A stretch of 42,566 nt of DNA. Origin: a virus. Its lineage: Duplodnaviria > Heunggongvirae > Uroviricota > Caudoviricetes. This document shows positions 1-42,566 of the stretch, in pieces. Location of the stretch: the IMG/VR virus record IMGVR_UViG_2529292882_000014, positions 1 through 42,566 of that record. The stretch is one strand, 5' to 3'. Made by a program: the position numbers and the translations under genes. Below the pieces are notes generated by a model. That model was not told the DNA's origin. It saw only the letters and a program-made list of their open reading frames with translations, and did no database searches. How positions within the stretch are numbered: the stretch's first letter is position 1; each line of letters opens with the position of its first letter.

Positions 1-1158
1 ATGCTCACCGTTAAGCAGATTGAAGCAGCAAAGCCGAAAGAAAAACCATACCGCCTACTCGATGGTAATGGCCTGTACCTTTATGTCCCTGTGTCAGGGA
101 AAAAGGTATGGCAGCTTCGCTACAAGATTGACGGTAAGGAGAAAATCCTGACCGTCGGAAAATATCCGCTTATGACTTTGCAAGAGGCAAGGGATAAAGC
201 ATGGACTGCGAGGAAAGACATCTCGGTTGGCATCGATCCGGTAAAGGCGAAAAAGGCTTCGTCTAACAACAATTCCTTTAGCGCCATTTACAAGGAATGG
301 TACGAGCACAAGAAGCAAGTCTGGTCAGTAGGCTATGCAAATGAACTTGCAAAAATGTTTGATGACGACATTTTACCCATCATCGGCGGTCTTGAAATTC
401 AGGATATTGAGCCGATGCAACTACTGGAAGTAATCCGCAGATTTGAAGATCGCGGTGCAATGGAGCGAGCAAATAAAGCCCGCAGAAGATGCGGCGAGGT
501 TTTCCGTTACGCTATTGTCACTGGTAGGGCTAAATATAACCCGGCACCTGACCTTGCTGACGCCATGAAGGGATACCGCAAGAAGAACTTCCCGTTTCTT
601 CCTGCAGACCAGATCCCTGCATTCAACAAAGCACTGGCAACATTTTCAGGGAGCATCGTATCGCTCATTGCGACTAAAGTTTTGCGCTACACAGCCCTAA
701 GAACGAAAGAGCTTCGCTCCATGCTATGGAAGAACGTCGATTTTGAAAACAGGATTATCACCATCGACGCCAGTGTGATGAAGGGTCGAAAAATTCATGT
801 GGTTCCTATGTCAGACCAGGTGATTGAACTTCTCACTACGCTAAGCTCAATCACTAAACCAGTGTCAGAGTTTGTTTTTGCCGGGCGCAACGATAAGAAG
901 AAGCCAATTTGCGAGAACGCTGTACTGCTTGTGATCAAACAAATCGGCTATGAAGGTCTGGAAAGCGGTCACGGATTCAGGCATGAATTCAGCACGATTA
1001 TGAACGAGCACGAATGGCCTGCTGACGCTATTGAAGTGCAACTGGCACATGCCAACGGCGGATCTGTGCGCGGGATTTACAACCACGCTCAGTATCTCGA
1101 TAAGCGCAGAGAAATGATGCAGTGGTGGGCGGATTGGCTTGATGAAAAGGTGAAGTGA
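1..1158 (+). CDS. int: Tyrosine integrase, P4/IntS type
   Basis: 385 aa; N-terminus MLTVKQIEAAKPKEKPYRLLDGNGLYLYV typical of P4-family integrases; C-terminal catalytic region with HGFRH and terminal Y-containing motif. Confidence 0.9.
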   Translation: MLTVKQIEAAKPKEKPYRLLDGNGLYLYVPVSGKKVWQLRYKIDGKEKILTVGKYPLMTLQEARDKAWTARKDISVGIDPVKAKKASSNNNSFSAIYKEWYEHKKQVWSVGYANELAKMFDDDILPIIGGLEIQDIEPMQLLEVIRRFEDRGAMERANKARRRCGEVFRYAIVTGRAKYNPAPDLADAMKGYRKKNFPFLPADQIPAFNKALATFSGSIVSLIATKVLRYTALRTKELRSMLWKNVDFENRIITIDASVMKGRKIHVVPMSDQVIELLTTLSSITKPVSEFVFAGRNDKKKPICENAVLLVIKQIGYEGLESGHGFRHEFSTIMNEHEWPADAIEVQLAHANGGSVRGIYNHAQYLDKRREMMQWWADWLDEKVK

Positions 1159-1190
1159 TCAGCCTCAACCACAATCGAATAGCGCAAAGC

Positions 1191-1220
1191 CTTGCAATCC
1201 AGTGCAAGACTTTGTTTTTC
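1191..1220 (+). terminator. Putative rho-independent terminator downstream of int
   Basis: Stem CTTGCA / TGCAAG with 6-nt loop, followed by ACTTTGTTTTTC. Confidence 0.4.
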
Positions 1221-1535
1221 TAAGTTTTTCTCACATCACCGCACAATAATCAAACTAACCATAACACTCTTCGTTGATAATGACCTGACGGATATCATCA
1301 TGTACGTGACTGAGATTGGAGCAATAAGGCTCTTGTCGATTGACACACTATCTTCAACTAGTTCTGCTGCTGGAGATAGAAGCCCATAGTGCACTTACGA
1401 TAAAATACTGTGCGAGAACACAATATAATCATAGTAAAAATCAGATCAACTTCAAAACACGCTGCTTATCCATTGATCAACAGAATCATGCTGTTAAAAT
1501 TAATCCTATTACTACACTTAACTTAGGTATCTTTA

Positions 1536-2576
1536 ATGTCTATAAGAAATGGAAATCGTCTAGAATTCCTAGACTCTTTGCGTGGACTTGCAGCCCTGAT
1601 GGTTGCATGTGCACATTTCATAGAGCGAACACCATTGCATAACAGTTTTTTATTTAAGCATGTTAACTTTGGTCAGGTTGGTGTTGTTTGCTTCTTTGTG
1701 TTAAGTGGCATGGTAATACCTTACAGCCTAAAGGAAGGGAAAAGAGCGATATCCGGGTTCATTATATCAAGGTTTTTTAGACTATATCCCGCTTACTGGT
1801 TTTCAGTATTTCTGGCGGCCTTTACTTTTTTGTTTGTAACTCATAGACCACTTGATATAAGAACTCTGTTGTCTAATATTACCATGCTTCAATCTTTACT
1901 GAGATCTCCAGATATGTTTGGTGTTTATTGGACGCTAATAATTGAGTTGTTCTTCTATGCTTCCTGTGCGTTTCTTTTCAAAGTAAATTTATTAAAGAGT
2001 AAGGTTTCTTTATTTTTAATTTCTATAGGACTTATTGCAACCGCTCTTGCTTTCTCATACGTGAGATTCGTTCTTGATAAAAAAGTTCCTGTGGCAATAC
2101 CGCTAGCTATGTCATTAATGTTCTTTGGTAGCTTATGGCGTTCAGTGAGCATTGGGATTGCATCGAGATCAGAAAGAAATATGTGCATTGTATTTTTAAT
2201 AACATTCCTAGTGGCGATTGCTCCGATTTGCTTAATGTCCTACAATAAAGACTATGGGCATGGGGAAAATGCTTCCTCCTATATTGCTAGCTATCTTACA
2301 GGCATAGTATTGACGCTATTGCTCACTACACGGGTAAAATTGAATGTAGGATTATTGGTTTTCCTGGGATCGATAAGTTACTCTGTATACTTGATTCACC
2401 CATTCTTTTTAGAGATTGTATCTGTCAGTATAGACATGGACACAGATTTTAATTTTATTATTTTTGTTTTATACCTATTAGCTACGATCGCACTAGCAAC
2501 TATTTCTTATAAGGTAATTGAAAAACCATCTATAAATATAGGTCACAGGCTTAGGAAGATCGCACTAGCAAGCTGA
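1536..2576 (+). CDS. Acyltransferase family 3 (AT3) integral membrane protein, Oac-like O-antigen acetyltransferase candidate
   Basis: 346 aa, multiple hydrophobic segments; N-terminal motif RLEFLDSLRGLAALMVACAHF typical of AT3 acyltransferases; about 33% GC, adjacent to int and tailspike as in serotype-converting phages. Confidence 0.8.
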   Translation: MSIRNGNRLEFLDSLRGLAALMVACAHFIERTPLHNSFLFKHVNFGQVGVVCFFVLSGMVIPYSLKEGKRAISGFIISRFFRLYPAYWFSVFLAAFTFLFVTHRPLDIRTLLSNITMLQSLLRSPDMFGVYWTLIIELFFYASCAFLFKVNLLKSKVSLFLISIGLIATALAFSYVRFVLDKKVPVAIPLAMSLMFFGSLWRSVSIGIASRSERNMCIVFLITFLVAIAPICLMSYNKDYGHGENASSYIASYLTGIVLTLLLTTRVKLNVGLLVFLGSISYSVYLIHPFFLEIVSVSIDMDTDFNFIIFVLYLLATIALATISYKVIEKPSINIGHRLRKIALAS

Positions 2577-2739
2577 CATATGACATGAATCCCCAGCTTA
2601 GTTCTGGGGATATTTTCTGGTTATATAATACAATCCGAACTTACACCGAGAGCAAAAATCAATTATATAAGCATACTGTATCATTCATATTACTTTTACG
2701 CTAGGCTCAAGTATCCAATGATCAATAACAGACAAAAAA

Positions 2740-2759
2740 TACTGTATGTGTATACAGAG
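2740..2759. promoter_or_regulatory. LexA (SOS) box-like palindrome
   Basis: TACTGTATGTGTATACAGAG matches the CTGT-N8-ACAG SOS box pattern with an AT-rich spacer. Confidence 0.35.
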
Positions 2760-2905
2760 TCAGTGATATTTTTTCTGCTGCTCAATGAGCATTTCCGATC
2801 TTCCCACTTCTAAATTTATCCTCATGATGTTATTATCATTAAATTTATTTTAGGGGTAGTCACATGAGATATATTGCATTGTTTTTCTTTGCTCTTTCAC
2901 TGTAG

Positions 2906-3184
2906 ATGAATTGGACAATAAAAATGATAAAGTATAGAGCTGGTATAGATGGTTTAAGAGCAGTCGCTGTTGTGATGTTTCACGCTTTCCCAAGCGCATT
3001 TTCTGGAGAGTTCAATGGGTTTGATTTATTTTTCATAATATCTAGCCTTTTAATTTCAAGTATTATTTTTAAAAATTTAAATAGCGGTAAATTTTCTTTT
3101 TCCGATTTTTACTTAAGAAGGATTAAGCGGATTTTTACACTCTTACTCAGATCATATATAAGATTAGATTGCAAGTCTAGTTAG
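2906..3184 (+). pseudogene. Truncated N-terminal fragment of a second AT3 (OafA/OatA-like) acyltransferase
   Basis: 92-aa ORF with the AT3 N-terminal signature (GIDGLRAVAVVMFHAF ... FYLRRIKRIF) ending prematurely; the transmembrane core is absent. Confidence 0.5.
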
Positions 3185-3268
3185 TGGTTGGCTGAATAAT
3201 TTTCTCAATTCGTTGATTTGAAGCGTAAATATATTTTTAACCTTAAACCTTATTAAAAGGAAAATGCA

Positions 3269-3964
3269 ATGAAGTCAAAACAAACAAATAGAAAGTCTCA
3301 AGCAAATAAATATTTGGCAATGCTGTTTATTCTGATTGCAATAGTTATTATAGTATTGTCTGTTCGTTCAATTAGAAATTATTTATCTCAAAAAAAAGTT
3401 AACGACTTTCAGGCTGTGATGCTAGATTTTAAAAAAATGAATGCTAATCAAGCTGACGGCGACATTGTGGTTTATGGCGACTCGCTCATACAAGGAATGT
3501 CACCATATGGGTTAAACTTTAAATATGTTAATATGGGGGTCGGAGGATACTCTATACATCAGATCCTAACTCTATCAGAAAATTATGGGGCGTCTGGATA
3601 TAAAGCTGCGATAATTGAAGGTGGAGTTAACGATGCGATGGGTGCGAAAACCGAAGAGGAAATATTTGATGATTATGACAAACTGCTTAAGAGTGTATCA
3701 AAGGTTGATAATATTTATGCATTAAAAGTTTTGCCAATCATAAGCGGGGCAAGAAAAGACGTAGACCATGTCAATTCAAGAATAAGCATGATTAACTCTA
3801 TTATTGATAGAACATGTAGTCGCATAGTTAACTGCAATATAATAGAAGTTCCTGCAGATTTTTTATCTGATAAAAAATCTGAATTGTACTTTGATGATGG
3901 AGTGCATTTAAATAAAAATGGCTATGCCGTTTGGATGAGAGAGATTAATAAACATGTGAAGTAA
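3269..3964 (+). CDS. Membrane-anchored SGNH/GDSL hydrolase-fold protein
   Basis: 231 aa; one N-terminal TM helix (LAMLFILIAIVIIVLSV); SGNH blocks VVYGDSLIQG (I), NMGVGGYS (II), EGGVNDA (III), DDGVHLNKNGY (V); SD AAGGAAA upstream. Confidence 0.75.
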   Translation: MKSKQTNRKSQANKYLAMLFILIAIVIIVLSVRSIRNYLSQKKVNDFQAVMLDFKKMNANQADGDIVVYGDSLIQGMSPYGLNFKYVNMGVGGYSIHQILTLSENYGASGYKAAIIEGGVNDAMGAKTEEEIFDDYDKLLKSVSKVDNIYALKVLPIISGARKDVDHVNSRISMINSIIDRTCSRIVNCNIIEVPADFLSDKKSELYFDDGVHLNKNGYAVWMREINKHVK

Positions 3965-3969
3965 AAGAT

Positions 3970-3990
3970 GGCCGCATTGCGGCCTTTTTC
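3970..3990. terminator. Bidirectional rho-independent terminator between the convergent SGNH gene and tailspike
   Basis: GGCCGCATTGCGGCC hairpin followed by TTTTT on the plus strand and a T-run on the minus strand. Confidence 0.5.
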
Positions 3991-6227
3991 TACCAGGAAG
4001 CATCAATGTAAAATATTGGTGAGGCTGTAGTAGATCCATTAATTGTTATCGACCCGGTTGATGCGCTTATTGTTGCCATCGCCATACCGTAAGATATTCC
4101 ATCAGCAGTGAACGGTACAGGGACATTTTTTGTTACTGTTGGTCTACACCACCTTGGCAGCGTTAGAACAGTATTACCATTCGCAAATGAAGTGGCTGCC
4201 AGTTTAATATTAATTGAATTGGCAGTTAAACTTGACGGTGCCTGTACTGTTACGTTTGTTCCAGCCCACCATTGAACAGCTGCTCTTGGCGTGTAATCAA
4301 CACGCGACCACCAGTCGATAATGGCAGAGCAGATAATTTCCGCATACAGACGATACCCTAACTGGCTTTGGTGAATGTCATCACGCAGAAGTGGGTCGTA
4401 TTGCGTATTGAAATACTCTGGATATGGGGCCGGGAGCTGGTGAGTTGTTGTTACACAAATGACGTTATTGCCATATTTCATCATCTGGCGTTTACCAGCT
4501 TCTCGCAACTCTGCGACACCGTCGTAGTTAGAAGATGGCTGGCCAGCCCCTCCAATAAATGACTGGCTATACCACATCCACGGCTCAACCCAAACAGGGA
4601 TACGACCAAGGCCATTGCAATATAAGACAAACTCATCTATCAATGACGCCATATAATCGCCGTTTTGGTTTGCCTGCCCTTCGTTAGTTCCGGCAACCAT
4701 AATAACGATGTAAGCATCACCCGGCCCCTGAGCCTTCAGGAGATCTAACTGTTGCCTCATTGTCTGTCCGGCAACTGCCTTGTTTACAATGCTATGTGAA
4801 CGGTGGCCGTTCGCTCCATCCATTAATTGCGGAATGTACGAGCTGAACGCGGAAATGAAATCCTCAGCTGTACTATCACCGTGGATAAGGATATTAAGTG
4901 GAGGCTTACCGTGCACGCCATTATCAGAGGTGTAGCTGCATAATCCAGTTACACGCGCAGAACCTCCAGATGCCGTGGTCAGTGCAACAAACCCAACTTC
5001 GTATACATCCCCTACATCAGCAGTATCAAAGGGCAAACGTATCCCAACGCCATTCATCGTTATCTGCGCCCAGTTTTTACCTTGCAGTGATACGCCAACG
5101 GTTGCTTTGCCCGGGGCGTACGACAGTAAACCTCCTGGCAGCGGGAATGGAGTTCCTTCTGCTACTGGACCACCAATTGGTTTCTGTCTATAAGACCACT
5201 GTGTAGCACCTGGTGCCCCATAGAACATCATCCAACCACCAGAGCATCGCAGAACAATCCCAACTTCTGAGGCGGCCTGAGATTCCATACGAATATGTGC
5301 AGAAATATGCTCTCCAATATCTATTGGTGCGAACAGGCCTGTTGTACGGTTAGTAGTTAAGGGGAAGATAGCTGCGCTATCTGAGGATATGGTGACTTCA
5401 CCTTCATAGAAGAACGTGTCACCATTTATGGAATAAACTTTACAATCTGACCATTCCACTCGCTTCATGCGAATAGGGTTTCGGTTGAGGATAGCCTGCT
5501 TAGCCAGGTAATCCACTTCCCCACCGGTTGCTTTAAAGTTCAGGTGCGTAAATTCAAACGTACCCTCCCCCTCGTACTGCAACGATTTAAACAGTGAGTA
5601 CAGATCACTGTCGAATCTCAGGGTGACATTTTTATCAATGATTACTTTACTGTTCGCAAGGAAAGAAGCGTTAGCAGCTGTAGACGGTACGGTGTACACC
5701 ATCTGATTTTTTGAATGATTAGAGAAGTAAACATACCCGTAGGTCGCAACACTATCGCGCCATGCCTGGACTACGTTAGAATTAACATAGCTTGGGATTT
5801 TTGTGATCGAATGCAAAACAAGGTCTTCCTGTGAGATAGCTCCATTTACCAGATTAACACCGCCTTGAGATGCAAGATCTTGCCTGAGTTGGTCAGGGTC
5901 ATACTTCAACACATTCGGAAAATAGAACTGCTGCGAACCATACGCATCATAAACAGCCATAGAATGCCCTTGCACAGTTACGAACTTGGCAATTTGTCCG
6001 TTATATACCGGATATCCAGCAGCGTTAATGATGATTGGTTGCGAAACAGGAACGTGAGAACCGTCTTCGTTCTCCACATAAACCTGAATCTGGTTTTCAG
6101 GATTTACCGGGTCAGTGTCAATTTTACCGATATAAATTTTTCCATTGGCAACCGCTTTAAAAGAACGCGCCATAGTGAAGAGTTGCGAAGGCATCGATAC
6201 GATCACATTGGCTGTAATGTCTGTCAT
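3990..6227 (-). CDS. Tailspike protein with P22-type head-binding N-terminal domain and an internal SGNH-esterase-like motif set
   Basis: 745 aa; first ~110 aa ([58 protein letters not shown]...) closely resemble P22 gp9 N-terminus; later [20 protein letters not shown] and [10 protein letters not shown] resemble SGNH blocks I, III and V. Confidence 0.9.
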
Positions 6228-6282
6228 TTAATTTGCTCCAGATACAAGGAATCACCGAAGCATGGCTACGATGAATTTTGGG

Positions 6283-6309
6283 CATAAAAAAACCCAGCCG
6301 AAGCTGGGT
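6283..6309 (-). terminator. Rho-independent terminator between ant and tailspike
   Basis: Perfect 7-bp stem ACCCAGC/GCTGGGT followed on the minus strand by a 7-U run. Confidence 0.5.
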
Positions 6310-6327
6310 CGTTGCGTTGGTTATCTG

Positions 6328-7230
6328 TCAGTAGTTATGTACTGAAGGAGGTAATTCTTTATTCTTAAGTCTCATCCATGCGGAAAGATTCGTTGGTCCG
6401 TCTGGCTCATTAATATCAACATCTCGTGTGTGATTGATTAAAACGTCTCTCGCCATTCCGATAACATACGAGAACTCATGGCCATAGTCGTAGCATCTGC
6501 CGGAATAGTTCGATTGAATTTGTTTTAGCGCCAGATACAGTTCGCGGAATAATGCCTGTGAGCGGTTGGCATAATCCCATAACCATACAAGGCTGTTTGC
6601 TTCTTTTGCAGAAAGCTCGTTGGTTTTCTTCTCTTGTTTGCCGATAAATTCACCTTCAAGCACTACCCTGTGGATGTACTCTACGGCTTGCGGTATCTGA
6701 GATGCATCAAGCTCTTCAATACTTTCCACATTGAAACGCTGATGAATCATTGCATAAGCTTCTGGGTACATTAGATGCTTTTTGCTGACTAGCATATTTA
6801 CAGCATCACGAAGCGGAGTCCTGTCATCAACAGATGTTTTCTTACGTGCATTTTCTGCCTTTCCCTTTGTCCAGTAGTCATGCAGTACAGTAAAGCATTC
6901 TTCCTGGTACTGAATCAGTTTATCACGGATGTCAGCACGAACTTTCTCAGGGTTGATGCTGAACAGCCATCCATTTAACTTCTTCAAAGGAAGGCAGAGT
7001 AGCTTACGAAGCTTCCCATCAGCGGCAACCATGTTCATATGAACACAGTTGAATTTGCTAATCTGCTTCATGAGTTTTGTTTGCTGCGTTGACCAGCTCA
7101 TTCCAAGGTTTTCAACGATTGGCTTCATCGCAACATATGCAACTCCGGCAGCCATGGCGGTGATAATTTGCTGACCGTTGAATGGTACATAAGAGGTGTT
7201 CACTGCTTCTAAAATTGCTATACTATTCAT
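6328..7230 (-). CDS. ant: Antirepressor Ant (P22 immI type)
   Basis: 300 aa from the internal Met ([21 protein letters not shown]...) with a GGAG SD; ORF-track start at 7296 would overlap the arc-ant intergenic region; sits downstream of arc as in P22. Confidence 0.85.
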
Positions 7231-7298
7231 GTTGGTTTTTCTCCACGAATTTACTGACAACCGAAGCCCTGACTGTTCCCGCAGTTGGGGCTTCAACT
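7231..7298 (+). ncRNA. sar: Possible sar-like antisense RNA region (arc-ant intercistronic, antisense to the ant ribosome-binding site)
   Basis: Positional analogy with P22 only: 68-bp arc-ant intercistronic segment; no promoter or terminator was independently verified. Confidence 0.3.
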
Positions 7299-7460
7299 TT
7301 ACGCGCCAATGCGCCCTTCCTTCTTAAAGCTTTCCATTACTCTCTGATAAATCTCAGAGTTAACAGACCGACCATTCTCTTCCGCCACCTTGCGGACCAA
7401 ATCCAATACTTCTTTAGGCCACCGCAAATTGAACTGCGGCATCTTGCTCATTCCTTTCAT
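7299..7460 (-). CDS. arc: Arc repressor (ribbon-helix-helix)
   Basis: 53 aa, [53 protein letters not shown], near-identical to P22 Arc as recalled. Confidence 0.9.
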
Positions 7461-7474
7461 ATTCACCTCACAAT

Positions 7475-7495
7475 ATAGGTCCACCGTGGACCTAT
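7475..7495. promoter_or_regulatory. Mnt operator (Omnt) overlapping the Pant start region
   Basis: 21-bp palindrome ATAGGTCCACCGTGGACCTAT with perfect 10-bp arms. Confidence 0.6.
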
Positions 7496-7502
7496 TGAGA
7501 AT

Positions 7503-7523
7503 ATAGTAGAGTGCTTCTATCAT
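7503..7523. promoter_or_regulatory. Arc operator (Oarc) within the divergent Pant/Pmnt promoter region
   Basis: ATAGTAGAGTGCTTCTATCAT, a 21-bp partially symmetric site matching the remembered P22 arc operator. Confidence 0.6.
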
Positions 7524-7550
7524 GTCAATACACTAACTTGGAGTGATGGC

Positions 7551-7802
7551 ATGGCTAGAGATGATCCGCACTTTAACTTCCGTATGCCTATGGAAGTAAG
7601 GGAGAAATTAAAATTCAGGGCGGAGGCGAATGGGAGATCAATGAACTCCGAGTTGTTACAAATCGTCCAAGATGCTCTATCAAAACCATCGCCTGTGACT
7701 GGATATCGCGACGATGCAGAACGACTCGCTGATGAGCAGTCAGAGCTTGTTAAGAAGATGGTGTTTGATACGCTGAAGGATTTGTACAAAAAACCCACCT
7801 GA
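7551..7802 (+). CDS. mnt: Mnt repressor (maintenance of lysogeny, represses Pant)
   Basis: 83 aa, MARDDPHFNFRMPMEVREKLKFRAEANGRSMNSELLQIVQDALSKPSPVTGYR..., matches P22 Mnt as recalled. Confidence 0.9.
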   Translation: MARDDPHFNFRMPMEVREKLKFRAEANGRSMNSELLQIVQDALSKPSPVTGYRDDAERLADEQSELVKKMVFDTLKDLYKKPT

Positions 7803-7808
7803 AGGTGG
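7784..7808 (-). terminator. Rho-independent terminator downstream of the lipoprotein gene, overlapping the mnt 3' end
   Basis: Stem CCCACC/GGTGGG with loop TGAA, followed on the minus strand by TTTTTT. Confidence 0.4.
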
Positions 7809-7818
7809 GTCCTATTTA

Positions 7819-8238
7819 TTAGTCTTGCTTTGTTGATGGTATAAGAGATGCGTTTGCCTCTTTTGGCTTCAAGGTATACATCCCACCATTAAAAGGATCT
7901 ACAGCAAGCCAACCAATTAACCCACCAAACACAAGGTTTCCACCAATATACCAGCCATTAGCATTGGCTTTGATTGGCAGGGTAACTGGTTCGTACCCAT
8001 CCTTTTCCATAGTGATCTGGTAGCTCTTTTTGCCAAAATAACTACCATCTGACTTGGCAAGAGTTACTCCTTGCGGGGTCTTACCTTGCGCAACAATCAC
8101 GCCTGATTCGTCTTTTACCTTAAAGCTCGCACCGGAAGGATTGCTGTTCACTTGCACAAGCTGCGTTTCGTCACCAACAATAGTTGCGCACCCAGATAAC
8201 AATATAGCGCCAGCAACGACGCCAATAATCCTCTTCAT
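7819..8238 (-). CDS. Small lipoprotein with a glycine-zipper-like C-terminal segment (moron at the sieA position)
   Basis: About 139 aa from MKRIIGVVAGAILLSGC (lipobox LSGC); C-terminal GWYIGGNLVFGGLIGWLAV; an in-frame upstream ATG at 8250 is also possible. Confidence 0.65.
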   Translation of the reverse strand: MKRIIGVVAGAILLSGCATIVGDETQLVQVNSNPSGASFKVKDESGVIVAQGKTPQGVTLAKSDGSYFGKKSYQITMEKDGYEPVTLPIKANANGWYIGGNLVFGGLIGWLAVDPFNGGMYTLKPKEANASLIPSTKQD

Positions 8239-8355
8239 ATCAATTTCCATATTTAAAAAACCGGAAACATCCTAATGACAAACCATTCAAATATGAAGTA
8301 GGCAAAAGATGTTTACTTTTTTCATGGTATCCTGCTCAAAACTAAGGAGGTTGGC

Positions 8356-8745
8356 GTGAAGCAATTTCTTACTGTTATGTTCTTATTCATATCTTTTGGG
8401 GCTACAGCAGAGTGCTGGGTCGTTGGAGATATGCGCGGAATAAGCTATTCAGAACGAAATAATTTCCATCCGGAAGAAGATGGTTTTAGTGGAACATTCA
8501 TCATTAAGACAAACGGTGAAGATGCCAGCATCACATATTCTGGGACAGATGCGGGCGGCATGGCTTACAAAGCATTGTCTAAAAACTCCATCATAGGAAT
8601 CGGCGCGAATGGCGAAACTCAACGCGTTATCGACTCATGGGTAATACATCCTACTGGAACAGTTTTAATGTCAAAAACCATTTCCGGTTATGGAAATATG
8701 GATTCAACCAAAGCTTTTGTTGGAAAAGTAAAAAGAAAATGTTAG
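8356..8745 (+). CDS. Small secreted protein of unknown function
   Basis: 129 aa, GTG start preceded by AAGGAGG; signal-peptide-like N-terminus MKQFLTVMFLFISFGATA; about 41% GC. Confidence 0.6.
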   Translation: MKQFLTVMFLFISFGATAECWVVGDMRGISYSERNNFHPEEDGFSGTFIIKTNGEDASITYSGTDAGGMAYKALSKNSIIGIGANGETQRVIDSWVIHPTGTVLMSKTISGYGNMDSTKAFVGKVKRKC

Positions 8746-8769
8746 CGATTGAATCCAATTTCCCATACG

Positions 8770-20313: not shown

Positions 20314-21719
20314 CCGGAGGATGAGGGAACGTATATTTCAGTTTCTTCGCGGACCAATGCCGGGCAATGCATACACATCATCAGCGCATCAGCCAGGTTA
20401 GGAGATGGAATACCGAGCTTCTGCTTCATTTCGACCTTAGTCATTAGCTCCAGCTTCCCGTTGTTATTGAATTTGCGCTGAATCTGCGTCAGTTCTGCAA
20501 ACAGCTTCTCCAGCATCTTCTCGCCTATCGCTTCTTTGTCGAAACTCAGCATGTCGTCGGGGTCTGCATACTCACCGTGAACAACCGCCCGATATGTCAG
20601 ATACAGCCTGTCAGCCAGCGCGTAATAGAATTGCGCTCGCTTATTGCGAAATACATCGCCAATAGTGCGAACGTTGTCGCCCTGTACTACTTCATCAGCC
20701 CATGCTCCGGCCTGATACGGCGCATCTTCATCGAATGGCGATTCGCTGCCCTTGAACATCGTGGCGGTGATTTTCTTGCCGGAGAACGCTTCCGTTGTCT
20801 GTCTGCGTAGCCCGGCACCAACACCATCACCATCCCACAGGTAATGGTCAGCGCCGTCTTCAATCGCCAGCGAAGTAGCCCAGTCAGCACCTTCATTGAT
20901 GTCCATCAGCAGGCCTTCGGCAATGCGCTTAACTACCGAACCGTGGCGCGATGCATAACCTTTAGCATCTGGCCCTGTATCTGATGGGTCATGCGCAGAG
21001 ACAACAGCGCCTTTCGCTTTCCATCCGAGTTTCTTGTGCGCATCGGTAGCAGCTTCAAGCCATTCACGTTTGATGATTGCCATATCACTTGCGCTTACCG
21101 GCTCACCAAGCCAGATGTGACGATACAGTGTCGGATTTCTGCGTTTACACTCTTCCATCTCCAGACGGAGAACTTCAGGAAAGTGCGGATTGTCGGTGTA
21201 GTTCACCGTCAGCAGGCAAATATCATCGGGAGGATTTACGACGAACCGCTGATAGGTATCGTCGAGTATGTTTTTCGGGTTGAAGCTTACCCATATTTCA
21301 GAGAACGGCTTACGGATGGTTGGTATCAGGATATCCCACGATTCCTTCGTTACCGCTTCCGCTTCTTCCACCCAGCAGATATCAATGCCTTCGAGCGATT
21401 TAATCTTCGTCGGGTTGTTTTTGATGCCGTAGAACATGAATTCAGCATTCGTTCCGAGATGACGAATCATGGAACGCTGAATTTCAAACTCGGCCGAATA
21501 CCCTTCCCGCTCTATGGTGTCTTCAAGCAACCGGATTACCGAATCGCTGATACTGTTTTGCAGTTCACGAGCACAGAGGATGCGCACAGGCTGCCGACGC
21601 GCCGCTTCAACAAGCAGTCTCGCAATTGCCCATGATTTACCGCTACCTCGACCGCCTTTGGCGACTTTGTAGCGATGCGCCTCAATGAACGGTTCAAAGA
21701 TAGGATTAATCGAGGTCAT
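20307..21719 (-). CDS. Terminase large subunit (Sf6 gp2-like)
   Basis: 470 aa; Walker A-like KVAKGGRGSGKSWAIA near the N-terminus; nuclease-domain acidic residues in the C-terminal half. Confidence 0.9.
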   Translation of the reverse strand: MTSINPIFEPFIEAHRYKVAKGGRGSGKSWAIARLLVEAARRQPVRILCARELQNSISDSVIRLLEDTIEREGYSAEFEIQRSMIRHLGTNAEFMFYGIKNNPTKIKSLEGIDICWVEEAEAVTKESWDILIPTIRKPFSEIWVSFNPKNILDDTYQRFVVNPPDDICLLTVNYTDNPHFPEVLRLEMEECKRRNPTLYRHIWLGEPVSASDMAIIKREWLEAATDAHKKLGWKAKGAVVSAHDPSDTGPDAKGYASRHGSVVKRIAEGLLMDINEGADWATSLAIEDGADHYLWDGDGVGAGLRRQTTEAFSGKKITATMFKGSESPFDEDAPYQAGAWADEVVQGDNVRTIGDVFRNKRAQFYYALADRLYLTYRAVVHGEYADPDDMLSFDKEAIGEKMLEKLFAELTQIQRKFNNNGKLELMTKVEMKQKLGIPSPNLADALMMCMHCPALVREETEIYVPSSSGW

Positions 21720-22156
21720 TTTCCGAATAGAGTGCTCATCGGTGATGTTTCAATCTGAATTGCGCCGCCGTCTTTGCCTGTTAGCTCGTGATCAACCTTG
21801 TCGCGCCATTTATCCTTCTGTCGGTTCTTAAGCCAGAAGATGGCGGCGGTTGTATCAGGCGGGTAATACTTCTCAAGCGGAGTTTCGACAATTCTGTTTT
21901 CAATAACACGAATATCGATGTCTGGAGCCACAAAGCCCATAGCGCGTTGATAAAGACGGTCACTAACTTCTGCATCAGCGACGGCCTTACCCTTTTTTAT
22001 GGACTCCGAAAACTTAGGATAATCAAGCTTCCACTTGTTAATAGTTGACTCACTGACTTCAAAGAAATCAGCAAGTTCTGCATCGGTGTAGCCCAGCAAG
22101 CACAGTTTGCGTGCCTGTTCGGCATACGCCTCTTGATACTTTGTTGGGCGCGCCAT
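21716..22156 (-). CDS. Terminase small subunit (Sf6 gp1-like)
   Basis: 146 aa; N-terminal HTH-like segment; C-terminus ELTGKDGGAIQIETSPMSTLFGK resembles Sf6 gp1; overlaps TerL start. Confidence 0.8.
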   Translation of the reverse strand: MARPTKYQEAYAEQARKLCLLGYTDAELADFFEVSESTINKWKLDYPKFSESIKKGKAVADAEVSDRLYQRAMGFVAPDIDIRVIENRIVETPLEKYYPPDTTAAIFWLKNRQKDKWRDKVDHELTGKDGGAIQIETSPMSTLFGK

Positions 22157-22158
22157 GT

Positions 22159-22401
22159 TTATGCTCCGGTAGTGAACAGGTCTAACGCTTCCTTCGATTT
22201 ACGCACCGCTTCGAATGTGCGGATCGTGATATCTGAATTAGCGCCGCCTGACTGGAAGTGAATTTTGAATAGCTCAAGCTTCAGCTCGTCAGTGCCAATG
22301 AACTGAAATGCTTCTTCTGCGGCTGCGTTCTGGTTCATGACCAGTTTGTAAATCTCTAACTGGAATTTCTGTTCTTCAGTCATGGGAATAATCTCTGCCA
22401 T
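22159..22401 (-). CDS. Hypothetical protein
   Basis: 80-aa ORF immediately upstream of terS on the same strand. Confidence 0.45.
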   Translation of the reverse strand: MAEIIPMTEEQKFQLEIYKLVMNQNAAAEEAFQFIGTDELKLELFKIHFQSGGANSDITIRTFEAVRKSKEALDLFTTGA

Positions 22402-22504
22402 TGTTGGCTCCGTTTATCCGTTAAAAGGGATATCAGTTAAGTTATCCCGTGTAGGGTATAAGCCATTATCAAAGCCACTCTGTAGGGAATGGCTTTTGTA
22501 ATAA

Positions 22505-22885
22505 CTACTGTTCGCTTAGCTTCTGCTTCAGCAAGTAACCTTCGAGCATCCAGATTTTGTTTACAGCATTTTGCCGGGCAATCTTCCGACCAATTTCTGC
22601 ATCAAAGTTTTCCGGGCTTGCACAGGCACTCTCTCCGGTGACGGTGAAGCCATTCTTCAGCACCAGTACGCAGAAAGTGAGCAAATTCAATGGTGATAAA
22701 TCACGATCGCCTTCTTCTGGTTTTTCCCTGCCACAATATTCGTTGCTGGAAATGGCACCATTACGTCCATCATAAGCAGTAAAGTAATGCTCGCTTTTAA
22801 TCACGTCTTCGATGTGCTGCGGAGTGATTCTCGGAGCGGTTTTGCCTTTCTCAACGATTTCTTTTTCGATTTGCTGGTCGTTCAT
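22505..22885 (-). CDS. Hypothetical protein, possibly phage gp49/66-family
   Basis: 126 aa; family assignment from memory of motif GFTVTGESACASPENFD...IW.LEGY only. Confidence 0.45.
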   Translation of the reverse strand: MNDQQIEKEIVEKGKTAPRITPQHIEDVIKSEHYFTAYDGRNGAISSNEYCGREKPEEGDRDLSPLNLLTFCVLVLKNGFTVTGESACASPENFDAEIGRKIARQNAVNKIWMLEGYLLKQKLSEQ

Positions 22886-23116
22886 AATTATGACCCTGTG
22901 GAGTGGTTGCTTGATTAGGATGTCTTTCCATCAGTCCGCCACCACAAAGAATCTTTTTTGCCATAAGGCAGGAGGTTCATCTTTCAGTGGCTGCCAGTGT
23001 TATTTCCCCACTTACTGGCTTGGGTTGTTTCGCTGTACTGCCGTTAATTAGTGACCAGAAATTAACTCCGGTTTCATTATCAAGCCCACCCGTAGATAGG
23101 CTTTGTAATGACATCT

Positions 23117-23641
23117 TCAATTAATCAGCAGTTCAGGCTGTGTCACCTGCAAGATGTATTCATGCTCGACAGCCAGGACACGCTTCTCTTTCTTCCGTTC
23201 GTTCATTAACCGACTGCCGATCGTACCTTTCAGCTTTGAGCGTGTTTCTTTGATGGCGTAGCGGTGCTGCATTTCTTCGCCAATTGCCATGCGGCGGCTC
23301 AGTTGCTCTGCCATCCAGTTGAATGCTGCGATATAGCCCTCCTTGATTGCCGCAGCAGCTTTCCCGGTGAACCCCATCACAACCATGATCCAGCCATCTT
23401 TCGTCAGGCTGTACATCGGGCGAACCTTACCCTGCTCATCGATATAATCAGCCGACGCAAAATTGCGTTGGCTAAACTCACTCGAGCAATCAGCCTTAAC
23501 CTGCTCGATTTTCCTGAGAACATCACCGTGTCGCTTGCCGAAGTACTTGGCAATTTTTCTGGATGTGGTAACGACCTCTCCGTTTTTGGCTTGCACCATT
23601 TCTCGGAAGTCGAAGGCTGGAATAACTGAATGATTATTCAT
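23117..23641 (-). CDS. rha: Rha-family phage regulatory protein
   Basis: 174 aa; N-terminal region with TSRKIAKYFGKRHGDVLRKIE typical of the Rha/ORF6N fold. Confidence 0.75.
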   Translation of the reverse strand: MNNHSVIPAFDFREMVQAKNGEVVTTSRKIAKYFGKRHGDVLRKIEQVKADCSSEFSQRNFASADYIDEQGKVRPMYSLTKDGWIMVVMGFTGKAAAAIKEGYIAAFNWMAEQLSRRMAIGEEMQHRYAIKETRSKLKGTIGSRLMNERKKEKRVLAVEHEYILQVTQPELLIN

Positions 23642-23986
23642 AGCGTCTTACCTTTTAGAAAGATGAGCCTGTTCGCACAGAAAAGCCGCCCCGAGATGGT
23701 CGCCACCATATACGGCAGTTCTCAGGCTCAGCTTTCTGAAAGACTCGGGATTGTTACGCGCTGCGATGCGCGGTTTACTGCAGATGTAAAAAAGCCCCGC
23801 AAATGCGAGGCTAAATCTTGGTATTTGTAATGAACTGGCTCTTATCTCAACGCAGCCCCTTACCGCGCGCAAGATGCTCAATATCAAGCATCAGCAATGA
23901 GATGTTTAATCTGGATTCACTCCAGAAGTGATCACCACCCTGTCTACAGAGCCAGATGTGAAGGATGATGAGTAAAATTATCGCTA

Positions 23987-24445
23987 TCATCGAAGGCATT
24001 GCGTCCTGATGTATTCCTGCAGGTAGTTAACCTGCGCGGTTATCCTGTCGATTCCACTTCGGAGACGGTAATAATTGAGTTCAGCATCTGCTGTAAGTCT
24101 TGGGCTTTCTCCATCGCCCATGCTGCTGGCTCCGGTCGTTGACTTTGCACAGGTGGCGGCGACTTGCAGGCGCTTACGACCAGCAGAAACATCAGCACGG
24201 AGACTTTCGATAGTCGCGTTAGCATCAGCAAGCTCCTTTGTGTATCTGGCGTCAAGTTCTGCTACATCACGTTGACGCTTCTGCATGTCAGTAATTGCCG
24301 CGTTCGCCAGCTTCAGTTCTCTGGCATTTTTGTCGCGCTGGGCTTTGTAGGTAATGGCGTTATCACGGTAATGATTAACAGCCCATGACAGGCAGACGAT
24401 GATGCAGATAACCAGAGCGGAGATAATCGCGGTTACTCTGCTCAT
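23987..24445 (-). CDS. Rz: Spanin, inner-membrane subunit (Rz)
   Basis: [55 protein letters not shown] closely resembles lambda Rz; N-terminal TM then coiled coil. Confidence 0.9.
24040..24225 (-). CDS. Rz1: Spanin, outer-membrane lipoprotein subunit (Rz1), embedded in Rz in a different frame
   Basis: Embedded ORF with lipoprotein signal [20 protein letters not shown] and a Pro-rich mature part; start choice uncertain. Confidence 0.65.
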
Positions 24446-24945
24446 TGCTGCCCCCACAAACAGACTTCACGCTCAATCTCACGGCGAGTCATCAGGCCTT
24501 TCCATTGCTTACCGCCAGCGTATGTCCAGCGACGTAGCTGGTCACATGCGCCTTTGATATCCCCCTGGTTTATTTTGCGAAGAAGCGTCGATGTTCTGAA
24601 ATTGCCAGCGCCCACGTTGTAAACGAACGAGTAAAGAGCGCCGCGCGTTGTTTCCGGTATATCGACTTTGATGTACGGGTTAATTTGTCTGGCGACCGTA
24701 GCAAGGTCTTTATTCAGGAGGGCTTTGCATTCTGCTTCGGTATACGTTTTACCGAGCATGATGTCTTTTCCGGTGTGTCCGTGACATACAGTCCATACAC
24801 CAACAATATCTTTGTATGGTATGTAGCTGACACCTTCCAGACCATCGTTACCACTTGGTCCAGTGATTAACACAGATGCTATAGCAATAGCCCCGCCACT
24901 TATCGCCGCTATTACGCTATTTCGTAGTGCCGGTGACATTGCCAT
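24442..24945 (-). CDS. SAR endolysin (GH24 lysozyme with N-terminal signal-anchor-release domain)
   Basis: 167 aa; Gly/Ala-rich weakly hydrophobic N-terminus ([17 protein letters not shown]) followed by E-x8-D-x5-T lysozyme catalytic region ([16 protein letters not shown]). Confidence 0.85.
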
Positions 24946-25120
24946 TCAATCTGTCCTCGCGCTCTTTGCGCTTGTAGTACCAGTTGATGCCAAATGTGCC
25001 GACAGTACAAAGAATACCAATGATGACAGCCCAGTCATTCAGGGAGAGAATGCCACCCATCGCAGTCAGTCCTCCGAAGCTGTAACTGAACCATTCTCTG
25101 ATTTTGTCCATACGGTACAT
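24917..25120 (-). CDS. Holin (probable pinholin) with dual-start motif
   Basis: 67 aa, MYRMDKI... (Met1 and Met4), two hydrophobic segments, charged C-terminus; overlaps the SAR endolysin start. Confidence 0.75.
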
Positions 25121-25239
25121 GCTCTACCCCTTCATTGAGGGGATTTGCTCTATTTAATTAGGAATAAGGTCGGTTACTGATAGAACAAATCCAGGCTACT
25201 GTGTTTAGTAATCAGATTTGTTCGTGACCGATATGCACG

Positions 25240-25277
25240 GGCAAAACGGCATGAGGTTGTTAGCGCAACCTCTTGCC
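25240..25277 (-). terminator. tR'-like terminator ending the late leader (6S-like RNA)
   Basis: Minus strand GGCAAGAGGTTGCGCTAACAACCTCATGCC followed by GTTTTGCCC; matches lambda tR' as recalled. Confidence 0.55.
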
Positions 25278-25410
25278 ACCCGCTTTCACGAAGCCAGCCA
25301 TTGCGCTGGTTTTCTTTTATGCAAAGCACACCGCACCGTAGCCACAGCGGATAAGGTGATTATTTTTGTCTGTCTGGTATTTGGTTTGATGTGCTTTCAT
25401 AAAGGTCGTG

Positions 25411-25447
25411 ATTAAAACGCAAAAAGCCCCGAGCTATTAACTCAGGG
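25411..25447 (-). terminator. Additional promoter-proximal hairpin with U-run in the late leader
   Basis: Minus strand AGCCCTGAG / CTCGGGGCT stem followed by TTTTGCGTTTT. Confidence 0.35.
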
Positions 25448-25479
25448 CTTTATTTAACGAGTGCATTTATCCATCGTTG

Positions 25480-25515
25480 GGTCAAATTTACCCAACTTTA
25501 TTCAAAAAGTCAATA
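25480..25515 (-). promoter_or_regulatory. Late promoter PR' (with Q-utilisation region immediately downstream)
   Basis: Minus strand TTGACT, 17 nt, TAAATT just downstream of Q; resembles lambda PR' as recalled. Confidence 0.55.
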
Positions 25516-25555
25516 TCATGCCGTTAATATGTTGTCATCCGTGGCAATCATGCTG

Positions 25556-26179
25556 CTAACGTGTGACCGCATTCAAAATATTGTCTGCGATTGACTCTTC
25601 CTTGTGGCATTGCACCACTAGAGCGTCATACAGCGGCTTAACAGTGCGTGACCAGGTGGGTTGGGTAAGGTTTGGGATTAGCATCGTTACAGCGCGATAT
25701 GCGGCGCTTGCTGGCATTCTTGAATAGCCGACACCTTTGCATCTTCCGCAATCTTTCTCAACAACTCTCCCCCACTGCTCCGTTTTGGCTATATCAACCG
25801 CACGGCCTGTACCGTGACAATCTCTGCATCTTGCACCCGGCGTCGCGGCACTACGGCAATAATCCGCATAAGCGAATGTTGCGAGCACTTGCAGTACCTT
25901 TGTCTTAGTATTTCCTTCAAGCTTTGCCACACCACGGTATTTCCCCGATACCTTGTGTGCAAATTGCATCAGATAGTTGATAGCCTTTTGTTTGTCGTTC
26001 TGGCTGAGTTCATGTTTACCACAGAATGCAGCCATTCCGAATCCGGCTTGTGATTGCGCCATCCCCATAGCAGCCATCACATCAGTACCGGAAAGAGAGT
26101 CAGAAGCCGTGGCCCGTGGTGAGTCACTCATCATCGGGCTTTTTGGCGAATGAAATTTAGCTACGCTTTCGAGTCTCAT
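25556..26179 (-). CDS. Q: Late antiterminator Q (lambda type)
   Basis: 207 aa, [34 protein letters not shown]..., near-identical to lambda Q as recalled. Confidence 0.9.
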
Positions 26180-26841
26180 GCGCCTTCTCCCTGTACCTGA
26201 ATCAATGTGAGGTTTCCGCAGAACACTGCGCCGGTATCGATATACATCTGGTTGGCAAACTTGAGTGGTTTCACTGCTGGCGTATGACCAAAGATGAACG
26301 TGTCCGCTCCTTTGATTTCTTTTACGATCCCGTCTTGTGAGTTGCTGATTCGTTCGCGGTTCCAGATTACCTGCTGATGATCAACTGGCTTTCCAAACTC
26401 GTATTCGTCACAAGGATAATCGGCGTGGCAGATGACATATTTTTTACCTTTGCTCACCAGTTCAATGATTAACGGAAGTTCATCTGCTTTATGGGCAAGA
26501 GCTTTAGCCAGAATTTCTTTGTCGTAATCGAGATTAAAGAACCAGCCACCGCCATTAAGCAGCCAGTGATTGACGTTTCCACGCTCTGATAAGCCATCAA
26601 TCATCATTTGCTCATGGTTTCCACGTACAGCTCGGAACCAGGGGAATGTGATTAATTCCAGACATTCGACGTTCTCTGTACCGAGATCGACCAAATCGCC
26701 AACCGAGATAAGCAGGTCTTTTTTGGTGTCGAATCCAATCGTCTCCAGTTTTTTCATCAGGTTCGTGTAGCATCCGTGCAGATCGCCAACTACCCAAATA
26801 TTTCGGTATTTGCTGCCATCAATTCTTTCGTAATAGCGCAT
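26176..26841 (-). CDS. ninI: Ser/Thr protein phosphatase (NinI / lambda PPase-like)
   Basis: 221 aa from [25 protein letters not shown]; metallophosphatase motifs GDLHG, GDLVD, GNHE. Confidence 0.85.
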
Positions 26842-27025
26842 CTCTTTCACTCCATCCGCGATGAACCATAAGAACGTCGTTGACGATGGCGTGCATTTTC
26901 CCGTCTTTATCATCAACGTATTTTCTGACCGTACCGCGACTACATTTCAGTCTGCGTGCTACTTCTGTCTGGTTTCCGTATGCTTCAACGAGCATGTCTG
27001 GAATGGTTTTTACTGAGAACGTCAT
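26819..27025 (-). CDS. ninH: NinH
   Basis: 68 aa [37 protein letters not shown]..., matches lambda NinH as recalled. Confidence 0.8.
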
Positions 27026-27633
27026 GCGGCCTCACTTCTGCTGTTTCGCAGGTCTTTGAGTTTCTGCTGATACTCCGCCTTGATGGCCCTGCACTCTTCG
27101 ACAGTCCAGCGATGGCGGTTATGGTTTGATTCGATTTCGTCTACTGCTTCCTGCCCAATGCGATTAATCAGTTCGACGCGATACGGAACGAGATTTCCGC
27201 TTTTGTGCTGGTTGCACACCACGCATTGCTTGTGAATATTGCGTTCATCAAATCGGAGTTGAGGTGCCGCAGCAGTTGTCCGGTAATGCCCGGCATCCCA
27301 CTGAGCAGACGTGAGCGTTCCGCACGAGATACATGGTAAGTCGCGGTCTCTTTCTCTGATGAAGGCGTTTACGGCTTGTTGGGCTTGTTTAATCCAGTAA
27401 CTGCGGGGCTTTAAGGCGAGTTTTCGAATCTTAAGTTTATCTTTCTGTTTCTGCTCCTCTCGTCGTCGTTTCTTCTCTGCTGCCTTTTCCGCTTTTTCGC
27501 GTTCTTTGCTTCGTCGTTCGAGTGCTATCTTGGTTCCACACTCTGGAGAGCACCACCACTGATTAGCGAATGCAGGGTGAAACCATTCCCGACATTCTTC
27601 GTTTTTACATCGTCTTCGCGCTGGTTTAGCCAT
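27022..27633 (-). CDS. ninG: NinG (Rap) recombination-associated protein
   Basis: 203 aa, Cys-rich, basic; conserved position in the nin region. Confidence 0.8.
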
Positions 27634-27802
27634 CGTCTTCTTCCTCGTACATTGAGCTATTCGGATCGCTCATCAGTTCTGCGCAGCAATCGGAGCACAC
27701 GTGAACTTCAAGCACATGCAGCTTCTGACCGCAGTTAGCGCACGTTAAAGCTCGCTCGACGCTTTCTTTCTGGTATTGAAGGGATTGGGATGGGCTAAGC
27801 AT
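27626..27802 (-). CDS. ninF: NinF
   Basis: 58-aa ORF found by manual translation ([36 protein letters not shown]...), overlaps ninG start; below the ORF-track size cutoff. Confidence 0.6.
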
Positions 27803-28167
27803 TATTGGATTCTCTGCATCATGAGAAAGACAATCATGGCGGCGCGGAGGGGATTTTCATGTATAGCTCGCTTAGATTTACAGTAGGCCACACCGCGTGC
27901 ACCCCACTCGTCTTCATCGAGATTGATAATGCTAATCCTGTATTTTTCAATAATCGGCCATGCGTCTGCTGGGTTTGCGCATGGGTTAAAGGATCCGCGC
28001 TCAACTTCTACTTCAACTGCGTCTCCGTTTACAATGTCTCCCTCAAATGAGACAAACACCATATCGCCATTCTCACCTTCTTTGTAATCCGGTGATCCGT
28101 TATGAATGGCTTCGAATACCGCCACGTTAATTTCAAAATCACTTAACTGTGAATAATCCATTGTCAT
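27802..28167 (-). CDS. Nin-region protein (NinX position)
   Basis: 121 aa from the internal Met ([14 protein letters not shown]...) with GAGGAA SD; lies between ninE and ninF. Confidence 0.55.
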
Positions 28168-28340
28168 TTCCTCGCACGATGTCTTAGCCACCGGATATCC
28201 CACAGGTGAGCCGTGTAGTTGAAGGTTTTTACGTCAGATTCTTTTGGGATTGGCTTGCGTTTATTTCTGGAGCGTTTCGTTGGAAGGTATTTGCAGTTTT
28301 CGCAGATGATGTCGGTGAAACTTCGTCGCTGTCGTCTCAT
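28164..28340 (-). CDS. ninE: NinE
   Basis: 58-aa ORF found by manual translation ([51 protein letters not shown]...), ATGA overlap with ninB stop. Confidence 0.65.
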
Positions 28341-28747
28341 TCGTACCTCCTGTCGGTAAATCTGACACCCTGACCAATAGCCCAGGCTGTTGTGTACTCG
28401 ATCAGACTTGCCATACGCTTCACGCTCATCTGCGCGCTGCTTTCGCGAATGTTGACGTATTCGCCTTCAAGGCCGGGCAAAACATCAGCTTCCTGCTTTG
28501 TTGCCACTGCATGACCGCTGATCAACAAAACCTTCCATTGTTCCGGTTTTAACAATTTGCCGCACCATTGAACCTGACGTGCGATATCCGCCAGCATCGC
28601 GTGAAATTTTGCGTTCTGGTCAAGGTTGCGCTTGTAGTCAGTAATGCGGATGGTAACTGGCTTGTCTTTATCGAGTGGTGTTGCGAGGATGGCGTTGATT
28701 GCGGCTTGCTGTTGTTGCTTACTCCTGAGGAAAATTGTCTGTTTCAT
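28337..28747 (-). CDS. ninB: NinB (Orf-family recombination mediator)
   Basis: 136 aa; pattern ...[27 protein letters not shown]... parallels lambda NinB. Confidence 0.8.
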
Positions 28748-28755
28748 GGAATTCC

Positions 28756-28968
28756 TCAGTATGCGTAAAGGCTGTATCCATTTTTATTTGGCCTGGTGCC
28801 ATAGCCATATAGGCTCCAGCCATCCTGTTTTCTCTCACCAAAAATATGCTTGCGGTATTCTTCCTGCTGGCGTCCCCATATTTCCATCATGTCTGGCTGG
28901 TTCTTTTCTCGCATTTTTCGGATCTGCTCAAGGATGAACTCTATTTGCTGCTGATTTGTCATGCTCAC
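28756..28968 (-). CDS. Hypothetical nin-region protein
   Basis: 70-aa ORF in the operon between helicase and ninB. Confidence 0.45.
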   Translation of the reverse strand: MSMTNQQQIEFILEQIRKMREKNQPDMMEIWGRQQEEYRKHIFGERKQDGWSLYGYGTRPNKNGYSLYAY

Positions 28969-28972
28969 TCCT

Positions 28973-29188
28973 TCACTTTAAATCCAGGTTCCGGATAATT
29001 CTGTCACACTGAAAATCAGTATCGATTTTAACCAACCGGCGAAGAACGCGGTCACGCGGATAGCTCCGTGGCTTAGGGGCGTTTTTCTGTCTCTCGCCAG
29101 TCGGAAGTCTGGAAGCAGACCAGTACCGCTTTGCACGACCAATGTTCTCCTGAAAGTCGGCGCGGACAAGCTCAGCTATCGTACTCAT
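28973..29188 (-). CDS. Hypothetical nin-region protein (NinA position)
   Basis: 71-aa ORF; overlaps a second ORF (28978..29169) in another frame; this frame chosen because its start is translationally coupled to the upstream small peptide. Confidence 0.45.
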   Translation of the reverse strand: MSTIAELVRADFQENIGRAKRYWSASRLPTGERQKNAPKPRSYPRDRVLRRLVKIDTDFQCDRIIRNLDLK

Positions 29189-29277
29189 TTCTTAAAGCCT
29201 CCAATTACTCTCCCCCAAATAAAAAGGCCTGCGATTACCAGCAGACCAGTTATTAGCTCAGTGATGTAGATGGTCAT
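29185..29277 (-). CDS. Possible 30-aa hydrophobic peptide
   Basis: Manual translation [30 protein letters not shown]; ATGA overlap with helicase stop, stop overlaps next start, AAGGGG SD. Confidence 0.25.
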
Positions 29278-30650
29278 ACGTCAGCCCCTTGTGCATATCG
29301 CCTGCCACGTGCAGCGGGTGCATTTGATGCTGTGCAAATCTGTCTGGCTTCATCCTGGTCACATGCAACAAAGTGTCCGTTGCAGAACCGCTGGTAAACC
29401 GTACCAAGCGAGCCAAAACGGTTTTTCGTCACGATGATTTCAGCAAATGGCGCGGAGCTACTGTTCTCGTCATATACCGCTTCCCGATAGAGCATGATGA
29501 TTGAGTCTGCGTCCTGTTCAATGCTTCCTGAATCACGCAAATCTGCGTTTGTCGGGCGTTTGTTTGGTCGCTTCTCAACATCTCGCGAAAGCTGACTTAG
29601 GGAGATAACAGGCGTTTTCAGGTCTTTCGCCATCGCCTTCAGGCTTCTGGAGATGTGAGCAATTGCGAGGTCGTTGCGATCTGCTTTCGGCTTCTCAATC
29701 AGGCCAAGATAATCCGCCATGATGAGTGACAGGTTTGGATTTTCCTGTTTGTGCCGCTCTGCGATTGAGCGTATTTCTTCGACCGATAACCGCGAGGCAT
29801 CGACTACCCATACATCCAAATCTGCAAGCTGACTCATGCCGTTAGCAACACGCGCCCAGCCTTCGTCATCCATCGATGCAGGATTTCGCAGTACGCTAAC
29901 CGACATCCTCCCGGCGTTGGCAATGCTTCGCTCTGCAATCTGCAATGCGCTCATTTCCATTGAGAAAATCAATACCCCGCGCCGGACGTCAGAACCAGGA
30001 ATAACGCGGCTTGCAACGCCTTCGGCAATCTTCAGCGCCAGTTCGGTTTTCCCCATACCAGGACGAGCGGCGATTATCACAAGGTCTTCCGCGTTCATCC
30101 CTCCGGTGATAGCGTCAAGTTCTTCGATTCCGGTCTTCAGGGTATCTGACTCTTCTCCGTTCCTCAGACGCCTGTCAAGCGTGTCAGTGTAGTCAGTGAT
30201 GATTTCCCCTAACCGTACAGGTTTAACCTCGTCACGGGGCTTTCTGATGGCTGAAAGACGCTTTACAAGCTCGTCCATCGCCTGACTCGATGTATCGATG
30301 GTTCCGCTCTGAATTGGTTCACGCATTTCATCCATGATTTCCAGCACCAGACGGCGGTGATAGTTATCCGCGACCATTCCGGCATATCCCTTCAGGTTTG
30401 CGGCGCTCGGGCAGTTTTTGCTGGTCATCAGGATTGACGTGAAATGCTCCTCTCCGCACGCCTCGGCAACCATCAGCGCGTCGATTAGGTTTCTGTTTCG
30501 CGCCTGCTTGCGGATAACCTCGAAGGCTTTCCGGTAGAGCGGAATTGAAAACGCTTCCGGCTCCAGCGTTGCCAGAACGTCACTGGCAGTTGGAGTTAAT
30601 CCACCAATCAGCAGGCCACCGATAACGCTCGCTTCGATATCCTGTTTCAT
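29274..30650 (-). CDS. Replicative DNA helicase (DnaB-like, P22 gene 12 type)
   Basis: 458 aa; Walker A GMGKTE, DnaB-like C-terminal RecA-fold motifs. Confidence 0.9.
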
Positions 30651-31597
30651 GCAATCCCCCTGTCTGCAAACTTTCCTTCCCGCACTCCCGTTAACGAGTC
30701 TTCCCTCAGCAGGTAATCAAAATCGGCCGTCCAGCCCGTGTCGTTGTCTCCGAAGTAAAACGGCTTGGCCTGATGTACAAACGCCCTGACATACGCTCTG
30801 AAACCGTCCACGTTTGGCGTTTTCAGTTGCGGGATGATTTTCTTCAGGCGGCGTTTGCGTTTCTCGTTGACAGCAACAGCGTGTGGCAGTCTGTCACCGA
30901 CTTCGGTGTTGTAGGCGTTCAGGAAGGATTCGTAGTCGATTCGTTCTGCCTTGCGACGTTCAGGTTTAACCTGCCCATCGCCTCCCCCATTGGGGGGTAG
31001 GGGGGTATTATTTATATTCTTGTTAATACCTTCTTGTTCATGATGTGCGGTTGTTTGTGCGGCTTCATGTGCGCTTTCATGTGCGGCATGTACGCTGAAT
31101 GCCGCGCCATTACTGGCTTCATCATGTGCGGCATCATGTGCGGTTGTTTGTGCGGCTCCATGTGCGGGTGAATTGTCCATTTTTTGAGCATATTCATGGT
31201 AATTTGTGATGGTTATCACACGACCTTTTTGCTTCTCCCCATCAATGGAGATCATCCCCTCTTTCACAAAAACCTGAAGCATCCGCTCAACCTGATCACG
31301 GCTTGCCGGCTTGCCATGCCTGTCGCATAACTGAATACCTAAATCAGCTGCTGTCACAACCAGTTGACCGGGTTGCAGATGCCATTCATGACCTTTGAAA
31401 TTCGCTTTGTATGGCTTTCTGGCGGCATTCAGGAGAAGGTTTTCCCACAGGGTGCGAAGATAAACATCTTTCGCCCATGACTGTTTCAGAATGCTCCGGT
31501 ACAACGGAATGTAACCAGTTTTCTGGTTCTCCATCCTGTTGCTCCTGCGCTCGTGTGCGGCGCTGAAATCGTAGATTTTTGCTGTATTGCTCATCAC
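30647..31597 (-). CDS. Replication initiator (lambda O-like) carrying the origin iterons
   Basis: 316 aa; N-terminus [11 protein letters not shown] resembles lambda O; His/Ala-rich central linker coincides with the DNA repeats; upstream of helicase. Confidence 0.8.
31041..31170. repeat. Iteron array (probable replication origin) within the initiator gene, with flanking AT-rich segment
   Basis: About nine copies of CATGTGCGG-like repeats at roughly 11 to 13-bp spacing, next to an AT-rich stretch at about 31005..31040. Confidence 0.6.
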
Positions 31598-31869
31598 TAC
31601 CTGCCTTGACGAAAGACCTTAAGAACATCGTTAAACTGACTTACGGATATGTCTTCTTTGATCAGCTTTTCCAGAAATGCGTTTGGAATGAACGTATATC
31701 CCTCCTCTTTTGGTAGAGACGGGAGCAACGCCCTCGCCTCAGCCTTCAGAAGCTCAGTTCTGGCAACTTTCACAAAAGAGATTTGAGTTCTTTCATCAAT
31801 GGAACGAAGGAAGCGCAAACGCTTAGCTTCTTTGTGTGTATCAGGTGGATTAAAGCCTTTGTTTCGCAT
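31597..31869 (-). CDS. Hypothetical protein between c1 and the initiator gene
   Basis: About 90 aa from the internal Met (MRNKGFNPPD...); the longer ORF-track version overlaps c1. Confidence 0.4.
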   Translation of the reverse strand: MRNKGFNPPDTHKEAKRLRFLRSIDERTQISFVKVARTELLKAEARALLPSLPKEEGYTFIPNAFLEKLIKEDISVSQFNDVLKVFRQGR

Positions 31870-31891
31870 ATAATTACCTCGTTGGATGTTG

Positions 31892-32185
31892 TTAAAATTC
31901 CATTTGTATTTGTTCAGAACGCTCGGTTGCCGCCGGGCGTTTTTTATTGGTGAGAATCGAAGCAACTTGTCGTGCCAATCGAGCCATGTCGTCGTCGACA
32001 ACACCCCATTCAAGAACAGCAAGCAGCATTGAGAACTTTGGAATCCAGTCCCTCTTCCACCTGCTGATCTGCGACTTATCTACGCCCACAGCTTCCGCTG
32101 TCTTCTCAGTTCCAAGCATTGCGATTTTGTTAAGCAACGCACTCTCGATTCTTAGAGCCTCGTTGCGTTTGTTTGCACGAACCAT
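31892..32185 (-). CDS. c1: C1 (lambda CII-like lysogeny establishment activator)
   Basis: About 97 aa from MVRANKRNEALRIESALLNKIAMLGTEKTAEAVGVDKSQISRWKRDWIPKF; matches P22 C1 as recalled. Confidence 0.85.
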   Translation of the reverse strand: MVRANKRNEALRIESALLNKIAMLGTEKTAEAVGVDKSQISRWKRDWIPKFSMLLAVLEWGVVDDDMARLARQVASILTNKKRPAATERSEQIQMEF

Positions 32186-32244
32186 ATGTAAGTATTTCCT
32201 TAACAAATAAGAAGTTATGCGCATCAACTTATGCGCGTTGTATT

Positions 32245-32287
32245 CCCGCATTTCGGCGGGAATGAGGACCATGACTGTTAAAGAGCA
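32245..32287 (-). promoter_or_regulatory. nutR (boxA plus boxB hairpin) downstream of cro
   Basis: Minus strand GCTCTTTAACA (boxA-like) followed by hairpin CCCGC-CGAAAT-GCGGG; same motifs repeated at nutL. Confidence 0.6.
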
Positions 32288-32293
32288 ATTTGC

Positions 32294-32479
32294 TTATGCC
32301 GCTTTGCGGTAAGCGCTTTCTTGATACTTCAGGGCGCCAGCTGTAACGACTTCCAGTCGATAGGCGTCTTTCTCTGGGATGACTTCCTTCCACTGAGAGA
32401 CTGCTGCGTCGCTAATGCCTAACGCTTTAGCTACAGCACGCTGGGTTCCGAAGTGGTCGATAACATCTTTCTTGTACAT
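32294..32479 (-). CDS. cro: Cro repressor (P22 type)
   Basis: 61 aa MYKKDVIDHFGTQRAVAKALGISDAAVSQWKEVIPEKDAYRLEVVTAGALKYQESAYRKAA. Confidence 0.9.
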   Translation of the reverse strand: MYKKDVIDHFGTQRAVAKALGISDAAVSQWKEVIPEKDAYRLEVVTAGALKYQESAYRKAA

Positions 32480-32559
32480 AGACTCGCTCCGAAATTAAAG
32501 AACACTTAAATTATCCACTAAAGGAATCTTAAGTCAAGTTTATTTAAGATGTCTTAACT
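32480..32559. promoter_or_regulatory. OR operator / PR-PRM region
   Basis: Several TTAAG/CTTAA-containing 18-bp partially symmetric sites (e.g. ATTAAAGAACACTTAAAT) between divergent cro and c2; c2 ATG lacks an SD, consistent with a leaderless PRM transcript. Confidence 0.5.
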
Positions 32560-33210
32560 ATGAAAACTCAATTGATGGGAGAGCGCATTCGCGCTCGGAG
32601 AAAAGAACTCAAGATCAGGCAGGCCGCACTTGGAAAGATGGTCGGCGTGTCTAATGTTGCCATATCTCAGTGGGAACGCTCTGAGACAGAGCCAAATGGA
32701 GAGAATCTTCTCGCCCTGGCTAATGCGTTGAAGTGTTCCCCTGACTATCTGATGAAAGGAGAGGAAAGTCTTTCAAACATTGCCTATCACAGTAGGCATG
32801 ATCCAAGAGGGTCATACCCTCTGATTAGCTGGGTGAGCGCAGGATGCTGGATGGAAGCTGTAGAACCATATCATAAGCGTGCAATAGATAACTGGTACGA
32901 TACAACCGTAGACTGTTCAGAAGATTCGTTTTGGTTGGACGTGAAGGGAGACTCAATGACGGCTCCGGCCGGTCTCAGTATCCCTGAAGGAATGATAATA
33001 CTCGTCGATCCTGAAGTAGAGCCGCGTAACGGGAAACTGGTAGTTGCAAAGCTCGAAGGAGAAAACGAGGCAACTTTCAAGAAGTTAGTTATTGATGCAG
33101 GCAGGAAGTTTCTAAAACCACTTAACCCACAATATCCGATGATCGAGATCAACGGAAACTGCAAAATCATCGGCGTAGTTGTCGATGCAAAACTAGCAAA
33201 CCTTCCATAA
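32560..33210 (+). CDS. c2: C2 repressor (lambda CI-like, LexA-type autocleaving)
   Basis: 216 aa; N-terminal HTH (QAALGKMVGVSNVAISQWERSE), C-terminal peptidase S24 domain (GDSM ... K). Confidence 0.9.
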   Translation: MKTQLMGERIRARRKELKIRQAALGKMVGVSNVAISQWERSETEPNGENLLALANALKCSPDYLMKGEESLSNIAYHSRHDPRGSYPLISWVSAGCWMEAVEPYHKRAIDNWYDTTVDCSEDSFWLDVKGDSMTAPAGLSIPEGMIILVDPEVEPRNGKLVVAKLEGENEATFKKLVIDAGRKFLKPLNPQYPMIEINGNCKIIGVVVDAKLANLP

Positions 33211-33239
33211 GGGGGCATTCGCCCCTTTTTTTTATTTCC

Positions 33240-33345
33240 TTTAAAAATCAAAGCCAAACTTAAGTTACGAAAGAAAATTTAAGTTTTCTTCAAAAATACT
33301 CTTGACCATTAATTAAAGAGATCTTAAATTTAAGCCATCAGCAGG
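33240..33345. promoter_or_regulatory. OL operator / PL promoter region
   Basis: Operator-like sites with TTAAG/CTTAA half-sites; TTGACC, 17 nt, TAAATT reading rightward toward N. Confidence 0.5.
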
Positions 33346-33376
33346 ACGCTGGAAGCCAAACGGAACAGATTGGCAG

Positions 33377-33416
33377 GCTCTTTAACATTGATGGGATTGT
33401 CCCGCCGAAATGCGGG
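33377..33416 (+). promoter_or_regulatory. nutL (boxA plus boxB hairpin)
   Basis: GCTCTTTAACA followed by CCCGCCGAAATGCGGG about 40 nt downstream of the predicted PL start; identical motifs to nutR. Confidence 0.6.
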
Positions 33417-33731
33417 AACCAAAGAGTAGTTGGCTTTGGGGTGACGTGAAGTGCAGCTGCACGACGGCAACCGGAAGATAAGCACCCGGCGCGTCACCGC
33501 CAAAGTCAATTCCATAGGCGTTATGCAGCCGCCACCATATTCAAGAAAGCTGCACAAGAGGTAGGAGGATTTATGTGAATACTTACATTCAGTTGAGAGA
33601 TTAATTAAATAGAACTGATCGAGCAGAGTCCATAAAGGCTCATAAATGCTCTTCCATCCCCGTCTAATTGGCGGGGATGGAAACCACTTTGTAATAAAAA
33701 AAATTCCAAAGTTGTTTCATCGGAGGTCAAC

Positions 33732-34031
33732 ATGGCAGTAGTCATTACATATCTGGCTGACGATAACGCCAGAAATCGCCGCAGAGCACGCAGACAGGCT
33801 CAACGTGAACAGGCAATGCAAGAGCAGCGACTGGCGCGAAAGATTGCGCTAAAGCTCTCTGGTTGCGTCAGAGCAGATAAAGCAGCATCACTCGGAAGCC
33901 TTCGCTGCAAGAAGGCAGAAGAAATCGAGCGTAAACAGAACCGTATTTACTACCGCAAGCCACGCAGTGAAATGGGTGTGACTTGTGTTGGTCGCCAGAA
34001 AATGAAATTAGGCAGCAAACCACTTATTTGA
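33732..34031 (+). CDS. N: Antitermination protein N (lambda-like)
   Basis: 99 aa; N-terminal Arg-rich motif (NARNRRRARRQAQREQ); C-terminus RKQNRIYYRKPRSEMGVTCVGRQKMKLGSKPLI parallels lambda N. Confidence 0.8.
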   Translation: MAVVITYLADDNARNRRRARRQAQREQAMQEQRLARKIALKLSGCVRADKAASLGSLRCKKAEEIERKQNRIYYRKPRSEMGVTCVGRQKMKLGSKPLI

Positions 34032-34039
34032 GGTGAGAT

Positions 34040-34510
34040 ATGACAAAATCATGGAGCGTACCTTTTCCTGAATCAGAAACTGAACATGATGGAATGCCTG
34101 TTTTCTGGAGATTCCAAGCGACAGTTGAAGAAGATGGGATAAAAATATTCGCACTTCAATATATAGCTTTTCATCAGACAGAGCATTATGCATGGTTGGT
34201 TCCTGCGCATTGGATTGTTAATTTTAAACCAGCACCAAATCAGTGGTTACAGGAATGGAAACAAAAGAGAAATAGATATGCAATTAAGAAAGTAGCAAAA
34301 AATGCAGAAAGATCTTTTGCATTCCCAACGAAGAAACTTGCCATTGAGAGTTTATTGCGCCGGAAGAAATACCATTTAATGAGAATCAAACAAGATTTGG
34401 CTGTTGTATCAACTCTTGTTGATGGGATGAAGAATATTGATACATCAACACCAGATATTGAATATAACTTTGGACACAACCAAGAAACAGAAAATTGGGT
34501 ATTCTACTAG
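34040..34510 (+). CDS. Hypothetical protein, AT-rich moron immediately downstream of N
   Basis: 156-aa ORF, visibly AT-rich compared with flanks, followed by its own terminator; no family recognised. Confidence 0.6.
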   Translation: MTKSWSVPFPESETEHDGMPVFWRFQATVEEDGIKIFALQYIAFHQTEHYAWLVPAHWIVNFKPAPNQWLQEWKQKRNRYAIKKVAKNAERSFAFPTKKLAIESLLRRKKYHLMRIKQDLAVVSTLVDGMKNIDTSTPDIEYNFGHNQETENWVFY

Positions 34511-34535
34511 GCCGCATAGTCGGCCTTTATTTTTG
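34509..34535 (+). terminator. Rho-independent terminator after the N-proximal moron
   Basis: AGGCCG-CATAGT-CGGCCT hairpin followed by TTTATTTTT. Confidence 0.55.
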
Positions 34536-34653
34536 GCATAAACAACAGAATAAACACTGCACTGTGTATTCATTCCAACGAGTGAATACACGGAGCAATG
34601 TCGCTCGTAACTAAACAGGAGCCGACTTGTTCTGATTATTGGAAATCTTCTTT

Positions 34654-34680
34654 GCCCTCCAGTGTGAGGGCGATTTTTTA
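34654..34680 (+). terminator. Rho-independent terminator-like hairpin directly upstream of the next gene
   Basis: GCCCTC-CAGTGTG-AGGGCG followed by ATTTTTTA, ending about 20 nt before the ATG at 34700. Confidence 0.45.
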
Positions 34681-34699
34681 TCTGTGAGGATATGAACAG

Positions 34700-35068
34700 A
34701 TGTCAAACATCAAAAAATACATCATTGATTACGACTGGAAAGCATCAATAGAAATTGAAATCGACCATGACGTAATGACAGAGGAAAAACTTCACCAGAT
34801 TAATAATTTCTGGTCAGACTCTGAATACCGACTCAATAAACACGGCTCTGTATTAAATGCTGTATTAATCATGCTGGCGCAACATGCTCTGCTTATAGCA
34901 ATTTCAAGCGACTTAAATGCATATGGTGTTGTGTGTGAGTTCGACTGGAATGATGGAAATGGTCAGGAAGGATGGCCTCCAATGGATGGTAGCGAAGGAA
35001 TAAGAATTACCGATATCGACACATCAGGAATATTTGATTCAGATGATATGACTATCAAAGTCGCCTGA
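34700..35068 (+). CDS. Hypothetical acidic protein
   Basis: 122-aa ORF with GAGGA SD; Asp/Glu-rich; no family recognised. Confidence 0.55.
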   Translation: MSNIKKYIIDYDWKASIEIEIDHDVMTEEKLHQINNFWSDSEYRLNKHGSVLNAVLIMLAQHALLIAISSDLNAYGVVCEFDWNDGNGQEGWPPMDGSEGIRITDIDTSGIFDSDDMTIKVA

Positions 35069-35102
35069 GAGCGTTTTTAAAGAATACAACGAAGGAGGAT
35101 AT

Positions 35103-36071
35103 ATGAGTGAAGTAACAGATTTAGTTGTTATTGAAAAAGCAAATGCAATGACTGTATTTCAGTCTGCCGACCAGATTGAAGAAATCCTTCAAAAGGTTGA
35201 ACGTGAAGTTATGTCCTTTGTGCCTGATATCACAACGGCAAAGGGCAGAAAGGAGATCGCTTCTCTGGCGTATAAAGTTGCGCAGACGAAAACATATCTC
35301 GATGGTCTTGGCAAAGACCTTGTTGCTGAACTGAAGGAAATTCCAAAGCTAATTGATGCTAACCGCAAGACAGTGCGTGATCGCCTTGATGAGCTGAAAG
35401 CCAAGGCGCGCCAGCCTCTTACTGATTATGAGGAAGAACAGGCGCGGATTAAAGCCGAAGAAGAAGCTAAGGCAGCAGCTGAAGCTCTCGCAAAGCAAAT
35501 TGAGTCTGACCATGAAATAGCTATTTTGATGGATCGCGAATTTGACCGCCAAAGAGAAGAGGCAAGACTCAAAGCGGAGCAGGAAAAGCGAGAGCATGAA
35601 GAACGATTAAAAAGAGAAGCTGAAGAGAAAGCCAGAGCAGAAGCCGAAGCAAAGGCAAAAGCCGAAATTGAAGCAGCAGCAAGGCGAGAAGCAGAAGCTA
35701 AGGCCGCAGCGGAACGTGCAGAGCGTGAACGCATTGAAGCCGAGCAACGAGCACAGCGCGAAGCAAAAGAGGCAGCAGAACGAGCTGAAAGAGAAAAGCA
35801 GGCAGCAATTGAAGCAGAACGCAGAAAAGCACAGGAGGAGGCTGAACGAATCCGGCGCGAGGCTGAAGCAAAAGAGCAAGCCAGAATAGCAGAAGAAAAA
35901 AGAATCAAGGACGAAGAAGAGCGTAGAGCAAAGGATAAAGCTCACCGGAAAGAAGTAAATAACAAAATACTTGCTGACCTTATCAAGGTTGGCGCATCAG
36001 AAGATGTTGCTAAAAATATCATAACAGCCATCGTAAAAGGCGAAGTATTCGCAACAAAAATAACCTACTAA
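35103..36071 (+). CDS. Coiled-coil protein with highly repetitive Glu/Ala/Lys/Arg-rich central region
   Basis: 322 aa; GGAGGA SD; about 170 aa of EAKA/RAER-type repeats; the repetitive DNA generates spurious antisense ORFs. Confidence 0.65.
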   Translation: MSEVTDLVVIEKANAMTVFQSADQIEEILQKVEREVMSFVPDITTAKGRKEIASLAYKVAQTKTYLDGLGKDLVAELKEIPKLIDANRKTVRDRLDELKAKARQPLTDYEEEQARIKAEEEAKAAAEALAKQIESDHEIAILMDREFDRQREEARLKAEQEKREHEERLKREAEEKARAEAEAKAKAEIEAAARREAEAKAAAERAERERIEAEQRAQREAKEAAERAEREKQAAIEAERRKAQEEAERIRREAEAKEQARIAEEKRIKDEEERRAKDKAHRKEVNNKILADLIKVGASEDVAKNIITAIVKGEVFATKITY

Positions 36072-36094
36072 TAAACCAACATAAGGAACCACCC

Positions 36095-36226
36095 ATGATT
36101 TACGCAATCGCGGGAGGCGCTCGCATGGGTGCCTTCCAACTAAATGAATCTTTACTTGAACGAATCACCCGTAAATTACGTGACGGATGGAAAAGAGTTG
36201 AGGTCTTATTATGCGCAATGAAATAG
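36095..36226 (+). CDS. Small hypothetical ORF (43 aa)
   Basis: Manual translation; first of three tightly packed small ORFs downstream of the coiled-coil gene. Confidence 0.3.
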   Translation: MIYAIAGGARMGAFQLNESLLERITRKLRDGWKRVEVLLCAMK

Positions 36227-36363
36227 CCATCAATCACCAGATGCTTCGTGCAGCACAAAACAAAGCAGTAATAGCCAGATTTATTGGTGATTCAAAAATG
36301 TGGCTTGAAGCAAATAAAGCGATGAAATCAGCTATCAACCTTCCGTGGTATCGCAGGAAATGA
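36211..36363 (+). CDS. Small hypothetical ORF (50 aa)
   Basis: Manual translation MRNEIAINHQMLRAAQNKAVIARFIGDSKMWLEANKAMKSAINLPWYRRK; overlaps neighbours. Confidence 0.3.
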   Translation: MRNEIAINHQMLRAAQNKAVIARFIGDSKMWLEANKAMKSAINLPWYRRK

Positions 36364-36518
36364 GTTTTACAGATAACTGTTCAGACGAAGAATTCATTCG
36401 TCAGATGAAAGAATTAATCGGTAACGAAGGAGATATTCATGTCACTTGCAACCACAGTGAAGGAGAGCAAGTTACAGAGACGCATGTACACGCAGAAAGC
36501 TCTCTGGTATCGCCATAA
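36360..36518 (+). CDS. Small hypothetical ORF (52 aa)
   Basis: Manual translation MSFTDNCSDEEFIRQMKELIGNEGDIHVTCNHSEGEQ...; ATGA overlap with the previous ORF. Confidence 0.3.
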   Translation: MSFTDNCSDEEFIRQMKELIGNEGDIHVTCNHSEGEQVTETHVHAESSLVSP

Positions 36519-36617
36519 TGGCGACCGCGAAGGAATGCGGGTATGCCTTAATTTGTCCAGAGTCGAAGTATTAAACCAGCGTTATTTCCTTGGGCCATGT
36601 CCATTCTGAGGTGAATT

Positions 36618-37325
36618 ATGGATTTGAATAAATTCGATGAGCCATTCAGCCCTGAAGATATCGAATGGCGAATACAGCAAAGCGGTGAAACACGCGATGG
36701 CAAAGTGTGGGCTATGGTGCTGGCTTATGTCACGAACCGGGCAATCATGAAACGCCTTGACGATGTTTGTGGCAAAGCAGGATGGCGCAATGAATACCGC
36801 GATATTCCCAACAACGGCGGCGTTGAATGCGGCATATCAATAAAGATTGATTCCGAATGGGTAACCAAATGGGATGCTGCTGAAAACACGCAGGTAGAAG
36901 CCGTCAAAGGTGGTCGTTCCGGTGCAATGAAGCGCGCTGCCGTTCAGTGGGGAATCGGTCGGTATCTGTATAACCTTGAGGAAGGTTTCGCACAAACATC
37001 TCTCGATAAAAAGCAGGGGTGGCACAGGGCAAAACTGAAGGATGGAACAGGATTTTACTGGCTCCCTCCATCGCTGCCGGGATGGGCAATCCCAGCATCA
37101 GATAACAAACCATCACCAGAAAATACCAACCAGAAATCTCCATCGGTTGACTGCGAACAAATCCTGAAAGACTTCAGCGATTATGCGTCAACAGAAACTG
37201 ACAAGAAAAAACTCATCGAGCGTTATCAGCGTGACTGGCAATTAATGGCTGGCAACGAGGAGGCGCAGGCTAAATGCGTTCAGGTAATGAACATCAGAGT
37301 TAACGAACTAAAACAGGCGGCATAA
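36618..37325 (+). CDS. Single-strand annealing protein, Rad52/Rad22-like
   Basis: 235 aa; motif GGRSGAMKRAAVQWGIGRYLYNL characteristic of Rad52-type annealing proteins; immediately followed by SSB. Confidence 0.7.
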   Translation: MDLNKFDEPFSPEDIEWRIQQSGETRDGKVWAMVLAYVTNRAIMKRLDDVCGKAGWRNEYRDIPNNGGVECGISIKIDSEWVTKWDAAENTQVEAVKGGRSGAMKRAAVQWGIGRYLYNLEEGFAQTSLDKKQGWHRAKLKDGTGFYWLPPSLPGWAIPASDNKPSPENTNQKSPSVDCEQILKDFSDYASTETDKKKLIERYQRDWQLMAGNEEAQAKCVQVMNIRVNELKQAA

Positions 37326-37832
37326 ATGGGAAGTAGAGGCGTAAATAAGGTGATTATCCTTGGTCGGGTAGGACAAGACCCGGAAGTTCGATACTCACCA
37401 TCAGGAACAGCGTTCGCTAACCTGACAATAGCAACTTCAGAACAATGGCGAGATAAAAATACTGGCGAGCAAAAGGAATTGACTGAATGGCATCGTGTTG
37501 CTGTATCCGGGAAACTGGCTGAGGTCGTGGGGCAGTATGTGAAAAAAGGTGATCAGATTTATTTCGAGGGAATGCTGAGAACCAGAAAGTGGAAAGACCA
37601 GTCAGGGCAAGACCGTTACACAACCGAGGTTCATGTCGGAATTAATGGCGTGATGCAAATGCTTGGCGGCATTGGCGACAGCAAACAACAAGCAGCCAGC
37701 AGGCAATCACAGAAGCCACAGCAGCAATCATCACCAGCACAACACAACGAACCTCCGATGGATTTTGACGACGATATACCCTTTGCACCAGTAACTCTCC
37801 CCTTCCCTCGTCACGCTATTCACGCAATTTAA
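37326..37832 (+). CDS. ssb: Single-stranded DNA-binding protein (SSB) with unusual C-terminal extension
   Basis: 168 aa; OB-fold N-terminus ([36 protein letters not shown]), Gln/Pro-rich tail, acidic tip MDFDDDIPF followed by 15 extra residues before the stop. Confidence 0.85.
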
Positions 37833-37845
37833 TCAGGAGAAAATC

Positions 37846-38142
37846 ATGCCAGCGCCTCTGTATGGTGCGGATGACCCGCGCCGCTGTTCCGGCAATTCCG
37901 TATCGGAGGTGCTGGATAAATTCAGAAAAAACTACGACCTGATAATGTCTCTACCGCAGGAAACGAAAGAGGAAAAGGAATTTCGCCACTGTATATGGCT
38001 TGCAGAGAAAGAAGAACGCGAGCGAATTTACCAGACATCAATCCGACCATTCCGCAAAGCCACATATACCCACTTCCCTGAATATATCGACCCGCGCCTG
38101 CGTAATTACCGCTCACGCTATGGCGCTATCAGTAATGACTGA
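37846..38142 (+). CDS. Hypothetical protein
   Basis: 98-aa ORF in the PL operon. Confidence 0.5.
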   Translation: MPAPLYGADDPRRCSGNSVSEVLDKFRKNYDLIMSLPQETKEEKEFRHCIWLAEKEERERIYQTSIRPFRKATYTHFPEYIDPRLRNYRSRYGAISND

Positions 38143-38152
38143 GGAATTAACA

Positions 38153-38443
38153 ATGAAAACAATGAAGCTAAACATCGACCTCGGAAAATACGTTATTACC
38201 GTAACCAAACACGATCTGATTCTTAGCGAAAGAGGAATTATCAAAGAAGGCGAGAATGCAGGGAAAGAAACACTAAGCCGTATCGGTTATTACAGCAAGT
38301 TTGAGCATCTGGTTAAAGAGTTATGCAACCGTGAAATTCTGTTATCTCAGGCGCGGACGCTACAGGATATTCAGCAGCATATCGAAGCTTTAGGTATGTC
38401 ACTTAGCATGGCTATTGACCAGTTCGTGGAGAGTAAATCATGA
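38153..38443 (+). CDS. Hypothetical protein
   Basis: 96 aa from [14 protein letters not shown] with GAGGAA SD; the longer ORF-track version overlaps the previous gene. Confidence 0.5.
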
Positions 38444-38607
38444 GAGGACTTGCATACAATCCCGGCATTCTTCCGGCAGAAATGATTATTCGCCAACGCG
38501 TAAAGCCAATGCCATCGAGAGAGGAATTACTTAAGAGAAATTCTTTTCCATCAGTGAATGAAAACAAATATCTGAATGCGATGTGGCGCAAAGGAGGCAG
38601 CCAGTGA
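38440..38607 (+). CDS. Small hypothetical protein (55 aa)
   Basis: Manual translation; ATGA overlap with the upstream stop and GTGA overlap with the downstream start. Confidence 0.35.
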
Positions 38608-39248
38608 CTAACCGTTTTTACATGATGTGCTCGCGTGAAACTGTGGGCAATAACGCTTCATTCCATTGCCATAACGGCAATGGTTACAGTTCTGATATCG
38701 ATCGCGCTCATGTTTACACGCTGGAAGAAGCCCAAAAAGCCTGGAATTGTGGGCGAGATATCGATCAGCCTGTTTGCGCTGATAGCGTGGATGCAATGGC
38801 AGTGTGGCACGTTGATTGCCAGTACATCCCTACAGAAAGCCTGATTGAGTCAGATTGCACTGCGTATGTGGCCTACAAAAAAGGTAGCTGGAACGGCAAC
38901 GATGTTTACTGGCTTCAACACGGTGGATTGCCAACAGATGACTTCAGTAAAGCGACCATCTTTAGCGTCGCCAACAAAAACGAACCAGGAATAGTTTGGT
39001 TGCCATTTTCCATTGCTGATGCAGCAAAGCGCAGGACGTTCAATATCAATAACTTTAACCGCAGAACAATGGTTCAGGGCGCAGGTTTGGTCATGCCTGA
39101 CTGGTTGAAAGAGCAGAACAGAAGAAAGAAGTCGCGAAGCGGGAAGGTGCGTTGGAATTGTCCGCATTGCGGAAAAATCTCCTGGCAGTACAGCCCATAT
39201 GATTTTGAAGGCTGTAGTGATTACAACTGTGAAGGATGGCGAGAATGA
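38604..39248 (+). CDS. Hypothetical protein with C-terminal Cys-rich (zinc-ribbon-like) segment
   Basis: GTG start coupled to the upstream stop with GGAGG SD; C-terminal [29 protein letters not shown]. Confidence 0.5.
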
Positions 39249-39658
39249 CAATTGACTATCAGGCACTGCGTGATGCGGCAGAAGCAATAAAAATAGCAGC
39301 CACACCACAAAAATTGCTGGCATTTCGTATGAAGGTCACACCTCAGGTTGTGCTGGCACTACTGGATGAACGGGAAAGGAACCAGCAATACATCAAATCC
39401 CGCGACCAGGAGAACGAGGAAATTGCGCTAACGGTAGGGAAGCTGCGCGTTGAGCTTGAAGCAGAAAAACAGCGGGCAAAAGTTCTATTTATGGAAAATG
39501 CTCGGCTTAAGTCAGGCATAGCCGGTCTGATACACCTCGGTATTCGATATGCAGATGTTGAGGTCATGAAAATTGCTGGAGATGCCCAGCTTTCTACCCC
39601 ATGCACTGACAGCATCATAAACAGCATTGCAACAGGCATTCGCATCAAAGGAGAGTGA
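39245..39658 (+). CDS. Hypothetical protein
   Basis: About 137 aa from [10 protein letters not shown]; ATGA overlap with the upstream stop. Confidence 0.5.
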   Translation: MTIDYQALRDAAEAIKIAATPQKLLAFRMKVTPQVVLALLDERERNQQYIKSRDQENEEIALTVGKLRVELEAEKQRAKVLFMENARLKSGIAGLIHLGIRYADVEVMKIAGDAQLSTPCTDSIINSIATGIRIKGE

Positions 39659-39659
39659 G

Positions 39660-40181
39660 ATGGCCACTTTCACCGACAAAGAACTGATTAAAGAAATCAA
39701 AGAGCGAATCGGCAGTCTGGACGTGCGAGACAATATTGAGCGCCGGGCTTATGAAATTGCTCTGGCATCGCTGGAAGCGGAGCCTGTAAGCCAAACTTAC
39801 AACTTGCCAGAATTAATCGAAGGCATGGAAGTTTCCATTGATGTAAGCACTTGTGATGCTGATTTAGGTAATCGCTATTTCGGCACCGTCACCGAGGCGC
39901 TAGAACTTGATACAGCCAAGAATGGTTACATCCTCCTGGTTCAGGACGCAGAGCCAAACTTCGATGTAAATAGCAACTCTCCGGTAACTCCGGATGGTTG
40001 GATAAGCTGTAGTGAGCGAATGCCAAGCGAAGAAGATGTTTTGGTTTATTGCTCAGACACAAAAGAGCAGATGGTAGGGTTTCACAAAGGTAAAGGGTTA
40101 TTTCAATTCTTTTACATGAATGGTGTTGAGGGGGTATGTGAGCCGTCACACTGGATGCCGCTACCAGAGCCTCCACTTTGA
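39660..40181 (+). CDS. DUF551-like protein
   Basis: 173 aa from MATFTDKELIKEI with GGAG SD; C-terminal DGWISCSERMPSEEDVLVYC...SHWMPLPEPPL resembles the DUF551 signature. Confidence 0.6.
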   Translation: MATFTDKELIKEIKERIGSLDVRDNIERRAYEIALASLEAEPVSQTYNLPELIEGMEVSIDVSTCDADLGNRYFGTVTEALELDTAKNGYILLVQDAEPNFDVNSNSPVTPDGWISCSERMPSEEDVLVYCSDTKEQMVGFHKGKGLFQFFYMNGVEGVCEPSHWMPLPEPPL

Positions 40182-40277
40182 AAGCGAAGCTTATACATAT
40201 CTTTTACATCAGCAATCTATTGTTAATCTCCAATCAATGTTACGTTGTCATCTCACTCATGCTTTGGAGGTAGTGAT

Positions 40278-40457
40278 ATGTCTTGTCCAAAATGCGGTTC
40301 TGGAAATATTGCAAAAGAAAAAACAATGCGTGGATGGTCTGATGATTATGTGTGCTGCGATTGCGGATACAACGACTCTAAAGACGCATTTGGAGAGCGT
40401 GGTAAAAACGAGTTTGTCAAAATTAATAAAGAACGCGAAGGCAACGAAAAAAGCTAA
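40278..40457 (+). CDS. Small zinc-ribbon protein
   Basis: 59 aa from MSCPKCGSGN with GGAGG SD; CxxC ... CxxC. Confidence 0.45.
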   Translation: MSCPKCGSGNIAKEKTMRGWSDDYVCCDCGYNDSKDAFGERGKNEFVKINKEREGNEKS

Positions 40458-40522
40458 TTTATTTATTCATATATGAAAACAATGTAACCAATATTCGAAT
40501 TGAAGAACTGAAAGAACACCAA

Positions 40523-40544
40523 GCCGCCTGATGGCGGTTTTTTA
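40523..40544 (+). terminator. Rho-independent terminator at the end of the PL operon
   Basis: GCCGCC-TGAT-GGCGG hairpin followed by TTTTTTATT. Confidence 0.55.
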
Positions 40545-40553
40545 TTGCCTGAT

Positions 40554-40569
40554 TTGCAGGTTCGATTCC
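40554..40569 (+). other. tRNA-like fragment (T-stem/T-loop segment)
   Basis: TTGCAGGTTCGATTCC contains the canonical T-loop GGTTCGATTCC; diverges afterwards; not a complete tRNA. Confidence 0.5.
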
Positions 40570-40588
40570 CTATTCGGAGATAGCACTC

Positions 40589-40789
40589 ATGCAACACGAA
40601 CTACAACCTGATTCACTGGTTGATTTGAAATTCATCATGGCTGATACTGGCTTTGGTAAAACCTTCATCTACGACCGGATTAAGTCCGGCGACCTGCCTA
40701 AAGCCAAAGTTATCCACGGTCGAGCAAGATGGTTATATCGTGACCATTGTGAATTCAAAAATAAGCTCTTAAGCCGCGCCAATGGGTAA
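40589..40789 (+). CDS. xis: AlpA-family DNA-binding protein, probable excisionase/Xis
   Basis: 66 aa; LVDLKFIMADTGFGKTFIYDRIKSGDLPKAKVIHGRARWL typical of AlpA/Xis HTH proteins; last phage gene before the att core. Confidence 0.7.
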   Translation: MQHELQPDSLVDLKFIMADTGFGKTFIYDRIKSGDLPKAKVIHGRARWLYRDHCEFKNKLLSRANG

Positions 40790-40862
40790 AATAGCGGGTA
40801 AAATATTTTTCACATCTAAAAAACACCATTCCAATCAATCCCCTGCCGCGTCAAGTAGATGT

Positions 40863-40877
40863 CTGCAGGGGACACCA
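40863..40877 (+). other. Probable attR core: tRNA 3'-end-like sequence ending in CCA
   Basis: CTGCAGGGGACACCA; preceded by an 8-bp inverted repeat (TCCCCTGC ... GCAGGGGA); lies between xis and the host-like permease. Confidence 0.55.
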
Positions 40878-41318
40878 GATACCCTTCAAACGAAATCTAC
40901 CTTCACCCCGTAAAAGATGGGTTTGGCAGCACACTTGCCTTATATCTACTCATTTTTACTGCAACAGGTTGAAATCTCAGCACTGTCAGAAAGCGCTGAT
41001 GACTAAACAGCCCTGGGCCGGGCGATGTAACCATCACACAGAATCCTGATAGCGAAATATGGCGTGACTCGATACTTCACTCCGCAATGCATTCCTTGAT
41101 GAATTCGCAGGACCGTGATACACGGGACAGGTCACTGAATGACGACAATGTCCTGGAAATCAGCGAACCGCGCATCTGAAGTACATTTGAGCGACTGTAC
41201 CAGAACATGAATGAGGCGTTTGGATTAGGCGATTATTAGCAGGGCTAAGCATTTTACTATTATTATTTTCCGGTTGAGGGATATAGAGCTATCGACAACA
41301 ACCGGAAAAAGTTTACGT

Positions 41319-42566
41319 CTATATTGCTGAAGGTACAGGCGTTTCCATAACTATTTGCTCGCGTTTTTTACTCAAGAAGAAAATGCCAAATAGCAACATC
41401 AGGCAGACAATACCCGAAATTGCGAAGAAAACTGTCTGGTAGCCTGCGTGGTCAAAGAGTATCCCAGTCGGCGTTGAAAGCAGCACAATCCCAAGCGAAC
41501 TGGCAATTTGAAAACCAATCAGAAAGATCGTCGACGACAGGCGCTTATCAAAGTTTGCCACGCTGTATTTGAAGACGGATATGACACAAAGTGGAACCTC
41601 AATGGCATGTAACAACTTCACTAATGAAATAATCCAGGGGTTAACGAACAGCGCGCAGGAAAGGATACGCAACGCCATAATCACAACTCCGATAAGTAAT
41701 GCATTTTTTGGCCCTACCCGATTCACAAAGAAAGGAATAATCGCCATGCACAGCGCTTCGAGTACCACCTGGAATGAGTTGAGATAACCATACAGGCGCG
41801 TTCCTACATCGTGTGATTCGAATAAACCTGCATAAAAGACAGGAAAAAGTTGTTGATCAAAAATGTTATAGAAAGACCACGTCCCCACAATAAATATGAC
41901 GAAAACCCAGAAGTTTCGATCCTTGAAAACTGCGATAAAATCCTCTTTTTTTACCCCTCCCGCATCTGCCGCTACGCACTGGTGATCCTTATCTTTAAAA
42001 CGCATGTTGATCATCATAAATACAGCGCCAAATAGCGAGACCAACCAGAAGTTGATATGGGGACTGATACTAAAAAATATGCCGGCAAAGAACGCGCCAA
42101 TAGCATAGCCAAAAGATCCCCAGGCGCGCGCTGTTCCATATTCGAAATGAAAATTTCGCGCCATTTTTTCGGTGAAGCTATCAAGCAAACCGCATCCCGC
42201 CAGATACCCCAAGCCAAAAAATAGCGCCCCCAGAATTAGACCTACAGAAAAATTGCTTTGCAGTAACGGTTCATAAACGTAAATCATAAACGGTCCGGTC
42301 AAGACCAGGATGAAACTCATACACCAGATGAGCGGTTTCTTCAGACCGAGTTTATCCTGAACGATGCCGTAGAACATCATAAATAGAATGCTGGTAAACT
42401 GGTTGACCGAATAAAGTGTACCTAATTCCGTCCCTGTCAACCCTAGATGTCCTTTCAGCCAAATAGCGTATAACGACCACCACAGCGACCAGGAAATAAA
42501 AAAGAGAAATGAGTAACTGGATGCAAAACGATAGTACGCATTTCTGAATGGAATATTCAGTGCCAT
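41319..42566 (-). CDS. MFS transporter of the LacY/oligosaccharide:H+ symporter family (host gene flanking the prophage)
   Basis: 415 aa, 12 predicted TM segments, clear LacY-like sequence pattern; gene start coincides with the window end. Confidence 0.8.
   Translation of the reverse strand: MALNIPFRNAYYRFASSYSFLFFISWSLWWSLYAIWLKGHLGLTGTELGTLYSVNQFTSILFMMFYGIVQDKLGLKKPLIWCMSFILVLTGPFMIYVYEPLLQSNFSVGLILGALFFGLGYLAGCGLLDSFTEKMARNFHFEYGTARAWGSFGYAIGAFFAGIFFSISPHINFWLVSLFGAVFMMINMRFKDKDHQCVAADAGGVKKEDFIAVFKDRNFWVFVIFIVGTWSFYNIFDQQLFPVFYAGLFESHDVGTRLYGYLNSFQVVLEALCMAIIPFFVNRVGPKNALLIGVVIMALRILSCALFVNPWIISLVKLLHAIEVPLCVISVFKYSVANFDKRLSSTIFLIGFQIASSLGIVLLSTPTGILFDHAGYQTVFFAISGIVCLMLLFGIFFLSKKREQIVMETPVPSAI

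Follow-up and report, generated by a model that had tools for sequence, protein, structure and literature searches.

An orphan LexA box, very probably of humD-type descent, beside decayed O-antigen-modifying cargo in a P22-like prophage of Escherichia coli

P22-like phages carry lysogenic-conversion cargo between the integrase and tailspike genes, as exemplified by oac of Sf6 and gtrABC of P22. To our knowledge, cargo of this oac/gtrABC type is not described as LexA-controlled. LexA operators are associated with genes of the UmuD/HumD type, and McLenigan and co-workers are said to have found in 1999 that HumD is a functional UmuD' homologue. The phage P1 record (GenBank AF234172) annotates a 'LexA binding site in the regulatory region of lxr and humD' located 20 bp upstream of humD, and its annotators treat the divergent lxr as LexA-regulated. 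In Salmonella, the umuD box resides 15 bp upstream of the start codon and has a heterology index of 4.38 (PMC8072944). The E. coli uvrA-ssb region offers a precedent for a box shared by divergent genes, in which the SOS dependence of the distal promoter is weak and was long disputed (PMC9505508). Full-text literature searches revealed no paper that connects SOS boxes with O-acetyltransferase or esterase genes of prophages. The LexA operators of umuD and humD are already well known; an orphan copy of such an operator in a P22-like prophage is an addition.

The window, as used here, is the whole stretch of DNA that was analysed (42,566 nt). It represents a P22-like (Lederbergvirus) prophage of E. 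coli, inserted at the tRNA-Arg gene argW beside yfdC. The first 8 kb matches P22-like phages in the integrase and tailspike/ant parts, and the box region is 99.9-100% identical in just 3 of 5426 complete E. coli genomes. The left end opens with intS (1-1158, plus strand). The first cargo unit is an intact gene for a 346-aa AT3 acyltransferase (1536-2576, plus strand; Pfam Acyl_transf_3, E = 2e-30; RefSeq WP_001317235.1), after which an intrinsic terminator-like hairpin (2589-2611, plus strand) separates the AT3 gene from the box region. The box itself is contained in an unannotated stretch (2577-3268). Farther right is a convergent tailspike gene (3990-6227, minus strand), the product of which combines a P22 head-binding N-terminus with a weak SGNH/GDSL esterase-like domain (Pfam, E = 1.4e-3). 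At the nucleotide level, the tailspike gene is 71-78% identical to those of XJ55 (locus L003), L007 and L101, and esterase-type tailspikes and O-acetylation cargo seem to co-travel. A C2-type repressor with HTH and Peptidase_S24 domains is encoded at 32560-33210, and through it prophage induction has its own SOS link.

The sequence TACTGTATGTGTATACAGAG at 2740-2759 is a 20-nt imperfect palindrome with the core CTGT-N8-ACAG (CTGT at 2742-2745, spacer ATGTGTAT, ACAG at 2754-2757), exactly as read in the first-pass annotation. On a symmetrised weight matrix of 30 E. coli LexA operators, the box scores 18.0 bits and ranks about 17th of 30 among the real operators by leave-one-out scoring. The matrix check proposed for the site thus returns a mid-range value for a real operator that is rare against background (p = 4.8e-7 per position), and the runner-up in the window reaches 13.2 bits. 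This second site (TGATGTTTTTACATCCAGCG, 13406-13425) is inside a structural-gene ORF and is probably a chance match. The heterology index of the box, calculated on this matrix, is about 6.6-7.8; in E. coli K-12, known LexA binders have an index of about 7.3 and non-binders of about 22 (PMC12527982). Positive controls for the matrix include the annotated LexA site of phage P1 (GenBank), which scores 24.1 bits, and, in the related loci, the boxes that precede umuD/humD genes by 15-20 bp, which score 20.6-26.4 bits. Judged by its score and by its descent from the operators of SOS genes, the 2740-2759 site is a genuine E. coli-type LexA operator sequence, to which LexA probably still binds.

Relatives of the region include diverged homologues of an SGNH esterase gene that is truncated in the window (46-73% amino-acid identity) and the contigs that carry them. 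The conservation in related prophages that the earlier reading proposed to check is found in these diverged loci, where boxes occur at the matching position. The distance from the start of the box to the SGNH start codon is 124 nt in the window, 123 nt in XJ55, 117 nt in L007, 113 nt in L015 and L016, and 98 nt in L019. The aligned box of XJ55 (TGCTGTATGCATGCACAGTC, 123 nt upstream of the esterase start codon) scores 14.5 bits, that of L007 13.8 bits, those of L015 and L016 25.3 bits and that of L019 25.2 bits. In a four-way alignment, the CTGT and ACA columns form the main conserved island and the flanks are barely alignable. Boxes are also noted about 510 nt upstream of the esterase genes of L009 and L012-L014, beside truncated humD starts, and are absent from the AT3-SGNH operons of L010 and L011. 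Broader searches add little to this set: a search of genome contigs with the XJ55 esterase protein detects no relatives, the pattern ATTTCCGATCTTCNNNCTTC gives 78 chance matches from unrelated phyla in genome contigs, pattern scans of viral and metagenome contigs detect only near-identical copies of the window or XJ55 type, and the intergenic DNA has no match in the phage collection.

The gene to which such a box belongs is apparent from the loci in which it is intact. In ten related loci, the box is 15-20 bp upstream of a divergent umuD-type gene, mostly of the HumD family. In L008, L019, L101-L105 and L109 (the last an E. coli chromosome locus), the box precedes a divergent S24 gene by 17-20 bp, and the product of that gene starts with MGFPSPA..., the sequence of a pre-cleaved UmuD'. 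In phages Huey and P1, the box is likewise located 15-20 bp before the start codon of an S24 gene of the HumD/UmuD family. The proteins of L105, L101 and L008 score 207-231 bits against the NCBIfam model NF051876 ('HumD family', a translesion DNA polymerase equivalog; cut-off 120), and along its whole length the L105 protein shares 64% identity with P1 HumD. A variant is observed in L015 and L016, in which a 101-aa ORF without a family match takes the divergent position and a Y-family polymerase gene comes after it. Since the box is 15-20 bp from the start codon of the umuD/humD-type gene in the relatives, as in P1 humD and Salmonella umuD, it is the operator of that gene. No HumD-like coding remnant is detected beside the 2740 box, either by tblastn or by six-frame reading of 2577-2760. 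As humD is absent here and present at homologous loci, the 2740-2759 site would be a descendant, and not a working member, of the humD/umuD operators. Descent from a humD-type operator is very probable, and the control region that flanks the 2740 box is homologous to the humD-linked regions of L008, L101 and XJ55 (1948).

The window also carries what reads as a second, more eroded copy of the humD/cargo control region (1242-1500). This copy includes a humD pseudogene remnant of the N-terminal ~48 codons (1242-1385, minus strand; 37.5% identity to L105 HumD by tblastn, E = 2e-8; matched also by L105 and L104 in blastn), a decayed humD-type LexA box upstream of the intact AT3 gene (TACTGTGCGAGAACACAATA, 1406-1425; 8.9 bits, the third best score in the window) and a candidate promoter for the AT3 gene (1473-1500, plus strand; TTGATC-16-TAAAAT with an extended TG, TGtTAAAAT) that is of the same type as the one beyond the 2740 box. 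The humD remnant, decayed box and AT3 promoter align with regions of L008, XJ55, L009 and L101, and the decayed box aligns with the intact boxes of L008, XJ55 (1948), L009 and L101.

The box coincides with the boundary of homology in many genomes. A humD query (L105 3600-4300) finds matches in 174 of 5426 E. coli genomes, including chromosomal prophages and P1-like plasmids, in which homology ends at query positions 301-335, the box being 292-311; homology thus ends at the box or no more than about 25 bp beyond it. From these alignments, the LexA box appears to belong to the humD module. At mosaic junctions, conservation repeatedly ends with the box, and this provides a testable hint on how cargo modules are exchanged: conserved LexA boxes could serve as recombination joints for cargo-module swapping. 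Further arrangements are seen at related loci. Prophage umuDC-like operons with boxes of 24.5 and 26.4 bits occur in XJ55 (L003 1-2016) and L009 (2562-3512), each with a second box about 496 bp away that is beside a humD-like start (MGFPSPAAD...) fused to or placed before an unrelated ORF, and the homology between XJ55 and L009 ends exactly at this second box. In XJ55, an IS5-family ISKpn26 element (L003 3531-4715) is located between the AT3 gene and the box-SGNH unit, an arrangement shared with the metagenome contig L098. In a different prophage, an 86-aa gene of unknown family has a near-consensus LexA box (TACTGTACATATATACAGTA, L007 7268-7287; 26.6 bits) about 20 bp upstream.

To the right of the box, the window retains a series of decayed cargo genes. 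The block at 2735-2905 (plus strand) is homologous, at ~77% identity by blastn and alignment, to the 5' control region and first codons of the XJ55 SGNH esterase gene. Within it, 2773-2899 has 77% identity by blastn to the upstream region and first codons of the gene for this secreted 227-aa esterase, and the homology of the window to XJ55 stops at the 5' edge of the box. The relic ORF at 2864-2905 (plus strand) encodes MRYIALFFFALSL and then a stop; it comprises the first 13 codons (the signal peptide) of an XJ55-type SGNH esterase gene and aligns with the intact XJ55 gene (L003 5092-5775). This 13-codon ORF was considered as a leader peptide and rejected, as it is the truncated signal peptide of the SGNH esterase. 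The next element is a pseudogene (2906-3184, plus strand; homologous start codon at 2924; Pfam Acyl_transf_3, E = 2e-4), a remnant of 87-92 codons from the N-terminus of an OafA-like AT3-SGNH protein, with 45% identity to the N-terminus of the 638-aa L011 protein. Comparison with L101 locates a 1.67-kb internal deletion near 3130-3135: window 2916-3135 corresponds to L101 693-922, and window 3130-5864 to L101 2593-5329. In L101, a 660-aa OafA-like gene is followed by an esterase that is 76% identical to the 231-aa esterase of the window. RefSeq annotates nothing in 2906-3268.

The SGNH gene is cut to 13 codons and the OafA-like gene is internally deleted; thus, the first intact gene after the box is that of the 231-aa SGNH/GDSL esterase with an N-terminal membrane anchor (3269-3964, plus strand; Pfam Lipase_GDSL_2, E = 9e-14; RefSeq WP_000837697.1). 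Homologues of this esterase adjoin humD and the box in L101, L104 and L105. The possibility that the 231-aa protein is the C-terminal half of the deleted OafA-like gene was rejected, as the protein is encoded by a separate gene, as in L101, and belongs to the stand-alone SGNH family. From the box, it is 104 nt to the 13-codon relic and 509 nt to the first intact gene, and no strong terminator is detected between the box and 3269. The first-pass annotation had placed the box in a non-coding gap between two acyltransferase units; the DNA is indeed unannotated, but the second unit is decayed and consists of the remnant OafA-like gene and the separate SGNH esterase gene.

A candidate rightward promoter for this cargo is recognized by hexamer scan at 2808-2836 (plus strand), with the -35 hexamer TTCTAA (2808-2813), a 17-nt spacer and the extended -10 element TGtTATTAT (2828-2836). 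An extended -10 of the form TGTTAnnAT is located 66-68 nt after the box in six regions (both of the window, both of XJ55, L008 and L101) and 61 nt after the box in L007. The candidate -35 hexamer is 47-48 nt after the box, and 48 nt in the window. The box-promoter spacing is constant within 1 nt between AT3-type and SGNH-type regions, in which the intervening sequence scarcely aligns, and this constancy could reflect a functional coupling. A (T/G)ATCAA block is conserved 17-22 nt after the box. Given the candidate promoter at 2808-2836, the centre of the box is about 92 nt upstream of the predicted cargo start. No rightward promoter-like pair overlaps 2740-2759 in a scan of the window, the flanking hexamers being AAAATA and AGTCAG. 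A weak leftward promoter-like pair (2736-2763, minus strand; CTGACT-16-TATTTT, 8 of 12 matches in the hexamer scan) has the box core as its spacer; it is possibly a remnant of the humD promoter and has no gene downstream. Among the promoter-like pairs overlapping the box in L019 and L105, the best is predicted, by scan and sequence reading, to point to the cargo. The hexamer scan assigns no humD promoter and no cargo promoter over the box, since it returns different candidates from one locus to the next. Between the box and the -35 element is the 13-mer ATTTCCGATCTTC (2791-2803), which contains a Dam site (GATC) and is identical in the otherwise 77%-identical XJ55 region. Dam-dependent phase variation is a property of gtr operons, and ATTTCCGATCTTC might be regulatory, for example in phase variation of this Dam-dependent type.

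The scores of the boxes differ with the state of the adjacent humD gene. Boxes with an intact umuD-type gene (n = 10) score 20.6-26.4 bits, those beside truncated or decayed humD remnants 22.9, 22.2, 20.9, 19.8 and 8.9 bits, and those without a humD remnant (n = 3) 18.0 (window), 14.5 (XJ55) and 13.8 bits (L007). The difference between the intact-umuD-linked (n = 10) and humD-less (n = 3) boxes has a Mann-Whitney p of 0.0035, in a humD-less sample that is small and comprises three orphan boxes, two of them possibly of common ancestry. The boxes of the window and XJ55 are identical at 13 of 20 positions, not exceeding the ~77% identity of the flank. These comparisons point to a relaxation of constraint on orphan boxes after humD loss. 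All three humD-less copies keep the box at the same distance from the cargo gene, and the 2740-2759 box may be under selection, since it is still a good operator. Also at odds with relaxed constraint is L108 (2480-3430; E. coli KBN10P04869, near dacD), a prophage remnant in which a good box of 20.9 bits persists after an IS3-truncated humD start; an intact GDSL esterase gene is located 151 bp downstream, with an acyltransferase gene after it. The IS3 truncation of humD in L108 is probably recent, and a 98-bp match of this locus recurs in many genomes.

Several readings of the box are to be weighed on this evidence. That the palindrome arose by chance, or binds another protein and is unrelated to LexA, is barely credible. 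The first-pass annotation had cautioned that a single site could be chance, a caution that holds for the bare CTGT-N8-ACAG pattern, which is at chance level in the window (1 observed against 0.55 expected, with at least one in 46 of 100 shuffles; not significant), and a random 5-Mb genome would be expected to contain about 2.4 sites of such a score. The caution does not extend to the full 20-mer, for which only 0.02 sites are expected in the window and which can be aligned with equivalently placed boxes of several diverged loci; moreover, the flanking promoter region is homologous to regions with boxes of 20.6-26.4 bits beside humD/umuD genes, and P1 carries its annotated LexA site in the same layout. 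The box could, instead, be a working operator of the cargo, in which LexA at 2740-2759 represses rightward transcription of the relic ORFs and the esterase gene (3269-3964), such that an O-antigen esterase is raised upon DNA damage or prophage induction. This is unlikely. In its favour, the operator is of good quality, the box-cargo distance is constant in the humD-less loci, the box is kept in the IS3-truncated L108, its spacing to the cargo promoter is conserved, and in L019 a rightward promoter-like pair (TTAATA-16-TATTAT, 9 of 12 matches) spans the box. Precedents for a shared box are also available in the P1 lxr/humD annotation and in uvrA/ssb, where ssb is modestly SOS-inducible (PMC9505508). 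Against it, the window has no rightward promoter-like pair over the box and the conserved candidate promoter begins 48 nt beyond, Salmonella boxes far from the start codon are associated with LexA-independent behaviour (PMC8072944), the orphan boxes score below the humD-linked ones, and the AT3-SGNH operons of L010 and L011 do without any box. A weak SOS effect on the rightward promoter is conceivable.

The same conserved geometry admits a broader reading, in which a constant 47-48 nt joins the LexA box and the extended -10 promoter into one divergent cassette that places O-antigen acetylation enzymes under SOS control. This generalization is doubtful. It would cover P22-like and other enterobacterial prophages and, if true, the SGNH esterase of the window would be switched on at induction; a conceivable purpose would be that remodelled O-acetyl groups on the lipopolysaccharide of the dying cell keep progeny phage from being trapped on debris, and the tailspike of that progeny carries an esterase-like domain. 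A further and quite improbable reading is that the remnant of the humD promoter drives a leftward transcript, non-coding or antisense and induced by SOS, that would head for the terminator and the AT3 3' end. The promoter-like pair CTGACT-16-TATTTT has the box exactly in its spacer (8 of 12 matches), and leftward is the working direction of the ancestral operator. Yet the hexamers of the pair are weak, the counterpart here of the relatives' conserved TTGATA is TTGAGC, at 20 nt from the box as opposed to 17 in the relatives, no plausible ORF or Rfam match supports a product (an Rfam search of 1100-4100 detects no RNA family), and the copies available are near-identical only, so that comparative support is absent. 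A minus-strand SOS-induced toxin of the TisB/DinQ kind, encoded by a 28-codon ORF (MIQYAYIIDF...), was also considered and rejected, as the ORF lacks a ribosome-binding site, does not encode a hydrophobic helix and is not conserved.

The preferred reading is that the box is a vestige of humD regulation. In Salmonella, the boxes of LexA-dependent genes are about 22 bp away from the start codon and frequently cover the transcription start, and boxes at about 59 bp are associated with LexA-independent behaviour (PMC8072944). In the window, the box overlaps neither the predicted core promoter nor the predicted transcription start of the rightward cargo. Since the box is about 50 bp upstream of the cargo promoter, it probably no longer confers SOS control on the cargo. 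The earlier proposal that the box ties the downstream module to the SOS response and prophage induction is not borne out: the box is a humD operator by descent, the candidate promoter is 48 nt away and induction has the C2-type repressor. We therefore lean toward the view that 2740-2759 is regulatorily vestigial, and the genes that follow it are probably no longer placed under SOS control by it.

The ancestral layout, as seen in related enterobacterial prophages, would have been a control region of ~110 bp flanked by divergent units. One of these, a gene of the HumD family known from phage P1, with a product that resembles pre-cleaved UmuD', would be repressed by LexA until DNA damage, as suggested by a start codon 15-20 bp from the box. 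Opposite it, at 47-48 nt past the box, a sigma-70 promoter of the extended -10 type would drive cargo for lysogenic conversion, in the form of AT3 acyltransferases, OafA-like fusions or SGNH esterases that alter O-antigen acetylation. In the window, recombination is proposed to have kept the box and the cargo promoter and to have removed the humD side. The promoter is followed by the SGNH gene that was originally behind it, now a 13-codon relic, and then by the internally deleted OafA-like gene and the intact SGNH esterase gene. The predicted promoter (2808-2836) probably transcribes through the relics into the esterase gene. With its centre about 92 nt from the predicted start and nothing left to repress, the box would be an orphan or decoy LexA site that is predicted to have little or no effect downstream.

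This reading bears on annotation. The cargo of the window should not be annotated as SOS-regulated on the strength of the 2740-2759 box. Scans of prophages for LexA boxes, including heterology-index classifiers (PMC12527982), can catch high-scoring orphan operators that control nothing; the position of the box relative to a promoter and to an intact gene needs to be checked in such scans. The layout of humD, LexA box, extended -10 promoter and O-antigen-modifying cargo is recurrent in several prophage loci of E. coli, Enterobacter and Citrobacter, and no description of it was found in the papers searched.

Compared to known systems, the locus resembles humD-lxr of P1. The 20-bp LexA box is of the same kind (TACTGTATAAATGAACAGTA in P1, 24.1 bits), and the relatives of the window have the box 17-20 bp from a HumD family gene with a divergent gene opposite. 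Unlike in P1, the 2740 box of the window is without humD and keeps only the opposite half of the control region, O-antigen-modifying cargo takes the place of lxr as divergent partner, and the host element is a P22-like prophage at argW/yfdC and not the P1 plasmid prophage. The umuDC operators of E. coli and Salmonella share the CTGT-N8-ACAG core, and precede the start codon of an S24-family SOS gene by ~15 bp; by contrast, the box of the window has no attached polymerase or UmuD gene and is lower-scoring (18.0 bits). Similarly to uvrA-ssb of E. coli, a single box is present in a divergent intergenic region, near one promoter and distal to the other, but both partners are intact in uvrA-ssb, whereas here one is deleted and the other truncated. 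The order of intS, cargo and convergent tailspike gene in the window, with O-antigen acetylation enzymes as the cargo, conforms to the cargo slot of P22-like phages.

Follow-up and report, generated by a model that had tools for sequence, protein, structure and literature searches.

We found that the interval between the integrase and tailspike genes of a P22-like Escherichia coli prophage is almost certainly a mosaic of two O-antigen-modification cassettes, in which a 92-aa ORF is a deletion pseudogene of a fused AT3-SGNH gene and the 231-aa SGNH ORF that follows it is a separate, intact gene. The window, by which we mean the whole stretch of 42,566 nucleotides that was analysed, includes this O-antigen-modification region from int to the tailspike gene; in E. 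coli the prophage is inserted at tRNA-Arg, beside yfdC. Related loci used for comparison are given as L numbers. The region contains the following features:

1–1158, plus strand: prophage integrase IntS, annotated in identical E. coli loci
1169–1411, minus strand: internally deleted remnant of a HumD/UmuD-like (Peptidase_S24) gene, from matches to L020 and L014
1406–1530, unstranded: humD-moron intergenic region, copy A, aligning to L004 405–521 (direct repeat D1)
1536–2576, plus strand: intact Oac-like, AT3-only O-acetyltransferase gene, 346 aa (AT3-346; PF01757, 106 bits, full length; PHROG 3333, "O-acetyltransferase")
2589–2611, plus strand: intrinsic-terminator-like hairpin closing the AT3-346 cassette
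2713–2866, unstranded: humD-moron intergenic region, copy B, aligning to L004 381–530
2924–3135, plus strand: 5' relic of an AT3-SGNH gene, 70 codons with TMH1, TMH2 and RxxR, by homology to L004
3130–3135, plus strand: deletion junction with 6-bp microhomology (GATTTT in the window, GAT(A)TTT in L004)
3132–3221, plus strand: 3' relic, in which the lost PF19040-type SGNH domain is left as its final 29 codons and stop, from the original-frame translation compared with the L004 C-terminus
3269–3964, plus strand: independent intact SGNH/GDSL gene, 231 aa (Pfam, homologue alignment, AlphaFold, Foldseek, dN/dS)
3970–3984, unstranded: bidirectional terminator hairpin separating the SGNH gene from the convergent tailspike gene
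3990–6227, minus strand: P22-type tailspike gene, head-binding domain (residues 1–113) and receptor-binding part (Pfam)

Comparison with the related loci showed that cassette 1 (about 1169–2649) consists of the humD-like remnant and the intact Oac-like AT3-only gene, and that cassette 2 (about 2713–3990) descended from an L004-like arrangement. In L004, a promoter and LexA box are followed by a 660-aa AT3-SGNH(PF19040) gene, a 228-aa stand-alone SGNH gene, a terminator and a convergent tailspike gene. Two matches make up the humD-like remnant, window 1–1282 (int and the 3' end of the gene) with L020 1–1280 and window 1280–1411 (the 5' part) with L014 282–411; the intact gene encodes 129 aa in relatives and is annotated HumD in strain SRY149. 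Copy A of the humD-moron intergenic region has a degenerate SOS box (CTGTGCGAGAACACAA, 1407–1422) and a promoter-like site (1473–1500), while copy B holds the start of a second, deleted humD-like gene, an intact LexA box (CTGTATGTGTATACAG, 2742–2757) and the native upstream region of the decayed gene. A LexA-type box occupies the equivalent position in L004, L014, L020, L010, L035 and L037.

The same 2.8 kb was 99.9–100% identical in three complete E. coli chromosomes, and the arrangement recurred in IMG/VR and metagenome contigs as well as in a variant, L038 (95.5% identity over 4.8 kb, with a divergence of only 0.4–3.6% inside the module), ruling out an assembly or sequencing artefact. The allele is rare, being found in 3 of 5,426 complete E. 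coli genomes. In the phage collection, nucleotide searches with window 1200–4000 and 2600–4000 returned no matches. The SGNH-family alignment found no relative among genomes sampled at one per species, from which we take the gene to be strain-level prophage cargo.

The AT3 gene of cassette 1, described as intact in the sequence-only reading of this DNA, is indeed so: its product spans positions 2–325 of the 326-position PF01757 profile, and its translation contains R16-X10-H27, CFFVLSG and R79FFR82 (R79-x-x-R82). It thus has what marks an Oac-like AT3-only protein, a full AT3 domain with the three motifs and no C-terminal domain. The gene sits in an L037-like cassette (1280–2649) with 81–83% nucleotide identity to the cassettes of L035, L036 and L037, and the homology to L035 and L037 stops at 2611 and 2649. 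Among the matches listed, all 120 homologues (229–400 aa) carry an AT3 domain alone. Its identity to the AT3 lineage found elsewhere in fusion with the SGNH family is only about 28%. Since AT3-346 has its own terminator, it does not form one operon with the SGNH gene; with homologues in L036 and L037 that have no SGNH gene, it was rejected as an obligate SGNH partner.

In cassette 2, the two ORFs lie where they had been reported, 84 bp apart, the open frame of the first running from 2906 or 2924 to 3184. A two-piece alignment, in which window 2916–3135 corresponds to L004 693–922 (83% nucleotide identity over the relic) and window 3130–4100 to L004 2593–3568, confirmed the proposal that a fused AT3-SGNH gene had decayed here and that the 92-aa ORF is what is left of it. 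About 1,670 bp (L004 923–2592) are therefore missing, in place of the roughly 0.9 kb first estimated. Mapping the deletion by alignment to an intact relative, as had been suggested, placed the missing stretch wholly inside the 660-aa gene, which ends upstream of the SGNH ORF; the alignment shows that the lost part corresponds to residues about 74–630 of the AT3-SGNH protein. The deletion is out of frame (codon phase at the junction is 3 in the window and 2 in L004), and past the junction the 92-aa ORF continues out of frame to a TAG at 3182–3184. The L004 protein has PF19040 at residues 412–649 (Pfam), and the 3' relic of this domain, in which two in-frame stops have arisen, keeps the region of block V, SDH(I) (FLHSYSDHI*D*IASLVSGWLNNFLNSLI* in the window compared with YLYSYSDHIPDYYATIVGDGLNKFLNSLD* in L004). 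The promoter region was spared by the deletion, so that the SGNH gene is predicted to be still transcribed through the relic.

The 92-aa ORF shares 74% amino acid identity with residues 1–78 of the L004 protein and 52–53% with the N-termini of Salmonella phage O-antigen acetylases, e.g. BTP1 GtrC (52%). Against Pfam Acyl_transf_3 (PF01757) it aligned to profile positions 2–81 of 326 with 20.8 bits, below the gathering score of 31 bits. The AT3 N-terminal signature that had been noted is present, and the "one and a half" TM helices originally counted prove to be slightly more, namely TMH1, TMH2 and the RxxR start of TMH3. Fused AT3-SGNH proteins of the OafA/OafB type are marked by the motifs R/K-X10-H in TMH1 and GG-F/Y-xGV-D before TMH2 (PMC7448272). 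In the relic, a 9-bp deletion has turned R-X10-H into R-X7-H, and GGFxGVD (GGFIGVD) now reads GEFNGFD. The Gly-to-Glu change falls on the residue corresponding to OafA G34; in OafA, a G34A substitution leaves 1.4% of the activity (PMC7448272). An OafA/OafB-type protein has a complete 10-TM AT3 domain, both N-terminal motifs and an in-frame 11th TM helix with PF19040; none of these is encoded intact by the 92-aa ORF and the DNA downstream of it.

We followed the evolution of the relic in the L038 allele, because most of its divergence from L004 is older than the deletion and the dN/dS against L004 (0.23, 29 differences) is uninformative for that reason. Between the window and L038, the relic had 4 differences in 261 bp, all non-synonymous, and intergenic DNA had 16 in 790 bp, compared with 8 in 1,737 bp for the AT3-346 and SGNH genes (Fisher p = 3e-4 for relic plus intergenic DNA against the two intact genes; p = 0.06 for the relic alone). 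The 92-aa ORF evolves at the intergenic rate, and it no longer has motif residues essential in OafA. PGAP annotates no gene over the relic in the identical E. coli loci. When the 92-aa ORF was the query, a homology search yielded chiefly short AT3 fragments at contig ends and did not return the parent gene, which was located through the neighbourhood of an SGNH homologue; the short ORF itself was present only in near-identical copies of its own allele. The 92-aa ORF thus represents an OafB-like AT3-SGNH gene reduced to a pseudogene that is unable to function as a member of that family, and such gene decay is ordinary turnover in the accessory (moron) region of a prophage.

The 231-aa ORF has the single hydrophobic stretch and the complete SGNH blocks with which it had been credited. 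It matched Lipase_GDSL_2 (PF13472) at 52.8 bits, compared with a cut-off of 32.9 bits, and Lipase_GDSL at 30.1 bits. Blocks I (G70-D71-S72), II (G90/92/93), III (GGxND; G118-G119-x-N121-D122) and V (D210-x-x-H213) are all invariant in 26 homologues. The stretch at about residues 14–35, a predicted N-terminal membrane anchor, has five K/R residues before it and four after, a weak charge bias, and the juxtamembrane helix is conserved (F47, Q48, K55, Q61, D63, G64). Two invariant cysteines (C183 and C189), together with the in-frame fusion of family members behind a 10-TM AT3 domain, argue for a periplasmic location. The AlphaFold model (pLDDT 88) adopts a three-layer alpha/beta/alpha SGNH fold, which Foldseek matched with probability 1.00 to PAF acetylhydrolase, sialate O-acetylesterase and OatA-C; by sequence, the closest solved relatives are sialate O-acetylesterases and PAF acetylhydrolases. 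Comparison with solved structures by fold and by sequence did not separate esterase from transferase.

No PF19040 match was found in the 231-aa ORF with Pfam and no BLASTP match to the L004 660-aa protein or BTP1 GtrC, and the SGNH family profile did not detect four PF19040 proteins. These comparisons showed it to be a different gene, of a different SGNH family (PF13472) from the lost domain. In the homologue set, 25 of 28 proteins are 212–231 aa long, the remainder being slightly longer (237 and 245 aa) or truncated, and none is fused; only 11 cluster representatives reached 1e-30 or below in the family search, which gave 8,543 hits at or below 1e-3. Conservation of each ORF as an independent gene had been named as the finding that would speak against a broken gene, and it holds for the SGNH ORF, with its stand-alone homologues, but not for the short ORF. 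The dN/dS of the SGNH gene is 0.15 against L004 and 0.05 against L014. Since the split from L038 it has gained 4 differences in 696 bp, with one amino acid change as against four in the relic, and its rate of change is about a third of that of the relic and intergenic DNA. The promoter region, ribosome-binding site and terminator of the gene are retained. The SGNH gene is thus shown to be intact and under purifying selection.

Genes of this SGNH family were found alone, beside complete AT3-SGNH genes, behind an AT3-only gene and fused to AT3, nearly always convergent with a tailspike gene that usually bears an esterase domain. In L004, 55 bp separate the intact 660-aa gene from the SGNH gene that follows it. 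In L040, an AT3-only gene (377 aa) is followed after 11 bp by a family SGNH gene with its own ribosome-binding site. An AT3 of the L040 lineage (60% identity) is fused in frame to a family SGNH through the anchor helix in a 595-aa ORF, carried by L014–L017, L028 and three complete E. coli genomes, including SRY149. Both halves of the fusion have a low dN/dS (AT3 0.14, SGNH 0.10, at dS 0.2–0.4); its invariant His is kept in L017 and SRY149 and replaced in the L014 lineage (His28Asn), and in L018 the AT3 is frameshifted and the SGNH gene persists. More distant SGNH relatives neighbour an AT3-only gene in L035 and in L033; in the latter, the pair belongs to a polysaccharide-synthesis operon and its stop and start codons overlap. 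In total, AT3 is linked or fused to SGNH in L040, L014–17, L028, L048, L033 and L035, whereas the SGNH gene has no AT3 nearby in L010/L020, L019, L030, L041, L042 and L047, about half of the locus types. In two locus types, L004 and L021/L044, the neighbouring AT3 already has an SGNH domain of its own.

The window tailspike has an SGNH-esterase-like domain at residues about 450–637, with blocks GDS, AG, GTNEG and DDIH in its translation, and is 87% identical to the L005 tailspike, whose N-terminal domain differs. Six locus kinds have a tailspike or tail-fibre gene beside the SGNH gene, and in five of them its product carries a GDSL_2 esterase domain (window/L005/L014/L040; L021/L044; L030; L041; and L047, a T7-like fibre); in the tailspike type of L010/L019/L020 no esterase domain was detectable. 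We looked for shared ancestry between the stand-alone SGNH and either the esterase domains of tailspikes or PF19040 domains and found no signal.

As to function, we favour the SGNH protein being a trans-acting periplasmic acetyl-transfer partner of AT3 proteins, a proposal that we regard as about evenly poised between right and wrong. Its N-terminal helix would anchor the protein in the inner membrane and leave the catalytic domain on the periplasmic side, and the protein would perform the second step of O-antigen O-acetylation: acetyl carried across the membrane by AT3 would be held on Ser72 and passed to an O-antigen sugar. Acting in trans, the SGNH protein would thereby match the role played in cis by the C-terminal domains of OafA, OafB and OatA, and the role of PatB for PatA. 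The likely donor here would be the 346-aa AT3-only protein; originally the part may have fallen to the AT3 domain encoded by the lost gene, and in other loci a host AT3 may serve. The AT3-only protein WecH can feed the separate SGNH protein PatB, replacing PatA (PMC9558356), and PatB is held beside PatA by an N-terminal TM helix (PMC12148441). A stand-alone partner for AT3, which the sequence-only reading had offered as its second choice, is a better account than a broken gene and gains support from the split and fused relatives. Taken as a whole, the locus history together with the transferase mechanism is an explanation that we think slightly likelier to be right than wrong.

Several observations bear on such a partnership. 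For it are the split pair of L040, the fusions, the neighbours in L033 and L035, and the Foldseek match to the transferase domain at the OatA C-terminus. Against it are the locus types without AT3, the AT3 proteins with their own SGNH in L004 and L021/L044, and the decay of AT3 neighbours where SGNH persists (the window relic, His28Asn in the L014 lineage, the L018 frameshifts), as well as the AT3-346 homologues without SGNH, the separate terminator, the low identity to the fused lineage and the fact that the nearest solved sequences are acetyl-esterases.

A second explanation, to which we give real but lesser weight, is that the protein is an autonomous periplasmic O-acetyl-esterase that would act on the O-antigen of the lysogen or infected cell, removing O-acetyl groups added by the host. 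The receptor of esterase-type tailspikes would then be destroyed from inside, leading to superinfection exclusion or sparing the progeny adsorption to debris; nearby AT3 genes would be independent modifiers, and the fusions would join two enzymes acting on one polymer. This explanation accommodates the SGNH genes that stand without AT3 in about half of the locus types, their persistence where neighbouring AT3 genes decay, the esterase (GDSL_2) tailspikes or fibres adjoining them in five of six locus kinds, and the canonical SGNH hydrolase blocks with their nearest solved relatives. It is also in line with the resistance of E. coli 4s to the esterase-tailspike phage G7C when O-acetylation is lost (10.1101/2021.06.09.447823). 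However, all characterised AT3-SGNH fusions are transferases, the fusion found here is under purifying selection in both halves, and AT3 and SGNH form a tight operon in L040 and a translationally coupled pair in the biosynthetic cluster of L033. The tailspike association may also be weaker than it appears, as SGNH-type receptor-binding proteins are reportedly common in prophages (PMC13123978), and the L010/L019/L020 tailspike type forms an exception to it. We put forward only tentatively, and would sooner doubt than assert, that with the SGNH protein the phage encodes a periplasmic deacetylase of O-antigen. This "receptor-destroying enzyme from within" would remove the O-acetyl groups recognised by the esterase-type tailspike of the phage itself. 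If so, lysogenic conversion and superinfection exclusion would proceed by deacetylation rather than by group addition and, with a neighbouring AT3, acetyl groups could move between positions. We know of no description of O-antigen conversion by deacetylation.

That the SGNH ORF is instead a decaying passenger with no current function, kept only because the deletion is recent, is very improbable: its former operon partner is dead and the allele is rare (3 of 5,426 genomes), but the ORF is full length with every catalytic residue intact, its dN/dS is 0.05–0.15, it changes at about a third of the relic and intergenic rate since the L038 split, and its promoter region, ribosome-binding site and terminator have been kept. 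The idea that the 92-aa and 231-aa ORFs once formed the opposite ends of a single AT3-SGNH gene that lost about 0.9 kb internally is refuted by the two-piece L004 alignment and has a negligible chance of being correct, for although the order of AT3 N-terminus, TM helix and SGNH mimics a fused protein and AT3 fusions to this SGNH family exist, the relic N-terminus shares 74% identity with a 660-aa PF19040-type protein, and the 3' end of the gene for that protein is still present at 3132–3221, upstream of SGNH, L004 has both genes complete and adjacent, the relic bears the GG-F-xGV-D type motif of PF19040-type fusions, and the AT3 fused to the SGNH family belongs to another lineage, AT3-only in type, which has a long TMH1-2 loop and no detectable similarity to the relic.

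One tight, membrane-anchored SGNH family occurs in all three relations to AT3 (orphan, adjacent and fused) in O-antigen loci of Enterobacterales phages. The published scheme has only MBOAT with a separate SGNH, and AT3 fused to SGNH (PMC12148441), and whether AT3-only proteins need an SGNH partner is a stated open question (PMC9558356); a family with split, fused and orphan forms falls into a gap in that scheme. A natural comparison is offered by the SRY149 prophage, whose integrase is 99% and tailspike 97% identical to those of the window: at the same attachment site, it has an AT3::SGNH fusion, as against an AT3-only gene, a dead AT3-SGNH gene and a separate SGNH gene. Were the protein an esterase, it would represent a new kind of serotype conversion, tied to esterase tailspikes. 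The results also affect the annotation of O-serotype, phage host range and prophage genes labelled "hypothetical GDSL lipase".

Among known systems, Oac of Shigella phage Sf6 resembles AT3-346 in kind (AT3-only, with R-X10-H, FFxxSG and RxxR) and in position by int, but AT3-346 is of another lineage and is accompanied by a stand-alone SGNH gene; to our knowledge Sf6 has no such gene. With G7C gp63.1 and the SGNH-type receptor-binding proteins of Klebsiella prophages, the window tailspike shares SGNH blocks, pointing to an O-acetylated receptor, whereas the stand-alone SGNH is not a virion protein and has no detectable relation to tailspike esterase domains. The C-terminal domain of S. aureus OatA, although not reached from the 231-aa SGNH by sequence-profile searches, is matched by Foldseek at 21–22% identity with a TM-score of 0.74 normalised to the target; both have the canonical three-part oxyanion hole described for SaOatA-C (PMC9487903), and the 595-aa fused relatives share the AT3, TM helix and SGNH layout. 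OatA differs in acting on Gram-positive peptidoglycan and in being always fused. OafB (family II GtrC) and OafA of Salmonella are the kind of gene of which the relic is the N-terminus (52% identity to BTP1 GtrC, 74% to L004): like the relic, such a gene sits in a P22-like phage between int and its tailspike gene, and the C-terminus lost here was PF19040-type. Here, however, that gene is dead, and the surviving SGNH has a canonical GxND block III and a PF13472 match, whereas OafA and OafB have no evident GxND (PMC7448272). PatA/PatB, with AlgI/AlgX and DltB/DltD, provides the parallel of a separate SGNH protein with a single N-terminal membrane helix (predicted here) that is proposed to receive its acyl group from a polytopic membrane protein (PMC12148441); the 231-aa ORF differs from PatB (DUF459) in having no PF04311 match, its candidate partner is an AT3 rather than an MBOAT protein, and its proposed target is O-antigen in a phage setting.

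The window was found to be an E. coli P22-like prophage integrated at tRNA-Arg, adjoining yfdC. G+C content was 27–36% across its int-to-tailspike block, compared with 46–47% for the phage; such low G+C is common in O-antigen-modification cargo. The ORF positions and the 84-bp gap described from the sequence alone were confirmed, and the interval from the humD-like remnant to the tailspike gene comprised the features below, with Pfam supplying the domain matches:

1169-1411, minus strand: HumD/UmuD-like (Peptidase_S24) remnant with an internal deletion
1406-1530: intergenic copy A, with a degenerate SOS box at 1407-1422
1536-2576: AT3-346, 346 aa, with a full AT3 (membrane acyltransferase) domain, 106 bits
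2713-2866: intergenic copy B, with an intact CTGT-N8-ACAG LexA-type box at 2742-2757, CTGTATGTGTATACAG
2906-3184: 92-aa ORF (the relic), with an AT3 match below threshold that covers just the first 81 positions of the profile
3269-3964: SGNH ORF, 231 aa, matching both Lipase_GDSL_2 and Lipase_GDSL
3990-6227, minus strand: tailspike, 745 aa, P22 head-binding domain and a weak GDSL_2 match

Three complete E. coli chromosomes carried the 2.8 kb that spans the relic and the SGNH ORF at 99.9–100% identity. PGAP labelled four genes there, IntS, "acyltransferase family protein", "SGNH/GDSL hydrolase family protein" and "phage tailspike protein", and left the 92-aa ORF without an annotated gene.

Salmonella phage O-antigen acetylases shared 52–53% identity at their N-terminus with the 92-aa ORF; one of them is BTP1 GtrC, a 640-aa AT3-SGNH protein encoded between int and the tailspike gene. 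The nearest homologue of the SGNH ORF, P0002 (76% identity), was encoded in six contigs (L004-L009), 55 bp 3' of a complete 660-aa AT3 plus PF19040-SGNH gene and convergent with a tailspike gene. The window aligned to L004 as two pieces: 2916-3135 with L004 693-922 (83%), covering the start of the 660-aa gene, and 3130-4100 with L004 2593-3568 (77%), running from the end of that gene through the spacer and the entire SGNH gene into the 3' end of the tailspike gene. L004 923-2592 was therefore absent from the window, a loss of ~1,670 bp rather than the ~0.9 kb first estimated. The junction carried the microhomology GATTTT / GAT(A)TTT and altered the reading frame. In the original frame, window 3132-3221 read FLHSYSDHI*D*IASLVSGWLNNFLNSLI*, for comparison with the C-terminus YLYSYSDHIPDYYATIVGDGLNKFLNSLD* of the L004 660-aa protein. 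Since the C-terminal codons of the decayed gene remain readable here, its own SGNH domain, now lost, sat upstream of the 231-aa ORF. The sequence-only reading was right that a decayed AT3-SGNH gene lies behind the 92-aa ORF, and wrong in taking the 231-aa ORF for its C-terminal part.

What remains of this gene carried further lesions: a 9-bp deletion turned the R/K-X10-H motif into R-X7-H, and GGFIGVD became GEFNGFD, which includes the position equivalent to OafA G34, where G34A retains 1.4% activity (PMC7448272). The window's allele recurred in L038 at 95.5% identity over 4.8 kb, with divergence mostly in the tailspike. Between the two copies the relic had 4 differences in 261 bp, all non-synonymous, and intergenic DNA had 16 in 790 bp, compared with 4 in 1,041 bp for AT3-346 and 4 in 696 bp for the SGNH gene, each with one amino-acid change (relic plus intergenic DNA vs the two intact genes, Fisher p = 3e-4; relic alone, p = 0.06). 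The relic belongs to the OafB-like AT3-SGNH family but survives only as a pseudogene, and gene decay in the window is an ordinary event.

The locus as a whole was mosaic. Window 1-1282 matched L020 across int and into the 3' end of a HumD/UmuD-like gene, and 1280-2649 matched L037 from the 5' part of the humD-like gene through the intergenic region to AT3-346 with its terminator. The humD-like gene was therefore also internally deleted; it was intact (129 aa) in L004, L007, L010, L020, L037 and E. coli SRY149. Only the first few bases of a second humD-like copy were left in the window (~2713-2723). The duplication of the humD-moron intergenic region, taken with the mosaic matches, shows that the AT3-346 cassette came to lie ahead of an L004-like cassette, whose AT3-SGNH gene lost its interior at the same time as, or after, this arrival. 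Copy B and the 3' end were spared by the deletion, from which we infer that transcription into the SGNH gene may still occur. A LexA-type box lay ~20 bp upstream of the humD-like start in every related locus, which raises the question of SOS control over the divergent modification genes.

The tailspike joins its P22 head-binding domain, the only part with a solved relative by sequence, to a receptor-binding part with SGNH esterase blocks (GDS, AG, GTNEG, DDIH; residues ~450-637). In L005 and L014 the same receptor-binding part (87% identity) followed another N-terminal domain, Tail_spike_N, indicating that the module was swapped between phage types. In two metagenome copies otherwise equal to the window (L026 4255-6494 and L029 5722-7961), the tailspike was split into 570-aa and 195-aa ORFs by either a frameshift or a sequencing error. 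L038 2814-4847 was 9.4% divergent from window 3990-6024 in the tailspike, against 0.4–3.6% in the modification block, a step that points to a recombination boundary at the convergent terminator.

The SGNH ORF is an independent gene. Among the 28 homologues found, 25 were 212-231 aa long, two were 237 and 245 aa and two were truncated, with no fusion among them. The sequence-only reading had named conservation of both ORFs as independent genes as evidence against decay; these stand-alone homologues provide it for the SGNH ORF, while homology search recovered the 92-aa ORF only in near-identical copies of the window's allele. A profile search of 1.84 billion representatives gave only 11 clusters at ≤1e-30. 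All four SGNH blocks were invariant in an alignment of 26 members, as were juxtamembrane F47, Q48, K55, Q61, D63 and G64 and cysteines C183 and C189, and dN/dS was 0.15 against L004 and 0.05 against L014. The gene belongs to the SGNH superfamily (PF13472), outside the PF19040 and PatB/DUF459 families, and its phage family, PHROG 14008, carries no function label. Neither BLASTP nor profile searches linked it to the PF19040 domains of OafB-like proteins or to the tailspike esterase domains. An AlphaFold model (pLDDT 88) combined a long N-terminal helix with a standard SGNH fold, closest among solved structures to PAF acetylhydrolases, Bacteroides sialate O-acetylesterases and the OatA C-terminal O-acetyltransferase domain, every one an acetyl-handling enzyme; the SGNH fold alone does not distinguish esterase from transferase (PMC9487903).

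Relatives gathered from IMG/VR, metagenomes, Logan and NCBI, in almost all of which the SGNH gene was convergent with a tailspike or tail-fibre gene, occupied these settings:

(a) SGNH alone: L010/L020, L019, L030, L041, Aeromonas L042, T7-like L047
(b) 3' of a complete AT3-SGNH (PF19040) gene: L004 type, L021/L044 type
(c) 11 bp 3' of an AT3-only gene, with its own ribosome-binding site: L040
(d) fused in frame, via the anchor helix, to the AT3 lineage of L040 (60% identity), 595 aa: L014-L017, L028, three complete E. coli genomes (L048)
(e) window arrangement: window, L026, L029, L038, L039

In the T7-like phage (L047 1656-4408), a more distant SGNH gene (244 aa) adjoined lysis genes and was convergent with a T7-type tail fibre bearing a GDSL_2 esterase domain; an AT3 gene was absent nearby. 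Distant relatives adjoined AT3-only genes in L033 and L035. L033 823-5271 is a non-phage polysaccharide-synthesis operon with overlapping stop and start codons, in which a distant SGNH gene (247 aa) runs into the start of an AT3-only gene (386 aa), itself overlapping a GT4 glycosyltransferase followed by a Wzy-like gene; it is a possible chromosomal two-component AT3 and SGNH system. L035 690-6048 packed four acetyl-handling genes on one contig: an AT3-only gene 89% identical to AT3-346, a signal-peptide SGNH (227 aa, ~26–30% identity to the family), a 639-aa AT3-SGNH (PF19040) gene in convergent orientation and a GDSL_2 protein of 378 aa whose signal peptide is twin-arginine-like.

The 595-aa fusion was labelled as one "acyltransferase family protein" in complete E. 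coli genomes, and purifying selection acts on both halves (dN/dS 0.14 for AT3 and 0.10 for SGNH, at dS 0.2–0.4). The L048 prophage shared the window's attachment site, with integrase 99% and tailspike 97% identical. The invariant His of R-X10-H (residue 28) was kept in L017 and L048. This residue was Asn in the lineage of L014, L015, L016 and L028, with the SGNH half unchanged. L018 held a frameshifted copy or copies of the fused gene.

Such split and fused forms are classical evidence for a functional link between the SGNH and AT3 proteins. Given this pair, and the precedents that AT3-only WecH can feed the separate SGNH transferase PatB (PMC9558356) and that an N-terminal TM helix holds PatB beside PatA (PMC12148441), we favour, with roughly even confidence, a trans-acting second-step acetyltransferase. 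The stand-alone partner that the sequence-only reading offered as its alternative was the better lead. Against a transferase, AT3-346 occurs elsewhere without an SGNH gene, about half of the settings lack an AT3 gene, AT3 already owns an SGNH domain in two, and the SGNH gene persists where AT3 neighbours decay. The main rival, an autonomous periplasmic O-acetylesterase, we regard as possible without being probable. Of the six kinds of locus with a neighbouring tail gene, five encode a GDSL_2 esterase domain in the adjacent tail protein, which agrees with this rival, as does the blocking of the esterase-tailspike phage G7C by loss of O-acetylation (10.1101/2021.06.09.447823); however, receptor-binding proteins of the SGNH type are reportedly common among prophages (PMC13123978), so the weight of the tail association is uncertain.

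AT3-346 itself is an ordinary Oac-like AT3-only gene. A text search of the literature returned no description of an AT3 protein working with a stand-alone SGNH partner, apart from the WecH-PatB substitution and a question posed in a 2022 review (PMC9558356), and the SGNH family offers a convenient experimental system. Two schemes have been published, an MBOAT (another acyl-translocase family) with a separate SGNH protein and an AT3 fused to SGNH (PMC12148441); a separate SGNH working with an AT3 protein would combine both.

Follow-up and report, generated by a model that had tools for sequence, protein, structure and literature searches.

The hex gene of phage 434 (Hex stands for heterologous exclusion) is co-transcribed with cI from PRM (PMC3564112), and according to work cited in PMC3564112, hex- lambda-imm434 lysogens of Salmonella lose the ability to exclude P22; as cited there, 434 hex is the one member of the Hex family for which P22 exclusion is known. 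The biochemistry of Hex, which blocks RecA-stimulated cleavage of repressor, points to a cytoplasmic role (PMC3564112). SieA proteins reside in the inner membrane, possess three to four transmembrane helices and the motif FxRYPxEAxxFNK, and are encoded by 22 of 66 sequenced P22-like phages, with about two thirds lacking sieA; in P22, 85 bp upstream of sieA is enough for functional expression (PMC10883804). The locus that carries sieA has been called the ant moron, a hot spot for add-on genes expressed from the prophage (PMC2629481), and the P22 interval equivalent to the one described here contains orf59a, hkcC, and sieA.

The element that hosts the present locus is a P22-like E. coli prophage, and the interval lies in its hypervariable gene16-gene9 region. 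In the window (the whole 42,566-nucleotide stretch of DNA that was analyzed), the two divergent ORFs of the original prediction were both found between mnt and the gene 16 homologue. The order along the + strand is mnt, a terminator, a lipoprotein gene (-), a 117-bp spacer, a gene for a secreted protein (+), and the gene 16 homologue (-). The terminator hairpin was detected by a terminator scan, coincides with an annotated rho-independent terminator in epsilon34, and probably stops transcription in both directions. The secreted gene takes the place of sieA, whereas the lipoprotein gene takes that of hkcC and orf59a, so that the earlier assignment of the pair to the sieA position was exact for the former gene and did not extend to the latter. 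The lower GC content that had been ascribed to both genes was evident for the secreted ORF (40.5%, next to a spacer of 33.3%), but the value for the lipoprotein gene (45.0%) was close to that for gene 16 (46.9%); gene 20 and the whole window had 48.4% and 46.1%, respectively. Both ORFs are real genes under purifying selection. The dN/dS value of the lipoprotein versus epsilon34 is 0.04, and that of the mature part of the secreted protein, compared with an 89%-identical variant, is 0.09-0.10. Neither product matched a family in the PADLOC-DB 2.0 defense models at E <= 1, the literature and databases yielded no phenotype for either gene or any close homologue, and a profile search of a word-indexed protein database added little.

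Table 1. Coordinates of features in and around the interval between mnt and the gene 16 homologue.
Feature	Coordinates	Strand	Remarks
mnt	7551-7802	+	Neighbor converging on the lipoprotein gene
Terminator hairpin ACCCACC-TGAA-GGTGGGT	7793-7810		GC-rich; between the converging mnt and lipoprotein genes
Lipoprotein gene	7819-8238	-	139 aa; corresponds to epsilon34 gp15, Gally GALLYPH_14, and PHROG 6823
Glycine-rich hydrophobic segment NGWYIGGNLVFGGLIGWLAV	7900-7959	-	Residues 94-113, followed by DPFNGGMY; nearly invariant
Beta-sandwich (transthyretin/carboxypeptidase-regulatory/PEGA-like)	7960-8166	-	Residues 25-93
Signal peptide and lipobox MKRIIGVVAGAILLSG/C17	8188-8238	-	Followed by Ala18; read from the sequence
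Divergent spacer	8239-8355		117 bp, 33% GC
Candidate promoter TTCATA-17-TAGGAT	8297 to 8269	-	Weak
hkcC remnant	8287-8325	-	Start and first five codons (MKKVN), then divergence; stop after 12 codons
Block matching the P22 sieA leader	8309-8358	+	47/50 identical; SD AAGGAGG 8344-8350, GTG 8356-8358
Candidate extended -10-like sequence TGGTATCCT	8325-8333	+	Weak
Secreted Hex-family gene	8356-8745	+	129 aa; sieA slot
Signal peptide of secreted protein	8356-8409	+	Cleavage predicted at ATA/EC
Mature secreted protein	8410-8742	+	Stop 8743-8745
Gene 16 homologue	8770-10611	-	Beyond the secreted ORF

The junction at which the secreted ORF supplants the sieA reading frame falls exactly on the start codon, leaving the sieA leader in place. 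Within this leader, the stretch that runs from TGGTATCCT (8325) up to the GTG is likewise present ahead of the slot genes of Emek and of epsilon34, the latter being hkcB-like, and comparison of the window with P22 uncovered the hkcC remnant listed in Table 1. Every alternative slot cargo that was seen encodes an envelope protein. A conserved right-hand boundary of the cassette was rejected, as P22, epsilon34, Gally, and the window each have their own sequence from the slot gene to gene 16. The -35 element of the annotated P22 PsieA is not conserved in the spacer, and standard and relaxed promoter scans of these 117 bp gave no match above chance.

The remote homology comparison that had been suggested was carried out with hhalign and linked the secreted protein to the 434 Hex/Sf6 gp38 family (99.8%, E = 4e-29, 128 columns). 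BLASTP aligned it with 434 Hex over the full length (27% identity, 133 columns, E = 2e-12), and a tblastn search gave a full-length, reciprocal hit to HK446 gp39 (27.8% identity, E = 9e-6). A Hex-family profile search assembled about 119 clusters of 125-135 aa, including bridging sequences that align well. Judged by sequence, the secreted protein is a distant, full-length member of the 434 Hex/Sf6 gp38 family, a relationship that is new here. The Hex homologues of 434, HK446, HK633, Sf6, Sf101, and Huey are encoded directly after cI; the secreted gene is located between mnt and gene 16 rather than directly downstream of cI in a PRM transcript, and no further Hex-like gene was found in the window. 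The cI-adjacent position is how hex was defined and is not a criterion for the protein family. Pfam and NCBIfam contained no match for the secreted protein, a sequence search of the PDB returned chance-level matches only, and Foldseek against viral models (BFVD) provided one weak match to an uncharacterized protein without recovering Hex.

The GTG at 8356 is the correct start of the secreted gene, with AAGGAGG located 5 nt upstream and an n-region beginning MK that is kept in all homologues; the PGAP start at Met8 was rejected because it would cut into the signal peptide. Signal peptide and lipobox features were counted by a simple rule-based check. All 51 sampled members of the secreted family possess a basic n-region and a hydrophobic core, 45 have small residues at -3/-1, and the mature parts contain two or four cysteines in 51/51, never an odd number. 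The n-h-c signal peptide and paired cysteines of the secreted protein are those of Sec-exported periplasmic proteins, and export is predicted on this basis; the conserved first and last cysteines both lie in the mature part. Whole signal peptides have been swapped between variants of the protein, with conservation of the mature part. The structural model (pLDDT 84) is all-beta and forms an eight-stranded barrel. A membrane location of this barrel is possible because true outer-membrane barrels, NspA and OmpW, are among its best structural matches, and a PagP label in phage Huey also suggests such an identity. We consider an outer-membrane barrel unlikely, however, given that the mature protein comprises only 111 aa, lacks a C-terminal aromatic residue, has terminal cysteines, and bears charged residues on the presumed outer face. 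The maximum 19-residue hydropathy of the mature protein is 0.77, and the signal peptide is the sole hydrophobic stretch of the unprocessed product.

On the basis of these properties, we propose that the secreted gene is a divergent relative of Hex and Sf6 gp38 that took over from the sieA frame and relies on the sieA leader and ribosome-binding site. Its product would be exported by Sec, cleaved after Ala18, and folded in the periplasm into an eight-stranded beta-barrel of ~12 kDa, in which Cys20 and Cys129, the C-terminal residue, probably form a disulfide that closes the structure. From the periplasmic side, the barrel would act on DNA delivery, at the needle or the ejection-protein conduit, and so exclude incoming phage. 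By analogy to Hex and SieA, we give roughly even weight to the idea that the protein is a prophage-expressed exclusion factor against incoming P22-like phages. The homology, export signals, predicted fold, and position of the gene were established by the analysis; its expression in the lysogen, the exclusion, and the target are inferred.

The published mechanism would place the Hex-like protein in the cytoplasm, where it would stabilize lysogeny by keeping RecA from stimulating self-cleavage of the prophage repressor, with any exclusion arising only secondarily. When hex was replaced, recA+ cells showed a 30-fold increase in spontaneous induction and recA- cells did not, and in vitro a Hex fragment prevented the 434 and P22 repressors from being cleaved (PMC3564112); furthermore, the phage 434 records name the hex product a repressor protection protein. 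The predicted export of the Hex family argues against this role, since the cleavable signal peptide and the paired cysteines are family-wide features, and the active fragment, termed sHex, begins at E43, exactly the predicted signal-peptidase site. Over-produced full-length Hex was toxic (PMC3564112). In the hex allele that was used, a cat cassette stood in for the gene immediately after cI, and because it shares the cI transcript, polar effects on cI may have contributed. The secreted gene itself resides in the sieA slot with no adjacent repressor gene. We therefore regard a cytoplasmic repressor guard as improbable and favor action of the secreted protein in the periplasm; the signal peptide and paired cysteines found throughout the family are hard to square with a cytoplasmic Hex mechanism.

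The transcript rather than the protein might be what matters, if RNA from the sieA leader were to read into the 3' end of gene 16 and act as an antisense exclusion RNA like STnc6030. The interval from the stop at 8745 to that of gene 16 at 8770 is free of terminator-like sites, and in BTP1 lysogens an RNA antisense to injection and tailspike genes excludes BTP1 (PMC7067206). We view this explanation as very improbable because the dN/dS of about 0.1 shows strong purifying selection on the protein encoded by the secreted ORF, which belongs to a protein family of about 119 clusters with the same length.

The original prediction treated the two genes as one module, and that view was not upheld. 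Among the IMG/VR loci found with the secreted gene, the lipoprotein gene was also present in about 21 of 80, and the secreted gene was present in about 20 of the 80 found with the lipoprotein gene, with the rest carrying other cargo. The lipoprotein gene is otherwise accompanied by a Gally-type lipoprotein, an hkcB-like protein, or another protein with a transmembrane segment and coiled coil, and the secreted gene by orf59a plus hkcC or by nothing; epsilon34 has the lipoprotein only and Emek the secreted gene only. The two families also differ greatly in size (728 hits for the lipoprotein and 22 for the secreted protein) and in host range. The genes thus assort independently, which indicates that they do not form a functional pair. 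A two-component envelope system, with, for example, the lipoprotein as an anchor and the secreted protein as its soluble partner, would fit the adjacent, divergent placement around a common 117-bp spacer, the identical two-gene arrangement in 43 of 5426 complete E. coli genomes, and the coordinated changes across conditions of the Gally genes at these positions; with one gene accompanying the other at only about a quarter of loci, we judge such a system quite improbable. E. coli O111:H- 11128, A35, and FORC_031 are strains that carry the two genes in this arrangement. Our preferred reading, which we hold at even strength, is that the interval comprises two independent morons that serve the cell envelope of the lysogen rather than the virion, with the secreted one providing Hex-like exclusion.

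Of the two in-frame ATGs of the lipoprotein gene, the second (8238, MKRIIG...) is the more likely start, and the one at 8250 the less likely; PGAP, PHROG 6823, and all homologues use the former. It is 97.8-100% identical to epsilon34 gp15, GALLYPH_14, and PHROG 6823. The lipobox reads LSG/C with Ala at +2. An alignment of 38 homologues shows no variation at C17 or A18; the lipobox pattern was recognized in 36 of these 38, with Ala-Thr coming next in 34 of the 36. Together with the signal peptide features of all 51 secreted family members, these counts give both products strong export signals across their families. The sequence MKRIIGVVAGAILLSG/C conforms to the [LVI][ASTG][GA]C pattern of bacterial Lgt/LspA substrates, so lipidation is predicted. 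In E. coli, Asp at +2 decides the destination of a lipoprotein; with no Asp at this position, sorting to the outer membrane is predicted, and we place the protein there provisionally. Its beta-sandwich was compared with Pfam PEGA (PF08308) using the gathering threshold as the criterion.

The glycine-zipper-like tail that had been described corresponds to the glycine-rich segment at residues 94-113, which is not the extreme tail, since a beta-hairpin follows. Its mean Kyte-Doolittle hydropathy of 1.28 is borderline for a membrane segment, and it was modeled with low confidence as two short helices. Invariant columns among the 38 homologues are G95, W96, Y97, N101, G109, D114, P115, G118, M120, and Y121. 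A GxxxG-like spacing is visible in GGNLVFGGLIGW, as a pattern only. The lipoprotein gave no match at E <= 1 to the glycine-zipper Pfam models (Gly-zipper_Omp, Gly-zipper_YMGG, and Rick_17kDa_Anti/SlyB-type). Identity with Cor was rejected, as the match to PHROG 1119 (E = 0.0036) covers residues 5-24, that is, the signal peptide only, and NCBIfam LEPBI_I2678 was rejected as uninformative (22.8 bits versus a cut-off of 240). Literature searches for a prophage PEGA lipoprotein and by protein accession returned nothing relevant.

Homologues of the lipoprotein, 55-80% identical across genera, occur at four prophage sites: the P22-like ant moron; the HK97 gp15 slot between the tail chaperone and tape-measure genes; a position before the tape-measure gene in a prophage of Proteus, where terminators flank the copy and a promoter-like site accompanies it; and a position between tail genes I and J. 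Others reside in non-phage chromosomal DNA of Enterobacter and Rosenbergiella. The family is a broad enterobacterial one that temperate phages have captured repeatedly.

The identical copy in prophage Gally, GALLYPH_14, is transcribed in LF82(Gally) lysogens. In RNA-seq data, its transcript was ~100-fold above those of adjoining late genes. Its log2 fpkm was 4.8-6.2 in LB and rose to 9.4-11.0 in the macrophage and bacteria-only samples, with expression in macrophages 14-fold above that in LB; the adjoining gene 16 homologue had values of 3.6-4.2. Going by this identical gene, the lipoprotein gene is transcribed independently of the late operon in lysogens, but the data may not transfer to the present locus because the upstream region of Gally differs. 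The Gally authors did not count GALLYPH_14 as a moron in LB, where it reached 3.3x background versus a cut-off of 5x. Of the features of a moron, presence and absence among related phages and a terminator after the lipoprotein gene were seen at this locus, and expression from the prophage was seen for the Gally copy only, with its different upstream region.

The lipoprotein is proposed to be held in the outer membrane by a lipid anchor and to present a beta-sandwich followed by the invariant glycine-zipper-like segment. By analogy with SlyB and YfgH, it might remodel or stabilize the outer membrane under host-like conditions, a reading that we hold with a little less than even confidence. Alternatively, it might mask a receptor or keep phages from entering, as Cor and Llp do, which we consider somewhat less likely. 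The proposal that both genes are candidates for exclusion thus gained ground for the secreted gene, through Hex homology and the sieA slot, and stayed at the level of analogy for the lipoprotein, whose Cor match was confined to the signal peptide.

Both genes could instead be host-fitness or virulence cargo, like lambda Bor and Lom, with roles in envelope stress, resistance to serum or antimicrobial peptides, or ligand binding. The chromosomal non-phage homologues of the lipoprotein, its conservation across genera, and the macrophage induction of the Gally copy are consistent with this explanation, as are the stabilization of the outer membrane under stress by the glycine-zipper lipoproteins SlyB and YfgH and the presence of distant relatives of the secreted protein on non-phage mobile elements. 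Conversely, deletion of Gally left survival of LF82 in macrophages unchanged, the glycine-zipper Pfam families gave no match, and HK97 gp15 is an exclusion protein despite its chromosomal homologues; for the secreted gene, the sieA leader in front of it and the genetic exclusion phenotype cited for the Hex family also speak against host cargo. We deem this explanation rather unlikely and retain both genes as plausible candidates for envelope-level protection.

Slot fillers at the sieA position have been called hypothetical, and one common filler is now recognizable as a Hex relative. As hex was defined more than 40 years ago by exclusion of P22, this relationship provides a concrete, testable hypothesis to which published SieA assays are applicable. 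A broader proposal, which we advance tentatively and think less likely than not, is that the Hex family, including 434 Hex, consists of exported periplasmic barrels that halt P22-type DNA delivery and are not cytoplasmic antagonists of RecA-stimulated cleavage, and that the sieA position is a socket with a fixed leader. If true, SieA, Hex-like barrels, lipoproteins, and transmembrane/coiled-coil proteins would be swapped in precisely at the start codon, yielding a panel of interchangeable entry blockers against the gp7/gp20/gp16 conduit, and the published Hex mechanism would need re-examination. The lipoprotein is a candidate for phage exclusion or outer-membrane adaptation: its conservation is high, phages have acquired it at no fewer than four prophage sites, and its Gally copy is strongly expressed in lysogens inside macrophages.

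Among described systems, epsilon34 gp15 and GALLYPH_14 share the place of the lipoprotein gene beside mnt but have a different slot neighbor. A 68%-identical homologue sits exactly at the gp15 position in HK97-like prophages of E. coli, and both families have chromosomal relatives; HK97 gp15, however, belongs to the YebO family of the inner membrane and is a small protein with an unrelated sequence. Cor (phi80/N15) and Llp (T5) are small phage outer-membrane lipoproteins that block FhuA and are often encoded among tail genes; they are a precedent for outer-membrane exclusion but differ from the lipoprotein in fold and size. SlyB and YfgH resemble it, as an analogy only, in that a lipid anchor is combined with a beta-rich domain and a hydrophobic segment of glycine-zipper-like character, although the domain order of SlyB is the reverse. 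SlyB has been assigned to the PhoPQ pathway, and GALLYPH_14 is induced in macrophages. P22 sieA and the secreted gene are alike in slot, orientation, and predicted envelope location of the product, and nearly identical in leader, SD, and GTG start. P22 SieA lacks a signal peptide and spans the membrane with three helices, whereas the secreted protein is a soluble-looking beta-barrel; it falls outside the SieA family, given its maximum hydropathy of 0.77 and the lack of a tblastn match to P22 SieA in the window or 160 related loci. The secreted protein differs from 434 Hex in sequence (27% identity), in having two cysteines, and in being encoded in the late-region sieA slot rather than in the PRM operon after cI. 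With 434 Hex, Sf6 gp38, and HK446 gp39 it shares full-length homology, a prophage-expressed position, and an architecture in which the signal peptide is followed by ECW where the mature protein begins, a central ETW/SW, and a C-terminal FVGxVxxxC; the carriers are podo- and siphoviruses that infect E. coli, Shigella, and Salmonella.

The window holds a P22-like E. coli prophage that is 99.8% identical, over the stretch covering this locus, to prophages of A35, O111:H- 11128, and similar strains. Comparison of gene order with P22 confirmed that two divergent ORFs lie between mnt and gene 16, as originally noted; P22 carries mnt, orf59a, hkcC (on the opposite strand), and sieA (convergent with gene 16) in the same interval. 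The low GC content noted for both genes is clear only in the secreted gene (40.5%) and the spacer (33%); the lipoprotein gene, whose start is most likely 8238 rather than 8250, has 45.0%, compared with 46.9-48.4% in genes 16 and 20. Purifying selection acts on the lipoprotein gene (dN/dS 0.04) as well as on the secreted gene (about 0.1). In A35 (locus L185, 15306-18728), the same prophage ends in the tailspike gene, adjoining torT; HK022 and Gally have been described as integrating at this torS-torT site.

Features of the mnt-gene 16 interval and its surroundings
Feature	Position	Strand	Remark
Tailspike gene	3990-6227	-	
ant, arc		-	after the tailspike gene in + strand reading order
Pant/Pmnt promoters	near 7495-7528		
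mnt	7551-7802	+	
Hairpin terminator	7793-7810		
Lipoprotein ORF	7819-8238/8250	-	
AT-rich spacer			117 bp, between lipoprotein and secreted ORFs
ORF with signal peptide (secreted gene)	8356-8745	+	
Gene 16 homologue	8770-10611	-	gene 20 homologue comes next

The secreted protein is a full-length relative of the product of the gene after cI in phages 434, HK446, HK633, Sf6 (gene 38), Sf101, and Huey, and this post-cI gene of phage 434 is hex (heterologous exclusion). BLASTP against the 434 protein gave 27% identity (E = 2e-12), and the remote-homology check by profile-profile comparison revealed the same Hex relationship with 99.8% probability over 128 columns. No family in Pfam, NCBIfam, or PADLOC matched the protein, which falls in PHROG 2651, a group without known function; a search of 1.8 billion cluster representatives yielded about 119 clusters, nearly all of 125-135 aa. 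Distant members (about 29% identity) occur outside phages (loci L095, 2252-2632, and L096, 3799-4188), one between an SRAP gene and an umuDC-like pair and another adjoining resolvase and integrase genes, so the family also travels on other mobile elements. The Huey homologue (locus L184, 2001-2405) bears the label "lipid A acylation protein PagP", probably a fold-based mis-annotation due to the eight-stranded barrel.

The anticipated export signal was evident by simple rules (rather than SignalP): at the N-terminus, a basic n-region is followed by a hydrophobic core of 13 residues and the site ATA|EC. Such features were present in 51/51 family members, with small residues at -3/-1 in 45 of them. 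Cysteines always come in even numbers, two or four, in the 51 mature proteins; one adjoins the mature N-terminus and another lies at the C-terminus in 49 members. Two Hex-like variants (8356-8409 and locus L082, 4944-4997) have wholly different signal peptides, MKQFLTVMFLFISFGATA versus MKLIIAMAFLVFSFSVSA (dN 0.56), whereas their mature parts are almost identical (dN 0.012). The pattern suggests either that recombination joined the two parts at the cleavage site or that the signal peptide is under relaxed constraint. The true start of the gene is the GTG at 8356, with AAGGAGG upstream, and the Met8 start assigned by PGAP is too late. The PGAP copy WP_001334102.1 (locus L004, 3878-4246) is a 122-aa ORF begun at Met8; this start removes the basic n-region, so the export signal may escape automated predictors in RefSeq copies.

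Hex has been studied in other settings. Salmonella lambda-imm434 lysogens exclude P22 only with intact hex (Susskind and Botstein 1980, as cited in PMC3564112), and hex is co-transcribed with cI from PRM (PMC3564112). Loss of hex leads to more spontaneous induction in recA+ cells (Shkilnyj, Colon and Koudelka, PMC3564112), a fragment termed sHex prevents the 434 and P22 repressors from undergoing RecA-stimulated cleavage in vitro, and full-length Hex is toxic on over-production (PMC3564112). That work makes no mention of a signal peptide or export for Hex (PMC3564112). The first residue of sHex, E43 in the 158-aa ORF used by the authors, coincides exactly with the cleavage site predicted for 434 Hex, ANS|ECW (locus L183, 2501-2905; PMC3564112). 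This start at a predicted signal-peptidase site, along with the toxicity of the full-length protein, is difficult to reconcile with Hex acting in the cytoplasm to counter RecA-stimulated cleavage. We regard it as improbable that the Hex-like protein described here has the published cytoplasmic function.

The DNA at 8309-8358 matches that directly 5' of P22 sieA at 47/50 positions, including the Shine-Dalgarno sequence and GTG. The 3' part of this block (TGGTATCCT at 8325 through the GTG) likewise stands ahead of the hkcB-like gene of epsilon34 and the same secreted gene in Emek, in which the DNA further upstream differs. On its opposite strand, the block covers the beginning of P22 hkcC, its first five codons with the start; these are kept in a 12-codon stump, MKKVNIFCLLHI plus stop (8287-8325, - strand), where the lipoprotein cassette has its left recombination joint. 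From the leader identity and the hkcC stump, we conclude that the secreted gene took the place of the sieA reading frame precisely at its start codon, and that the lipoprotein gene took that of hkcC and orf59a. We looked for a conserved right-hand boundary beside gene 16 and found none. P22 HkcC carries an HExxH motif (AHECAH). The arrangement AAGGAGG-N5-GTG (8344-8358; P22 locus L003, 3480-3494) is common to P22 sieA, the epsilon34 hkcB-like gene, and the Hex-like genes here and in Emek. The GTG must start the Hex-like gene, since the signal peptide needs it, which favours GTG as the true start of sieA, a start that Leavitt et al. 2024 considered uncertain (162 or 164 aa).

In P22, 85 bp 5' of sieA suffice for functional single-copy expression (PMC10883804). 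The window retains the proximal half of this region but not the annotated -35, and promoter scans of the upstream region gave no match above chance, so expression of the secreted gene in the lysogen is inferred. Between the stops of the Hex-like gene and gene 16 (8746-8769) no terminator-like hairpin was found; the transcript should thus run antisense into gene 16. The BTP1 lysogen RNA STnc6030, antisense to the same region, excludes BTP1 (PMC7067206), and this predicted read-through would permit a similar antisense effect on gene 16, which we consider very improbable. The protein is homologous to the product of an exclusion gene, carries export signals, is predicted to fold as a barrel, and is encoded behind the sieA leader; this points, with about even confidence, to a protein that would be made in the lysogen, reside in the periplasm, and interfere with DNA delivery by incoming P22-like phages. 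The modeled barrel could still be membrane-embedded.

The two genes had been proposed to form a pair. When 80 IMG/VR loci were fetched per gene and neighbours were typed by tblastn, the secreted gene adjoined the lipoprotein gene in about 21/80 loci, P22-type orf59a plus hkcC in 14, and neither in 45. Loci found with the lipoprotein had as neighbour the secreted gene (about 20/80), a different, Gally-like lipoprotein (17/80), an hkcB-like protein that combines a coiled coil with a membrane helix at its N-terminus (12/80), or another 109-aa protein of hkcB-like design (15/80); P22-type sieA was in none of the fetched loci. Both genes do occur side by side here, but the co-occurrence counts contradict a two-gene module, which is thus most unlikely. 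All cargo seen in the sieA slot consists of envelope proteins. Examples are Gally gp13 (locus L006, 2381-2896), a 171-aa lipoprotein with lipobox LLAGC whose gene is likewise transcribed in lysogens, with a rise in macrophages (LF82 RNA-seq, PMC9928086); epsilon34 gp14 (locus L001, 3358-3681), which is hkcB-like (membrane helix at the N-terminus, coiled coil); and a similarly built protein of 109 aa (locus L101, about 4580-4910).

The lipoprotein is 98-100% identical to epsilon34 gp15, listed by its authors as of unknown function with many bacterial homologues, and to proteins of phages Gally and 720R6, and its family yields >700 matches across Enterobacterales. In Proteus prophages a copy precedes the tape-measure gene, flanked by terminators and accompanied by a promoter-like site; a different type of prophage has one between tail genes I and J, and Enterobacter and Rosenbergiella have copies in ordinary chromosomal neighbourhoods. 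That the lipoprotein is so strongly conserved among phage types and host genera suggests contact with a conserved component of the host and not with a phage protein that evolves fast. By analogy with the glycine-zipper lipoproteins SlyB and YfgH, it may be an outer-membrane stabilising or conversion factor, or, slightly less probably, a blocker of a receptor or of entry in the style of Cor/Llp.

For the Gally gene encoding the identical protein, LF82 RNA-seq gave log2 fpkm values of 9.4-11.0 in macrophages and bacteria-only samples (PMC9928086, tables S1 and S4, on our own reading of columns B1 and B6) and 4.8-6.2 in stationary LB, while the adjacent gene 16 homologue stayed at 3.6-4.2 (PMC9928086). 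This Gally gene is therefore transcribed on its own in lysogens and responds to conditions. The Gally DNA 5' of this gene differs from that in the window, and in LB the gene was under the authors' 5-fold moron cut-off (PMC9928086). Removal of Gally left LF82 survival in macrophages unchanged; that both genes are purely host-fitness cargo is doubtful.

The variability of this region (the "ant moron") was already described (PMC2629481), and phage genomes already deposited list both genes as hypothetical. In the searchable literature, we found no report of a sieA-slot gene belonging to the Hex family, of export of that family, or of one leader shared by unrelated slot cargo. With the Hex-like assignment, a long-standing question can be tested directly, and the accepted view of how Hex works may be at fault. 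In HK97-like prophages of E. coli, a 68%-identical copy of the lipoprotein is encoded between the genes for the tail chaperone and the tape measure, precisely where HK97 has its exclusion moron gp15. HK97-like prophages with this homologue (loci L008, L010, 10261-11424; L011, 10270-11343) also carry a porin gene (Porin_1/Porin_4) among the tail genes, a second envelope moron in the same operon. [quoted passage not shown]

What the first reader, a model, noticed from the sequence alone, without database searches (positions are those of the whole stretch)
34040..34535. AT-rich, self-terminated moron immediately downstream of N
The 156-aa ORF starts 9 bp after N, is visibly more AT-rich than its flanks and is followed by a strong intrinsic terminator. 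The position directly after the N antiterminator is where P22 carries sieB, and repressor-proximal loci are recurrent sites for prophage-encoded exclusion or defence genes. I recognise no family for the protein.
Basis: inference. Interest (0 to 1): 0.6.

Follow-up and report, generated by a model that had tools for sequence, protein, structure and literature searches.

The report
Uncharacterised early phage gene after N
The AT-rich 156-codon gene right after the N antiterminator is real and conserved (HK97 gp45 / 933W L0079), but it looks like an early lytic-cycle gene of unknown function that borrows N's promoter, ribosome site and terminators, not a self-contained prophage defence gene.

Summary
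The ORF (34040-34510, 156 aa) is confirmed. It starts 8 nt after N, has GC 0.36 against 0.46 for the window, and is followed by a terminator-like hairpin. It is a real gene under purifying selection (pN/pS about 0.08).

It is already catalogued and unstudied: phrog_1636, identical to an unannotated H-19B ORF, 99% identical to 933W L0079 and HK97 gp45, and present in 598 of 5426 complete E. coli genomes.

The 'self-terminated moron' reading fails.
- The Shine-Dalgarno site and ATG are shared with phage 21.
- The whole downstream spacer is the lambda ral-ea10 spacer. It holds both terminators and the PreS sRNA ending at tL2a, and occurs in phages that lack this ORF.
- No promoter-like site lies between pL and the ORF.

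The ORF is therefore swappable cargo in the N-to-tL2a slot. It should be co-transcribed with N as an immediate-early gene.

Unlike sieB, it is co-directional with N, has no promoter of its own and has no membrane segment. A 63% identical homologue is the first gene behind a strong promoter in a virulent T1-like phage.

The protein is soluble, with a basic centre. The AlphaFold model has pLDDT 96 and no PDB neighbour. Function is unknown. My best guess is an early lytic factor that targets the host or nucleic acid, possibly counter-defence.

The parts
33302..33330 (+). pL promoter-like site (TTGACC-17-TAAATT); predicted transcript start near 33337
   Evidence: Consensus scan. About 90% identical to the annotated OL/pL region of phage 21.
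33377..33416 (+). nutL: boxA (GCTCTTTA, 33377-33384) and a boxB-like hairpin (33401-33416, CCCGC-CGAAAT-GCGGG)
   Evidence: Positions transferred from the phage 21 annotation by alignment. The boxB sequence differs from phage 21, as does the N-terminal arginine-rich motif of N.
33732..34031 (+). N antiterminator, 99 aa, with a phage-21-type C-terminal two thirds
   Evidence: phrog_271 E 1.6e-36; 70% identity to phage 21 N.
34030..34042 (+). Shine-Dalgarno GAGGTGA overlapping the N stop codon, plus the ATG of the ORF. Both are backbone sequence shared with phage 21, where the same ATG opens a 28-aa orf28-like ORF upstream of ral.
34040..34510 (+). The 156-aa ORF: phrog_1636 = HK97 gp45 = 933W L0079 = unannotated H-19B ORF. 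Soluble, pI 9.05, basic centre, acidic ends.
34509..34536 (+). Terminator-like hairpin 1 (AGGCCG-CATAGT-CGGCCT plus TTTATTTTT). Backbone element that lies in a 39-nt stretch deleted in 933W, HK97 and H-19B.
34558..34597 (+). Strong conserved hairpin (dG -22.8 kcal/mol, z -7.6), identical in lambda. It lies at about the inferred 5' end of the PreS sRNA.
   Evidence: Its position relative to PreS is inferred from the ~88-nt size reported.
34593..34680 (+). Homologue of the lambda Hfq-dependent sRNA PreS (LPR1), ending at terminator tL2a (hairpin 34652-34673 plus T-tract). Identical to lambda over this stretch; the 5' end is approximate.
   Evidence: Alignment with the lambda ral-ea10 spacer; bioRxiv 10.1101/2024.10.31.621285; terminator scan.
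34700..35068 (+). Next backbone gene: Ea10-like DUF2528 protein, 122 aa
   Evidence: PF10800 E 1.8e-47. Same gene follows the spacer in lambda, 933W and phage 21.

Best explanation
The ORF is a conserved but uncharacterised phage protein (phrog_1636; HK97 gp45; 933W L0079). It sits as exchangeable cargo in the fixed expression slot between N and the tL2a/PreS terminator cluster of the lambdoid early-left (pL) operon.

It has no expression signals of its own. It is read from pL, through nutL and N. Translation starts at a backbone Shine-Dalgarno/ATG that overlaps the N stop codon. Transcription ends, when N is not acting, at the backbone terminators just downstream. It should therefore be made together with N in the first minutes after infection or induction, as an N-independent immediate-early gene. 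It should be silent in the repressed prophage.

The product is a soluble 18.6-kDa protein with no cysteines. Its centre is strongly basic and conserved (residues 61-131, 18 Lys/Arg) and its ends are acidic. It has no catalytic-looking motif, and its confidently predicted fold has no solved structural neighbour.

My best guess at function (inferred, not shown): it acts by binding, not catalysis, to nucleic acid or to a broadly conserved host factor, for the benefit of lytic development. A counter-defence or DNA-protection role is the leading candidate, because it takes the place of ral and travels with anti-restriction and DNA-modification genes.
For: SHOWN
- Identity and family: phrog_1636 full length, E 5e-112. 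100% identical to H-19B and 98.7-99.4% to 933W, HK97 and BP-4795.
- Real gene: pN/pS about 0.08, 79 of 80 copies intact.
- No terminator-like site between pL and 34509, and no promoter-like site on the + strand between 33330 and the ORF, even at 8 of 12 matches.
- The pL, boxA and nutL layout matches annotated phage 21.
- The Shine-Dalgarno site and ATG are shared with phage 21, where they open orf28/ral.
- The downstream spacer is identical to the lambda ral-ea10 spacer from the T-tract of hairpin 1 onward. CUS-3 and mEp235, which lack the ORF, carry the whole spacer, hairpin 1 included.
- That spacer encodes PreS ending at tL2a, which is expressed in the lytic cycle and not in the lysogen in lambda.
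- The same ORF follows at least five different N alleles and precedes at least six different downstream genes.
- Unrelated cargo occupies the slot in phage 21, lambda, CUS-3, mEp235 and VT2-Sakai.
- A 63% identical homologue is the first gene behind TTGACG-17-TATAGT in the T1-like phage Bas81, which has no integrase or repressor among its 97 annotated features.
- More distant relatives are in other phages: Erwinia phiEa2809, Achromobacter phiAxp-3, Delftia RG-2014 and Cellulophaga phi17:2. I recall some of these as virulent, for example N4-like; I did not check that here.
- Homologues lie next to DNA methyltransferases in a Pantoea and a Pseudomonas phage.
- The protein is soluble and basic: pI 9.05, centre pI 10.7, max hydropathy 0.56.

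INFERRED
- Immediate-early timing, silence in the lysogen, action by binding, and a counter-defence or DNA-related role.
Against: No expression data exist for this gene.
- The promoter scan only tests the sigma-70 consensus, so a weak or activator-dependent promoter inside N cannot be excluded.
- The slot also hosts exclusion genes (nun on the same strand as N; sieB on the opposite strand). Position alone therefore does not separate offence from defence.
- ral co-occurs with this ORF in phage phi367, so it is not simply a ral substitute.
- In Brenneria and Pectobacterium prophages the homologue lies next to xis-int at the far end of the operon. Immediate-early timing is therefore not a family-wide property.
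- VT2-Sakai carries an unrelated 83-aa gene (H0090) in the slot instead of this ORF, which shows the ORF is dispensable.
- No homology, structural neighbour or domain fusion points to any target.
Confidence: 0.6

Rival explanations
1. One reading: a prophage-encoded exclusion or defence gene, analogous to sieB or nun, expressed in the lysogen to block superinfecting phages.
For: It occupies the same N-proximal slot that holds sieB in lambda and P22 and nun in mEp235. It is AT-rich and patchily distributed like many morons. It is very common in E. coli prophages, 598 of 5426 genomes.
Against: - No promoter-like site of its own; the Shine-Dalgarno/ATG and the terminators are backbone.
- It is co-directional with N, whereas sieB is antiparallel with its own promoter.
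- No membrane segment, unlike SieB.
- No PADLOC hit for it or for 67 relatives.
- A close homologue in T1-like phage Bas81, which has no annotated integrase or repressor, and distant relatives in many other phages, where a lysogen-protection role makes no sense.
- In lambda this stretch is transcribed only lytically.
Confidence: 0.15
2. An early regulator of phage development or host physiology, in the manner of cIII, kil or the exo-xis genes. For example, a DNA- or RNA-binding protein that tunes replication, recombination or the lysis-lysogeny choice, rather than acting in conflict with defence systems.
For: - A basic conserved centre suited to nucleic-acid binding.
- It is embedded among recombination and replication genes: Rad52-like and SSB in the window, RecE in a Vibrio phage, ParB-like and RusA in Bas81, and xis-int in Pectobacterium and Brenneria prophages.
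- Its neighbour PreS boosts phage replication.
Against: No recognisable DNA-binding fold. The patchy presence/absence among otherwise near-identical phages, and the loss in VT2-Sakai, fit an accessory conflict gene better than a core regulator. Nothing tested here separates this from the best explanation, which it partly overlaps.
Confidence: 0.2
3. A decaying or non-functional ORF carried along between N and the terminators.
For: Function unknown. Truncated forms exist (phrog_18686, phrog_37429; partial proteins), and VT2-Sakai has a different gene in the slot.
Against: - pN/pS about 0.08 with 79 of 80 copies intact.
- 40 invariant columns down to 55% identity.
- A superfamily of 88 cluster representatives across many phage groups.
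- A very confident structure prediction driven by co-variation in that family.
Confidence: 0.02

Closest known systems
HK97 gp45 / 933W L0079 (ST933Wp19) / unannotated ORF of H-19B / Stx2 phage 86 orf57 (PHROG family phrog_1636)
   Same: The same protein: 98.7-100% identity over all 156 residues, in the same place in the pL operon downstream of N.
   Different: In those phages N is of the H-19B type. It is separated from the ORF by a 58-nt fossil of the phage-21-type N 3' end that is still intact in this window. They also lack the 39 nt that carry terminator hairpin 1. None of them has an assigned function.
Lambda / phage 21 ral (with orf28), the restriction-alleviation cargo of the same slot
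   Same: Exactly the same flanks: N 3' end, Shine-Dalgarno and ATG upstream; T-tract, PreS and tL2a spacer and ea10 downstream. Same strand and the same dependence on pL.
   Different: No sequence or profile similarity (hhalign probability 0.1%). Ral is 66 aa. ral and this ORF co-occur in phage phi367, so they are not simple alternatives.
SieB superinfection exclusion protein of P22 and lambda
   Same: Lies directly next to N, in the same variable region.
   Different: sieB is on the opposite strand with its own mapped promoter and RNA start (P22) and has a hydrophobic membrane segment (max Kyte-Doolittle 3.0 in P22, 1.7 in lambda). This ORF is co-directional with N, has no promoter, is soluble (0.56) and is unrelated.
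Morons as defined for HK97/HK022 (promoter + gene + terminator units inserted between backbone genes)
   Same: Deviant base composition, and presence/absence between otherwise near-identical genomes.
   Different: No promoter and no private terminator. All expression signals are those of the backbone slot.
Lambda PreS (LPR1) sRNA / tL2a terminator
   Same: The stretch after the ORF's first hairpin, about 34593-34680, is identical to the lambda PreS/tL2a locus.
   Different: This is a neighbour of the ORF, not the ORF itself.

Membership tests
phrog_1636 (HK97 gp45 / 933W L0079 family) | Full-length match to the family profile and near-identity to named members | tested here: met
   E 5.4e-112 over residues 1-156 of 156. 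100% identical to H-19B, 99.4% to 933W and 98.7% to HK97 gp45.
Moron (autonomous inserted transcription unit) | Inserted between genes that are adjacent, or differently filled, in related phages | tested here: met
   Phage 21, lambda, CUS-3, mEp235 and VT2-Sakai have the same flanks with other cargo.
Moron (autonomous inserted transcription unit) | Base composition different from the surrounding genome | tested here: met
   GC 0.361 against 0.461; 5th percentile.
Moron (autonomous inserted transcription unit) | Own promoter upstream of the gene | tested here: not met
   No sigma-70-like site at 9 of 12 matches or 8 of 12 between 33700 and 34060. Only 8 nt separate it from N, and the Shine-Dalgarno/ATG are shared with phage 21. 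Caveat: this is a consensus scan only.
Moron (autonomous inserted transcription unit) | Own terminator downstream of the gene | tested here: not met
   Both terminator-like hairpins belong to a spacer also present in phages without the ORF. Hairpin 1 is absent after the same ORF in 933W, HK97 and H-19B.
Moron (autonomous inserted transcription unit) | Expressed from the repressed prophage | not testable with these tools
   Needs RNA or protein data from a lysogen. The only indirect evidence is that the adjacent lambda PreS is lytic-only.
SieB-type superinfection exclusion | Sequence or profile similarity to SieB | tested here: not met
   hhalign of the family profile against P22 SieB: probability 0.2%.
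SieB-type superinfection exclusion | Transcribed against the pL operon from its own promoter | tested here: not met
   P22 and lambda sieB are on the strand opposite to N, with a promoter mapped in P22. This ORF is on the N strand without a promoter.
SieB-type superinfection exclusion | Hydrophobic membrane segment | tested here: not met
   Max 19-residue Kyte-Doolittle score 0.56 here, against 3.0 (P22) and 1.7 (lambda).
Known anti-phage defence systems (PADLOC-DB v2) | Match to any defence-protein model | tested here: not met
   Only noise (Cas1_II, E 0.0097) for the ORF. No family is shared among 68 relatives.
Ral restriction alleviation | Sequence or profile similarity to Ral | tested here: not met
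   hhalign probability 0.1%.
Ral restriction alleviation | Alleviates type I restriction | not testable with these tools
   Needs a plating assay on EcoKI/EcoBI hosts.
Immediate-early pL transcription unit (N-type) | Lies between pL/nutL and the first intrinsic terminator, on the same strand | tested here: met
   pL 33302-33330 and nutL 33377-33416 by alignment with phage 21. No + strand terminator-like site before 34509.

The most novel reading that the evidence does not exclude
Probability: 0.3. Interest if true: 0.65.

Novelty: new member of a known kind. Interest (0 to 1): 0.4.

Why it matters
If the expression model holds, this is one of only two proteins, with N, made from the very first leftward transcript of many Shiga-toxin phages (933W, H-19B, BP-4795, many Stx1a phages), of HK97, and of about 11% of complete E. 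coli genomes. Nothing is known about what it does.

Genes in this slot that have been studied (ral, sieB, nun) all act in phage-host or phage-phage conflict. The family reaches into a T1-like phage with no lysogeny genes and into phages of other phyla, and it has a confidently predicted fold with no solved relative. It is a cheap and well-defined target: delete it in HK97 or 933W and test it against defence-system panels.

The analysis also corrects the anatomy. The terminator belongs to the PreS/tL2a backbone, and the slot is a cassette site with fixed translation-start and termination signals. That helps in reading other lambdoid prophages.

Tried and rejected
Searches that found nothing useful
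- Pfam, NCBIfam and PADLOC on the ORF and on 68 relatives: no real hits.
- PDB sequence and profile searches: only noise, E >= 0.58.
- First AlphaFold run on the shallow close-family alignment: pLDDT 65, not usable. It was replaced by the run on the 68-sequence superfamily alignment.
- The AFDB50 library was not available.
- The viral library gave only 'uncharacterized' relatives.
- Rfam on 33200-34800: nothing (S15 leader, E 0.45). PreS was found only through the literature.
- Literature searches by identifier (L0079, gp45, RefSeq and PHROG ids) and by topic: nothing on this protein.

Ideas tested and dropped
- Domain fusions among long hits (P0056, P0081): spurious repeat proteins.
- Homology to the other cargo of the slot (Ral, CUS-3 140-aa protein, VT2-Sakai H0090, SieB): none. 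In particular, H0090 is not a truncated copy of this ORF.
- N cofactor: rejected. The ORF follows five unrelated N alleles, keeps only a non-coding fossil of the 21-type N end in 933W, and occurs at least in T1-like Bas81, where no N-type antiterminator is annotated.

Technical dead ends
- Metagenomic contigs for distant relatives were too short to give context.
- The IMG/VR scan with the superfamily alignment failed because no conserved peptide was available.

Full report
OBSERVATION

The window carries a lambdoid immunity and early-left region on the + strand. In order it holds cI (32560-33210) with its terminator, a pL-like promoter (33302-33330), nutL, N (33732-34031, 99 aa), and then the ORF in question (34040-34510, 156 aa).

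The pL, operator and boxA stretch is about 90% identical to the annotated phage 21 region. That places the transcript start near 33337, boxA at 33377-33384 and a boxB-like hairpin at 33401-33416. N is 70% identical to phage 21 N: different in the arginine-rich N-terminus, nearly identical over its C-terminal two thirds. Eight nucleotides separate the N stop from the ORF's ATG, and a GAGGTGA Shine-Dalgarno overlaps the N stop codon.

The ORF has GC 0.361 (GC3 0.287), against 0.461 for the window and 0.497 for N. That is the 5th percentile of equal-sized windows. Only one other patch of the window is as AT-rich.

A terminator-like hairpin lies at 34509-34526 followed by TTTATTTTT. It is modest: dG -9.6 kcal/mol, z -1.55. 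A stronger one lies at 34652-34673 with a T6 run (dG -12.9, z -3.5).

IS IT A GENE?

Yes.
- Among 80 near-identical copies fetched from IMG/VR, 79 are intact. Variant codons are 24 synonymous to 8 nonsynonymous, pN/pS about 0.08.
- Relatives down to 55% identity from Pectobacterium, Brenneria, Cronobacter, Rosenbergiella and others keep 40 invariant columns.
- A profile search of 1.84 billion cluster representatives finds 88 proteins at E <= 1e-3. Most are 130-160 aa and share a core: an N-terminal hairpin ending in H-E-T, then K-x-I-x-K...S-R-F-A-F-x-T...A...R-K..Q..H-L-x-R.

WHAT IS IT CALLED?

It is phrog_1636, 'unknown function', matched end to end at E 5e-112.
- 100% identical to an unannotated ORF of H-19B.
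- 99.4% identical to 933W L0079/ST933Wp19, BP-4795, Stx2 phage 86 orf57 and many Stx1a/Stx2a phages.
- 98.7% identical to HK97 gp45.
- Present in 598 of 5426 complete E. coli genomes, up to four copies per genome.

Every source calls it hypothetical. It has no Pfam, NCBIfam or PADLOC model. I found no paper about it.

ANATOMY OF THE SLOT

This is the main result. Three alignments show that the ORF owns none of the signals around it.

1. Upstream. In 933W, HK97 and H-19B the N gene is of a different type (127 aa). It is followed by 58 nt that are identical to the last codons of the 21-type N that is intact in this window. The left junction of the cassette therefore lies inside N. In phage 21 the identity with the window runs through the Shine-Dalgarno site and the ATG itself. 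There that ATG opens a 28-aa orf28-like ORF followed by ral.

2. Downstream. Everything from the T-tract of the first hairpin to the next gene is the lambda ral-ea10 intergenic region, essentially base for base. The same spacer, first hairpin included, follows other cargo in CUS-3 (N-ral-140 aa) and mEp235 (N-nun-Nmad5). In lambda the stem of the first hairpin is not conserved. In phage 21 the spacer follows ral.
   - That spacer is known. It encodes the Hfq-dependent sRNA PreS (LPR1, about 88 and 68 nt), whose 3' end is terminator tL2a. PreS is made in the lytic cycle and not in the lysogen (bioRxiv 10.1101/2024.10.31.621285).
   - The window's second terminator is therefore tL2a, and about 34593-34680 is a PreS copy.

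3. It sits in a 39-nt stretch that is simply missing after the same ORF in 933W, HK97 and H-19B and in most IMG/VR copies. Only 11 of 80 have it. Ten of those then lack the hairpin and tL2a and run into a different gene 46 nt later.

Across the 80 copies the ORF follows at least five N alleles: 21-like, lambda-like, P22-like, H-19B-like and one further type. Sometimes it follows other cargo instead, including Nmad5, DUF7446 and a 149-aa hydrophobic protein. It precedes at least six different downstream genes. Other phages fill the same slot with unrelated genes.

The picture is a cassette site with a fixed promoter, translation start and terminators. It is not an autonomous promoter-gene-terminator moron.

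EXPRESSION (INFERRED)

There is no terminator-like site on the + strand between pL and 34509. There is no promoter-like site between 33330 and the ORF, even at 8 of 12 matches. The ORF should therefore be on the same N-independent immediate-early RNA as N, about 1.2 kb from pL to hairpin 1 or 1.35 kb to tL2a. It is probably translationally coupled to N, and silent while cI holds pL.

COMPARISON WITH sieB

But sieB is on the opposite strand, with its own mapped promoter and RNA start in P22, which is what lets a prophage express it. SieB also has a hydrophobic membrane segment. This ORF is co-directional with N, has no promoter, is hydrophilic (max Kyte-Doolittle 0.56, GRAVY -0.58, no Cys) and is unrelated to SieB.

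RELATIVES ELSEWHERE

- A 63-64% identical homologue is the first gene of a short operon behind a 10-of-12 promoter (TTGACG-17-TATAGT) in the T1-like phage Bas81. That phage has no integrase or repressor among its 97 annotated features. Salmonella phage NX263 carries the gene at the head of a similar short operon.
- Structure-based relatives, all 'uncharacterized', occur in Erwinia phiEa2809, Achromobacter phiAxp-3, Delftia RG-2014, Cellulophaga phi17:2, and Rhizobium, Sinorhizobium and Tenacibaculum phages. I recall some of these as virulent; I did not check that here.
- In a Pantoea and a Pseudomonas phage the homologue lies near DNA methyltransferases. In a Vibrio phage it lies next to RecE.
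- In Brenneria and Pectobacterium prophages it lies just upstream of xis-int.

A gene kept by a phage with no lysogeny genes behind an early promoter is hard to reconcile with a lysogen-protection role.

THE PROTEIN

With the 68-sequence superfamily alignment, AlphaFold gives pLDDT 95.8 and pTM 0.82. The model has:
- a long beta-hairpin (19-30, 33-46) and a third strand (50-55);
- two short helices and a short strand (83-86);
- a 33-residue helix (98-130) and an ordered C-terminal tail.

The protein has pI 9.05. Residues 61-131 hold 18 Lys/Arg (pI 10.7) between acidic ends. The best-conserved positions include K84, K87, R91, R107/K108 and R115. There is no catalytic-looking motif and there are no informative domain fusions. 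This suggests a binding protein, for nucleic acid or for an acidic partner, but it proves nothing.

VERDICT

The most likely reading (about 0.6) is an immediate-early, lytic-cycle accessory protein that uses the N-tL2a cassette slot. Within that reading, counter-defence or DNA-directed action is my leading but unproven guess. Prophage defence gets about 0.15, a developmental or host-physiology regulator about 0.2, and junk about 0.02.

The sequence itself is already in the databases as HK97 gp45 / 933W L0079. What is open is its function. Given its position, prevalence and apparently new fold, that is a modestly attractive and very testable question.

Noticed in passing
window 34593-34680 (with the hairpin at 34558-34597): The spacer after the ORF contains an exact copy of the lambda PreS (LPR1) Hfq-dependent sRNA ending at terminator tL2a. 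A very stable conserved hairpin (dG -22.8 kcal/mol, z -7.6) sits about where the 88-nt form should begin, so it may be the processing site. Rfam has no model for PreS.
   Followed up: partly
window 33510-33715: Compared with phage 21, the window has about 210 extra nucleotides between nutL and N. They include a boxA-like TGCTCTT followed by a 9-bp-stem hairpin (CCATCCCCG...CGGGGATGG, about 33653-33688). This may be a second nut-like or other RNA element in the N leader.
   Followed up: no
window 33732-34031; loci L022-L101: N genes upstream of this ORF are chimeras. Different arginine-rich N-termini (lambda-like MDAQTRRRERR, P22-like, 21-like, and the window's MAVVITYLADDNARNRRR) are joined to the same phage-21-type C-terminal end. 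H-19B-type N genes keep a 58-nt non-coding fossil of that end.
   Followed up: partly
window 1200-3800: This is the only other strongly AT-rich patch (GC down to 0.28). It lies between the integrase (1-1158) and a 745-aa tailspike-like gene on the minus strand. It encodes a 346-aa multi-pass membrane protein that looks like an acyltransferase-3 (O-antigen acetylase type), a 92-aa fragment of another, and a 231-aa protein. By eye these look like serotype-conversion cargo; I did not run them against any family library.
   Followed up: no
loci L024, L052, L058 (upstream of the ORF); L018 (mEp235): In some prophages an Nmad5 ('nucleotide modification associated domain 5', PF18757, E 2e-72) gene sits between N and this ORF. 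Other copies are preceded by a DUF7446 protein, a 62-aa Cys-rich protein or a 149-aa hydrophobic protein. The N-proximal slot can therefore stack several cargo genes.
   Followed up: partly
window 35103-36071: A 322-aa ORF with a long Glu/Lys/Ala/Arg-rich central region (AT skew up to 0.77). It matches phrog_1376 and phrog_21365, both of unknown function, has no Pfam hit, and lies between the Ea10-like gene and the Rad52-like/SSB genes.
   Followed up: no

Follow-up and report, generated by a model that had tools for sequence, protein, structure and literature searches.

A phage SSB and its mobile-element relatives carry a conserved tail behind the acidic tip

We have identified the SSB of a Caudoviricetes virus, by sequence comparison, as a normal member of a large mobile-element SSB subfamily, found in Enterobacterales on lambdoid and P22-like phages, ICE-like islands and IncN plasmids. 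Members of the subfamily combine an SSB-Ct tip identical to that of the host (DFDDDIPF) with a conserved tail of near-constant length, and the distribution of the tail indicates that it is old, conserved and ancestral to the subfamily. Our favoured inference is that the tail is a cap gating the docking of host partners, or else a second docking or turnover signal. Taken whole, the explanation of a tailed subfamily combined with a cap/second-motif mechanism stands, in our judgement, at slightly better than even. The capping and second-motif mechanism in its stated form is more tentative, and we place it below even.

Current understanding treats the C-terminal tip of SSB as a universal docking handle for the bacterial genome-maintenance hub, and the carboxylate of its terminal Phe as an essential contact. 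In phages, ICE-like islands and IncN resistance plasmids, a large natural class of SSBs keeps a host-identical tip buried behind a conserved peptide. Whether mobile elements gate or block host access to SSB-coated DNA thus becomes a testable question, with a bearing on recombineering tools in which an annealase is matched with an SSB tail, on plasmid establishment and SOS control, and on defence systems that sense phage SSBs or are ExoI-dependent. Even an inert tail would have annotation value, as tailed SSBs are neither frameshifted nor ordinary free-tip SSBs.

The window, by which we mean the whole 42,566-nt stretch of viral DNA that was analysed, has the following features around ssb.

36439-36609, plus strand: small ORF of 56 aa, 5' of the annealase gene; PHROG phrog_1723, labelled 'recombinase' (HK97 gp42-like), E 9e-36
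36618-37325, plus strand: Rad52-family single-strand annealing protein, 235 aa; Pfam PF04098 Rad52_Rad22, E 8e-26
37326-37832, plus strand: ssb, extended mobile-element type, 168 codons plus TAA; Pfam SSB PF00436
37326-37661, plus strand: predicted OB-fold ssDNA-binding and oligomerisation domain, residues 1-112; from AF2, N/S and a PDB match
37662-37757, plus strand: Q/P-rich intrinsically disordered linker, residues 113-144; pLDDT <50, length varying in the alignment
37758-37784, plus strand: canonical SSB-Ct acidic tip MDFDDDIPF, residues 145-153; same as the host tip, but internal
37784..37785, no strand: empty insertion site; from the alignment of the window with Huey
37785-37829, plus strand: 15-codon post-tip tail, residues 154-168; from its conservation and near-constant length
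37835-37839, plus strand: AGGAG ribosome-binding site for abc2, 3' of the ssb stop; read from the sequence
37846-38142, plus strand: abc2, P22-type anti-RecBCD protein 2, next gene of the module; Pfam PF11043, E 4e-63

The initial annotation had described this locus as a Rad52-type annealase with its own SSB, and profile searches bore it out. Residues 4-136 of the annealase align with positions 7-153 of the 153-position PF04098 profile, the protein matches PHROG phrog_1097 (E 1e-129), and its C-terminal residues 157-235 (~79 residues) are 63% identical to the C-terminus of P22 Erf. A Pfam profile search matched the 168-aa SSB to PF00436 over residues 6-104 (E 1.6e-36), and Abc2 follows. The order kil / small ORF / annealase / ssb / abc2 places the annealase in a phage recombination module, and the same kil-to-abc2 order was found in HK75, Sf6, ES18 and ST64T. 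The function of the 56-aa ORF is predicted by label only; annotated homologues occur in HK75, Sf6 and ECP1. Since the ribosome-binding site of abc2 lies past the ssb stop codon, the tail is not needed to carry it.

The ssb ORF was also said to run 15 codons beyond DDDIPF, and it does so exactly: the tip Phe (F153) is encoded at nt 37782-37784, the 15 residues that follow at nt 37785-37829, and TAA occupies 37830-37832, so that tip and tail together make up the 24 C-terminal residues. NCBIfam TIGR00621 covers residues 4-153, and its last profile position coincides with residue 153; residues 154-168 thus fall outside the canonical family model. Compared with bacterial homotetrameric SSBs (PF00436/TIGR00621), the protein has the OB-fold domain, the disordered linker and the acidic SSB-Ct motif D-F-D-D-D-I-P-F, and it lacks a terminal tip Phe with a free alpha-carboxylate because 15 codons intervene before the TAA. 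This free alpha-carboxylate is required for the 'basic lip' of partner proteins (PMC10164576). In an AF2 monomer model, built from a 52-sequence alignment, the strands of the OB fold lie within residues 8-112 (pLDDT 80-85) and the tail is disordered (pLDDT 32-45), with no structural lead for its role. E. coli SSB (1eqq) was matched in a PDB search (E 3e-57), and a PDB sequence search with tip and tail returned the tip alone and no match to the tail.

A 15-codon read-through is by itself unremarkable because a random frame runs ~20 codons to a stop; it is the conservation of the tail that goes beyond chance. The window ssb is 99% identical in HK75, mEp235 and mEpX2, and the same 15-residue tail is present in the viable phages HK75, mEp235, epsilon34 and ECP1. 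Of 5,426 complete E. coli genomes, about 300 have this tail, and a copy at >=90% identity is present in ~304 E. coli genome records. Among the 120 closest protein clusters, 112 possess the tail, with co-diverged variants, and they span E. coli, Salmonella, Klebsiella, Citrobacter, Enterobacter, Kluyvera, Pluralibacter and Phytobacter; further tailed SSBs come from Tatumella, Brenneria, Mixta, Chimaeribacter, Providencia, Xenorhabdus and Scandinavium. Diverged variants of near-equal length are found in Klebsiella, Citrobacter, Xenorhabdus and Providencia, on ICE-like islands and on IncN plasmids, the last with a 15-residue tail. The unique extended alleles number 92, their tails being 15 and rarely 16 residues long, and only one allele is truncated; the host-type SSBs in the same genome scan (~70) all stop at DIPF, none of them with a tail. 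A search of 50%-identity representatives yielded two further tail-like variants among 150. The initial annotation had weighed a genuine variant against a lost stop codon or sequencing error. The comparison with SSBs of related prophages that it proposed settles this in favour of the former, as the extension is a shared, conserved feature of related phages, prophages, ICE-like islands and IncN plasmids.

The tail consensus is roughly [AS]P[VI][TG]L[PQ][FY]P[RK]H[AT]I[HY][AV][IL], closing with a basic residue and a hydrophobic [AT]-I-[HY]-x-[IL] terminus. The endings found are ...PRHAIHAI, ...GKHRVYAL and ...PKSAIHAL, together with ...AIYAIS or ...TIHAIC in the 16-residue variants and ...RHAI in a single 12-residue variant (P0001). 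As the 16-residue variants extend beyond it, the carboxylate of a terminal Ile/Leu is not strictly required. Genes adjoining tailed ssb encode Rad52, RecT, ERF or AAA_24/Sak4-like proteins, or TopoIII and DUF3577 in ICE-like islands; with neighbours from four annealase families and from ICE-like islands, the tail is not tied to one recombinase, and co-variation with the Rad52-like annealase was rejected. We also rejected the tail as an abc2 boundary sequence, since epsilon34 has a different next gene and its homology stops at the ssb stop codon. Among the window and ~350 fetched loci, no proteins other than the SSB and an endonuclease inserted at this locus end in the tail. A literature search on C-terminal extensions of phage, prophage, ICE and plasmid SSBs found no paper describing it, and papers on GGI SsbB, on F-plasmid SSB transfer and on the epsilon34 genome do not mention it.

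Selection differs between the regions of ssb, with N/S at 0.14 in the OB fold, 0.42 in the linker, 0.02 in the tip and 0.39 in the tail. The tip is thus the most constrained part of the gene, and the tail is, on these ratios, under moderate purifying selection similar to that on the disordered linker. Within the tail, positions 12, 13 and 15 are nearly invariant, the last four residues are conserved best, and alternating hydrophobics at positions 3, 5 and 7 are kept across very different variants. Synonymous divergence (pS) is 0.30 in the tail vs ~0.60 in the rest of ssb, and a single tail haplotype accounts for 49 of 74 unique E. coli/Salmonella-type contexts; with tail pS at half that of the rest, some of the uniformity may reflect recombination or gene conversion rather than selection. 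Synonymous and non-synonymous changes in the tail were too few to discriminate between the SSB and endonuclease contexts.

In Sf6, Huey and ~30 other alleles, a cassette encoding a His-Me-finger (HNH-like) endonuclease lies between the tip and tail codons, giving the SSB a free tip and the endonuclease a C-terminus that carries the tail. Huey-type alleles have 438 nt (stop, RBS and endonuclease ORF) exactly between window positions 37784 and 37785: the alignment shows a single 438-nt gap after TTT, the tip codons are mismatched at 8 of 28 nt, and the match picks up again at the tail. From these alleles, the cassette is evidently mobile, its insertion splitting tip from tail in Sf6-/Huey-type phages, and the tail is separable from the rest of the SSB protein. 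The window, lacking a homing endonuclease of the Sf6 gp26/Huey type within ssb, has an uninterrupted, empty-site allele. In Sf6- and Huey-type phages, 14-15 residues of the tail make up the C-terminus of the endonuclease, the final 14 in Sf6 and Huey themselves. Homologues of the endonuclease stop just past ...WHKHNKPIY, the tail occurring only on copies that adjoin this type of ssb, and the PHROG endonuclease profile stops at residue 139 of 155; because homologues elsewhere lack the tail, it is native to the SSB and not to the endonuclease. A Pfam search with the endonuclease gave no match. Deletions do occur at the ssb/endonuclease locus, as the chimeric ORFs P0131, P0134 and P0173 demonstrate. 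The insertion provides a natural matched control, namely the same gene with a free tip.

We hypothesize that the peptide bond after Phe153 would remove the free alpha-carboxylate that the 'basic lip' of host partners anchors. The element SSB would then coat the element's own ssDNA intermediates while host nucleases, helicases and mediators (ExoI, RecQ, RecG, PriA and RecO) would be left unengaged, or engaged only when gated. The conserved terminus of the tail would offer a host factor a second short linear motif, either a docking or a turnover signal. Because the capped tip is under extreme constraint, it must still be used, perhaps within a site composed of tip and tail, in an intramolecular role, or once the tail has been removed. 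Capping is in keeping with the need for a free alpha-carboxylate (PMC10164576) and with the need of a phage annealase for the free tip of its SSB (PMC5928155). The tip N/S of 0.02 speaks against a tip that is simply dead and masked, and the moderate, linker-like constraint on the tail and the lack of a structural hint from AF2 also count against capping. The tail is dispensable for growth, since the phages Sf6, Huey and ES18, with no tail on ssb, are viable. In a bolder version, which we consider speculative and rather unlikely, the tail would be a control peptide by which mobile-element SSBs specifically rewire the SSB interaction hub: the cap would block recruitment of ExoI, RecQ, RecG, RecO and PriA to element ssDNA, the terminus would recruit a host factor or be processed by one, and the homing cassette would switch between a 'capped' and a 'free-tip' state. 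If so, SOS induction, nuclease attack or SSB-sensing defence could be dampened.

The tail could instead be a degron or pro-peptide, with a host AAA+ protease recognising the non-polar, basic-flanked ...PRHAIHAI so that the SSB is short-lived, or with clipping after Phe153 exposing a canonical tip at the right moment. ClpX C-terminal signals of the ssrA LAA and MuA RRKKAI types have basic residues followed by a terminal small/hydrophobic pair with a free carboxylate, and the tail terminus appears to resemble the MuA ...RRKKAI signal and non-polar C-terminal degrons. Compared with this pattern, ...PRHAIHAI, ...GKHRVYAL and ...PKSAIHAL fit loosely and the 16-residue endings do not; their extra Ser or Cys after the terminal Ile would spoil a strict ssrA-/MuA-type signal. 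The capped tip is conserved as strongly as a free tip in use, the tail is disordered and C-terminal, the 12-residue variant retains ...RHAI, and its presence on the endonuclease would help to keep a toxic nuclease in check. A gene for a SprT-family metalloprotease adjoins ssb in IncN plasmids, but the phage contexts encode no dedicated protease, and because the tail accompanies four annealase families and is shared by ICE-like islands and plasmids, the partner would have to be a host factor. We regard this explanation as unlikely. Still more doubtful is a tip-independent docking peptide for one host protein, such as the beta clamp, which would add a client and block none. The conserved hydrophobics at positions 3, 5 and 7 and the portability of the tail, which acts as a module on both SSB and endonuclease, would suit such a role, and PVTLPF, PIGLQF and IGFGYG of the tails resemble the beta-clamp hexapeptides QLSLPL of Hda and QLVLGL of Pol IV. 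A pattern-level comparison with the clamp motif (QL[SD]LF / QLxLxL) found the V-x-L-x-F spacing, but in every variant Pro, Tyr or Phe stands in place of the signature Gln; moreover, conservation peaks in the last four residues, outside the hexapeptide, and no structure or paper matching the tail was found.

Constraint might also act on the DNA, with the peptide as a by-product, the 45 nt being a recombination or mosaic joint or a homing-endonuclease target with its homology arm. The halved pS of the tail, its prevalent haplotype and the resumption of homology between endonuclease-containing and endonuclease-free alleles exactly at the tail would fit this. The end of epsilon34 homology at the ssb stop, however, indicates that the tail travels with ssb and not with a downstream joint; variants from ICE-like islands, Xenorhabdus, Providencia and IncN plasmids differ in DNA yet preserve the pattern and length of the peptide, the tail has a deficit of non-synonymous changes (N/S 0.39), and the abc2 RBS is placed after the stop codon. 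We consider this account very improbable. Finally, an artefact or recent accident, whether a sequencing error, a lost stop or the scar of an endonuclease gene deleted from an Sf6-/Huey-like ancestor, is in our reading already refuted by these data. The identity of the tail to the final 14 residues of the Sf6 and Huey endonucleases and the deletions seen in the chimeric ORFs would be expected of a scar, but the tail is found in hundreds of independent assemblies and in viable phages, its variants have co-diverged across genera and element types, and the endonuclease family natively lacks it. With tip codons differing at 8/28 nt from endonuclease-containing alleles, a simple deletion cannot yield the window allele, and the scar was rejected.

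Among known systems, E. coli chromosomal SSB (PDB 1eqq/4mz9; TIGR00621) has the same OB fold, a Q/P-rich disordered linker and the identical nine-residue tip MDFDDDIPF, but its chain stops at the tip Phe, and partners anchor the free alpha-carboxylate of that residue (PMC10164576), whereas the window SSB continues for 15 conserved residues. The SSB of HK620, partner of the Sak4 annealase, is likewise a P22-like phage SSB encoded beside an annealase gene and upstream of abc2. Its C-terminal tip, a free NDYPPF end, mediates stimulation of the annealase, and loss of those six residues abolishes Sak4 loading (PMC5928155); the HK620 tip is thus free and that of the window SSB capped. Sf6 gp27/gp26 and Huey represent a split form of the same gene, with the same ssb body (in Huey 100% identical to the window over nt 113-431), the same tail DNA and abc2 downstream; a cassette of 438-456 nt separates tip from tail, and the SSB ends NFDDEIPF or NFDDSDIPF at its stop. 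A run of 14 contiguous residues common to gp26 and an 'E. coli SSB' is already remarked on in the Sf6 database record. The inserted endonuclease, a candidate homing enzyme, shows 44-47% identity over residues 50-130 to I-KsaII-type ORFs (Staphylococcus phage K polA intron) and, like free-standing or intron-encoded His-Me-finger homing endonucleases, the cassette is present or absent at one precise site with diverged flanking codons; the window, where the endonuclease is absent, represents the empty site. SSBs of the IncF-type plasmid leading region (F Ssf and relatives) are likewise mobile-element SSB paralogues, expressed when the element makes ssDNA. Most plasmid SSBs in the sampled matches, mainly from large Klebsiella, E. 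coli and Salmonella plasmids of untyped Inc group, align only to residue 115 or to residue 153, where canonical SSBs end, whereas those of IncN plasmids carry the tail.

A Rad52-like annealing protein and an adjacent SSB had been proposed in the initial annotation, and both were recovered on the plus strand where claimed, with open reading frames and Pfam matches in agreement. The second protein is a bacterial-type SSB by domain content. Translation confirmed that its reading frame runs 15 codons beyond the DDDIPF of the acidic tip (MDFDDDIPF, residues 145-153), and the last profile position of NCBIfam TIGR00621 is residue 153, which places the final 15 residues (the tail) outside the canonical family end. 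A C-terminal tip is a defining feature of the canonical SSB family, whereas the tip of the window SSB is internal. The ribosome-binding site of the following gene, abc2 (AGGAG), lies 3' of the ssb stop codon.

36618-37325, plus strand: Rad52-family annealing protein, 235 aa (Pfam Rad52_Rad22, E 8e-26, residues 4-136; PHROG 1097)
37326-37832, plus strand: SSB, 168 aa (Pfam SSB, E 1.6e-36)
37782-37784, plus strand: SSB Phe153 codon, read from the sequence
37785-37829, plus strand: SSB tail, 15 codons, read from the sequence
37830-37832, plus strand: ssb stop codon
37846-38142: abc2, P22-type anti-RecBCD, the gene after ssb (E 4e-63)

Residues 157-235 of the annealing protein (window 37086-37322) share 63% identity with the C-terminal end of P22 Erf, the N-terminal domain of which belongs to a different family. 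Judging from this identity, the C-terminal ~79 residues are a swapped module common to both proteins, possibly the partner-binding end; the swap was also remarked on in the epsilon34 genome paper.

The initial annotation had offered two readings of the extension, a genuine variant or a lost stop codon. Three sequenced and viable phages, HK75, mEp235 and mEpX2, share the 1.2-kb module at 98.5-99.1% identity; the figure is ~90% for epsilon34 and g341c, which infect Salmonella, and 85-88% for ECP1 and CP-1639. The three SSBs translated (HK75, epsilon34 and ECP1) end in the identical 15 residues. Among 5,426 complete genomes of E. coli, 409 contain a match (~304 records at 90% identity or more), and every sampled E. 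coli match is labelled plain 'ssb' in RefSeq. Among protein clusters built at 90% identity, 112 of the closest 120 bear a post-tip tail, with representatives in E. coli, Salmonella, Klebsiella, Citrobacter, Enterobacter, Kluyvera, Pluralibacter and Phytobacter, and its variants have co-diverged with the protein body (e.g. SPVGLQYGKHRVYAL). Cluster P0001 from Salmonella (588 member sequences) has a 12-residue tail in which one of the two HAI units that close HAIHAI is gone and the other forms the end. A scan of one genome per species yielded more distant versions of the tail in Tatumella (APIGLQHPAHFIYSI), Xenorhabdus (APIGKQYPNHTIYVI), a group comprising Brenneria, Chimaeribacter, Enterobacter and Scandinavium (IGFGYGVPKSAIHAL and LGFGYGVCRKAIYAIS), Mixta and Providencia; the ~70 host-type SSBs of that scan lack it, all stopping at DIPF. 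SSBs of IncN conjugative plasmids (pTR4 type) carry the tail, and for other sampled plasmid SSBs the alignment mostly reaches the canonical end only. Because the same extension is conserved in related phages, protein clusters, ICE-like islands and IncN plasmids, the kind of observation that the initial annotation itself had named as a refutation, a lost stop codon is refuted and a genuine variant is supported.

Selection was assessed by codon-level counts in 92 unique extended (tail-bearing) ssb alleles, expressed as all-pairs pN/pS and minimum-spanning-tree N/S, respectively. Moderate purifying selection acts on the tail, whose values of 0.39 and 0.39 are far from neutral; the corresponding values were 0.20 and 0.14 for the OB fold, 0.52 and 0.42 for the linker, and 0.02 and 0.02 for the tip. 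Tail length is 15 residues, with 16 in 3 of the 92 alleles and a single truncated allele, and positions 12 (Ile), 13 (His/Tyr) and 15 (Ile/Leu) are near-invariant. Since no part of the gene is more constrained than the capped tip, which is identical to that of the host, a simply inactivated tip is unlikely. As a caveat, tail pS (0.30; window 37785-37829 and homologous codons of the 92 alleles) reaches only about half the values of OB-fold, linker and tip codons (0.60-0.67). Such low synonymous divergence points to recent spread through recombination or through gene conversion linked to the endonuclease, or else to additional constraint at the nucleotide level; recombination or gene conversion probably contributes to tail uniformity among E. 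coli/Salmonella alleles.

The window ssb is the uninterrupted allele of a gene that is split in phages Sf6 and Huey. The Sf6 SSB (gp27) ends in NFDDSDIPF, and nine bases on begins gp26 (L003:3692-4171), a 159-aa endonuclease with the tail at its own C-terminus; Huey has the same layout with an endonuclease of 155 aa (L005:2686-3153). Compared with Huey, the window ssb is identical over nt 113-431 and then has 8 mismatches in the final 28 tip-coding bases; in Huey a single 438-nt insertion follows the Phe codon directly (the window has this site empty, between 37784 and 37785), and identity picks up at the tail (GCA versus GAA) and continues through abc2. Derivation of the window allele by deletion from a Huey- or Sf6-type allele was ruled out, as its tip codons come from another lineage. 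The cassette between tip and tail codons measures 438-456 nt and encodes a His-Me-finger, HNH-like endonuclease whose reading frame continues into the SSB tail. Among 36 unique tail-less phage ssb alleles from IMG/VR and GenBank loci, 30 are followed by this endonuclease with the tail, three by a T7 gp7.7-like HNH protein without the tail (ES18 type) and three by other neighbours. The cassette endonucleases fall into at least three subtypes, near-identical in the C-terminal third and only ~47% identical overall. A Pfam search with the endonuclease gave no match; its core is 44-47% identical to I-KsaII-type ORFs of the Staphylococcus phage K polA introns. With its presence/absence polymorphism at one single site, the obvious reading is a putative homing endonuclease. 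Most full-length proteins among its 77 homologues in a 5.8-billion-protein collection stop a few residues past WHKHNKPIY, and the tail is limited to copies tied to this ssb type, with matching variants ('DEAPVTL' is one example). The PHROG endonuclease profile stops at residue 139 of 155. As most full-length homologues and the profile lack it, the tail is native to the SSB and was captured by the endonuclease frame.

The ssb-abc2 junction is an insertion/deletion hot spot. It holds an unrelated T7 gp7.7-like HNH_3 endonuclease in ES18 (gp47, L009:1577-2098) and an Rv2179c-like 3'-5' exonuclease in epsilon34 (gp34, L002:3724-4272). Database proteins P0131, P0134, P0144, P0173, P0177, P0180 and P0183 include chimeras, some joining an SSB N-terminus to an endonuclease C-terminus and others an endonuclease N-terminus to an exonuclease or HTH C-terminus. 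In HK022, the 127-aa gp40 (L008:1194-1577), annotated as 'likely analog of P22 Abc1', lies between an Erf-type annealase and abc2; it has no Pfam match and ends in an SSB-like acidic tip (PEYDDSIPF), and may be a very divergent small SSB rather than an Abc1 analogue.

The gene upstream of extended ssb encodes Rad52 in the window, RecT in Tatumella and an AAA_24/Sak4-like protein in Mixta, and Xenorhabdus has ERF plus an RNase_T exonuclease. Brenneria, Chimaeribacter, Enterobacter and Scandinavium share the ICE-like order TopoIII, DUF3577, ssb, TcpQ/pilus gene (loci L013, L017, L020 and L069, ~2900-4050 in each; tail IGFGYGVPKSAIHAL or LGFGYGVCRKAIYAIS), the cluster type that surrounds SsbB of the gonococcal genetic island (PMC3334931). 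IncN extended ssb adjoins, back to back, a gene for a SprT-family zinc metalloprotease (L350:2568-3353; L351:3061-3849) amid anti-restriction genes (ardR and others). Such varied contexts rule out the tail as a handle for one element-encoded recombinase, and any partner of the tail is a host factor or the SSB itself. Across the window and ~350 fetched loci, no proteins besides the SSB and the inserted endonuclease end in the tail motif. AF2 predicted a confident OB fold and disorder over residues 114-168, from which the tail is expected to behave as a short linear motif; a solved-structure search gave no match to it.

With Phe153 engaged in a further peptide bond, its free alpha-carboxylate is lost. 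Sites that bind SSB-Ct receive the terminal Phe in a hydrophobic pocket, anchor its alpha-carboxyl group with a 'basic lip' and include a basic ridge, and removal of the terminal Phe abolishes binding (PMC10164576); in phage HK620, annealase loading needs a free six-residue SSB tip (PMC5928155). The conserved tail can be separated from the remainder of the SSB, and tail-less versions are viable. We tentatively prefer, and infer, that the tail gates or redirects access to the tip; a gated tip would give the element a 'private' SSB on its own ssDNA intermediates, and the conserved basic-hydrophobic tail terminus could act as a second signal. A degron or pro-peptide, clipped or recognised by a host protease, would fit a tip conserved as though used free, yet is weakened by the 16-residue tail variants and seems rather unlikely. 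The signature Gln of a clamp-binding-like hexapeptide is missing from the tail, and an independent docking motif of this kind is improbable. We give little credence to a DNA-level constraint, which distant tail variants and epsilon34 contradict, and practically none to an artefact or scar, which is refuted.

Matched capped and free-tip natural alleles permit direct tests, and a large SSB class hiding its tip would surprise the specialist. The sequences are public and carry the annotation of ordinary SSBs. Full-text searching of open-access literature found no description of the tail, which goes unmentioned in the epsilon34 genome, GGI SsbB and F-plasmid SSB transfer papers; the sole trace found was a note in the Sf6 record that gp26 has 14 contiguous residues in common with an 'E. 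coli SSB'. Within this literature, three things appear to be undescribed: the capped conserved tip, its spread over phages, ICE-like islands and IncN plasmids, and an endonuclease insertion specific to the tip/tail boundary.

The right half of the window (20000-42566) is mosaic, made up of P22-like and lambdoid phage sequence. Its best matches, vB_EcoP-611R6, CUS-3 and IME10, reach a coverage of only 44-49% (~97% identity); an end-to-end match is thus lacking among the sequenced phages of the collection searched. Other features of this half are as follows.

34700-35068 and 38583-39248: conserved early-left-operon ORFs, one matching DUF2528 (E 1.8e-47) and the other phrog_2457; the phrog_2457 protein has 221 aa and a Cys-rich C-terminus (CPHCG...C...C)
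35103-36071: 322-aa ORF, Sf6 gp33 homologue (phrog_1376; no Pfam match), with a long, very highly charged Glu/Lys/Ala/Arg-rich centre that is likely a coiled coil

Follow-up and report, generated by a model that had tools for sequence, protein, structure and literature searches.

A conserved tRNA-like element upstream of the excisionase gene torI at the right end of a prophage integrated in argW

The window, as we call the whole 42,566-nt stretch of DNA that was analysed, opens with the integrase gene intS and runs through the right end of the prophage, where torI encodes the recombination directionality factor (RDF), into host DNA with a cscB-like permease gene. The features to which we refer throughout are the following.

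1-1158, + strand: intS, tyrosine integrase, left prophage end (open reading frame; Pfam Arm-DNA-bind_3, Phage_int_M and Phage_integrase)
40484-40551, + strand: lambdoid 'boundary sequence' with an intrinsic terminator (terminator scan; matches to lambdoid phages)
40554-40569, + strand: 16-mer TTGCAGGTTCGATTCC, equal to argW nt 46-61, unique in the window and with no mismatch
40576-40579, + strand: Shine-Dalgarno (SD) GGAG of torI, 6 nt past the upstream element (read from the sequence)
40589-40789, + strand: torI, 66-aa RDF (excisionase) (open reading frame; annotated torI in matching genomes)
40766-40900, + strand: counterpart of a published 135-bp attR substrate (left limit from the primer, right limit approximate)
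40784-40792 and 40797-40805, + strand: two GGGTAAAAT repeats, putative IntS arm-type sites of the P arm (read from the sequence)
40851-40863, + strand: TCAAGTAGATGTC, putative left core arm of attP/attR (C-type site), from a table of left arms set against tRNA CAGGTTCGATTCC
40863-40877, + strand: attR core CTGCAGGGGACACCA, equal to argW nt 61-75 (pawZ in K-12)
40864-40870, + strand: TGCAGGG, probable 7-bp overlap, placed by the inverted repeat GATGTC/GACACC
40878-42566, no strand: host DNA right of the prophage (empty-site construct matched at 100% identity)
41319-42566, - strand: cscB-like LacY-family permease (Pfam LacY_symp, E 1e-193; annotated as an oligosaccharide/sucrose MFS transporter)

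The integrase gene is annotated as intS in genomes that are 99.9% identical, and its product shares 99% protein identity with the integrases of CUS-3 and Sf6. Over its full length the torI product matches the 'Tor inhibition protein' (PDB 1Z4H, E 6.6e-43). The terminator upstream of torI, found by terminator scan, is a stem-loop at 40521-40540 followed by a T run, and the boundary sequence around it matches lambda 29098-29165, the P22 aI terminator, HK022 and 933W at 97-100%. These lambdoid matches all end at window 40547-40551, and the boundary sequence marks where the recombination module meets the early-left genes, at a mosaic joint. An IntS-type integrase, a 66-aa TorI just inside attR and a 15-16-nt argW core, three traits of the KplE1/Sf6/HK620-type module, are present; the region is the right end of such a prophage in argW and of an already-described kind.

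The 15-mer CTGCAGGGGACACCA occurs a single time in the window, downstream of the excisionase gene as the initial annotation had it, although at 73 nt from the stop codon of torI rather than 72. In K-12 the same copy of the attR core is annotated as the pseudogene pawZ, and the published core of the KplE1 module is the 16-nt CTGCAGGGGACACCAT. The boundary between phage and host lies between 40877 and 40878, as set by the sequence of the empty site: the predicted construct, argW fused to window 40878 onward, was found at 100% identity, and 1,471 of the 5,426 genomes searched have one place that covers at least 80% of it. ARAGORN detected no tRNA in the window, which begins exactly at the intS ATG, and the fragments at the right end form no cloverleaf of a tRNA gene or pseudogene, since just 30 of the 75 nt are present, split by 293 bp. 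attL and argW fall just outside the window, to the left of intS. In syntenic genomes a 75-nt tRNA-Arg(CCU) gene, ending in ...AATTGCAGGTTCGATTCCTGCAGGGGACACCA, is found 161 nt upstream of intS. Two of these, 55989 and GPEC87-32-644, have the same right junction as the window and carry an intact argW and a second copy of the core at attL; GPEC87-32-644 holds only a 10-kb remnant. An intact argW with a core at attL is likewise present in LR-06 and PigCaeca_1, which have the same intS (99.9%) and dsd as their right flank. The proposal that the 15-mer is the attR core is borne out by its recurrence at attL and by the empty site, and the opposite outcome, with no tRNA gene upstream and no 15-mer repeat on the left, is contradicted by the argW and 15-mer at attL of the syntenic genomes.

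Joined together, the two fragments are the last 30 nt of the E. coli tRNA-Arg(CCU) gene argW, in which the 16-mer (nt 46-61) and the 15-mer (nt 61-75) adjoin with a 1-nt overlap; their assignment to tRNA-Arg (argW) in the initial annotation proved correct in the syntenic genomes. The T-arm-like 16-mer is also where it had been reported, just upstream of the excisionase gene, and ends 19 nt ahead of the torI ATG. Its conserved part is CAGGTTCGATTCC (40557-40569), with an invariant GTTCGATT at 40560-40567 and, inside it, the TorI-type motif GTTCG at 40560-40564. In argW, CAGGTTCGATTCC is nt 49-61 and stands immediately 5' of TGCAGGG, which makes it the attB sequence adjoining the crossover region. 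A chance match was ruled out by arithmetic and by conservation in relatives: 60 tRNA 16-mers over ~85,000 positions (both strands), divided by 4^16, give an expectation of ~1e-3 matches, a figure that does not yet include the requirements for the correct tRNA and strand and for a position <300 bp from the core. The free phage Sf6 genome and KplE1 of K-12 both carry the 16-mer at the same offset, and it is therefore phage-borne, belonging to the phage module and not a product of this integration.

Downstream of the 16-mer, several features of attR can be set beside published work on KplE1. Primer attR-IHF2 (CTCTTAAGCCGCGCCAATGG; PMC3509656) maps to window 40766-40785, and the 135-bp attR suffices for excision in vitro (PMC3509656). 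Excision by a substrate that does not contain the upstream element counts against the element being needed. Published IntS arm-type sites have TAAA in common; the GGGTAAAAT repeats, a motif that is repeated again ahead of the intS ATG in attL, are probably the IntS arm-type sites of the P arm, and GCGGGTAAAA is kept in all relatives compared. The probable position of the overlap, TGCAGGG, is deduced from the inverted repeat GATGTC/GACACC rather than from a mapped cleavage site, and the putative left core arm is visibly T-arm-like in other lineages, for instance Klebsiella (CAGGTTAGATGTA). With regard to the two origins first suggested for the upstream piece, that of a part of the phage att region holds in so far as it lies in the conserved recombination module, but fails in so far as it lies 197 bp outside the sufficient 135-bp attR (PMC3509656). 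That of a remnant of earlier tandem integration has to be abandoned, the sequence having an unchanged position in free Sf6 and K-12 KplE1 and being kept in many genera.

The E. coli 16-mer is one form of a conserved element, (CAG)GTTCGATTCC, that precedes the RDF start codon by 28-29 nt and is present in about a dozen genera, with the same offset in Enterobacter, Citrobacter, Serratia, Pantoea, Edwardsiella, Hafnia, Cedecea, Erwinia and Salmonella modules, while to its left the lineages have unrelated DNA. Among the compared lineages, which are not phylogenetically independent in the strict sense, the 13-mer has a mean pairwise identity of 0.93, versus 0.50 at third-codon positions of xis and 0.45-0.73 in adjacent columns. 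GGAGAT and the 28-29-nt distance to the ATG are kept in 10 of the 11 lineages, the gap between element and ribosome-binding site is 6-7 nt in the module family, and an unanchored MAFFT alignment also recovers the element. In a second clade with 55 distinct upstream sequences, 37 contain GTTCGATT, which in 35 cases has one and the same offset, and in the Erwinia phage Midgardsormr38 the element is found twice, in tandem. The 80 TorI loci from viral contigs are all 100% identical in protein and hence uninformative on divergence. In the g341c-like clade the entire 32-nt leader is conserved, so that constraint is not peculiar to the element in this group. Roughly one third to one half of lineages are missing the element, and it is dispensable, because Klebsiella, Mixta, Cronobacter, Rahnella, Dryocola, Tatumella and Proteus modules retain an intact RDF gene and P arm without it; decaying copies are also seen (GATTTC, CAAG, L233). 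Judged by these alignments, the element is one maintained by selection.

We think it rather probable that, at this KplE1/Sf6/HK620-type right end in argW, the upstream element is a selected, putative protein-binding site that gates torI, and we envisage the following course of events. IntS joined attP of the phage to the 3' end of argW and so inserted a P22-like prophage. The 15-nt core came to lie at attR (40863-40877), with host DNA from 40878 on, and argW would have stayed intact at attL, to the left of the window. Excision would be directed by TorI, whose gene ends 73 nt short of the core. The element is a built-in part of the module, set 28-29 nt before the RDF start and 6-7 nt before the ribosome-binding site. 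Its sequence is exactly that of the attB stretch (T-stem and T-loop of the tRNA gene) adjoining the crossover region, and it also contains GTTCG, the motif that TorI recognises on attL. We infer that a protein binds here, the core-binding domain of the integrase being the likelier ligand and TorI an alternative or additional one. Once bound, this protein could impede transcription from upstream into torI, or the start of torI translation, and RDF synthesis would thereby be tied to the level of the recombination proteins.

Several observations bear on the integrase as the ligand. The element stays tRNA-type where (A/G)TTAC has replaced GTTCG at the RDF sites (phiEt88, L230 and L232), and also where the arm-type repeat is a different one, GGGCATAA. 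Compared with a B-type half-site, it has the same sequence as the attB arm adjoining the putative overlap, and the attP left arms are related to it. Integrases normally bind an isolated core-type half-site only weakly, and a search for a partner across a 7-bp spacer gave none that was convincing (GAGATAG versus GACACCA, only 3 of 7 matches); conservation of the GAGATAG stretch is explained by the SD lying there. IntS relatives of at least 61% identity all use tRNA-Arg(CCU), which leaves no different target tRNA for a covariation comparison; the next relatives are P4-like integrases <40% identical, and the two sampled, YeP5 and VW-6S, have no xis-attP-int layout. We tentatively suggest, as a possibility that we would not yet call probable, that the module family maintains, directly before the RDF gene, a copy of the attB left arm, the T-loop/T-stem DNA on the chromosome to which the core-binding domain of the integrase attaches, and that the integrase, possibly with the RDF, binds this 'attB mimic' and gates RDF synthesis. 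If so, the excision decision would be sensitive to integrase occupancy, and a core-type site would here have a regulatory use not described before.

Binding by the RDF itself, with GTTCG acting in negative autoregulation of torI, seems to us unlikely despite several attractive features. Mapped TorI sites read GTTCG, GTCCG and GATCG (PMC2951348), and the exact GTTCG of the element is the motif of sites I1, I3 and I4 on attL. IntS and TorI both repress intS by binding attL, TorI through such sites, and PtorI is uncharacterised (PMC2951348). In most lineages the P' arms, too, have GTTCG sites whose offsets are conserved, and direct tandem repeats such as that in Midgardsormr38 are typical of RDF sites. 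However, the element does not follow the change in RDF-site specificity: among four phage-form loci with (A/G)TTAC in place of GTTCG at the five conserved P' offsets, whose RDF proteins have diverged, three keep GTTCGATTCC before xis and none has a TTAC-type version of it. The conservation furthermore extends over ATTCC, more than a 5-nt RDF motif needs, the base after GTTCG is A here, where each of the five mapped sites has C or T, and the Midgardsormr38 repeats are spaced by 16 nt, versus 11 nt for sites I3-I5 of the same phage. That the element has no present function and is an inert, decaying remnant of tRNA DNA is a reading we doubt but take seriously. The remnant could descend from a longer ancestral attP-argW identity (T-arm to CCA), split by the gain of xis and the P arm, or from an old aberrant excision that took the T-arm of the tRNA along. 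Identity to the tRNA is in keeping with such a fossil, and the lineage-specific matches together span argW 46-63 (E. coli TTGCAGG..., Serratia/Pantoea ...TTCCTG), the pattern that independent erosion of a longer tRNA-derived segment would leave. The left core arm of attP would be a second, diverged T-arm copy, the element has repeatedly disappeared while xis stayed (in Dryocola through a clean deletion between CTGG repeats), and partly decayed copies exist. Mere decay, on the other hand, sits poorly with a pairwise identity of 93%, compared with 50% at synonymous-like positions and sharply lower values in adjacent columns, with a spacing to SD and ATG that is fixed across genera, and with the tandem duplication in one phage. 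An origin by insertion is without direct support, because no contiguous junction of boundary sequence and 30-mer was found in 5,426 E. coli genomes and because in viral contigs the 30-mer after a non-A base belonged to a complete tRNA gene at 80 of the 80 loci analysed (83 matches), namely tRNA-Arg(CCU) genes with G for A in the variable loop.

Two further readings are less likely. One, which we consider quite improbable, is an expression signal that works without recombination proteins, either a promoter (the putative 'pI' of Sf6 and HK620) or an RNA leader for torI. The Sf6 record places its putative pI over exactly this stretch, where TTGC-N5-TTGC looks, by eye, like cII boxes; an anti-Shine-Dalgarno pairing of GGAG with TTCC in the element is conceivable, alifold predicts pairing between the element and the SD region, and the SD spacing is fixed. 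A sigma-70 scan for -35 and -10 hexamers 16-18 nt apart nevertheless gave no promoter in 40200-41000, although a cII-dependent promoter would escape it, and both the TTGC repeat and the boundary sequence are absent from element-bearing Edwardsiella, Hafnia, Serratia and Erwinia. The consensus fold reaches only -4.5 kcal/mol (alifold) with no compensatory changes, and the leader in the window folds no better than shuffles (z = -0.40). The other is scarcely credible: that the 16-mer is an alternative or the true att core, or the scar of an earlier tandem integration in this strain. Its appeal is that a perfect 16-nt direct repeat brackets the prophage, in argW and before torI, and that the CUS-3 record (CP000711) labels the copies 'attL core' and 'attR core'. 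Yet the phage DNA continues past the 16-mer, with torI and another 293 bp, free Sf6 carries it internally, and genomes 100% identical to the right end of CUS-3 have torI 20 nt past the end of the record. The empty site is joined at the 15-mer and not at the 16-mer, the recombinant argW-5'::16-mer::torI occurs in 0 of 5,426 genomes, and no match in these genomes runs past the 16-mer into a contiguous junction of boundary sequence and 30-mer. A tandem scar fails because IntS crossover inside the 15-16-nt core should be unable to duplicate tRNA sequence 5' of it. Use of the 16-mer as a crossover site, or its origin as a scar, was thus ruled out by its position in Sf6, the lack of recombinants and the empty-site junction.

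The CUS-3 record mistook the 16-mer for the att core; the true crossover site is the adjacent 15-mer, and the record is without torI and the true attR because it was delimited at the 16-mer repeat. The practical correction is that a 16-nt repeat resembling an att core is none, that at least one public phage record is delimited at it, and that delimiting argW prophages by the 'first direct repeat' would repeat the error. Taken alone, the junction adds one more prophage to a well-studied module. The second tRNA-like piece is, on present comparisons, a conserved copy, before the excisionase gene, of the tRNA sequence beside the crossover point. A selected element of 10-13 nt, 6-7 nt from the torI ribosome-binding site and equal to an arm of the chromosomal target of the integrase, is a candidate operator. 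In addition, the switch of RDF sites from GTTCG to (A/G)TTAC at fixed P' positions, together with the divergence of the RDF protein, provides a natural system of RDF-DNA co-evolution.

Reiter in 1989 and Williams in 2002 are said to have described direct repeats of tRNA 3' ends flanking phages and islands inserted in tRNA genes. The 15-mer fits this model, with a phage-supplied 3' end, an intact gene and a fragment at the far junction, but the upstream piece is not predicted by it, lying 5' of the identity block and inside the phage with the RDF gene in between. Lambda Int/Xis has in common with the module of the window a heterobivalent integrase, arm-type repeats and RDF direct repeats next to the core; the boundary sequence with its terminator is, moreover, identical to the one upstream of lambda xis. 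However, xis and int of lambda are adjacent, with attP beyond int, and we know of no description of a core-type half-site copy upstream of lambda xis. Sf6 and HK620 (xis = gp18/HkaC) share with the window ~97-98% nucleotide identity over element, torI and core and the same boundary sequence upstream. They have the order xis, attP, int, which places int and xis at opposite ends of the prophage. In the Sf6 record the stretch of the element appears only as the putative 'pI' promoter, by homology, with its tRNA identity unannotated. CUS-3 (CP000711) shares with the window the integrase (99.2% protein identity), the 16-mer at both ends and the boundary sequence, but its record stops at the 16-mer ('att core'), unlike the window with its torI and attR.

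Also among the closest known systems is KplE1 (CPS-53) of E. coli K-12 (Panis et al. 2007, 2010, 2012), whose layout, argW-attL-intS ... torI-attR, is the same here, as are integrase, RDF, core, P-arm repeats and position in argW. In K-12, too, the identical 16-mer precedes torI by the same distance. Rho-dependent termination reportedly limits read-through into torI, according to Menouni et al. The KplE1 authors hold that excision is controlled mainly via the RDF gene, whose promoter, PtorI, and regulation they had left uncharacterised (PMC2951348). In the KplE1 papers covered (including PMC3509656 and PMC2951348), where sites are mapped only on attL and the 135-bp attR, the upstream element is not mentioned, and a full-text literature search with the sequence of the element found nothing relevant. 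The module of the window belongs to a full-length P22-like prophage of ~40.9 kb, whereas KplE1 is a 10-kb remnant, and its right host flank is csc (LacY-type permease) rather than the dsdC of K-12; as these flanks differ, the core repeat is 15 nt here (CCA|G) and 16 nt in K-12 (CCAT).

The two tRNA-like fragments that the initial annotation had picked out on either side of the excisionase gene torI are real, and each occurs once in the window at the site assigned to it.

Features at the ends of the prophage
1-1158: intS ORF, at the left window end
40521-40540, followed by a T run: stem-loop of an intrinsic terminator upstream of torI
40554-40569: 16-mer TTGCAGGTTCGATTCC, single copy in the window
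40589-40789, plus strand: torI, a 66-aa ORF at the window end
40863-40877: 15-mer CTGCAGGGGACACCA, single copy in the window
Downstream of torI, minus strand: LacY-type permease gene

The torI ORF is the recombination directionality factor (RDF) gene of the KplE1/CPS-53 prophage. Thousands of E. coli genomes annotate it so, and its product gives a full-length match to PDB 1Z4H, 'Tor inhibition protein' (E 6.6e-43). The integrase IntS carries the Arm-DNA-bind_3, Phage_int_M and Phage_integrase domains; its identity to the CUS-3 and Sf6 integrases is 99%. ARAGORN found zero tRNA genes in the window, because the window opens on the first base of the integrase start codon, an A. A syntenic P22-like prophage is present in E. 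coli 55989, bounded by argW-intS and torI-permease, and since argW there reads GTCCTCTTAGTTAAATGGATATAACGAGCCCCTCCTAAGGGCTAATTGCAGGTTCGATTCCTGCAGGGGACACCA, the fragments can be assigned to argW nt 46-61 (16-mer) and 61-75 (15-mer), which adjoin in the tRNA and share one C. The identity suggested earlier, tRNA-Arg argW, was thus correct, both fragments matching the 3' part of the 55989 gene. Directly 5' of the terminator region lies a small zinc-ribbon ORF (40245-40457; CPKCG...CCDCG), called 'Eag protein' in relatives. In the host flank between attR and permease, ~41087-41176 corresponds to a truncated DUF4942-domain pseudogene in the GPEC87-32-644 annotation, which may point to debris of older mobile elements where argW meets csc.

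In 55989, LR-06 and K-12 the attL copy of CTGCAGGGGACACCA is preceded by GATTC and followed by TTTATC, while the attR copy in the window stands between AGATGT and GATACC. The duplicated core of KplE1 has been given as CTGCAGGGGACACCAT (PMC2951348), Kapi1 uses the same integration site (PMC8787464), and the 15-nt attR copy is annotated in K-12 as the pseudogene pawZ. A predicted empty site, the full argW joined directly to window 40878 onward, was found at 100% identity and was at least 80% covered in 1,471 of 5,426 complete genomes; the phage/host junction therefore falls between 40877 and 40878. Both junctions are present in 55989 and GPEC87-32-644, with the same csc-side flank. The repeat at attL, the published core, pawZ and the empty site agree with the earlier proposal that the 15-mer is the attR core, and a tRNA gene and a left-junction repeat exist in every syntenic genome examined, the window itself starting too late to contain them. 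This reading of the 15-mer, already known, and the junction are almost certainly correct.

The upstream piece had been tentatively ascribed to the phage att region or to an earlier tandem integration. An identical 16-mer precedes torI by 19 nt in K-12 KplE1 and in free phage Sf6, so it is phage DNA carried in the virion genome. A 135-bp attR fragment (beginning at a primer that matches window 40766-40785) supports excision in vitro (PMC3509656), and the 16-mer is 197 bp outside this fragment. Furthermore, a crossover within the 15-16-nt core should be unable to duplicate tRNA sequence 5' of that core, and for this reason, and because of its presence in Sf6 and KplE1, we reject a tandem-integration remnant. 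The argW-5'::16-mer::torI junction expected from recombination across the repeat occurred in none of 5,426 genomes, nor did E. coli genomes yield a contiguous junction from the upstream boundary into the 30-mer (the last 30 nt of argW, both fragments joined). Being internal in Sf6, outside the attR substrate and represented in no recombinant junction among the 5,426 genomes, the 16-mer is rejected as a crossover site. The repeat was noticed earlier, in GenBank CP000711 (CUS-3), but misread as the att core: that record begins at the argW 16-mer ('attL core') and ends at the 16-mer before torI ('attR core'; copies at L004 1571-1586 and L005 1-16, the CUS-3 loci, with window counterpart 40554-40569). 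It consequently lacks torI and the true attR. Where genomes match the CUS-3 right end at 100% identity, torI starts 20 nt past the record's stop and is followed by dsdC.

Window 40484-40551, terminator included, is the classic mosaic 'boundary sequence' of lambdoid phages, which also precedes xis in lambda (29098-29165), P22 (aI terminator), HK022, 933W and others. The matches stop at 40547-40551, directly before the 16-mer, and similarity to K-12 starts only ~15 nt 5' of it, which places the 16-mer at the left edge of a shared recombination module. The boundary block (68-78 bp with its terminator) is 97-100% identical to xis-upstream DNA of lambda, P22, HK022, 933W and many Stx phages. In several matched E. 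coli genomes (H118-H128, also H6, H27 and H30) a query of boundary plus 16-mer splits in two over ~410-530 bp, where extra 'hypothetical protein' genes are annotated, which suggests that DNA was inserted between the 16-mer and the terminator region. Where the window has boundary sequence, K-12 ypdJ (L003 10680-10735) and the N-terminal extension of g341c gp19 (L007 2440-2500) have a short ORF fragment (...SLTLDEAC(Q/A)FLKIS) that resembles an N-terminal helix-turn-helix from a different excisionase-type protein and is truncated just 5' of the 16-mer; an older xis may have left it behind. The Sf6 record labels the 16-mer stretch a putative promoter 'pI' by homology, and a sigma-70 scan of that stretch found nothing.

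Further loci were collected through diverged TorI homologues from species-representative genomes, assemblies and phage records. The pattern (C)AGGTTCGATT(C/T)C recurs in Enterobacter, Citrobacter, Serratia, two Pantoea lineages, Edwardsiella, Hafnia, Cedecea, Erwinia (two phages) and Salmonella, 28-29 nt away from the start codon of the RDF gene (Serratia, 35 nt), while left of it the lineages have unrelated DNA. Pairwise identity of the 13-mer CAGGTTCGATTCC averages 0.93 over 11 lineages, compared with 0.50 at RDF third-codon positions and 0.45-0.73 in the adjoining columns; this alignment was anchored on GTTCGATT, whose eight columns are invariant by construction, and an unanchored MAFFT alignment recovered the same block. 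The real evidence of conservation is the recurrence of the 8-mer GTTCGATT at one offset. Of the 55 distinct upstream sequences from another RDF clade, which is more diverged, 37 contain it, 35 at an identical offset, and variants there (CAAG-, CCTG- and TCAG-TTCGATTCC) delimit the invariant part as GTTCGATT(C/T)C. The 16-nt identity in E. coli comprises the conserved core, a semi-conserved TT and one more matching base. Erwinia phage Midgardsormr38 (L203) has a tandem 13-mer pair, CAGGTTCGATTCCcgtCAGGTTCGATTCC, with a period of 16 nt, ~40 nt upstream of xis (852). Two Klebsiella lineages, Mixta, Cronobacter, Rahnella, Dryocola, Tatumella, Proteus and some of the Pantoea modules lack the element, which is therefore dispensable; several of these have the RDF gene close behind the gene upstream. 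A comparison of Dryocola (L180, xis at 3001) with L177 shows the element cleanly gone from in front of xis and the terminator directly adjoining the SD, apparently by deletion between two CTGG repeats (gCCTGG...aaaCTGGAG). Very probably the element is kept by selection and does not serve as a crossover site; it is a conserved cis element of a known module and, as far as we found, has no earlier description.

All compared modules target tRNA-Arg(CCU), and the att core varies in step with the acceptor stem of the host tRNA. Their P arm is collinear: GCGGGTAAAA, ATCCCCTGC, ~12 nt, then (T)TCGATGTn followed by TGCAGGGGAC(A/G)CCA. In attP, the inverted repeat GATGTC/GACACC flanks TGCAGGG, which we infer to be the 7-bp overlap; on that basis the element corresponds to the attB arm adjoining the overlap, a B-type core half-site. 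On the attP side, the left arm is a diverged T-arm copy (CAGGTTAGATGTA in Klebsiella, CAGATTAGATGTT in Cedecea, CTGATTCGATGTA in Midgardsormr38), which fits integrase recognition of T-arm sequence. With this second copy, and with lineage-specific matches that together span argW 46-63, descent from a longer tRNA-derived segment is consistent. No contiguous form was found in the 5,426 E. coli genomes, and among 83 viral contigs with the 30-mer after a non-A base, all 80 loci analysed were full tRNA genes. These 80 contigs (L089-L168), from other taxa, share identical last 30 nt of tRNA-Arg(CCU), with G rather than A in the variable loop, followed by many differing P'-arm-like sequences with repeated (A)GTTCGC motifs; this tRNA end is therefore a widely used integration hot spot. 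In Hafnia (L192), Mixta (L196) and Cedecea (L197), xis, core and integrase gene are contiguous and attP-like, which could reflect tandem elements or a hybrid site; the Hafnia arrangement lies within a 4.87-Mb chromosomal contig, and its P' arm is unlike the IntS type.

The element also contains GTTCG, the motif of the five TorI sites that have been mapped on attL (PMC2951348), and GTTCG-type sites lie at the conserved P'-arm offsets +14, +34, +77, +87 and +97 after the overlap in most lineages (compare Sf6 L006 2187-2355). In phiEt88 (L204), L230, L232 and L233, which have diverged RDF proteins, those five offsets carry (A/G)TTAC, an apparent co-evolutionary switch in RDF-DNA specificity. These loci offer the comparison that best separates integrase from RDF as ligand: GTTCGATTCC stands upstream of xis in three of the four, the fourth having a decayed copy, and a TTAC-type element stands there in none. 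The element is also kept across a change of the arm-type repeat from GGGTAAAA to GGGCATAA. Retained despite both changes, it tracks the invariant tRNA/attB sequence and not those specificities. From sequence comparison, this pattern favours the integrase core-binding domain as putative ligand, or else a fossil. Action at the RNA level is a weak alternative: the consensus fold reaches -4.5 kcal/mol with zero compensatory pairs, and the window leader folds with z = -0.40. We tentatively consider the element a putative binding site for integrase and/or RDF that would modulate torI, a reading to which we give rather less than even weight. In KplE1, IntS and TorI each repress intS through attL binding, and its authors, who termed PtorI uncharacterised, proposed that excision control acts on the RDF gene (PMC2951348).
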